From: Patescibacteria group bacterium
Lineage (GTDB): Bacteria; Patescibacteriota; Patescibacteriia; 2-01-FULL-39-33
Direction: 5' to 3'
DNA: 32,000 bases
Assembly: GCA_041662745.1 (NCBI GenBank)
Contig: JBAZRV010000006.1
Coordinates: 1 to 32,000, forward strand
This document shows positions 1 through 32,000 of the stretch, one piece after another (the stretch's first letter is position 1; the number at the start of each line of letters is the position of its first letter). Under the pieces are notes generated by a model. The model ran no database searches. It was not told the DNA's origin and saw only the letters and a list, made by a program, of their open reading frames with translations. The translations under genes were made by a program, and so were the position numbers.

Positions 1-65
1 GGCAATTTCTCAAAAAGCTCATTGGAAGTTGTTCTCAGCCGTCTGGCCAATTCTGATACATTCAT
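1..65 (-). CDS. Possible 5' end (about 21 codons) of a gene that runs out of the window. The N-terminus MNVSELARRLRTTSNELFEKL resembles the IF2_N-type helix at the start of translation initiation factor IF-2.
   Basis: The reverse complement of 1-65 begins with ATG (63-65 on +) and stays open to the window edge. The resemblance to IF-2 N-termini is from memory. No obvious SD upstream. Confidence 0.3.
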   Translation of the reverse strand, partial: MNVSELARRLRTTSNELFEKL

Positions 66-249
66 TATATTTAAGTTAAAAGTTTATAAGATCTGTAAAA
101 TCAATCCATAAAAGCAAAGGTTTTGTATGAAATCAAAGGCCTTCGAATCAAAATAATTGCATAAAACTGCTTTAACCATAACAAAATAAGCCAAAAAAAT
201 CAAGCCAACGGGTGACTTGACGTAATTGAAATTTATTGTCAGATGATTT

Positions 250-286
250 ATAGTAAACAAAGACCCAGCCGACAAAGCCGGCTGGG
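250..286 (-). terminator. Rho-independent terminator downstream of the 114-aa minus-strand gene
   Basis: The stem CCCAGCCG (264-271) pairs with CGGCTGGG (279-286). On the minus strand it is followed by TCTTTGTTT. Confidence 0.6.
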
Positions 287-321
287 CGTGAAATGTTCAT
301 TGAAATGCGTTATGAAATGCG

Positions 322-666
322 TTAGATGTGACCGAAAACCAGAGTGTTCCAGCCATCTTCCGGGATTTCTCCGGCCCAAAGGAAAGAGAACGATCTGTCT
401 CCAAGCACGGCATTATAAACTTCATCAACGCAATTGGAGACGGCTTCTTCGTTGGCACCGGCCACGATAAATCGCAAAGGCTGGCCCCAACGCCTGTTGA
501 TGGAGTCACCGCCGATGGTTACCGCATGCTCAGCGGCTTCATACATAAGAAAAGCGTGGTCGCCGTGGCGCATAACCCCGGCTAATCCCTCCAACTCATC
601 CTGTTCATCAGGATTGCTCGCAATAATTACTAACTGTTTTTCTTCCGGATCATAAATCGCTTTCAT
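322..666 (-). CDS. Hypothetical protein, 114 aa, acidic, no domain recognised
   Basis: Longest ORF at this locus. A strong SD (AAGGAGATAAGAAATC-ATG on the minus strand) precedes it and a terminator follows it. Confidence 0.75.
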   Translation of the reverse strand: MKAIYDPEEKQLVIIASNPDEQDELEGLAGVMRHGDHAFLMYEAAEHAVTIGGDSINRRWGQPLRFIVAGANEEAVSNCVDEVYNAVLGDRSFSFLWAGEIPEDGWNTLVFGHI

Positions 667-771
667 GATTTCTTATCTCCTTGGTCCTTGACCCCTTAAT
701 CTGCTTTAGCTTTATTTGATTGGAACGAACGATAAACCATTATACCTTAAATAATTAACTTTGTCAACAGT

Positions 772-1599
772 GTGTCCACATCACAACCAGCCGTCATTCT
801 GGACGGCAAAAAAATCGCCGCTGAAATCCTCTTGGCTATCAGAAAACAAATCATTGAGGCCGGCCTACAACCGGGCTTGGCCGCTATTTTAGTCGGCAAC
901 GACCCGGCCTCGGAAATGTACGTCCGACTGAAAGAAAAAGCCTGCCTTAACGTCGGCATCAACTTTCATAAGTACTTGGGCGGCAATGAAATTCTGCAAG
1001 ACTTTGATGAAACGGAATTAACCGAATTGATTGGATTCCTCAATCGCGACGAGCAAATTGACGGCATCTTGTTGCAACTGCCCTTGCCCGAAGGATTTGA
1101 TCAAAACAAGATAATCAAGCTGATAGCGCCGGAAAAAGACGCTGACGGTTTCAACGGCGGACCGGTAACTCCGCCGACTGTCGCCGCCATTATTGAACTG
1201 CTAAAAGCGACGGGAGAAAATCTAACCGATAAAAAAACTTTAATCATCGGCAAAAGTGATGTCTTTACCGGAGGAATAGAAAAATATTTGAAACAAGAGA
1301 CGGGAATCAAGAAAATAAGCGTTTCATCATCCCTGCCTGATAATTCCGCCGATTTTGACATTGTTATTATCGCCCTGGGCCGAGCGCATGCCCTAAGCGG
1401 CTCTCAAGTGAAAACCGGCGCCATCGTTATTGATGTCGGCATAAATAAATATGACGGCCAAACCGTCGGCGATGCCGATCCGTCCGTCGCCAAGGTCGCC
1501 GGCTGGCTATCGCCCGTGCCCGGCGGCGTCGGTCCGCTTACCGTCGCCTGCCTGCTAAGGAATGTTCTTGAATTGGCGAAAAAGAATCGGGAGAAATAA
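772..1599 (+). CDS. folD: Bifunctional 5,10-methylenetetrahydrofolate dehydrogenase / methenyl-THF cyclohydrolase
   Basis: The translation shows the FolD pattern: ILDGKKIAAEI, GLAAILVGNDPASEMYVRLKEKAC, DGILLQLPLP, DADGF, PVPGGVGPLTVACLL. GTG start at 772, with no SD. Confidence 0.93.
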   Translation: MSTSQPAVILDGKKIAAEILLAIRKQIIEAGLQPGLAAILVGNDPASEMYVRLKEKACLNVGINFHKYLGGNEILQDFDETELTELIGFLNRDEQIDGILLQLPLPEGFDQNKIIKLIAPEKDADGFNGGPVTPPTVAAIIELLKATGENLTDKKTLIIGKSDVFTGGIEKYLKQETGIKKISVSSSLPDNSADFDIVIIALGRAHALSGSQVKTGAIVIDVGINKYDGQTVGDADPSVAKVAGWLSPVPGGVGPLTVACLLRNVLELAKKNREK

Positions 1600-1698
1600 T
1601 TTTTTGTTTTATTATTTCCGCATCAAGTCGCATAAATATTGCCAGGACAATAGTTACCAAACACGACAGATAAACAAATTTTCCCGCCCACGCAGTAA

Positions 1699-1749
1699 CA
1701 AAAAAAATAAAAATAAATCGCCGTCCCAACTTGTTACAGTCGGGACGGC
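1699..1749 (-). terminator. Rho-independent terminator of the GC-rich minus-strand gene. The same hairpin may also stop folD transcription.
   Basis: An 11-bp stem with one mismatch (1720-1730 with 1739-1749) has the loop TTGTTACA. On the minus strand it is followed by GATTTATTTTTATTTTTTTT. Confidence 0.75.
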
Positions 1750-1763
1750 TTTAAATGTGCAGG

Positions 1764-2231
1764 CTACTTCTTGTTGCCGAAGCCGAGGAAGCCGGCCAAG
1801 CGCTTGTGCCACGGCAACTTCTTTACCGCGAGCCCGGCGTTGGCCGCGGCCTGCCGTCGCTCGTGTTCCTGACGATTGGCCGAGGCGACATCGTCCAGGA
1901 TCTGCTCCATCGCCTTCGGGCCGACCGTCGCCAGCGTCTCCTTGAGAACGGGGGCGATGCCGCCGGATGCTGGCTTCTTCAACGCGCGATTCGGATCGGG
2001 CCGAGGACGCCATCCCGCCGGTTTGGTGGGAGTGGATTCATTCGCCTCAAACGCCTTTTGCAACGAGAGAAGCGACATCGTAGTGGCCGGCGCCCCGTTG
2101 ACCGAAGCCAAGACGAGATGCGAGCACCACACCGGCACCGGCAAATCGTTTCGCCGAAAAAACCGTCGAGCCGTCCGCCGTTGCTGAGCATTGCCACCAT
2201 GATTTTCAGGAGCGCGGTCTTTCTTCAACAT
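1764..2231 (-). CDS. Orphan Ala/Arg/Pro/Gly-rich protein, 155 aa, on a GC-rich island
   Basis: This is the only frame here with an SD (GGTAGGAGAAGAACT-ATG). Third codon positions are mostly G/C. It has its own consensus promoter and terminator. The other long ORFs in this interval look like high-GC shadow frames. Confidence 0.65.
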   Translation of the reverse strand: MLKKDRAPENHGGNAQQRRTARRFFRRNDLPVPVWCSHLVLASVNGAPATTMSLLSLQKAFEANESTPTKPAGWRPRPDPNRALKKPASGGIAPVLKETLATVGPKAMEQILDDVASANRQEHERRQAAANAGLAVKKLPWHKRLAGFLGFGNKK

Positions 2232-2386
2232 AGTTCTTCTCCTACCGATCGGCTTAGCCGTCGGCTTTCTGCTCCTTATTCAGGAGTTCCGTTGCCCCTT
2301 ATTCAGGGGAGATGCGAATCGGCGAGAACTGTGGGTTCCGACCGAGTTGTGAATGATCCGACATTTCCATTACCTCTTATCGCTAA
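2232..2386 (-). promoter_or_regulatory. Structured ~155-nt 5' leader with twin hairpins (CCCC-UGAAUAA-GGGG and CUCC-UGAAUAA-GGAG) and a third hairpin just before the SD
   Basis: The + strand palindromes CTCCTTATTCAGGAG (2272-2286) and CCCCTTATTCAGGGG (2295-2309) have identical loops and a compensatory stem change. A CCGA..GGC-TAA-GCC..TCGG hairpin lies at about 2243-2262. Confidence 0.55.
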
Positions 2387-2392
2387 TATACC

Positions 2393-2421
2393 ATTATAGC
2401 ATACCTATAAAATTTTGTCAA
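2393..2421 (-). promoter_or_regulatory. Consensus sigma70-type promoter for the GC-rich gene
   Basis: The minus strand reads TTGACA (2421-2416), a 17-nt spacer, then TATAAT (2398-2393), with TG at the extended -10 position. Confidence 0.7.
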
Positions 2422-2707
2422 GGAATTTATCCACATAATAACTCTTAACATATCACATATTAGCTAAATTTAAACAAGATAAAATCAAGCTAAAAAACCA
2501 TTTACCTAAAATAAGCTAAAACGCAATAATAAAATCATTAAATCTCTTGACAGATTTTTTATTCAAAATTTTTCCCCGGATCAACCAAGCGAAGAAAAAA
2601 ATTTCAATTTCTGATTTTCGATTTTTTACCCTCATTTGCCCTATTTTATCCCCAATTAATTTGCTCTAAATTTAAACAAAAAACAGCTATTTTAAACACT
2701 CCGGCTA

Positions 2708-2736
2708 TTGACAAACTAATCTTGATGTGATACAAT
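2708..2736 (+). promoter_or_regulatory. Sigma70-type promoter for the lytic-transglycosylase-like gene
   Basis: TTGACA (2708-2713), a 17-nt spacer, then TACAAT (2731-2736) with an upstream TG. Confidence 0.7.
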
Positions 2737-2754
2737 GGTTAATCCTGAACACGA

Positions 2755-2784
2755 GGTCACCCAATATGATAGGGTGATTTTTTG
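2755..2784 (+). promoter_or_regulatory. Terminator-like leader hairpin plus T-tract between the promoter and the start codon
   Basis: GGTCACCC (2755-2762) pairs with GGGTGATT (2772-2779) and is followed by TTTTTTG. It lies about 20 nt upstream of the ATG at 2804. Confidence 0.4.
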
Positions 2785-2803
2785 TTGGGGCTAACCATCA
2801 TTT

Positions 2804-3352
2804 ATGAACAAAAAAACAATCCAAAAAAATTCGCTTGTCTTAGGAGGATTAGTCTTTTTATTGCAGTTCTCTCTGATGCCTATGGCGCAGGCCGCCGGCC
2901 TGTTTGACCAAGGAGAAATCGCCTATGCTACTGCCGCCACCTCGGCCGAACCCGTCATTTATAACCATGATCGTGAAGATAACGTGATCGTCAAGGTAAC
3001 TAAAACCGTTGAGGACACCATCGCCCTGAACAAGGTTATTGACGAACCTGAACCGACCGTAGAGCAGGTCAAGGAGTATGTTTTAAACGAGGCCAAGAAA
3101 GCCGGTTTAAACCCCCGTGAAGTCGCGGCGATTGTTAACTGCGAATCCCGCTGGGATTATAAAGTGGTCTCTAAGCCCAACTATAACGGCACCAAAGATA
3201 TGGGTTTGTGGCAGATTAATTCTATCCATAAGAATATTTCTGACGCTGACAAGTTGGATTTTAAAGCCGCTACCAAATGGGCTATCGCCAAGCGTTTGGA
3301 CGATGGCAGTTGGTCGGCTTGGTCTTGCGCCAAAATTTTGGCCATCAGATAA
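2804..3352 (+). CDS. Secreted lysozyme-like / lytic transglycosylase (SLT, GH23-like) domain protein
   Basis: N-terminal signal peptide (LVLGGLVFLLQFSLMPMAQA). C-terminal catalytic-type motif AAIVNCESRWD...DMGLWQINSIH. Confidence 0.8.
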   Translation: MNKKTIQKNSLVLGGLVFLLQFSLMPMAQAAGLFDQGEIAYATAATSAEPVIYNHDREDNVIVKVTKTVEDTIALNKVIDEPEPTVEQVKEYVLNEAKKAGLNPREVAAIVNCESRWDYKVVSKPNYNGTKDMGLWQINSIHKNISDADKLDFKAATKWAIAKRLDDGSWSAWSCAKILAIR

Positions 3353-3381
3353 CCCGACTCCGCCAATCAGCGAATGGATAA

Positions 3382-3409
3382 AACACCTCCGAACAGGGGT
3401 GTTTTATTT
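3382..3409 (+). terminator. Rho-independent terminator
   Basis: ACACCTC (3382-3388) pairs with GGGGTGT (3395-3401) and is followed by TTTTATTTT. Confidence 0.7.
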
Positions 3410-3421
3410 TAACGGCATCGG

Positions 3422-3450
3422 TTGAAATCCGGCCGATAATTTGTTACAAT
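3422..3450 (+). promoter_or_regulatory. Sigma70-type promoter for tRNA-Cys
   Basis: TTGAAA, a 17-nt spacer, then TACAAT with an extended TG. It ends 14 nt before the tRNA 5' end. Confidence 0.7.
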
Positions 3451-3463
3451 CTAAATACTTGCC

Positions 3464-3535
3464 GGTCTGGTAGCCAAGTGGTAAGGCGACGGTCTGCAAA
3501 ACCGTTATTCGGGGGTTCGATCCCCCCCCAGACCT
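3464..3535 (+). tRNA. tRNA-Cys (anticodon GCA), 72 nt, CCA not encoded
   Basis: Hand-folded cloverleaf. Acceptor GGTCTGG/CCAGACC. Anticodon stem ACGGT/ACCGT with loop CTGCAAA. T arm GGGGG-TTCGATC-CCCCC. Discriminator U73, as expected for tRNA-Cys. Confidence 0.93.
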
Positions 3536-3547
3536 TTTTTAAATTTT
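3522..3547 (+). repeat. Direct repeat copy 1 (CCCCCCCCAGACCTTTTTTAAATTTT). It covers the last 13 nt of the tRNA-Cys acceptor end (discriminator excluded) plus the 13 nt that follow.
   Basis: An exact 26-nt match to 3671-3696. Confidence 0.9.
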
Positions 3548-3670
3548 ACGGGGAGATCGAACAGGTTGGCAGTGAGGCAAGCGCGAGAGCGCGTAGCCGA
3601 ACGCCGATAGGCGCGACTATGGGAGCGCCTAGCGCCAACCCAGGACAAGCATTGCGAGAGCGATGCGCGA
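3548..3670 (+). ncRNA. GC-rich, hairpin-rich 123-nt insert bracketed by the duplicated tRNA 3' end. It is either a candidate co-transcribed small RNA or the footprint of an integrated element.
   Basis: Two GAGA-tetraloop hairpins: GCGC-GAGA-GCGC at 3581-3592 and GCATTGC-GAGA-GCGATGC at 3648-3665. Also TAGGCGC...GCGCCTA (3608-3631) and a GGTTGG/CCAACC closing helix (3564-3569 with 3635-3640). No strong terminator lies between the tRNA and this segment. Confidence 0.4.
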
Positions 3671-3696
3671 CCCCCCCCAGACCTTTTTTAAATTTT
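3671..3696 (+). repeat. Direct repeat copy 2 (duplicate of the tRNA-Cys 3' end plus flank)
   Basis: An exact 26-nt match to 3522-3547. Confidence 0.9.
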
Positions 3697-3709
3697 CAGA
3701 CTTTTTAGA

Positions 3710-3735
3710 CTGCCCGGGCAAACGGGCAGTTTTTT
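3710..3735 (+). terminator. Rho-independent terminator closing the tRNA-Cys / insert transcription unit
   Basis: CTGCCCG (3710-3716) pairs with CGGGCAG (3723-3729) and is followed by TTTTTT. Confidence 0.8.
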
Positions 3736-3867
3736 CTTGACAAAACCCTTGACAGAATGCAGTGATTATGATAAGATGCCTTATCAAGTTCTTTGACAAT
3801 AAGTTATTTGACATTGCTGACAACGGCGCGCCAAACAAACAACAGGGCTTAGCCCAAGGAGACAGCC

Positions 3868-4305
3868 ATGCTACTGCATCAATTAAAAAGCGAGACGGAC
3901 GGTCAATCTGCCACTATAGGCATCAGATGGTGCCTGTCGCCGGAAGAAATTAAACGCCTAAAATCAAATGATAGGGAAGCGAAAATCATTATCACCGTCC
4001 TCCACATCCGACAACGCTATGGTGAATACAGCTATGTGGAGGAAAGCCGAAAAGTTTTGCCGATAACCGCGGCAAGCACCTTTATCAGTTTCCGCAATCC
4101 CGGACGGCACGTCATTTGCGCCGGCATTTTGGATACTGATTGCTATTCGCCGGAGGTTTGTTTGTCAGTATACCGGCACCATTCCGGTTACAACTCTTAT
4201 GACAAATCAATCATAAGTACTTCTATCGCTTTTATAGGAGACGGGACGACCGAGGGTATCGGCATGCGTACCTGTTTGCTTCTTATGCCGGCCAGTTTGG
4301 CCTAG
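3868..4305 (+). CDS. Hypothetical protein, 145 aa, no domain recognised
   Basis: Strong SD (CCAAGGAGACAGCC-ATG). The upstream region carries several TTGACA motifs. It is the first gene of a two-gene unit. Confidence 0.7.
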   Translation: MLLHQLKSETDGQSATIGIRWCLSPEEIKRLKSNDREAKIIITVLHIRQRYGEYSYVEESRKVLPITAASTFISFRNPGRHVICAGILDTDCYSPEVCLSVYRHHSGYNSYDKSIISTSIAFIGDGTTEGIGMRTCLLLMPASLA

Positions 4306-4317
4306 CTTGAAGTTGAT

Positions 4318-5037
4318 GTGGATGAAAAATCATTCGCCCCGAAACCCCGGGATTACAAGCTGGTCCAATATTGGTACGATACCAAACCCCTTGACCAATG
4401 CCACCACCGGAAACGCCGTTTCGTAGCATACCTGCTAACCCTCACCGTATTGCCACTGATGCAAATCGCGAAGGTATTAGGTTTCATGTTCGGCAATGTC
4501 GTTGTCGGCCTGACACTGATAAATTGGCGCAGTATTTTCAAGCCATTCACTTATGGCGCCTATTGCGGTCAACGTTACTGGAAAGTATCCGACTATGCCG
4601 ATAAGAACGGGGGAATAAAAGCAAAAAAATGGTGGCGGGCCTTATTGAACTGGCGACTGATTATCATTTACGGTTTGCTCGCCTATTCATTAACAATTCT
4701 CTTTGCTTATATCGCCCCCTATCTGCTGCCGCTGCTTGCAATTCTCAGTTGTTTAGCTCTTTTGGTTTTTTTAGCGGTCGTAATCATTTATCTGTTAAAC
4801 AAGTCCGGATCAACGTCAGCATCCAGACGGTTTGGCCGAATGAGAAAAACCGAACAAAAACTTAAGAAAAAAAATGAACTGCTAAGGCAAAGACAGAACC
4901 GGGAGTTGGAACAGATAGCCTGTTACTTGTTACCGGAAGAAATCAGCTATGCCACCCTGCCCAAGGAAAAGAAAACCGTTCATTTGCGTTTCCAACATCT
5001 GAAATCAACAGTCTGCCGTCCCTTCGCCGGCAGTTGA
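4318..5037 (+). CDS. Hypothetical integral membrane protein, 239 aa, with several TM helices and a charged coiled-coil-like C-terminal tail
   Basis: GTG start 13 nt after the upstream stop. Hydrophobic segments (FVAYLLTLTVLPLMQIA..., LIIIYGLLAYSLTILFAYIAPYLLPLLAILSCLALLVFLAVVIIYLL) are followed by a KTEQKLKKKNELLRQRQNRELEQ tail. A terminator follows. Confidence 0.75.
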   Translation: MDEKSFAPKPRDYKLVQYWYDTKPLDQCHHRKRRFVAYLLTLTVLPLMQIAKVLGFMFGNVVVGLTLINWRSIFKPFTYGAYCGQRYWKVSDYADKNGGIKAKKWWRALLNWRLIIIYGLLAYSLTILFAYIAPYLLPLLAILSCLALLVFLAVVIIYLLNKSGSTSASRRFGRMRKTEQKLKKKNELLRQRQNRELEQIACYLLPEEISYATLPKEKKTVHLRFQHLKSTVCRPFAGS

Positions 5038-5058
5038 TCAATCTTCTTCGCACCTTTA

Positions 5059-5086
5059 CCCTGCGTCTCACAACGCAGGGTTTTTT
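5059..5086 (+). terminator. Rho-independent terminator
   Basis: CCCTGCGT (5059-5066) pairs with ACGCAGGG (5073-5080) and is followed by TTTTTTGTTT. Confidence 0.8.
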
Positions 5087-5100
5087 GTTTATTCCGATTA

Positions 5101-5109
5101 TGCTATATT
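5101..5109 (+). promoter_or_regulatory. Extended -10 promoter element (TGcTATATT) placed so that the downstream gene would be leaderless or nearly so
   Basis: TATATT at 5104-5109 is preceded by TG. The ATG at 5118 lies 8 nt downstream and has no SD. Confidence 0.45.
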
Positions 5110-5117
5110 AATGGCAT

Positions 5118-6026
5118 ATGCCGTTAACCGCCTTGGAGCAAGCTGTTCTAAAAACTCTGGTTTATTTTTCTGTCATTGACTATCCTTTGGCTCTTTTGGA
5201 AATCAAAAAGTTCCTGGCCCTGCCAGCCACCCTATCGGACGTGTTTTCGGCTTTAAACGGCGCCGGTCTGCAACCGTTTGTCAGTCATAACCGCGGCTTA
5301 TACTGTTTGACCGTCGACCAACGCTTGCCGGCCTTGCGGCTCAAGCGCTACCGCCTGTCAATTGCCAAACTTAAACGGGCCGAATTCTGGACGCGCCTGA
5401 TCGCCCGATTGCCTTATGTCAAAGCCGTGGCCGTTTACAGCTCGCTGGCCATAAAGAACTCTGATTCGGAAAGCGACATTGATCTGTTTATCATCGCCAG
5501 TAGCGGTCGCCTGTGGACCGCCAGATTCTTCGTCAATTCATTCTTAAAGTTTTTCCGTTTGCGGCCGCAAGGCGAAAACGCCAAAGACAAATTCTGCGCC
5601 AGCTACTTTATCGGCGAAGAAAACCTGTCCTTGTCCAGGGTCAATCTGCCGGAATGTTTTCTGCCCTACTATGAAAGCGCGACCTTCCTGTTTGTCGCCG
5701 GCGACAGAATCATCACAAAACAATTTTTCTCCGCCAACGGCTGGCTTAAGGCCAAACTGCCCAATTGGCAACCGCCGCTGGCGCCGACGCTGAAAAAAAT
5801 CGGCCGACTGCTGAAGGGTTTGATGGAATTCAAGACGGGACTGATTCCCGAGAGATACTACAAAAATTGGCAATGGCGAATCATGCCGCAAAAATACTTT
5901 GACGCCTGCGATGGCCGTAATGTCATATTGGAGCCGGCTCTGATCAAACTTCATTTGCAGGATAAACGGCAAAGCTATTGCCGATCATTTCAAAAAAAAT
6001 TAAATTCGCTCGCCAACCATGCTTAA
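5118..6026 (+). CDS. Nucleotidyltransferase-fold (Pol-beta-like NTase) domain protein, 302 aa
   Basis: A motif consistent with an NTase G/S...DxD signature: YSSLAIKNSDSESDIDLFIIASS. The ORF overlaps the next gene by 8 nt. Confidence 0.7.
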   Translation: MPLTALEQAVLKTLVYFSVIDYPLALLEIKKFLALPATLSDVFSALNGAGLQPFVSHNRGLYCLTVDQRLPALRLKRYRLSIAKLKRAEFWTRLIARLPYVKAVAVYSSLAIKNSDSESDIDLFIIASSGRLWTARFFVNSFLKFFRLRPQGENAKDKFCASYFIGEENLSLSRVNLPECFLPYYESATFLFVAGDRIITKQFFSANGWLKAKLPNWQPPLAPTLKKIGRLLKGLMEFKTGLIPERYYKNWQWRIMPQKYFDACDGRNVILEPALIKLHLQDKRQSYCRSFQKKLNSLANHA

Positions 6027-7347
6027 AAAAACATTAAACGCCCTAATCGCGCTATATCTTTTCCTGTTGCCTTGGCAGGCGGTTTATATTTTTGCCGAAA
6101 ATTTTATCAACGGAGCCAAGTGGCAATACGGTACGGGACAGATCTATTTGACGGAACCGCTCTTGTGGCTGATAGCGCTGATTTTCGTCAGCGGCCGAAT
6201 CAACAGCCGAGGCCTTAAATCGCTTGTTCCCGACTTTAAACTTTTAAAATCGGCGGATAAAAAAAGAATGGCGATAACTTCGGCCATCTGGCTGTTCGTT
6301 CTTTGGTCGGGACTGTCTATCCTTTGGTCGCCGGAAAAACCGGCGGCCTGTTACTTATGGCTGCATCTGCTAGAGGGCGCCGCTCTAATGCTTATAATTC
6401 TCAACTCCGGCTGGCGCTTGAAAAACCTTCTCTGGCCCCTGATCGCCTCAGCCGGGCCAATCGCACTGCTGGCCGTCTGGCAATTCCTGACGCAAAATAG
6501 CCTTGCCAACACGCTTCTGGGCCTTTCGCCGCACTCAGCCGCGATTTTGGGCGACACGGTCATTGAAACGGACGTCGGCCGCTGGCTTAGGGCTTACGGA
6601 CCGTTTTCCCACCCCAATATCTTGGGCGGCTATCTGGCGTTAACGCTGAGCGCTGTCTTGATTTTATGGCAAGAAATCGCTTGGTCGTCCTTCCCTTCGC
6701 TTAAACGGGAAAGCCAGCGGATTTTTCTGCTGGTTGTCATCTGCCTGATTTCCGCCAGCTTATTCTTTTCTTTCTCCCGTTCCGCCTGGCTGGCAGCTTT
6801 GATTATTTTAATGATCTGTCTGGGTTATTGGCTGAAAAATAAAAAACTTTGGCCGCAATATCTCGCCATCATACTGGCTCCGCTTCTGATTTTTGCTACC
6901 TTATCTTTTATCTTTAATCCGTTAGTCCTGGCCAGAGCCGACTTGGCCGGCCGGTTGGAAAACAACTCCTTGGCAGAACGCGAGACGCAAGTTTCCCAAG
7001 CGCTCGGCTTGATTAAAAATCAACCGCTACTTGGCGCAGGACTGAATAATTACACTTACGCCCTGCATCGGCAATCACCCTTGTCGCCGGCGTATTCGTT
7101 ACAGCCGGTTCACAATCTTTATCTTCTTATCCTGGCCGAACTGGGGGTTATCGGGCTGATTATTAGTCTTGTTTTGTTTTATCTGATTATCAAGAACAGC
7201 AAAAAATCCTTTGCTCTATTGCCACTGACCGCCCTGTTGATTATCAGTTTATTTGACCATTACTTTTTCACCCAATATATCGGCCTGATGATTTTTTGGC
7301 TGGCCTTGACGCTGGCGCTGGTTGATGATAAAGTAGAAAACCAGTAG
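6019..7347 (+). CDS. O-antigen ligase / O-antigen polymerase family (Wzy_C-like) polytopic membrane protein
   Basis: About 10 or more hydrophobic helices. Family-typical FSFSRSAWLAALIIL loop region and GAGLNNY motif. Confidence 0.85.
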   Translation: MLKKTLNALIALYLFLLPWQAVYIFAENFINGAKWQYGTGQIYLTEPLLWLIALIFVSGRINSRGLKSLVPDFKLLKSADKKRMAITSAIWLFVLWSGLSILWSPEKPAACYLWLHLLEGAALMLIILNSGWRLKNLLWPLIASAGPIALLAVWQFLTQNSLANTLLGLSPHSAAILGDTVIETDVGRWLRAYGPFSHPNILGGYLALTLSAVLILWQEIAWSSFPSLKRESQRIFLLVVICLISASLFFSFSRSAWLAALIILMICLGYWLKNKKLWPQYLAIILAPLLIFATLSFIFNPLVLARADLAGRLENNSLAERETQVSQALGLIKNQPLLGAGLNNYTYALHRQSPLSPAYSLQPVHNLYLLILAELGVIGLIISLVLFYLIIKNSKKSFALLPLTALLIISLFDHYFFTQYIGLMIFWLALTLALVDDKVENQ

Positions 7348-7384
7348 AACCTTGCAAACTCAAAACTTACGGAAAGGAGGAATC

Positions 7385-7987
7385 ATGATCGGATTCTCTT
7401 TGCCATCACCGGTGCTGGAAAGACTGTTTGAAAGGCGGATACTGGAAATCTCCGGAGGGGTGGACGCGGAAATGGGCGATTATATCCGAACCGCTTTTTC
7501 CCGGCTGATCGCTGAAGGCGCGCCCGATATTGTGATTCTTTTTACTTCCACCGGCGGAAGCGCGGAACGCGGTTTGGAAATATACGACATACTCAAATCC
7601 TACCCCGGGAAAAAAACCGGGGTGGTAATCGCTTTCGCCCAATCCATGGCCGCGATTATCCTGCAGGCTTGCGATCGCCGGCTGATCCTGCCGCACGCGA
7701 CCATCTTGGTCCACAATCCCAACCCCGCCGATTCCGGAAAGAGAATAAAATTCCACATGTTCAGGGACGGCACTTTGATGGACGAAGTTTATTCCCATCT
7801 GGAAAAAACCAGACAAAAATTCATTGATATTATTGCCAGCCGAGCCACGAAAAAAACCGCTGAAGAAATAGCAGATTTACTGGATGCGGACAGGGATCTG
7901 TCAGCCGATGAGGCTATCGCCTTCGGCTTGGCCGACGGCCTGATAGAAAACTTAAGCGATTTGTCCGGAAACGGCCGGCCTGATTGA
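7385..7987 (+). CDS. Divergent ClpP-like (S14 family) serine protease subunit
   Basis: Matches to the ClpP Ser, His and Asp regions: FTSTGGSAERGLEIYDIL, AFAQSMAAIIL (Ser), ILPHATILVHNP (His), DRDLSADEAIAFGLADGLI (Asp). The ATG at 7385 is chosen over the track start at 7352 because of the SD AAAGGAGGAATC. Confidence 0.8.
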   Translation: MIGFSLPSPVLERLFERRILEISGGVDAEMGDYIRTAFSRLIAEGAPDIVILFTSTGGSAERGLEIYDILKSYPGKKTGVVIAFAQSMAAIILQACDRRLILPHATILVHNPNPADSGKRIKFHMFRDGTLMDEVYSHLEKTRQKFIDIIASRATKKTAEEIADLLDADRDLSADEAIAFGLADGLIENLSDLSGNGRPD

Positions 7988-7997
7988 ACCTTTTATG

Positions 7998-8031
7998 CTC
8001 CGGATTGCCAAAGTGGCGACTCGGAGTTTTT
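7998..8031 (+). terminator. Probable rho-independent terminator
   Basis: CTCCG (7998-8002) pairs with CGGAG (8022-8026), with an inner GCCA/TGGC helix. TTTTTGTTT follows. Confidence 0.55.
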
Positions 8032-8107
8032 GTTTGACTTAATCGCTCCGGCTTGCTAAAATCGCCACAGCATCAAGAACTTTAAAATAACCATAGGGAG
8101 AGAATAA

Positions 8108-9037
8108 ATGCTTAGAAAACCGCAATTGGCCAGATTTTACATTAACTGGAATGATCTTAATGAACACAATCTGATGCATCGGATTCTGCTCGGCTTGGAG
8201 AATATCACTACCGTTGAAAAATATAAATTACAATTTATAGACAGCTTGCCGTCAACGGTCAATGATTTTTGGCATAATAGCCACCACGGCCTCAGGCACT
8301 CTTTCCTGGTCCACAATCGCGCTCTGGAATTACTGGAACAATTTCCTTTATTGAAACGGCATTGTTTGGATATGATTTTTGATGAGACGCCGGAAAAAAG
8401 CGAGGAGAAAATCAAAGCGCTGCTAACTTGGGCGGCGATCTTGCATGATTTCGGCAGATGTTTGGGATTTTCTTTTGGCGAACATCAGGAGTTTGGCGCC
8501 AACTTGGCAAGATGCTGTTTTATGGACGATGAGGACGAAGAAGTGGTGGCCATGTCCCAGCGATTATACAATCTGATCGCCAATCACGATTATCTCAGGC
8601 CGGAAATAGACGGCAAAAAATTCCCGGACATATTCTTTATTGAACCGCTGGCCGAAATCTTACGTTTAGCCGACAAAATTTCAATCGCGCCGGCCGAGGA
8701 AATGCTTCGCTATTATCAGACCGGCCGGCAAGTCAAAACCGCTTTCTATAACCCCGCCATTACCGATGATGTCCGATTTGATTTCGCCCGTCAAGGCGGC
8801 GAACGCGATATGGTCGGCTACGCCTTTAATCTGTTCCTGCTCCAACCGCAAGATTTCTTTTATCGGGAAACGGCCGAAGCTTACGCCCAGTGGTCCAGGG
8901 GGAAGCTTGAGGCTTTCCAAGAGCTGATCCGGCAAGCCCGCGAAGAAGAAAACTTAAGTCCCCAAAAAATCCTGGAAATCCATGCCATCATTAAACGCGG
9001 CCACGAACGCCTGAATATTCCTTTCTGTTTCGGCTGA
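8108..9037 (+). CDS. HD-domain metal-dependent phosphohydrolase family protein
   Basis: H...HD...D pattern: GLRHSFLVH, WAAILHDFGR, LRLADKIS. SD GGGAGAGAATAA-ATG. Confidence 0.75.
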   Translation: MLRKPQLARFYINWNDLNEHNLMHRILLGLENITTVEKYKLQFIDSLPSTVNDFWHNSHHGLRHSFLVHNRALELLEQFPLLKRHCLDMIFDETPEKSEEKIKALLTWAAILHDFGRCLGFSFGEHQEFGANLARCCFMDDEDEEVVAMSQRLYNLIANHDYLRPEIDGKKFPDIFFIEPLAEILRLADKISIAPAEEMLRYYQTGRQVKTAFYNPAITDDVRFDFARQGGERDMVGYAFNLFLLQPQDFFYRETAEAYAQWSRGKLEAFQELIRQAREEENLSPQKILEIHAIIKRGHERLNIPFCFG

Positions 9038-9065
9038 TTAATTTTAACTGCCAGCACCTTGACCG

Positions 9066-9088
9066 CTCCGACCTAGTCGGAGTTTTTT
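9066..9088 (+). terminator. Rho-independent terminator
   Basis: CTCCGAC-CTA-GTCGGAG followed by TTTTTT. Confidence 0.8.
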
Positions 9089-9194
9089 ATTATCATCTTT
9101 TCAGTTATAGTCAGTTATATTTATTTGGAATTGAACAGCATTGCTTTAATCTCCAAAAAACATTAAAATTAACTTAACAAACCGAGTTATTTTT

Positions 9195-10049
9195 ATGCCT
9201 GATTATCCCAAAATCGGCGCGCATATATCCGCCGCCGTTAATATCAGCCAAGCGCCCCGGCGCGCCTGGAAAGCCGGCTGCGAATGTTTCCAATTCTTTT
9301 CCCGATCGCCCCAAGGCGGTCCGACCAAAGAGCTGACGGAACAAACGGTCGCTGACTTTAAAGCCGACTGCGAAAAATATAAATTGGAAAGTTATCTCCA
9401 TAGCCCTTATTATATCAATCTGGCTTCGGCCAAAAACAATATTTACTACGGGTCTATCAGCGCCCTGCGCGAGGAACTGGAACGCGGATCGTTGCTGGGC
9501 GTCAAATACATGATGGCGCATTTGGGCAGCGCCAAAGATTTAGGAAAAAAGGCGGGGATGAAAAGAGTTGCGGAAGGATTGGAAAAAGTCTTGGCCGGCT
9601 ATAAGGGCAAAACGGAATTTCTGATTGAGCTGTCGGCCGGAGCGGGAGCGATCATTGGCGACACCTTTGAAGAAATCGCCAAAATCGTTAATTCGCCACG
9701 GCTTAGAAAGCATCAAATCGGCATCTGCTTTGACACCTGCCACGCCTTCGCTTCGGGCTATGATTTGCGGACGGAACAAGCGGTCAAAAAAACCTTTAAA
9801 AAATTTGATCAGATCCTGGGACTGAAACGGCTCAAGCTTATCCACGCCAATGACTCGCAAACCGGACTGGGCAGCCACAAAGACAGGCATGAGCATATCG
9901 GCCAAGGCCAAATCGGACTGGCCGGATTCAGGGCCATCGTTAAATTCGCCGAAAAGCAAAAAATCAACCTGATCTTAGAAACTCCCGACGGAAACGATCG
10001 CGTTAAAGACATAAAAATGCTGAAAAAAATAAAAAAACAAGCCAAATGA
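9195..10049 (+). CDS. nfo: Deoxyribonuclease IV (AP endonuclease, Nfo family)
   Basis: IGAHISAA, HSPYYINLAS, MAHLGS, LIELSAG, CFDTCHAFASGYD, IHANDS...GSHKDRHEHIGQGQIG. Confidence 0.92.
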   Translation: MPDYPKIGAHISAAVNISQAPRRAWKAGCECFQFFSRSPQGGPTKELTEQTVADFKADCEKYKLESYLHSPYYINLASAKNNIYYGSISALREELERGSLLGVKYMMAHLGSAKDLGKKAGMKRVAEGLEKVLAGYKGKTEFLIELSAGAGAIIGDTFEEIAKIVNSPRLRKHQIGICFDTCHAFASGYDLRTEQAVKKTFKKFDQILGLKRLKLIHANDSQTGLGSHKDRHEHIGQGQIGLAGFRAIVKFAEKQKINLILETPDGNDRVKDIKMLKKIKKQAK

Positions 10050-10546
10050 AAATAGCCATTATTTCCGACACCCACGACAATGCCGTCAACACGGAAAAAT
10101 TCCTGTCTTGGGCCAAAGACAATCAAATAGAAAAAATCATCCATTGCGGCGATATTGCCACACCGTCAATGATTGCAGAACTGTTCGGTCCGGCCGGCAT
10201 TGATTTCCACTGCGTTTTCGGCAACGTGGCCGATCGCGATCTGTTGCCGCAAGTCTGCAAAAAATTTCCTCACGCCGAATGTTACGGCGACCAAGGAGAA
10301 ATCAACCCTGATAACATCAGCCTGGCTTTCTGCCATCAGCCGAATGAAGCCAAGGCCTTGGCGGCTGCGGGAAAGTATCAAATGGTTTTTTACGGCCACA
10401 CCCATAAGCCCTGGCTGGAGACGCTTCCAAACGGCTGCCAATTGGCCAACCCCGGCACTCTGGGCGGATTGTTCCAAAAAGCCACCTTCGCCGTACTGGA
10501 TACGTCAACAAAAAACATTGAGTTGAAAGTTTTGGAACTGCTTTGA
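10046..10546 (+). CDS. YfcE/MJ0936-type metallophosphoesterase
   Basis: MKIAIISDTHDN, IHCGDI, GNVADRD, YGHTHKP. The ATGA start overlaps the nfo stop. Confidence 0.88.
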   Translation: MKIAIISDTHDNAVNTEKFLSWAKDNQIEKIIHCGDIATPSMIAELFGPAGIDFHCVFGNVADRDLLPQVCKKFPHAECYGDQGEINPDNISLAFCHQPNEAKALAAAGKYQMVFYGHTHKPWLETLPNGCQLANPGTLGGLFQKATFAVLDTSTKNIELKVLELL

Positions 10547-10547
10547 T

Positions 10548-10766
10548 ATGCAACTACTTATTGAAGTCAAACCCAACAGCAAACAGGAAGCGGTGGAAAA
10601 AATCACCGACTCAGTTTATAAAATCCGCGTCCGCGCTCCGGCCCGGGAAGGCCGGGCCAACGAAGCGGTAATAAGAATCCTGGCCGATCACTTCAAGGTG
10701 GCTAAAAGCCTAATTCGGATAAAAACCGGCAAAACCTCCCGAACCAAGGTTGTAACGGTCGGCTAA
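10548..10766 (+). CDS. DUF167 (YggU-like) family protein, 72 aa
   Basis: VRAPAREGRANEAVIRILADHFKV...IKTGKTSRTKVV matches my recollection of the DUF167 core. The start lies 1 nt after the upstream stop. Confidence 0.8.
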   Translation: MQLLIEVKPNSKQEAVEKITDSVYKIRVRAPAREGRANEAVIRILADHFKVAKSLIRIKTGKTSRTKVVTVG

Positions 10767-10786
10767 GCCCTCGCCAAGCCCTCCAT

Positions 10787-10815
10787 TTGCCTCTGAGAGC
10801 GGCTTAGGGTATAAT
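10787..10815 (+). promoter_or_regulatory. Candidate promoter in the ORF-free gap
   Basis: TTGCCT (10787-10792), a 17-nt spacer, then TATAAT (10810-10815). Confidence 0.5.
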
Positions 10816-10857
10816 AATAACAGAGTACCACAAAATTCAGTGGCATTAAATAAAGAT

Positions 10858-10884
10858 TAGCTAATTTTAGCTATTTTTTGTTTT
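10858..10884 (+). terminator. Weak AT-rich terminator-like hairpin. With the promoter at 10787 it would define a transcript of about 60 nt.
   Basis: TAGCTA-ATTT-TAGCTA (10858-10873) followed by TTTTTTGTTTT. Confidence 0.35.
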
Positions 10885-10910
10885 AATAAAAAACTTTTTA
10901 AACTGGGCTA

Positions 10911-10939
10911 TTGACTTTAGGCAAAATTTTTGATACAAT
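10911..10939 (+). promoter_or_regulatory. Sigma70-type promoter in the ORF-free gap
   Basis: TTGACT (10911-10916), a 17-nt spacer, then TACAAT (10934-10939) with an extended TG. Confidence 0.6.
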
Positions 10940-10980
10940 AGTCTATTGCGCATGTTGAATTTAATGCTGGAATTTCTGCA

Positions 10981-11001
10981 GGCACGACAAGCATAGGAAT
11001 T
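10981..11001 (+). repeat. Direct repeat copy 1, GGCACGACAAGCATAGGAATT
   Basis: 20 of 21 positions identical to 11227-11247. Confidence 0.85.
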
Positions 11002-11226
11002 ATGCAGAGGATCTTCTCGGCTTTCAGCTCGGAATTTGCCTTTGGATATTTTCTTTGTCTGCAGTAACTCCGGCAGTAAATGCGGTTCTGCGGGCCAGCC
11101 AAGCTTCGCTTGGTGTAAGAACATCTTCAAAATTTGTCACCTTCCATTAAACAAAACTTTGAGAAAGTTTTTATTTCGCCGCAACTCTTCTGGAGTCGCG
11201 GTTTGCCAGGCGGGCTGTTTCGGCTA

Positions 11227-11247
11227 GGCACGACAAGCATGGGAATT
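11227..11247 (+). repeat. Direct repeat copy 2, GGCACGACAAGCATGGGAATT
   Basis: 20 of 21 positions identical to 10981-11001. It lies in the apical part of the long 11212-11319 helix. Confidence 0.85.
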
Positions 11248-11365
11248 CTTTATCAGTTTCGTTTGGGTTTCGACTCGAACGATGCTAATAAAAATTTTCT
11301 TGCCTAGCCAAATCAGCCCGAGTGGCGCAACTTTTTGGCCCGTGGAACCACGTTTATTGCCAATT

Positions 11366-11397
11366 AAAAAACATCCGATATTACCGGGTGTTTTTTC
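11366..11397. terminator. Bidirectional rho-independent terminator (A-run, hairpin, T-run). It serves lgt on the minus strand and the gap transcript on the plus strand.
   Basis: AAAAAA, then ACATCCG-ATATTAC-CGGGTGT, then TTTTTT. Confidence 0.75.
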
Positions 11398-11411
11398 GTA
11401 TCTTATTATTT

Positions 11412-11490
11412 GTCATTCCTGGCTTGACCAGGAATCCAGGTTATCTTGTCATCCCGGAAATTTATAACCAAATTATCCGGGATCTCTGAC
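11412..11490 (+). repeat. Palindromic repeat-element copy A (GTCATTCC-hairpin-GGAATCCAGGTTAT plus a GTCATCCCGG...CCGGGATCTCTGAC module)
   Basis: ATTCCTGG/CCAGGAAT and ATCCCGGA/TCCGGGAT stems. It shares GTCATTCC and GGAATCCAGGTTA termini with copies at 13285, 26695 and 28533. Confidence 0.7.
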
Positions 11491-11536
11491 TTAAAAAATA
11501 AAATTAATTTTTTAATACAAATCAAATGCAAATCTC

Positions 11537-12319
11537 TCAATGTTTTCTCTTATAAGAAAACGAGATTAACCCAATAATAATCAATGCAACACTAAACACC
11601 TGCGGGAAGCGAAAACCAAAGATCATGGCTGTCGCGTCAAACCGTAAAAACTCCATTATAAATCTGATCAGTCCGTAGCCAGCGAGATATAACGCCAAAT
11701 ATTGCCCCGACCGGAACAGCCTTTTTTTGAAAGAAAAAAACAATAATAAAAATAAACATAAACTCAACAACGATTCATACAAAAACAGCGGTTGGAAATA
11801 TTGGCTGGATGAATACTGTTCCGGCCGCAAGCTGGCCGGTATGGGTATGCCCCAAGGCAGGCCAGTGGGCCGGCCGAACAATTCCTGATTAAAATAATTG
11901 CCCCAACGCCCCAACGCCTGACCCAAGGGCAAGACCACGGCGGATAGATCCAGCCATGGCCAAACTGAACGTTTCTTCCGCCAACACCAGAAGAGCAAAA
12001 ATAAAATCCCGCCGATGATCGCGCCGTGGATCGCCATTCCTCCCTGCCAAACGGCGATAATCGCCTGCGGATGCCGGGAAAAATAAGCCCAGTCAACTAC
12101 CAGCACGTCATACAAACGCGCCCCGATAACCGCCCCGATAACCGCCCAGAAAGCCAACTCATAAATGTCATCGCTCTTATCGCCCTGGCGGCGCAACAAA
12201 TAAACCGCCACAGCTAAGCAAAGCAGGATAGCTGAAGCGATAATCAGGCCGTACCAATAAATATTAATGGGGCCAAAGGAAAAAACGATTCTGCCGGGGG
12301 TAAAATAATGGATGAACAT
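11537..12319 (-). CDS. lgt: Prolipoprotein diacylglyceryl transferase
   Basis: INIYWYGLIIASAILL, GARLYDV, GGMAIHGAIIGG, LGRWGNYFNQELFGRPT..PWGI, SQYFQPLFLYES. Confidence 0.92.
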   Translation of the reverse strand: MFIHYFTPGRIVFSFGPINIYWYGLIIASAILLCLAVAVYLLRRQGDKSDDIYELAFWAVIGAVIGARLYDVLVVDWAYFSRHPQAIIAVWQGGMAIHGAIIGGILFLLFWCWRKKRSVWPWLDLSAVVLPLGQALGRWGNYFNQELFGRPTGLPWGIPIPASLRPEQYSSSQYFQPLFLYESLLSLCLFLLLFFSFKKRLFRSGQYLALYLAGYGLIRFIMEFLRFDATAMIFGFRFPQVFSVALIIIGLISFSYKRKH

Positions 12320-12325
12320 GTCTTC

Positions 12326-12355
12326 ATTATACTATCCACACCCCCCTCTTGACAA
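12326..12355 (-). promoter_or_regulatory. lgt promoter, positioned for a leaderless mRNA
   Basis: The minus strand reads TTGTCA (12355-12350), an 18-nt spacer, TATAAT (12331-12326), then GAAGAC and the ATG at 12319. No room for an SD. Confidence 0.55.
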
Positions 12356-12377
12356 AAAAATTAAAGTGTGCTATAAT
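12349..12377 (+). promoter_or_regulatory. Consensus promoter for the small-protein operon. It diverges from the lgt promoter and overlaps its -35 element.
   Basis: TTGACA (12349-12354), a 17-nt spacer, then TATAAT (12372-12377) with an extended TG. Confidence 0.75.
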
Positions 12378-12475
12378 GGTATATTGATGATTCTAGGGGA
12401 AGTTCCTTAAATCACTATAACTAATGATGTCATGGATCCGCGGATAATGATTTAACAAACGAAGGAGAATACCCG

Positions 12476-12625
12476 ATGCCAAAAGACGAATGCCCGTTTT
12501 GTCAAAATAATCCCGAAAATATTACCGACGACGATTTTTGCCCCATGTGCGGGATCCCATCGCTACAGTACACCAAGTTTATTGAGGAAGAAATGGAAGA
12601 AAACGGTGAACTTGATCCGTACTGA
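12476..12625 (+). CDS. Small zinc-ribbon-like protein, 49 aa (MPKDECPFCQNNPENITDDDFCPMCGIPSLQYTKFIEEEMEENGELDPY)
   Basis: Not in the ORF track because it is under 60 aa. Strong SD (GAAGGAGAATACCCG-ATG). CxxC-12-CxxC cysteine pattern and an acidic tail. Promoter about 100 nt upstream. Confidence 0.6.
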   Translation: MPKDECPFCQNNPENITDDDFCPMCGIPSLQYTKFIEEEMEENGELDPY

Positions 12626-12666
12626 CAACCAGTCCGAAATTATAGCTCAAAGCCGGGAGAGATTGA

Positions 12667-12972
12667 ATGCCAAGAAAAAAACAATTGCGTCTTACTAGGC
12701 GTCCCGGGAAGTCGGCCTTCTGGATTTACGAGAAGGATTGGGAAGCCAGGCAGGGCCGGAGGATTCACTACAAGAGAAAACCCCTGGTCATCCAAGCGTA
12801 CAGTGAGAAACAGGCGGTGAGTTTCTATGTGCGGACTTTTCTGCGCCAGCGCGGGAAGAAAGCCATAGATACCGCCGAGAATTACTTCGCCCGTCTCGTG
12901 AAGGGCGGAGCAGTCGGATCGCAAACAGAGTTGCCGCATGAGTTGCCGCCTAAGCATAAGGCGACGCAATAG
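12667..12972 (+). CDS. Hypothetical highly basic protein, 101 aa
   Basis: GGGAGAGATTGA-ATG. Same strand as the upstream small ORF and followed by a strong + strand terminator. The antisense ORF 12640-12969 has neither signal. Confidence 0.6.
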   Translation: MPRKKQLRLTRRPGKSAFWIYEKDWEARQGRRIHYKRKPLVIQAYSEKQAVSFYVRTFLRQRGKKAIDTAENYFARLVKGGAVGSQTELPHELPPKHKATQ

Positions 12973-12988
12973 AATGTTTTTTCCTCAT

Positions 12989-13024
12989 CCCCCGCGAACG
13001 CGTTTCGCGGGGGAATTTATTTTC
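12989..13024 (+). terminator. Rho-independent terminator
   Basis: CCCCCGCGAA (12989-12998) pairs with TTCGCGGGGG (13004-13013) and is followed by AATTTATTTT. Confidence 0.8.
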
Positions 13025-13062
13025 CTTATATTGTATTTGCATTATATTTACATTTAAAAAAT

Positions 13063-13201
13063 GCGGCCATTGAAAATATTGCGCCAATTTTCAGTGTCCG
13101 TCACAGACGGACCGTGCGGACACGAAAAATTTTCGCAAGCGCAGCGTCAGAAAATTTAAGTGGGCGCAACTGAAAATTTGGCCATGATTTTTAGCGGCCG
13201 C
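13063..13201. repeat. Imperfect 33-bp inverted-repeat pair flanking a 73-bp core that holds further hairpins (MITE-like or a large stem-loop)
   Basis: Arm 13063-13095 matches the reverse complement of 13169-13201 at 25 of 33 positions by hand alignment. The core contains GTCCGTC-ACA-GACGGAC and CGTG-CGGA-CACG. Confidence 0.6.
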
Positions 13202-13212
13202 GACTCTTTGGT

Positions 13213-13238
13213 GATACTTTTCTCTAGAGAAAAGTATC
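13213..13238. repeat. Perfect 26-bp palindrome GATACTTTTCTCTAGAGAAAAGTATC
   Basis: Read directly. The reverse complement is identical. Confidence 0.9.
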
Positions 13239-13284
13239 GTGAAAATTAAACCCCTCATAATCTCCTCTTCCATAAGGGGTAGAA

Positions 13285-13337
13285 ATAACCTGGATTCCCG
13301 CCCTTGCCTGCCGGCAGGCAAGGTACATGGGAATGAC
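13285..13337 (-). repeat. Palindromic repeat-element copy B (reverse orientation), enclosing a perfect 22-bp palindrome CCTTGCCTGCCGGCAGGCAAGG
   Basis: The reverse complement reads GTCATTCCC...GCGGGAATCCAGGTTAT. The palindrome is at 13302-13323. The CCTGCCGGCAGGCA core recurs at 28590-28603. Confidence 0.75.
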
Positions 13338-13347
13338 AACTCTGATA

Positions 13348-13376
13348 TTGACATTTCTCTTTAAATGCTATATAAT
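13348..13376 (+). promoter_or_regulatory. Consensus promoter for rpsO-pnp
   Basis: TTGACA (13348-13353), a 17-nt spacer, then TATAAT (13371-13376). Confidence 0.8.
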
Positions 13377-13382
13377 AAAACC

Positions 13383-13489
13383 ACTAATTATTAAGGCGAA
13401 TTTCCGGTGCCGGAGGGCCGGCAACCCCGGTTTCTGCTATTCTGCAGAACTACACAAGTACTGGGAATTACGCGACACAAGTCATCACT
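13383..13489 (+). promoter_or_regulatory. rpsO 5' leader (~107 nt) with a GC-rich stacked hairpin and no SD. Candidate S15 autoregulatory element.
   Basis: A CCGGTGCCGGAGGGCCGGCAACCCCGG helix set lies inside an otherwise AT-rich leader. S15 autoregulation through leader structures is established in other bacteria. Confidence 0.35.
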
Positions 13490-13852
13490 ATGATAGACAA
13501 AAAAAAGAAACAGCAAATCATCAAAAAATTTGCTGTCCATGAGAACGACACCGGATCATCGGAAGTGCAAATCGCGCTCTTGACCGAAGAAATCAAAAGC
13601 CTGACCGAACACTTAAAAGCCCACAAAAAAGATTTTTCTTCCCGCCGCGGCTTATTGCGCAAGGTGGCCGAAAGACGCAGATTGTTGCGTTATTTGGAGA
13701 GAGAAAATTCCGCCGGCTTTGACGAGCTGGTCAAGTGCCTGAAGCTGAAGATCGCCAAACGCAAAGAGCTCTCCTCCAAATTACTGGAAGACGAGATCAA
13801 AGAAGAATTGGGTGAAGAAATCAAACCTGAAACCGAAACCACTGAAATATAA
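13490..13852 (+). CDS. rpsO: 30S ribosomal protein S15 with a ~30-aa acidic C-terminal extension
   Basis: NDTGSSEVQIALLTEEIKSLTEHLKAHKKDFSSRRGLLRKVAERRRLLRYL is the S15 core. The 120-aa length compares with about 89 aa normally. Confidence 0.93.
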   Translation: MIDKKKKQQIIKKFAVHENDTGSSEVQIALLTEEIKSLTEHLKAHKKDFSSRRGLLRKVAERRRLLRYLERENSAGFDELVKCLKLKIAKRKELSSKLLEDEIKEELGEEIKPETETTEI

Positions 13853-13859
13853 TATGGTG

Positions 13860-13893
13860 CGCGGGACGCCGGCTTTTCGGCGCCCCGCGTTTT
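13860..13893 (+). terminator. GC-rich hairpin with a short T-tract between rpsO and pnp (partial terminator or processing site)
   Basis: A 12-position stem with one mismatch (13860-13871 with 13878-13889), followed by only TTTT. Confidence 0.55.
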
Positions 13894-13926
13894 GCGCCAA
13901 GCTCGCTTTTTAAAAATTAACCTAAC

Positions 13927-14010
13927 GGACCGAGACAGGAGATTATTTATTTGAAAGAAAAGCTGACTCAGGCAGCCGGCTTTCCCTTCAAATAAATCCC
14001 GCTCGGTTCC
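13927..14010 (+). promoter_or_regulatory. Long imperfect hairpin in the pnp leader (candidate RNase III / PNPase autoregulation site)
   Basis: GGACCGAGACAGGAGATTATTTATTTGAAAGAAAAGC pairs, with bulges, with GCTTTCCCTTCAAATAAATCCCGCTCGGTTCC. The pnp SD and ATG follow at 14033. Confidence 0.55.
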
Positions 14011-14032
14011 TAAACAAGAAAGGACCGAAACT

Positions 14033-16318
14033 ATGTTTGCAAACAAAAAATTCCAAACCGAATTCGGCGGCAGAACTTTAACCGTAGAACTCGGCAAACT
14101 GGCTCACCAATGCAATGGCGCAGCCCTGGTTTCTTATGGCGAAACCGTTATCTTGGCCACCGCCGTTATGGGCAAAGAACCCAGAATGGGTATTGACTTC
14201 TTTCCGTTGCAAATAGAAATGGTGGAAAAGATGTACGCCGCCGGCAAAATCAAAGGTTCCAAGTTCGTCAAACGCGACGGCCGCCCGACCGATAACGCCA
14301 TTTTAGACGGCCGCATGATTGACCGCGGCATTCGCCCGCTCTTCAATCAAGAAATGCGCCACGAGGTGCAAGTCGCCACTACCGTCTTGTCTTATGACGA
14401 GGAGAACTCTGTTGATGTCTTGGCGATTACCGCCGGCTCATTGGCCCTGCATATTTCCGATATCCCTTGGCGCGGCCCCTTGGTCGGCGTCTGCGTCGGC
14501 CGTGTTAACGGCGAACTCATTCTTAACCCAACCGAAAGCCAATTGAAAGAATCTGATTTTAAATTGATTTTCTCGGCCGGTTATGACAAAGTTTTGATGA
14601 TTGACGCTGAAGGCAAAGAAATCACCGAGGCGGATATGGCTCAAGCCATTGGCTTCGGACTCAAAGCTATCAAACCGCTGTTAGATTTCATTGAAAGCAT
14701 CAGAAAAGAAATCGGACTGGGGAAAAAAGACGAGGCCAAATTAGTTGAAGCCGCTTGGGCCAACATGGAAATCACCTTGGCCGAGAAAAAAGCGACTTTT
14801 GAGGAAGCCAAGAAATTCTTTGCGCCCCAACTGGACAAATACCTGTTCAACCAGCCCAAAGGCACCAAACGCGAACGCAAGGCCGTGGCTGAAAAACTCT
14901 TGGATTTGTTCATTGAACAACTGAAAGCCAAAAATACTCACGAAGAGATTATTGCTTATATCAAAGAAAACTTTGATTTGTATTTGGAAGACGAAGTAAC
15001 CAAGGCCATCTTAGATAAAGACTTAAGAATTGACGGCCGCGGCGTTACTGACATTAGACCCTTATCGGCTAACGTCGGCATCCTGCCCCGCACCCATGGC
15101 ACCGGCTTGTTCCAGCGCGGTGAAACCCAAATCCTGTCCGTTGTTACTTTGGGCGCGCCCGGCGATGCTCAAATTTTGGATGAAATGACCCAGGATGACA
15201 CCAAAAAAACTTACATCCACCATTATAGTTCCGCCCCCTTCGCTTATGGCGAACCGGGACGTTTTGGCTCACCCGGACGCCGCGAGATCGGCCACGGCGC
15301 TTTGGCGGAAAAAGCTTTGATTCCGGTTTTGCCGGACAAAGAGAAATTCCCTTACACCATCTTAGTCGTCTCCGAAGTCATGGGCTCTAACGGCTCATCT
15401 TCCATGGCCTCTACTTGCGGTTCCACTTTGGCCTTAATGGATGCCGGCGTACCCATCAAAAAACCGGTGGCCGGAATCGCCATGGGCCTCGCTTCTGATG
15501 GCCAGCGCAACAAGGTCATTACTGATTTGCAGGATTTTGAAGACGGTCCCGGCGGCATGGATTTCAAAGTTACCGGTACTGCCGATGGCATTACTGCCAT
15601 CCAAATGGACACCAAAACAGACGGATTATCCATAGACTTATGCGTTGAATCCCTGGCTCGCGCCAAAGAAGCGCGCCTGAAAATTTTAGACGTAATTACC
15701 AACGCTATTCCTGAACCGCGTTCCGATTTATCGCCATACGCTCCTCGCATCATCTGCTTACGCATTGATCCGGAAAAAATCGGCGCGGTTATCGGCGCCG
15801 GCGGCAAGGTTATCAACAAAATTATTGAAGAATGCGGCGTTCAGATTGATATTGATGATGACGGCATTGTCGCTATTACCGGCGTCGGCCAAGAAAGCAT
15901 GGACAAGGCCGTGGCTTGGATTGAAGGCTTAGTCAAAGAAGTGGAACCGGGTGAGATTTACACCGGCAAAGTGGTCCGCCTGATGGACTTTGGCGCTTTC
16001 GTAGAAATCCTGCCGGGCCAGGACGGCTTAGTGCATATTTCCGAATTCTCCAACAACCGCGTAGACAAAATAACCGATGTAGCCAACATCGGCGACGAAC
16101 TGACTGTTAAAGTCATTGAAATAGACGACAAGGGTCGCATCAATTTATCAGTCAAGCAGGCTGATCCGAATTATAATCCGGCCGAAGACATGCGTCGCCC
16201 GCGCAGCGATAGCGGCGATCGTCCCGGCGGACGGGGCGGTTTCAATCGCGACCGCGATCGCGGCGGGTTCGGCGGACAAAGACGGCGCGATAATGATCGC
16301 GGCGGGTTCCGACGCTAA
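14033..16318 (+). CDS. pnp: Polynucleotide phosphorylase with KH and S1 domains and an Arg/Gly-rich (RGG-like) C-terminal tail
   Basis: Two RNase PH-like halves (RPLFNQEMRHEVQV; EIGHGALAEKAL; SNGSSSMASTCGSTLALMDAGVP; DFKVTGT). KH (GAGGKVINKI). S1 (GKVVRLMDFGAFVEI). Tail GDRPGGRGGFNRDRDRGGFGGQRRRDNDRGGFRR. Confidence 0.97.
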   Translation: MFANKKFQTEFGGRTLTVELGKLAHQCNGAALVSYGETVILATAVMGKEPRMGIDFFPLQIEMVEKMYAAGKIKGSKFVKRDGRPTDNAILDGRMIDRGIRPLFNQEMRHEVQVATTVLSYDEENSVDVLAITAGSLALHISDIPWRGPLVGVCVGRVNGELILNPTESQLKESDFKLIFSAGYDKVLMIDAEGKEITEADMAQAIGFGLKAIKPLLDFIESIRKEIGLGKKDEAKLVEAAWANMEITLAEKKATFEEAKKFFAPQLDKYLFNQPKGTKRERKAVAEKLLDLFIEQLKAKNTHEEIIAYIKENFDLYLEDEVTKAILDKDLRIDGRGVTDIRPLSANVGILPRTHGTGLFQRGETQILSVVTLGAPGDAQILDEMTQDDTKKTYIHHYSSAPFAYGEPGRFGSPGRREIGHGALAEKALIPVLPDKEKFPYTILVVSEVMGSNGSSSMASTCGSTLALMDAGVPIKKPVAGIAMGLASDGQRNKVITDLQDFEDGPGGMDFKVTGTADGITAIQMDTKTDGLSIDLCVESLARAKEARLKILDVITNAIPEPRSDLSPYAPRIICLRIDPEKIGAVIGAGGKVINKIIEECGVQIDIDDDGIVAITGVGQESMDKAVAWIEGLVKEVEPGEIYTGKVVRLMDFGAFVEILPGQDGLVHISEFSNNRVDKITDVANIGDELTVKVIEIDDKGRINLSVKQADPNYNPAEDMRRPRSDSGDRPGGRGGFNRDRDRGGFGGQRRRDNDRGGFRR

Positions 16319-16345
16319 TATCAAACCGATTAAACATACCCAAGA

Positions 16346-17704
16346 ATGATTGCTCTGCTTATTATCAAGCTGAAACAAATCTCTCACCGATCCCGGCTTC
16401 TGGCCGGGATTTCGGTAGGAGTTGTTTTTTTTCTTATCTTAATCAATCTGTTAAACGGTTTAAACAGCAATGATAAACTGGTTAGATTCGTCCGACCCAA
16501 CACCACCTTTTACTTATCGCTTAATCTCAGTTCAGCGGAAAAGTCCCTGGCCGGCCTAAAAATAATTGACCGCCTCTTGGCCGGCTATCAATTAACCGAT
16601 CTTAACCGCCATTGGCTCAAATCAAACCTGGGCCAAATTTGTTTGGCTGATAATAACAATCAATCTTGTTTTTTGCTGTTTGATGCCAGAAAAACCCAGG
16701 AAATTCAAAATTATCTGGCAAAAAAAAATATTCCCTATCGACGCTTCGGTAAAACCTTCGCCATTGCCGACAGCCGAGAAAAATTAAAGTCGCTTAGGAC
16801 CAATCTGTTGATCTCCCCCCTAAAGCCTCATGATAAGATTAATCGTCCGCGGGATATTACGGTTTATCTGCGTCCGCAAACCGGCAATAGCCCCAAAATG
16901 CTAAAAATAATTTCCTTAACTACTGCTGACCGAGGCGGCTTGTCTTGGCACGGCAAACTTTCCGGCCCCGCCATCAGTTTAATCGGCGATCAATCTTCGT
17001 TTCCTTTGTTGTCCTGGCCCATTATTTCCACCGAACAGTTGCCTAAAAATAGAAAAGACGCCGATTTAACCCTGGTTCTATCCGAACCGATCAAATTCTG
17101 GCAACAATGGCACAAAATAATTTCTTCCTCTCTGCCCAAAGACTACCAACTTCAAGAAAAAATTACCGCTCAACTGAAAAAATCGTACGGCTTTGATCCG
17201 ACTGATCGCCTTTGGAGCCAATTAGCCTCCCAACCGCTGACGATTATAGCCAAATCTCGTTCGGCTTCCGGCGAAGATCTGCTAAGTGGTTATGATTGGT
17301 CGTTATTTTTATCCGCCGGCCGAGTTCTGTCTGCCACAGATATGGAAAAAATAGAAACTATGATGAAAAAGCTGGTTTCTCGCCGTCAACCTCAAGTTCA
17401 AACGATTTATTTAAGCGATGGTACGCCGGTTGCCGAGTTGTTAAGCGGCGGCGAACCGCAAGAATCAAGCACTGATGACGGCCAACGCTTCTTTTCCAAC
17501 TCCGATCAGTCATTTATTCTGTTTTATTCAACCGAAAACGACAAATTAGAAATGGGGAACAGCCTTTCCTGGCAACCATCCCGAATATTGGATGATAAAA
17601 ATTACCTAAAAATCAATCTGCAAGCCTTCAAAACATACACCAATCCGGTTTTGGCTGATTTCAACTGGCTGGAATCCAGGGGCAATAAAGTGATAATCTA
17701 TTAA
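16346..17704 (+). CDS. Hypothetical N-terminally membrane-anchored protein, 452 aa
   Basis: Long uninterrupted ORF. A single N-terminal hydrophobic helix (LLAGISVGVVFFLILINLL). No catalytic motif recognised. Confidence 0.75.
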   Translation: MIALLIIKLKQISHRSRLLAGISVGVVFFLILINLLNGLNSNDKLVRFVRPNTTFYLSLNLSSAEKSLAGLKIIDRLLAGYQLTDLNRHWLKSNLGQICLADNNNQSCFLLFDARKTQEIQNYLAKKNIPYRRFGKTFAIADSREKLKSLRTNLLISPLKPHDKINRPRDITVYLRPQTGNSPKMLKIISLTTADRGGLSWHGKLSGPAISLIGDQSSFPLLSWPIISTEQLPKNRKDADLTLVLSEPIKFWQQWHKIISSSLPKDYQLQEKITAQLKKSYGFDPTDRLWSQLASQPLTIIAKSRSASGEDLLSGYDWSLFLSAGRVLSATDMEKIETMMKKLVSRRQPQVQTIYLSDGTPVAELLSGGEPQESSTDDGQRFFSNSDQSFILFYSTENDKLEMGNSLSWQPSRILDDKNYLKINLQAFKTYTNPVLADFNWLESRGNKVIIY

Positions 17705-17845
17705 ACCACAAAGAATAACAGCTGTTGATAAGATGTGTATAACTTTACTAAAAACTGCCATTTATAATAAAAAATATTTTGTATTTTTCTACACTATATT
17801 ATTTTTTAGCTAAATTAAAACATTTTATTTATACTTGCCAAAGTT

Positions 17846-17874
17846 TTGACCGTGTTGTCAAAAACTGATATAAT
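17846..17874 (+). promoter_or_regulatory. Sigma70-type promoter driving the long mgtA leader
   Basis: TTGACC (17846-17851), a 17-nt spacer, then TATAAT (17869-17874) with an extended TG. Confidence 0.75.
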
Positions 17875-17880
17875 ATCAAC

Positions 17881-18378
17881 AGGAGGCAAAGATAACGCTT
17901 CCAACGCACATTAGGGTCATAACAATGACCGCAGATATAGAAACCTGGCAATAAAGATACGTTAGCCCCAATAAGCCAAATATAAGTCTCTCTTGGCTCT
18001 CACGGCTAAACATCTCCATAGATTCATATCTTAGACCCAGCTTTCTGCTTTTTATCTGTTAGGCGCATGATGAAGGGACATAAGTCTCACCTTCGCGTCA
18101 GCGAACCTTACAACGCAACAACCCGCTCCCCAATCCGTTTCTCATGACAATTCGCACTGTCCAGGCGTCCAACAATTCCAAAAAGAGCAATTGTGCTCGC
18201 CGCTTCGCGGGTAAAAAGCATAGCCATCTGACTTACGGCTAAAACTCCGATATTCGGATTATTTATTCTCGCCTACTCATCAAGCAGGCGAAAATGAGTA
18301 CTGAGCACCGGATCTCAGTGGGCGCAAGCCAACCATAAGTAATAATTTAAGGTTGCGAATCTTGCGCCCCTTTTTTTA
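17881..18378 (+). promoter_or_regulatory. ORF-free structured leader RNA of about 500 nt upstream of mgtA (candidate cation-responsive riboswitch or other cis-regulatory RNA)
   Basis: No ORF of 60 aa or more in any frame between 17705 and 18437. Bounded by a promoter and a strong terminator. Two hairpins display the identical loop motif ATAAGTCTC. ACGGCTAAA is repeated. Alternative or pseudoknotted helices lie just upstream of the terminator. Confidence 0.55.
18320..18378 (+). terminator. Long rho-independent terminator, 60 nt upstream of the mgtA start
   Basis: GGGCGCAAG (18320-18328) pairs with CTTGCGCCC (18361-18369), with an inner CCAACC/GGTTG helix. C TTTTTTT follows. Confidence 0.85.
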
Positions 18379-18437
18379 TTCAAAAAATTTAGGGTAAAAA
18401 ACGATTTTTGTGATAAAATATAATTATACACAACACT

Positions 18438-21002
18438 ATGGCTGGAAAAATCATCACCGATAAAAACTTAAACAGGCTGGATTCCTTGACGGCAGAAAAA
18501 ATCGCCGCCGAATTGGGCTGCTCCCTTTCCGGTTTGACGCGGATAGAAGCGTCAAAACGCCGTTTAACTTACGGTTTAAACACCATTACCAGCGAGGGCA
18601 AGGGCAAGTTAATCTGGGAATTAAGCAAAAAAATACTAAGCCCGCTGGTAATCACGCTTTTAATCGTGGCCGCTTTTTCTTATTTTCTGGGCGAAAAAAT
18701 TTCTGCCATTATCATTATAACAATGGCGCTTATCGGCGTAGTCCTGTCATTTATTCAGGAGTATAGAGCGAAAAAAAACGCCGCCAAACTCAAGGCCATG
18801 GTCCGATTGCATGTTGAAGTTGTTCGTAACAGCAAAACAGCTAAAATCCCGCTGAAAGACTTGGTGCCGGGAGACATAGTTAATCTTTCCGCCGGCAATA
18901 TGATACCGGCAGACATTAAAATCATCTCAGCCAATAACCTTTTCCTTAATCAATCAACCTTAAACGGCGAATCATTCCCTATGGAGAAATGGGCTGTCCC
19001 GCCCAGTCCGGTTAAAACCAACACCCCGATTTATGACCTGCCGACCATTACCTTAATGGGCGCCAGCGTGGCATCGGGTACGGGTAGCGGCTTAGTAATG
19101 GCTACGGGCGCCAACACTGAATTCGGCAAGTTGGCCATTGATGTGGCCGCCAGCGAACCGGAAACCGCTTTTGACAGGGGCATCAGGGACTTCACCTGGA
19201 TGATGATCAAGCTGATCTTCATCTTGATGACTTTCGTTTTTGTCATTAATACCTTATTCAAAGGCAACTTCGTTGATTCTCTGTTATTCTCCTTGGCCGT
19301 TGCCGTCGGTTTGACTCCGGAAATGCTGCCGATGATAGTTACTGTCAATCTTTCGCGAGGCGCCAGGGCTATGGCCCAAAAAATGGTCATCATCAAGCGT
19401 TTAGACTCCATTCAGAATTTCGGCGCCATGGATGTCTTATGCACCGACAAAACCGGCACCTTGACTATGGATGAAATTATCCTGATTAAGCACTCGGACA
19501 TTGAGGGCAAAGAAAAAGAAGAGATTCTGCGCGATGCCTGGATTAACAGCACTTTCCAATCAGGTATGAACAATCTGTTGGATCGAGCGATCATCAAGCA
19601 CCACAAATTTAAAAAATCAGGCTTGAAAAAAATTGACGAAGTGCCCTTTGATTTTGATCGGCGCATTGTCTCGGTAATCATTCAAGACGAAAAAACCGAC
19701 AGATTAATCGCCAAGGGCGCGCCCGAAGAAATCATTAAACGCTGTAACAGCTACGATTTGAACGGGCGCAGATACGCCCTGGATAAAGGAAGAATAAAAC
19801 AGCTGGGACGGCAATATGACAAACTAAGCCGGGACGGCTTTCGTGTTCTGGCCATTGGCTACAAGGAAGTTGACCGCCAACAGAAAAAATTCAGCCAACA
19901 AGATGAAACTAAGCTTGTCTTCCACGGCTTTACTTCCTTCCTGGATCCGCCCAAAGCCAGCACCAAGGAAGCGATCAATAAAATAGAGGGGCTTGGCGTC
20001 AAACTAAAAATTCTCTCCGGCGACAACGAGCATGTAACCCAAAGAATCTGCGAAGAAGTGGGGCTGGACGGCACCGGCGTTATTACCGGCGGCAAAATTG
20101 AACGTTTAAACGATGATGATCTGCGTAAAATAGTAGAAGAAAAAAACATCTTCGCCCGCCTCTTACCGCTTCAAAAAGAACGGGTCATCAAAGCTCTTCA
20201 GGATAACGGCCACGTCGTGGGTTTTTTGGGCGACGGCATCAACGACGCTCCGGCCTTAAAGGCCGCAGATGTGGGAATCTCCGTCAATAACGCCGCGGAT
20301 ATCGCCAAAGAAACGGCGGATATGATCCTGTTGCGTAAAAGCTTATTAGTCTTAGCCGACGGCGTCAAAGAGGGAAGAAGGACTTTCGCCAACACCTTGA
20401 AATACATCAAGATGGGCGCCTCCTCCAATTTCGGCAATATGCTCTCCATCACCGGTGCTTCAATCATTTTGCCCTTTCTGCCGATGTTGCCGCCGCAAAT
20501 CCTGCTGAACAACTTCATGTATGATCTCTCGCAAATCTTTTTGCCGACCGACAATGTGGACGAAGACTATCTGCTCAAGCCTCGTCCTTGGCATATCGCT
20601 TTCATTAAAAAATTCATTCTGATTATCGGGCCGGTTTCTTCTTTGTTTGATTTTATGACTTACGGCCTGATGTGGTTTATATTCAACGGCGCGGCCAACC
20701 CCGCCCTTTTCCGCACCGGCTGGTTCGTAGAATCGCTTTTTACCCAAACCCTGATTATTTACGTCATCCGCACCAACAAAATCCCCTTCCTGCAAAGCCG
20801 TCCCAGCCGCGCCATAGTTTTTGCCACCTTAAGCATTGTCGGTTTAGGCTGTATCCTGCCCTTCACTTCAATCGGCAGATTGTTCCAATTCCAACCGTTG
20901 CCGAGCCTGTACTTCGTCTTATTATTCGGCCTGGGCCTTTTATACTTATCCTTAACCCAATTAGTTAAAATGCTATTTATTAAAAAATACGGCTATGAAT
21001 AA
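18438..21002 (+). CDS. mgtA: Magnesium-translocating P-type ATPase (MgtA/MgtB subfamily)
   Basis: DKTGTLT phosphorylation motif, GDGINDAPALKAADVGISV hinge, and PFLPMLPPQILLNNFMYDLSQIFLPTDNVDEDYL, which closely resembles the MgtA-specific TM region as I recall it. Confidence 0.9.
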   Translation: MAGKIITDKNLNRLDSLTAEKIAAELGCSLSGLTRIEASKRRLTYGLNTITSEGKGKLIWELSKKILSPLVITLLIVAAFSYFLGEKISAIIIITMALIGVVLSFIQEYRAKKNAAKLKAMVRLHVEVVRNSKTAKIPLKDLVPGDIVNLSAGNMIPADIKIISANNLFLNQSTLNGESFPMEKWAVPPSPVKTNTPIYDLPTITLMGASVASGTGSGLVMATGANTEFGKLAIDVAASEPETAFDRGIRDFTWMMIKLIFILMTFVFVINTLFKGNFVDSLLFSLAVAVGLTPEMLPMIVTVNLSRGARAMAQKMVIIKRLDSIQNFGAMDVLCTDKTGTLTMDEIILIKHSDIEGKEKEEILRDAWINSTFQSGMNNLLDRAIIKHHKFKKSGLKKIDEVPFDFDRRIVSVIIQDEKTDRLIAKGAPEEIIKRCNSYDLNGRRYALDKGRIKQLGRQYDKLSRDGFRVLAIGYKEVDRQQKKFSQQDETKLVFHGFTSFLDPPKASTKEAINKIEGLGVKLKILSGDNEHVTQRICEEVGLDGTGVITGGKIERLNDDDLRKIVEEKNIFARLLPLQKERVIKALQDNGHVVGFLGDGINDAPALKAADVGISVNNAADIAKETADMILLRKSLLVLADGVKEGRRTFANTLKYIKMGASSNFGNMLSITGASIILPFLPMLPPQILLNNFMYDLSQIFLPTDNVDEDYLLKPRPWHIAFIKKFILIIGPVSSLFDFMTYGLMWFIFNGAANPALFRTGWFVESLFTQTLIIYVIRTNKIPFLQSRPSRAIVFATLSIVGLGCILPFTSIGRLFQFQPLPSLYFVLLFGLGLLYLSLTQLVKMLFIKKYGYE

Positions 21003-21077
21003 ACCGTAAAAACCAAGCTGCCAAGGTGCGAGCTGATTTGCTCGTACCATTAGAATAAATATAGAACACAAATAAAA

Positions 21078-21115
21078 TCCGTCTGACGAACTGCGCGTCG
21101 GACGGACTTTTTTTA
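21078..21115. terminator. Bidirectional terminator between the convergent mgtA and smc genes
   Basis: TCCGTCTGACG (21078-21088) pairs with CGTCGGACGGA (21096-21106). T-runs are present on both strands. Confidence 0.8.
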
Positions 21116-21129
21116 TTATATTTGTTGTA

Positions 21130-24100
21130 TTATTTGCCCAAGTGTTCCGCCTCGGATAATTTTAGCGACAATAATCGGCTGACACCGTCGCCCTGCATAG
21201 TCACGCCGTAAAGCACATCGGATTCGGACATGATGGCGCGATTATGGGTAATGATAACAAACTGCGTCTTATGCGCCAGCTCCTTAACGATACCGGAAAA
21301 CTTAGCTGAATTGCTTTCATCCAACGCCGCGTCTACCTCGTCAAAAAGGATAAACGGCGACGGATTATTATTGATAATGGCGCAAATTAAAGCCAAAGCC
21401 GTCATGGTCTTCTCACCGCCCGAAAGCATGTTAATCGCCCTGATTTTCTTACCGGGCGGACAGGCCTCAATTTCAATACCCATATTAGACAAAAACGATT
21501 TGTCTTCCGGATAAACCGGTTTTCTAACTTCCGGGGCGGCTTCTTCCAACGCTTCAGGCCCGCTCTCTTCCGTCAAAGATCCTGCCAGCGCCGGCTCTTG
21601 CGCCAACTGTTCTCTGATTTTTTCCGCTTCGGTCTTTTCTTCTTCTTTCTGCACTAAAGCCAGCTTAGCGCTGCCACCCTCAAATAGCTGTTTAAAATAA
21701 CGGGAGAAATCTTTATTGATCCTTTCAAACTCTTCTTCAAATTGGATTTTTATCAACTTGTCCAGTTCTTCCACCACTTTCACCAAATCCGTAATAGCCT
21801 GATCCAAATCCAGCGATTGCTCGGATAAAAATTCAAAGCGGGTTTTTACTTCCTCATACTCTTTTTCTATCTCCGGATCAATGCCGCCAATAAGCTCTAA
21901 TTGGCGCTTCAGGCGGTCAATTTTATCCCTGTCTTCGGTTAAATCAACTTCCGAATAATCCTCCTTGCTCTTGAATTGCCAATCCGCTCCCAAACTTTCC
22001 CGGATAGCCGACAATGCATCTTCTCGCCGCGTCTCTATTTTGGCCAACTCCACTTTTACCAGAGACAGCCTCTCATTAATGCCATTTAAATCGGTTTGCA
22101 AGGCGTATGATTCCTGCTGTAAAGAAAAAACTTCCTGTTTTTTGCGTTCTTCATGCAAATTAAAGCCGTCAATTTTTTCACGCAGTCCGGAAATTATTTC
22201 CTCCACCTCCTTTAACTCTTTTTCTTTGGTTTCTCTGCCAAGCAAGATTTCAGATTGAAAATGTTCACGTTCCTGAGGAGTTAACTGCGCTTCTTCAATA
22301 TCTCCCTTAATCTTAACCAATTCCTTTTCCTGGTCATCAATTTCCGCAGTCAGCGATCGGACCTTATCCGAGTCCACCCGGACTTGAACCTTTAAATCGC
22401 CGATTTGCAAAAACAAATTTTCCCGTTCCCGGCGCTGATCTTCCACCTTGGCTTTCAAACTGGCAATCTCTTTGATTTTGGTTTCGGAAGAATATTTCTC
22501 ATCCGGCGCGCGCCACTGCAAACTATCGGTTTTCTTAAAACCGCCGCGCATCATGCCGGACTTTTCCAATACATCGCCGTCTAAAGTCACCATGCGTTCG
22601 CGATTAACGCCGACCGCCTTGGCGCTTGCCAAATCATTAACCACAACAGTGCTGCCGAACACCTGCTCAAAGACTCGCTGATATTTACGCTCATAAGACA
22701 GCAAGTCGCTCGCCAGGCCGAGTACTCCGTTTTCAGTCAGAACATCGGTCGTATCTTGGGAGAGATAAAACTCCTTCAGGCGATTTAAGGGAAAGAAAGT
22801 TACCGGCGGCAGACGGTTGCTTTTTAGCCAATTAATGCACTCAATGGCGTCAGATTCGCTCTCCACCACTACTGCCGACAGCCGATTGCCGGCCGCCGCC
22901 ACCAAAGCGGCCTCGTGTTTGCTGTTCTTGACCCTGCCCAATTCACTGACCGTACCGCAAATGCCGCTAATCCTGTCTTTTAATCCTAAAACCGCCCGAA
23001 CCGCCTCTTGATTATGGTTGAGGCGTCCGCCGGAACGGACGCGGTAAAATTCATCCTGTATGATATCCAGATTATTTTGCCAGACCAGCAACTCATCGGA
23101 CAGCACCTTAACCTGATTTTCCTTTTCACTTAATTTGCCGCTGCTGCCTTCCTGCCGCAATTTGGCGCTCCTGATTTCGGATTGCAAATTTTTTACCCGG
23201 CTCTCCAACTCGGTACGGCGATTCTCCAGCCATGACAGATTCTGTTTGCCGGCTTTGGCATATTCCACTTCCAGCTTGCCGCGCAAGACCGCCAATTCGC
23301 GCATGGTTTCATTCTGCTTGGTCAAAGCTGAATTATACTCCTCCTGCAACTTGTCATATTCTTCGGCGCGGCTGCCTTGCTTGGACAATTCTTCCAATTT
23401 ATTGCGCAACTCGTCTAATTTGCTATCCAAACGCAGACGCTGTTTATCTAAAGTGTTATATTGCAGGGCCAGCTCATCGTAATGTTTCATCAAATCCTGC
23501 CACAACCGGCCGTAATACCTGCTTTGCAAAGTCTTCAACTCTGATTCCAATTCTTGGCGTTGACGCAACTTATTGACTTGGCGAGTCAATGATTTCAAAT
23601 GCGGTTCCAATTCCACTATTAACACCTTGGCTTGTTCCAAATTGTCCCGGGATCGCCTGAGCTTGGACACGGAACGCTCGCGCTTGATTTGATACTGTTT
23701 CACGCCGGTGGCTTCGTCAAAAAAATCCTTGCGTTCCTCATTGCTGTAATTGACAATCTTATCCACCATGCCTTGGCCGATAATGGAATAGGTGTTATGG
23801 CCGAAGTTGGCTTTGGCTAGCAGCATGACGATATCAAATAAGCGCACCTCCGCCTTATTGAGCAGATATTCGGAAGTGCCGTCGCGGTATAATTTTCTGG
23901 TAATGGCCACTTCGGCATAGTCAATCGGCGCCGAGCCGTCCTCGTTATTCAAAAACAAAGACACCTCAGCCAAAGACAACTGCGCCTTCTTGGCTGAGCC
24001 GGAGAAAATCACATCAGTGGCTTTCTTACCGCGCAAAAGCTTGAGCGACTGCTCGCCCAACACCCAGCGCACCGCATCCACCACATTGGACTTGCCCGAA

Positions 24101-24225
24101 CCATTGGGGCCGACAATGGCCGTAATGCCGCAGGTATTGTCCCGCTTGTCCGGGCTGGGGAATTCCAAAATAGTCTTATTGGCGAATGACTTAAAACCAT
24201 GCAGTTCAATGCGCTGTAAATACAT
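21130..24225 (-). CDS. smc: Chromosome partition protein Smc (1031 aa, shorter than typical)
   Basis: N-terminal Walker A (IELHGFKSFA...AIVGPNGSGKSNVVDAVRWVLGEQS). Long coiled coils with a central hinge. C-terminal LSGGEKTMTALALI signature and FILFDEVDAALD Walker B. Confidence 0.95.
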   Translation of the reverse strand: MYLQRIELHGFKSFANKTILEFPSPDKRDNTCGITAIVGPNGSGKSNVVDAVRWVLGEQSLKLLRGKKATDVIFSGSAKKAQLSLAEVSLFLNNEDGSAPIDYAEVAITRKLYRDGTSEYLLNKAEVRLFDIVMLLAKANFGHNTYSIIGQGMVDKIVNYSNEERKDFFDEATGVKQYQIKRERSVSKLRRSRDNLEQAKVLIVELEPHLKSLTRQVNKLRQRQELESELKTLQSRYYGRLWQDLMKHYDELALQYNTLDKQRLRLDSKLDELRNKLEELSKQGSRAEEYDKLQEEYNSALTKQNETMRELAVLRGKLEVEYAKAGKQNLSWLENRRTELESRVKNLQSEIRSAKLRQEGSSGKLSEKENQVKVLSDELLVWQNNLDIIQDEFYRVRSGGRLNHNQEAVRAVLGLKDRISGICGTVSELGRVKNSKHEAALVAAAGNRLSAVVVESESDAIECINWLKSNRLPPVTFFPLNRLKEFYLSQDTTDVLTENGVLGLASDLLSYERKYQRVFEQVFGSTVVVNDLASAKAVGVNRERMVTLDGDVLEKSGMMRGGFKKTDSLQWRAPDEKYSSETKIKEIASLKAKVEDQRRERENLFLQIGDLKVQVRVDSDKVRSLTAEIDDQEKELVKIKGDIEEAQLTPQEREHFQSEILLGRETKEKELKEVEEIISGLREKIDGFNLHEERKKQEVFSLQQESYALQTDLNGINERLSLVKVELAKIETRREDALSAIRESLGADWQFKSKEDYSEVDLTEDRDKIDRLKRQLELIGGIDPEIEKEYEEVKTRFEFLSEQSLDLDQAITDLVKVVEELDKLIKIQFEEEFERINKDFSRYFKQLFEGGSAKLALVQKEEEKTEAEKIREQLAQEPALAGSLTEESGPEALEEAAPEVRKPVYPEDKSFLSNMGIEIEACPPGKKIRAINMLSGGEKTMTALALICAIINNNPSPFILFDEVDAALDESNSAKFSGIVKELAHKTQFVIITHNRAIMSESDVLYGVTMQGDGVSRLLSLKLSEAEHLGK

Positions 24226-24276
24226 AAGTAATAATAATCAATAATCAAGATACGATGACCAAAAACATTGATGGTC

Positions 24277-24305
24277 AATATACGCAATTACATATATTTT
24301 ATCAA
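24277..24305 (-). promoter_or_regulatory. Candidate smc promoter
   Basis: The minus strand reads TTGATA (24305-24300), a 17-nt spacer, then TATATT (24282-24277). The ~45-nt leader contains a TGACCA/TGGTCA hairpin and no SD. Confidence 0.55.
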
Positions 24306-24320
24306 AAAATCAGGAAATCG

Positions 24321-24353
24321 GCAAAATTAAAACCCGATTCCTGGGGAATCGGG
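24321..24353 (-). terminator. Rho-independent terminator of the metallophosphoesterase gene
   Basis: CCCGATTCC (24333-24341) pairs with GGAATCGGG (24345-24353). On the minus strand it is followed by TTTTAATTTTG. Confidence 0.75.
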
Positions 24354-24363
24354 CAAGGTGCGC

Positions 24364-25521
24364 TTAAAACGCCAGCGGCGGCAGAGGATCAACCGGCACA
24401 TGACCGAAAGTGATCTCATGCCGTGGCAGACAGACGGTAGCGAAATTCCGATCATGATTGACATCGCCCGGATTAATAATCCGAATCTGCTGGCCTTCAT
24501 AATACAATGCTTCGTTGGTAAAGCCGCAAAGCACGTAATTAGTCATGGGAAATTTCTGACGGATTTTCATCGCCAAAACATCCATGCCCATTTCGCTTAA
24601 ATCCATGAACTCCAGAGCCAAATCCAATTTGACATAAAAACGCTGGCCTTTAATGCTCACGATGGGCGTTTCCGGGTCAATCCGGTGCCAATTGGCGGGA
24701 ATATCGCCCCAAGTATCGGCTATATTCAGATCCTCAATCTGTTCCGGTAGTAAGTTATAATAAACATCAAAACCGGCTAACTCGGGACGCCCGATATCGC
24801 TTAAGTCAATATTGCCGATATGAATCACGTAATTGACTCCGCGCGCGGCGAATTCCTGACGCAAACGATCCCAAAAACCGACATCCAACTTGGAAACATT
24901 CAAACTGTCGGAAATGATGCCGACGGTAAACGGCTCTTCCTGTGGCGGGCAAGGCATTACCCGGCCAAACACCACCTGATTATCCTCGGTATAAACGACG
25001 GCGAATTCATAACCCCAATTGACTGATTCTTCAGCCGCGCCCGGGTTAACCATGGAAACCAAGTGGCCTTGCCGATAGGTTTGGGCATGGGTATGTCCGC
25101 CGAAAATCCAACGCAAGCCGTCATTCTCTAACCGAAGGCGTTGCAGGCGTTCGTCAAACTTAGCCTCGTTCATATTAAGATAAAAATCAAATGGCAACTT
25201 ATGGCCGAGATAGTACAATTCCCCGTTGCGTTTGATGATGCGATGGCCGGGCATGGTGTAGCGCCAATGGCCGACGGGAGGAAAAAACTTTCCTCGAGGG
25301 CTCAAGCAACTGCCCTTGTCATCCCGTTCGCACTGATTCTCAACTAAGGCATAGTAAACGGGAAAATCGCCATAAAGCCGAGAATTAAAATGCTCGGGCT
25401 CGGTCAAGTCGCCGGCGTGAAAAACCACTTCCACGCCGCGACGCTTGAACTCAGAAATAATATGGGGCGTAGCGCCGTTTTTATCCTTATGCGTATCAGC
25501 AATGACACCGATAACTGGCAT
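24364..25521 (-). CDS. Tandem-domain metallophosphoesterase. The N-terminal half keeps the catalytic motifs; the C-terminal half looks degenerate.
   Basis: N-terminal half: IGVIADTHKD, FHAGDL, GGHTHAQ. C-terminal half: VGIISDSLN, IHIGNID, LCGFTNE in the equivalent positions. SD AAAAGGAG upstream. Confidence 0.85.
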   Translation of the reverse strand: MPVIGVIADTHKDKNGATPHIISEFKRRGVEVVFHAGDLTEPEHFNSRLYGDFPVYYALVENQCERDDKGSCLSPRGKFFPPVGHWRYTMPGHRIIKRNGELYYLGHKLPFDFYLNMNEAKFDERLQRLRLENDGLRWIFGGHTHAQTYRQGHLVSMVNPGAAEESVNWGYEFAVVYTEDNQVVFGRVMPCPPQEEPFTVGIISDSLNVSKLDVGFWDRLRQEFAARGVNYVIHIGNIDLSDIGRPELAGFDVYYNLLPEQIEDLNIADTWGDIPANWHRIDPETPIVSIKGQRFYVKLDLALEFMDLSEMGMDVLAMKIRQKFPMTNYVLCGFTNEALYYEGQQIRIINPGDVNHDRNFATVCLPRHEITFGHVPVDPLPPLAF

Positions 25522-25660
25522 GGCAAAAACTCCTTTTGGTTTTTAAAGTACTGCATTTCACCCATCAATCTTCTTCAAAACATACCACCGGAAATGTTTT
25601 TAGTCAAGAAAAACCAATAATAACGTTTTTATCTAAAGGTTAAGCAGCGAGGTTTTTTAA

Positions 25661-25689
25661 TTGAATTAAAGCCGAAAAAATACTATAAT
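25661..25689 (+). promoter_or_regulatory. polA promoter
   Basis: TTGAAT (25661-25666), a 17-nt spacer, then TATAAT (25684-25689). Confidence 0.7.
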
Positions 25690-25713
25690 TAACTCAACTT
25701 TCAACCATGATTT

Positions 25714-28548
25714 ATGACAGCTAAAAAACAAAAACTCCTGATTATTGATTCTAATGCTCTGGTGCATCGCGCTTTCCACGCCCTGCCGCCGACCCTAACC
25801 GACGAGAAGGGCCGGCCGACCAACGCGGTTTACGGCTTCACCTCCATTTTCCTTAAGGCGATAAAAGACATTAAGCCCGACTACATCGCGGCCACTTTTG
25901 ACCGCAAAGAGAAAACCTTCCGCCACGAGCAGTATGAGGCGTACAAGGCCACGCGCGTCAAAGCGCCGGATGAGCTGTATGAACAAATCCCTCTGGTCAA
26001 ACAAGTGTTAGAAGCATTTAGCATACCGATTTTTGAACTGGCCGGCTATGAAGCCGATGATTTGATCGGCACTATTGCCAATCTGAAAACCATTGACCGG
26101 CCCGATATTGAAACTATTATTCTAACCGGCGATCAGGATTGTTTGCAATTGGTAGACTACAACACTAAGGTTTTTTCGCCTCATAAGGGGCTGTCAGAAA
26201 CAATCCTCTACGGCGAAGCCGAAGTCAAGGAAAAATTCGGCGGCTTGATGCCCGGTCAACTGATTGATTACAAAGGACTGCGCGGCGACACTTCTGACAA
26301 CATCCCCGGCGTCCGGGGTATCGGCGAGAAAGGCGCGATTGATTTGTTGAATAATTTCAAGACCATTGAAGGAATCTACGAGCACATTGATTCTGATTTG
26401 ATCAAAGACCGCACGCGGGAACTGCTTAAGGAACAAAAGAAGCAAGCGCTGATGTCGCGGGAACTGGCGACAATTAAAAAGGATGCGCCCATAAAATTCA
26501 AATTGGCCGATTGCCGTTTCACCGGCTTTGATCAAAACAAAGTCGTTGATTTATTTCAAGAGTTGGGATTTAAACGGCTGATGAACCAAGTGGCCACGCT
26601 GGCTAAAAGCGGCCTGATCGCGCCGACCGGCCAAGGCAGTTTGTTCTCTGCCGCGGTTAGCGATCAAGAAGAAAAAGAATCAACCGCCTTCTCTGTCATT
26701 CCCGCGAAGGCGGGAATCCAGGTTAATAATCATCCTGCCAATAGCCGCTTGGGCAAACAGGACTACCGGCTGGTAACAGCCGGCGACTTGAAAAAATTTT
26801 TAGCCGAACTGAAAAAACAAGAAGAATTTTGCTTTGATACGGAAACAACCGGGCTTAACCCCTTTGCTGACAATTTAATCGGCATCGCTTTCTGCTGGCA
26901 AGCCGGCGCAGCCCGGTATCTGCCGGTTGATTTAGCCGATCAGATTAAGCCGGAACTGTCGAAAATTTTCGACAGTAAAAAAATCAAAAAAATCGGACAC
27001 AATCTTAAATTCGACGCCGAAGTGTTGGAAAAATATTTCGGCCAAGCGATCAACGGGCTGTCTTTTGATACCATGATTGCTTCCTACATCTTGAACCCCG
27101 GCCATCGCCAGCACAACCTGGACACTTTGGCGTTTATTGAATTCGGTTACCAGATGCAGCCGATCAGCGATTTGATCGGCAACGGCAAAAACCAAATTTC
27201 CCTGGCCGAAGCGCCGCTGGAAAAAGTCAGCTGGTATTCCAGCGAGGACGCTGACTTGACCTTCCGCCTGTATCAGAAGCTTCGGCCGGAGCTGGATAAA
27301 TCCGCCCTGCTGCCACTATTTGAAAAATTGGAAATGCCCTTGGTTGAAGTATTGGTGGCCATGGAGACTAACGGCATCAGAATAAACAGCAAAGCCTTAA
27401 AAAACTTAAGCGCCGTTTTTGCCAAGAGAATCAAAGAGCTGGAAAAAAAAGCCTGGAAAATGGCGGGCGAAGAATTCAATCTGGCCAGCCCCAAGCAGTT
27501 AAAGGAAATCTTGTTTGACAAAATGGGCATCTCCACTGCCGGCATCGGCAAAACCAAAACCGGCTTGTCTACCGCCGCCGGCGAACTGGAAAAGCTTCAG
27601 GGTCAACATAAGATAATTGACTTAATCATAGAATTCCGCGAACTATCTAAGCTGAAGAACACCTATCTGGACGCCCTGCCGGCTTTGGCTGATTCCTCCG
27701 GCCGTGTCCATACCAGTTACAACCAAACCGTCACCGCCACCGGGCGCCTATCGTCTTCCGAGCCCAACCTGCAGAATATTCCCATTCGCACCGAAACGGG
27801 CGGACCCATTCGCAAGGCGTTTATCGCCGACAAGGGTTTTCAAATTCTTAAAGCCGATTACTCGCAGATTGAATTGCGCATCATCGCATCGCTCGCCAAC
27901 GACAAGCAAATGCTGAAGATTTTCCAGTCTGGCGGTGATATTCATACTATGACCGCGGCCATTATTCACAGCATTAAGCCGGAAGAAGTGACTAAGGCTC
28001 TGCGCCGCACGGCCAAAGAAATCAATTTCGGCGTAATCTACGGCATGGGCGCCTGGGGGCTGTCCTCTCGTACCGGTCTATCCAACACGGAAGCGCAGAA
28101 ATTCATCTACAAATACTTTGAAACCTTTTCCGGCGTCAAGAAATGGCTGGAGGAAACCGTGGAGATCGCCAAAGACAAGGGTTATGTGGAGACCTTTTAC
28201 GGCCGCAAGCGCTACTTGCCGGAAATCAATTCCAGCATTTCCCAGGTTCGTAACAGCGCCGAACGCATGGCCGTCAATATGCCGATTCAAGGAACGGCTG
28301 CCGATTTGATCAAGCTGGCTATGATAGAAATCCACGCCGGCCTGCCCAAAGTATCGGAACGCTCCCGCCTGTTGTTGCAAGTCCACGACGAATTAGTTCT
28401 GGAAGTGCCGGAACATGAGGTCCGCAAAGTCGGCAAATACGTCCATGACACCATGTGCTCGGTCATGAAACTGCGCGCGCCCATTGACGCCGACGTTTCC
28501 GCCGGCGATAATTGGGGAGAGACCTCCCCGCTGTCATTCCGGCCGTAG
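25714..28548 (+). CDS. polA: DNA polymerase I with 5' nuclease, 3'-5' exonuclease and polymerase domains
   Basis: LLIIDSNALVHRAFHA, GYEADDLIGT, DNIPGVRGIGEKGA (5' nuclease). FDTETTGL (ExoI). DYSQIELRI, RRTAKEINFGVIYG, QVHDELV (polymerase motifs A, B, C). Confidence 0.97.
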   Translation: MTAKKQKLLIIDSNALVHRAFHALPPTLTDEKGRPTNAVYGFTSIFLKAIKDIKPDYIAATFDRKEKTFRHEQYEAYKATRVKAPDELYEQIPLVKQVLEAFSIPIFELAGYEADDLIGTIANLKTIDRPDIETIILTGDQDCLQLVDYNTKVFSPHKGLSETILYGEAEVKEKFGGLMPGQLIDYKGLRGDTSDNIPGVRGIGEKGAIDLLNNFKTIEGIYEHIDSDLIKDRTRELLKEQKKQALMSRELATIKKDAPIKFKLADCRFTGFDQNKVVDLFQELGFKRLMNQVATLAKSGLIAPTGQGSLFSAAVSDQEEKESTAFSVIPAKAGIQVNNHPANSRLGKQDYRLVTAGDLKKFLAELKKQEEFCFDTETTGLNPFADNLIGIAFCWQAGAARYLPVDLADQIKPELSKIFDSKKIKKIGHNLKFDAEVLEKYFGQAINGLSFDTMIASYILNPGHRQHNLDTLAFIEFGYQMQPISDLIGNGKNQISLAEAPLEKVSWYSSEDADLTFRLYQKLRPELDKSALLPLFEKLEMPLVEVLVAMETNGIRINSKALKNLSAVFAKRIKELEKKAWKMAGEEFNLASPKQLKEILFDKMGISTAGIGKTKTGLSTAAGELEKLQGQHKIIDLIIEFRELSKLKNTYLDALPALADSSGRVHTSYNQTVTATGRLSSSEPNLQNIPIRTETGGPIRKAFIADKGFQILKADYSQIELRIIASLANDKQMLKIFQSGGDIHTMTAAIIHSIKPEEVTKALRRTAKEINFGVIYGMGAWGLSSRTGLSNTEAQKFIYKYFETFSGVKKWLEETVEIAKDKGYVETFYGRKRYLPEINSSISQVRNSAERMAVNMPIQGTAADLIKLAMIEIHAGLPKVSERSRLLLQVHDELVLEVPEHEVRKVGKYVHDTMCSVMKLRAPIDADVSAGDNWGETSPLSFRP
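26695..26725 (+). repeat. Palindromic repeat-element copy C, inside the polA ORF (translated as SVIPAKAGIQVN)
   Basis: GTCATTCCCGC-GAA-GGCGGGAATCCAGGTTA. Its termini match the intergenic copies. Confidence 0.8.
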
Positions 28549-28626
28549 TATTAACGAAGAGCCGGAATTCAGGTAATAACTTGAGATCCCCTGCCGGCAG
28601 GCAGGTTCACTTTGTTCAGTGATGAC
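28533..28626 (+). repeat. Palindromic repeat-element copy D (composite). It overlaps the last 16 nt of polA, including the stop codon.
   Basis: GTCATTCCGGC...GCCGGAATTCAGGTAATAA, then CCTGCCGGCAGGCA, then a TCACT/AGTGA hairpin ending in GATGAC. Confidence 0.7.
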
Positions 28627-28631
28627 ATAAA

Positions 28632-28660
28632 AACCACCTTGAGCAACTGGGCGGTTTTTT
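28632..28660 (+). terminator. Probable rho-independent terminator after polA
   Basis: AACCACC pairs with GGGCGGTT (one mismatch) and is followed by TTTTTT. Confidence 0.6.
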
Positions 28661-28685
28661 ATAATTAGGATTCAAGGAGTAGATA

Positions 28686-28714
28686 TTGACAAAGCATAAT
28701 TAGTATGGTAATCT
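28686..28714 (+). promoter_or_regulatory. Candidate promoter of the orphan 191-aa gene
   Basis: TTGACA (28686-28691), a 17-nt spacer, then TAATCT preceded by TG. Confidence 0.55.
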
Positions 28715-28769
28715 GAAAAAGAATTATTGAACATTTAAATTAAGACCTAAAACAAAGGAGGATCAAATA

Positions 28770-29345
28770 ATGGCTAACATATTGAAAAAAGAACCGCAAA
28801 CAGAAATGGAATACTGGGAGGCGATTGATGGTATCGGGGGGATAATCTGGAACACAAATCACGATATCGGCCATGGACGGTACGAAAATTCTTCAGAGAT
28901 AGAACAATACCTGACCGATGCCCAAGAAACCATTGAACGCTTAGTCAATGAATTAGCTGATAAATTCGGAGTAATCCCTCCCCGGGATTGCCCCAAGTCA
29001 AAACCAGGCGAAAAAGTTCCACCGGCGTCGGAAGGAAAAACCTATTACTGGGATTGGTATTATGCGAAAAAAGCAGAAGCCAAAAAACAATATTATGAAA
29101 GCATTATTTGTTCCGCCTGCCCCTATAGTGAAGGATTAGAGAGTATGACAGGTTTTAATGTCCCATGCGAACTTTGGAAAGGCGTCCTTTACCGGCTTAC
29201 TTTTCCATATCTGTGTGCAATGCTAGGGGATTACGGCCAGGAAAAACTTCACCAAATAATTCAACAAAGGGGCGGCGAACAGGCGCTCAAAGTTTTTAAA
29301 GAAAAACTGGAGACTCTGAAAAAAGACTTTGGAAAAAAGAAGTAG
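28770..29345 (+). CDS. Hypothetical protein, 191 aa, Trp/Tyr-rich middle with scattered Cys, lysine-rich tail
   Basis: Strong SD (AAAGGAGGATCAAATA-ATG). It has its own promoter and terminator. No domain recognised. Confidence 0.75.
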   Translation: MANILKKEPQTEMEYWEAIDGIGGIIWNTNHDIGHGRYENSSEIEQYLTDAQETIERLVNELADKFGVIPPRDCPKSKPGEKVPPASEGKTYYWDWYYAKKAEAKKQYYESIICSACPYSEGLESMTGFNVPCELWKGVLYRLTFPYLCAMLGDYGQEKLHQIIQQRGGEQALKVFKEKLETLKKDFGKKK

Positions 29346-29370
29346 CCGACAGATAATAATGCTCATTTGA

Positions 29371-29406
29371 CACCACTCAAGCATCTGCTGCGAGTGGCGT
29401 TTTTTA
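29371..29406 (+). terminator. Rho-independent terminator
   Basis: CACCACTC pairs with GAGTGGCG and is followed by TTTTTT. Confidence 0.7.
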
Positions 29407-29412
29407 TTAACC

Positions 29413-29446
29413 AAAAAACCGCCAAGGCCAAGTCTAGGCGGTTTTA
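29413..29446. terminator. Bidirectional terminator that serves the minus-strand kinase operon
   Basis: AAAAAACCGCC...GGCGGTTTT. A T-run follows on the minus strand. Confidence 0.7.
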
Positions 29447-29461
29447 TAAATGTGCAAAATA

Positions 29462-30526
29462 TTAAGCGCAATAGACGGCTAAGGCCTTATCTATCGCTAC
29501 CTTAAACTGCTCTTGATGATGGCTCATAACCTTATAGCGTAAAAACGACTTGCGAGCGCGAAGCAAGCTGGCGCCATTATCATATTTGAATACGGGATCG
29601 CCGCTTATGTAATCAGTCAGGTATCTGATACCCAGCTCCAAAGAAATAATTCTTCCGGCCAACGCAAAATGCTCAATCTCCTCCGGCAACAGCAGTCTGC
29701 CCGTACCGGCCAAATAGCCGTTAAGCAAAGCGCTGAAACATTCGGTCGGAGAGGGGCGCTCGTCAAACTCCACGCCCAAAGCCGAACGGAACATATCGCC
29801 GAAATCAAATAAGCTATAGCCCGCCATAGTGGTATCCAAATCAATCACTGCCACCGCCGCGCCCGTGCTTTTATCCAATAAAACATTATCTATCCCCGTA
29901 TCATTGTGCGTTAACCGCAAAGGAATATTACCGCCGTTAATCAGCGCGGAGAATTCCATGATCTCCTCCAGCCGGCTTTTAACAAACTCAATTTCTTTCA
30001 GACAGTCGGCAACTCGGCCGAATTGATCTTGCTGTCGCGCCAAGACTAGCTGTTCATAACGCCATAGGGTATTATGAAAATCGGACACGACCACATTAAG
30101 CGCATTAAGCGGCAACTTGACTAGCAAAGCTAAGTATTGGCCGTAGGCTTTGGCGATTTCATACGCCTGATAGATATTTTCAATCCTCTGACAGCTGTAA
30201 GAATGATCAAAAAAATCATATAAGCGCCAATAAGCTCCCGCCTCATCGCGATGCCACAAAGCGCTGCCGTCTTTCAAGCCGACAGCGGACAAACCCAGCG
30301 CCTGGCCGCGGCCAGACACGATGGCAGAAAAATTCTCTAACAGTTTCAGCGGTTCAGGAAAATACTGGTCATTAACTCGCTGTAATAAGTATGACTTGCC
30401 GGCCAGAGTAACGCAAAAACTGTCATTAATCGCGCCTTTACCGTAACGCTCAATGCTGTCCGGCCGCGCGTCCAGAAACTTATGGGCGACCTCTGCCAAA
30501 TATTCAAAATCGAATTGTTGTTTCAT
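29462..30526 (-). CDS. APH-fold sugar kinase resembling N-acetylhexosamine 1-kinase (NahK/LnpB family)
   Basis: GKGAINDSFCVT...YLLQRVNDQYF, RLTHNDTGIDNVLLD, VIDLDTTMAGYSLFDFGD and GIRYLTDYISGD parallel the Bifidobacterium NahK motifs as I recall them. The start is set at the ATG at 30526 (GGGAGGCATATT-ATG) rather than the track start at 30595. Confidence 0.8.
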   Translation of the reverse strand: MKQQFDFEYLAEVAHKFLDARPDSIERYGKGAINDSFCVTLAGKSYLLQRVNDQYFPEPLKLLENFSAIVSGRGQALGLSAVGLKDGSALWHRDEAGAYWRLYDFFDHSYSCQRIENIYQAYEIAKAYGQYLALLVKLPLNALNVVVSDFHNTLWRYEQLVLARQQDQFGRVADCLKEIEFVKSRLEEIMEFSALINGGNIPLRLTHNDTGIDNVLLDKSTGAAVAVIDLDTTMAGYSLFDFGDMFRSALGVEFDERPSPTECFSALLNGYLAGTGRLLLPEEIEHFALAGRIISLELGIRYLTDYISGDPVFKYDNGASLLRARKSFLRYKVMSHHQEQFKVAIDKALAVYCA

Positions 30527-30543
30527 AATATGCCTCCCATCGA

Positions 30544-31200
30544 TTAAAGCGCGATTATATTTTCTCCGATACCACTGAATATGGATATGTGACAATTGCC
30601 AAAAGGCATAAGCTGCAATCGTTCTTTGGCCTTGTCAATTGTGACGTCCATAATCAGCCGCCAGAACAAGATACCCCATTTGCCATGACCAACAACCAGG
30701 ATCGTCTTAAAACCACTGTAACAACCATAGAAAAAATCATTTAAAAAAGAGCGAATCTGCAATTCTACATCAGGTCCGGACTGGCCGCCCGGTGCGCGGT
30801 AATGATACCAGCCTTCGCGCTTTTGGATTTGTTCCTCAAGCGGATACAGCCGAACAATATCCGCCTTGCTCATTGTGTGCCAGATGCCGCGCCACCATTC
30901 GTCCAAACGAGAATCCATAATCGGTTTCAAACCGCAAGGGTTATAAACTTCTGTAATTCCCTGCAGGGTTTGTTCGGTTCGCAGATAGCTGGAAAAAAAT
31001 GCTTGCTCCCAAGAAAGTCCCACAATCTTTAAAGCCCGACCGGCATGATGCGCTTGGTTTTGACCGTTTAATGTCAGGGGAAACCGATGATTCGGCAATT
31101 CAACCAATGACTCATCGTCCAAACCCTTGGCATTACCGATTGATTCACCATGGCGCACAAAAATAATTTTTTTACCACTATCTTTAAGCTGCTGCAACAT
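30544..31200 (-). CDS. Histidine phosphatase superfamily (phosphoglycerate-mutase-like) protein
   Basis: IIFVRHGESIGN (RHG motif) and LVVGHGKW (second catalytic His). SD AAAGGAGAAAAGAAT-ATG. Confidence 0.88.
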   Translation of the reverse strand: MLQQLKDSGKKIIFVRHGESIGNAKGLDDESLVELPNHRFPLTLNGQNQAHHAGRALKIVGLSWEQAFFSSYLRTEQTLQGITEVYNPCGLKPIMDSRLDEWWRGIWHTMSKADIVRLYPLEEQIQKREGWYHYRAPGGQSGPDVELQIRSFLNDFFYGCYSGFKTILVVGHGKWGILFWRLIMDVTIDKAKERLQLMPFGNCHISIFSGIGENIIAL

Positions 31201-31270
31201 ATTCTTTTCTCCTTTTTGCCCTCCGAAACATTAGTGTAGGAGGGTGGTTGTAAAGTGCGGTTTACTTTCT

Positions 31271-32000
31271 TTATTTCTTAATCGCTTGCCAATTAAATTC
31301 AAAAATCTGTTTTTGCATCTGATAAATTGACTCATTCTCCACTACCACGCCGAGGGAATTGCCGGAATCATCCAATCCGATGTGGGCGATCTTGCCGCCG
31401 TAGATCAATTCATGCGTCATTCTCAGGTTATCGCCGGCCACGGGAATCTGCCGTCTTTCATCCAGGCCGAAAATTCCGCCCGCTTCGCCCAGAGAAACCA
31501 CGCGTACGATTATCTTTTTATCGGTTCGCTTTTTATTGAAATCGGGCATAGCCGTATAAAGATGCTTGCGATCCTCAGCGGCGCCGGAAGAATAAACAAA
31601 ATAAACCTTATCCTCACGATTTCTCATGGTTTCCAACACGTCCTGCAGAATCTGCTTCATGCCTTGGTCGCCCTCATAAAATTTAACGGCCGGCCGATTG
31701 CCACTGCGTTCAAAAATCGCTTGCAAACGAGGCAAATTCTCTTTGATGTCCTCTTTAACCAGGGCCAGTTTCTCTTCGCGGTCTTCCAGGGCGTTTAAGA
31801 GCTTTTCCGGCGGTTCGGCCACAAAGAACTGTTTGGTTTGCTTGTGGTAATAAGTAACCAGCCCGACGGCAATAAGCGCTTTCAAAATATCATAGGTTGT
31901 TCCCCGATTAATCCCGGCTTTATCGGCCACGACGCGAACGGAAGACGGCCCCAATTCAATCAAAGCCAAGTAAACCGAGGTTTCCTTGTCGCTCAAGCCG
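31271..32000 (-). CDS. TrmB-family sugar-responsive transcriptional regulator. The 5' end is probably beyond the window edge.
   Basis: N-terminal winged helix: LSDKETSVYLALIELGPSSVRVVADKAGINRGTTYDILKALIAVGLV. The ORF is open to position 32000. Confidence 0.85.
   Translation of the reverse strand, partial: GLSDKETSVYLALIELGPSSVRVVADKAGINRGTTYDILKALIAVGLVTYYHKQTKQFFVAEPPEKLLNALEDREEKLALVKEDIKENLPRLQAIFERSGNRPAVKFYEGDQGMKQILQDVLETMRNREDKVYFVYSSGAAEDRKHLYTAMPDFNKKRTDKKIIVRVVSLGEAGGIFGLDERRQIPVAGDNLRMTHELIYGGKIAHIGLDDSGNSLGVVVENESIYQMQKQIFEFNWQAIKK

Follow-up and report, generated by a model that had tools for sequence, protein, structure and literature searches.

What is encoded in the 733 nt that separate gene X from mgtA in this member of the Patescibacteria? 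The window (the whole stretch of 32,000 nt that was analysed) has at this place a predicted promoter, a long stretch without sizeable ORFs and an intrinsic terminator, followed by the gene of a magnesium-transporting P-type ATPase. The first-pass annotation took this layout for a transcription-attenuation leader of mgtA, either a divergent or tandem M-box or a member of an undescribed class. The comparative evidence presented below favours a different answer. The region probably contains an independent gene for a large (~500-565 nt), multi-domain structured non-coding RNA belonging to a previously undescribed family.

Gene content of the locus

The protein-coding genes around the region are the following:

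13490-13852, rpsO (ribosomal protein S15), part of the S15-pnp-X block
14033-16318, pnp, between rpsO and gene X
16346-17704, + strand, gene X (452 aa), without matches in Pfam or NCBIfam and with a membrane helix at its N-terminus
18438-21002, mgtA, encoding a P-type ATPase of the MgtA type, with its ATG at 18438

An SMC gene lies downstream of mgtA on the opposite strand. With 1005 bits against TIGR01524, the ATPase is a genuine pump of the MgtA type. Its closest relatives, and an exact copy of protein X, were found in Patescibacteria MAGs, one of which is annotated as Candidatus Buchananbacteria. Homologues of protein X are membrane-anchored and range from 392 to 452 aa; the AlphaFold (AF2) model of the protein has a pLDDT of 55.

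Homologues of the RNA and their conservation

We gathered homologues through the relatives of the ATPase and of protein X, and through one exact-pattern scan of metagenome contigs. This resulted in eight distinct RNAs of 495 to 564 nt, from six lineages of Patescibacteria metagenome contigs. They fall into group A (495-502 nt: the window, L024, L026, L042 and L044) and group B (551-564 nt: L031, L028 and L034, the latter identical to L040). The pattern scan of metagenomes returned six true matches and three chance matches, which were eukaryote-like. The RNA was absent near the ATPase relatives identified in the GTDB genome scan, all of which are at most 60% identical. Searches with protein X retrieved six relatives only. 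The contig of P0003 shows the same gene order with a gap of 961 nt. We found no match to the RNA in phage and plasmid records searched by BLAST, nor in viral contigs searched with a two-motif pattern. The carriers known so far all belong to a single subclade of Patescibacteria, and one of them is annotated as Candidatus Buchananbacteria.

The RNA is better conserved than the genes that surround it. Between the window and L024, nucleotide identity is 94.6% for the RNA, 84.8% for pnp, 82.1% for the ATPase gene and 78.7% for gene X, and the third codon positions of the flanking genes are 62-65% identical. Between groups A and B the central domain of the RNA retains ~70% identity, to be compared with 28% for protein X, 67% for the ATPase and 75% for PNPase. 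All eight sequences agree at 192 of 498 positions. These sequence comparisons indicate that purifying selection is stronger on the RNA than on the neighbouring protein genes.

Transcription signals and coding potential

The predicted transcription unit has three elements:

17846-17874, + strand, promoter of the RNA gene: -35 element TTGACC (17846-17851), 17-nt spacer and extended -10 element TGATATAAT (17866-17874)
17881-18378, + strand, non-coding RNA of ~498 nt, with a predicted start near A17881 and a predicted end at the end of the U-run
18320-18377, + strand, intrinsic terminator: 9-bp outer stem, inner stem CAACC/GGUUG, then U7

The promoter has 11 of 12 consensus matches plus the TG of the extended -10 element (TG-n-TATAAT). 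The TTTGACC and TGnTATAAT motifs are invariant in all eight homologues, and all eight also have the terminator. Its G+C-rich outer stem pairs GGGCGCAAG (18320-18328) with CUUGCGCCC (18361-18369) in the window and precedes the U7 at 18371-18377. The arms differ between groups, GGGCGCAAG/CUUGCGCCC in group A and GGCGCCGAC/GUCGGCGCC in group B, and in both cases they form 9 bp followed by a U-run. The succession of promoter, ~500-nt ORF-free transcript and terminator, which the first-pass annotation had described for the window, is thus borne out in 8/8 homologues. As judged from these signals, the RNA has its own conserved sigma-70-type promoter of the extended -10 class and a strong intrinsic terminator.

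The longest ORFs on the + strand of the RNA have 26 and 32 aa. Among the homologues, no ORF is preserved in start, frame or length, and none is common to groups A and B. The indels that separate close relatives are of 1, 2 and 4 nt. Because the ORFs differ in start, frame and length, and given the sizes of these indels, we regard the RNA as non-coding: it encodes no conserved peptide. The + strand has a folding energy of -145.5 kcal/mol, against -113.3 +/- 6.2 for shuffled sequences (z = -5.2).

Secondary structure

We ran RNAalifold on groups A and B separately and obtained the same architecture, with the following elements in the window:

17882-17902, + strand, H1: 5'-terminal hairpin GGAGGC/GCUUCC (a longer hairpin at the same place in group B)
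17915-17930, + strand, H2: hairpin GGUCAU-AACA-AUGACC, in which both sides change in three of six pairs across homologues
17939-18046, + strand, 5' domain, closed by H3 (17939-17948 paired with 18037-18046)
18047-18219, + strand, central domain, with three arms (H4a, H4b and H4c) inside the 13-bp long-range helix H4 that closes it
18047-18059 paired with 18207-18219, + strand, the strands of H4, GCUUUUUAUCUGU and GCGGGUAAAAAGC, of which the 3' strand is invariant
18062-18099, + strand, H4a: GGCGC/GCGUC plus GAAGG/CCUUC (18072-18076 / 18090-18094)
18101-18155, + strand, H4b: invariant stem GCGAA/UUCGC around a loop whose length differs owing to indels
18164-18201, + strand, H4c: outer stem GGCG/CGCC and inner stem ACAAUU (18172-18177) / AAUUGU (18189-18194), with the conserved loop CCAAAAAGAGC
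18221-18241, + strand, H5: hairpin UAGCC/GGCUA with an invariant UGACUUA in its loop
18246-18258, + strand, H6: hairpin UCCGA-UAU-UCGGA, in group A only
18261-18299, + strand, H7: extended hairpin AUUUAUU-C-UCGCCU ... AGGCGA-A-AAUGAGU
18300-18319, + strand, H8: hairpin ACUGAG/CUCAGU, abutting the terminator

The 5' domain is the most variable one, with ~70 extra nucleotides in group B. It contains a long three-part stem (AGAUA / UUAGCC / AGCCAA ...) and a hairpin (AGAU-UCAU-AUCU). The central domain is the most conserved (84 of 173 positions are invariant). The inner stem of H4a is the same in all homologues, and its 13-nt loop, GACAWAAGUCUYA (18077-18089), is nearly invariant. Variation in H4 is restricted to the 5' strand, where four pairs vary by exchange of G-U and G-C and a fifth (U-A) is C-A in group B. 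Read on the opposite strand, the G-U pairs of H4 would give A-C mismatches, and we therefore assigned the RNA to the + strand.

The predicted helices are maintained by substitutions on both sides. Five of the nine pairs of H3 changed on both sides while 98.6% of its cells remained paired. Taken together, H2 and H3 have 97.5% of their cells paired (29-52% in slid controls) and 8 of their 15 pairs doubly changed, against 4.5 +/- 1.3 in shuffles, of which 2 in 500 reach this value. The 3' domain, realigned with a covariance model, has 10 doubly changed pairs, against 4.7 +/- 1.4 in shuffles, none of which reaches this value in 500; H7 has 13 pairs, with 94% of cells paired and 3 pairs changed on both sides. 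The central domain is 93% paired, mostly invariant, and has 4 doubly changed pairs.

The realignment left the terminator and part of H5 of group B out of register, so these helices were compared sequence by sequence. In this comparison H4c, H5, H8 and the terminator each show two to three stem sequences. The loop CCAAAAAGAGC of H4c is closed by three different stem sequences, and the pair that ends the outer stem on its inner side (G18167-C18198) occurs as GC, UA or AU. The stem of H5 is UAGCC/GGCUA, GUUGC/GCAAC or UGUUGU/ACAACA around an unchanged loop motif, and that of H8 is ACUGAG/CUCAGU, ACUGA/UCAGU or ACUGG/CCAGU. Double changes are thus above those of shuffles in H2/H3 and in the 3' domain. 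Given that the family is small (eight sequences in two deep groups) and that the counts reflect few events inherited by several sequences, we consider the evidence for helices kept by compensatory substitutions on the + strand as good, although not of R-scape grade.

The comparison also revises several details of the first-pass annotation. The hairpins and repeats that it listed are all present in the window at the coordinates given. The repeated 9-nt motifs do exist, but not beyond chance expectation, as two repeated 9-mers in 498 nt occur in 7% of dinucleotide shuffles. The motif thought to be shared by two 13-nt loops loses its first copy even in the closest relatives, where AUAAGUCUC becomes AUAAACCUC or AUCAAUCUC; the second copy of AUAAGUCUC (18080-18088) is nearly invariant. 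In the second repeat, the first copy is not conserved in the closest relatives either (ACGGCUAAA becomes ACAGCUAAA). The proposed pseudoknot arm ACUCAU/AUGAGU is absent from group B, and the nested pairing AUUUAUU/AAUGAGU fits better. Likewise, the hairpin GAGCA/UGCUC is missing in group B, and ACAAUU/AAUUGU with the loop CCAAAAAGAGC covaries in its stead. The hairpin UCCGA/UCGGA holds in group A but not in group B.

Two of the conserved loops might interact. The AAGUC of the H4a loop could form a kissing pair of 5-6 bp with the invariant GACUU of the H5 loop, which would connect the central and 3' domains. By chance, two loops of such size are expected to offer five base pairs between them in an estimated ~6% of cases, and for this reason we treat the contact as an inference only.

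Association with mgtA

The position of mgtA is what suggested a cation-sensing leader. According to this reading the RNA would be the 5' UTR of mgtA, and binding of Mg2+ would decide whether the terminator at 18320-18377 forms. The order of elements is as expected for such a leader: promoter, structured RNA, terminator, and then, 60 nt further and in the same orientation, the gene of an MgtA-type pump that has no Shine-Dalgarno sequence. The ATPase gene lies directly downstream, in the same orientation and 55-105 nt after the terminator, in 6 of the 8 sequences (4 of the 6 lineages).

The remaining loci, however, uncouple the RNA from mgtA. The L042/L043 locus (contig Ga0172379_10001081, annotated as Candidatus Buchananbacteria) has the order S15-pnp-X-RNA-43 aa-259 aa-SMC. 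A tblastn search of the L042 locus found no remnant of the ATPase, yet the RNA of this locus shares 91.5% identity with that of the window. In L028 and L041, two ORFs of 147 and 100 aa lie in the 1.55 kb between the terminator and the ATPase gene. Conversely, many mgtA genes lack the RNA. It is absent upstream of the orthologues L046 (70% identity) and L047-L050 (65%), where the upstream gaps are of 119-142 nt and where L047-L050 keep the downstream SMC gene. It is also absent from 20 more distant mgtA loci of Patescibacteria, 18 of which have upstream gaps ranging from an overlap to 187 nt, the other two having 345 and 431 nt. Ten of these 20 loci were scanned with Rfam and none showed an M-box. 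Hence, the conservation upstream of mgtA orthologues that a leader was expected to show is not observed, and the presence of the RNA is independent of mgtA.

The gene also seems to have a promoter of its own, contrary to the initial description. One further element of the window is relevant here:

18411-18419, + strand, extended -10 element TGATAAAAT, outside the RNA, between the terminator and the ATG of mgtA (18438)

An extended -10 element matching the consensus (TGATAAAAT, TGGTAAAAT or TGTTATAAT) is found between terminator and ATG in each lineage whose ATPase gene is adjacent. A separate promoter of mgtA, with a leader of ~12 nt, is therefore likely from the sequence. The missing Shine-Dalgarno sequence is not peculiar to mgtA, as several other genes of the same genome start a few bases past a -10 element without one. 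In addition, no conserved antiterminator could be identified: the upstream segment that pairs best with the 5' arm of the terminator differs in nearly every sequence tested, an alternative GGCGC/GCGCC pairing is possible in group B only, and H8 abuts the terminator in all sequences. With 500-565 nt, the RNA also far exceeds any riboswitch aptamer known to us, and Rfam gives no match to the M-box or to the Mg sensor. The RNA is probably neither a leader that attenuates mgtA nor a magnesium riboswitch, and we regard ligand-controlled formation of the terminator as unlikely. Some contribution of read-through to the expression of mgtA is possible. If the RNA is an independent gene, as we favour, the proximity of mgtA would reflect a conserved local gene order (S15-pnp-X-RNA-mgtA-SMC) and not regulation.

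Association with the pnp-X block

Gene X is the sole gene that adjoins the RNA in all eight homologues (S15-pnp-X-RNA), even though protein X diverges down to 28% identity. There is no terminator on the + strand between the stop codon of X (17704) and the promoter of the RNA. The RNA might then be a 3'-terminal structured element of the pnp-X operon, produced in part from a pnp-X transcript that reads through and is processed, and this element would bind or regulate PNPase or X or protect the 3' end of the operon. A distant homologue of X that has no RNA downstream (L045) has its own terminator hairpin after X, a point in favour of this reading. Yet, the RNA has a strong promoter of its own that is fully conserved. 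The adjacency of X and RNA carries little weight because gene order is retained throughout the S15-pnp-X-RNA-mgtA-SMC region, and protein X, with its low-scoring structural model and its lack of family matches, offers little to build upon. We give this operon-linked role only a slim chance. The loss of the X-RNA adjacency in L045 is an observation that counts to some extent against an independent RNA gene.

Search for known RNA families

We scanned the window, the intergenic region, the isolated element and six homologous loci with Rfam 15, both at the gathering score and at E<=10. The only family found in the window was tRNA; other matches were at chance level, those of the isolated element (groups A and B) being listed down to 12-25 bits. 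There was no covariance-model match to M-box, Mg sensor, RNase P, OLE, ROOL, GOLLD, HEARO or raiA in the window or in the homologues. ARAGORN reported tRNA-Cys alone in the window, hence no tmRNA, and Rfam gave no match to tmRNA either. The short islands resembling the M-box consensus receive no support from Rfam, and the isolated element does not match RF00380 even at E<=10, which argues against a divergent or tandem M-box. The other option raised at the outset, an undescribed class, agrees with the fact that no Rfam 15 family matches the RNA. Our literature searches retrieved no description of such an RNA, nor of a lineage-specific large RNA, in CPR bacteria.

A very divergent form of a universal RNA could escape such scans, and RNase P RNA is the most plausible candidate. 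Of 35 circular CPR genomes, 10 yielded their RNase P RNA only after thresholds had been lowered, and many of the helices were absent or extended (Lui et al. 2021, PMC8172020). The size of the RNA (~440 nt before the terminator) and its conservation would suit an essential RNA. Its AAGUC and GACUUA motifs loosely resemble the two strands of helix P4 in E. coli. However, no RNase P model (RF00010 or RF00011) is among the matches of the isolated element down to 12-25 bits in either group, and no conserved P1 helix joins the ends of the RNA. The two putative P4 strands are each in a hairpin loop, which is not the pseudoknot topology of P4. The region 17881-18378 contains neither CR-I (GAGGAAAGUCCGGGC) nor CR-V (ACAGAANNNGGCUUA), allowing up to three mismatches; these universally conserved segments, CR-I (GAGGAAAGUCC...) and CR-V (ACAGAA...GGCUUA) with the consensus of E. 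coli M1 RNA, form helix P4. The distribution also appears narrow, with six lineages in the metagenome pattern scan. A diverged RNase P RNA, or another universal RNA, is thus very unlikely.

Possible function of the RNA

An independent RNA gene remains our preferred interpretation. The RNA has what a generic stand-alone structured non-coding RNA gene is expected to have: a promoter, a terminator, no conserved ORF, conservation above the neutral level and compensatory changes. Large and highly conserved structured RNAs are, to our knowledge, rare in bacteria, and those that we know (RNase P, tmRNA, group II introns, OLE, GOLLD, ROOL and raiA) have each proved to be catalytic, to form an RNP core or to build an RNA assembly of an unusual kind. 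By analogy, the RNA would act in trans as a folded molecule. It would most likely form the core or scaffold of an assembly, either a ribonucleoprotein or one made of RNA only, in the way of OLE, ROOL, GOLLD and raiA, and it might also be a ribozyme. The invariant hairpin loops GACAWAAGUCUYA, CCAAAAGAGC and UGACUUA might make tertiary contacts or contacts with partners, and the AAGUC/GACUU pairing of loops would then link the central and 3' domains.

Under a bolder proposal, CPR/Patescibacteria would have here the first "ornate" class of large RNA that is specific to them. The RNA, either a ribozyme or the core of an assembly (RNP or RNA-only), would work at the membrane with X and possibly MgtA, with a role in ion and stress homeostasis like that of the OLE RNP, and its invariant loops would be catalytic or partner-binding sites. 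We put this forward tentatively, as it is rather doubtful in all its parts together.

The genomes of CPR bacteria are tiny, and 0.5 kb of non-coding DNA that is selected more strongly than pnp is conspicuous. The RNA is well defined by its promoter, its terminator, three domains and eight covarying sequences, and is ready for in vitro transcription, chemical probing and cryo-EM. It also calls for caution in annotation, since a structured RNA with a terminator before a transporter gene need not be a riboswitch.

Comparison with known systems

The M-box (ykoK, RF00380) and the mgtA leader of Salmonella resemble the new RNA in being structured, upstream of an Mg2+ P-type ATPase gene and followed by an intrinsic terminator. 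Unlike these leaders, the RNA is not linked to mgtA across lineages, mgtA likely has a separate promoter, and there is no conserved antiterminator. It is also about three times the length of the M-box and does not match its covariance model. Leaders of the Salmonella type include a conserved short proline-rich ORF (mgtL), whereas the new RNA has no conserved leader peptide.

The diverged RNase P RNAs of CPR bacteria (PMC8172020) come from the same host group and are also large, conserved, structured and missed by standard Rfam thresholds. They differ from the new RNA, which lacks CR-I, CR-V, P1 and the pseudoknot topology of P4 and has been seen in a narrow clade only.

The closest parallels are with OLE, ROOL, GOLLD and raiA. 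The new RNA matches none of their Rfam models, and it occurs in Patescibacteria whereas they are found in Bacillota, Actinomycetota and phages. It differs from ROOL and GOLLD by having no match in the phage, plasmid or viral contigs searched, and from OLE by the lack of identified neighbours of the oapA, oapB or oapC type. OLE RNA adjoins genes of membrane proteins and is linked to Mg2+ stress (PMC10898510), and the neighbours of the new RNA are the membrane-anchored X and MgtA. Like these four classes, the RNA has several hundred nucleotides, multiple domains and many invariant nucleotides in loops and junctions; its gene appears to stand alone with its own promoter and terminator, as predicted here from sequence; and it is restricted to a lineage in which it is more conserved than the genes next to it.

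Protein X and the terminator of the RNA

Of the genes around the RNA, only that of protein X is a constant neighbour, and pnp precedes it in every case.
Window 16346-17704 (+), gene X
P0121-P0126, homologous proteins
L031 311-1561, homologue
L028 553-1731, homologue
L034 3561-4811, homologue
These proteins have 392-452 amino acids and a membrane helix at the N-terminus. Protein X had no match in Pfam or NCBIfam, only six relatives were found in a search of 5.8 billion clustered proteins, and its AF2 model was poor (pLDDT 55). Protein X is a lineage-specific orphan.

In the group B loci (L031, L028 and L034), the loop of H8, the hairpin directly against the intrinsic terminator of the RNA, carries GGCGC (L031 2215-2240, with equivalents in L034 and L028). 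The terminator has a complementary GCGCC in its 5' arm, making an alternative pairing of the two possible; the pairing is absent from group A (the window, L024, L026, L042 and L044).

Repeat elements

Upstream of rpsO, the gap 12973-13489 contains a repeat about 200 nt long, which has three copies (76-89% identity) in L042, the Buchananbacteria locus.
Window 13031-13245, repeat element
Window 13213-13238, 26-nt perfect palindrome inside it, GATACTTTTCTCTAGAGAAAAGTATC
L042 762-965, 2453-2757 and 9238-9430, repeat copies
One L042 copy lies between the 259-aa ORF and SMC, in the gap that lacks the ATPase. Possibly the repeat is MITE- or REP-like and had a role in the rearrangement of L042 at this site.

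A separate segment of 31-40 nt inside the polA ORF (window 26691-26730) is 92-97% identical to three intergenic sites of L042 (2760-2798, 9436-9466 and 9549-9583), which adjoin the repeat element.

Transcript leaders

Several genes lack a Shine-Dalgarno sequence, and a TATAAT-like -10 box precedes their starts by a few to about 20 nt.
11537-12319 (-), lgt
18438 (+), start of mgtA
25714 (+), start of polA
Their arrangement suggests that mRNAs with no leader, or a very short one, are common in this genome.

The gene of S15, rpsO, has a TTGACA...TATAAT promoter and, between promoter and gene, a leader of about 75 nt that is G+C-rich and hairpin-forming.
13385-13489, rpsO promoter and leader
This region had no match in Rfam; the leader may be an S15 autoregulatory leader.
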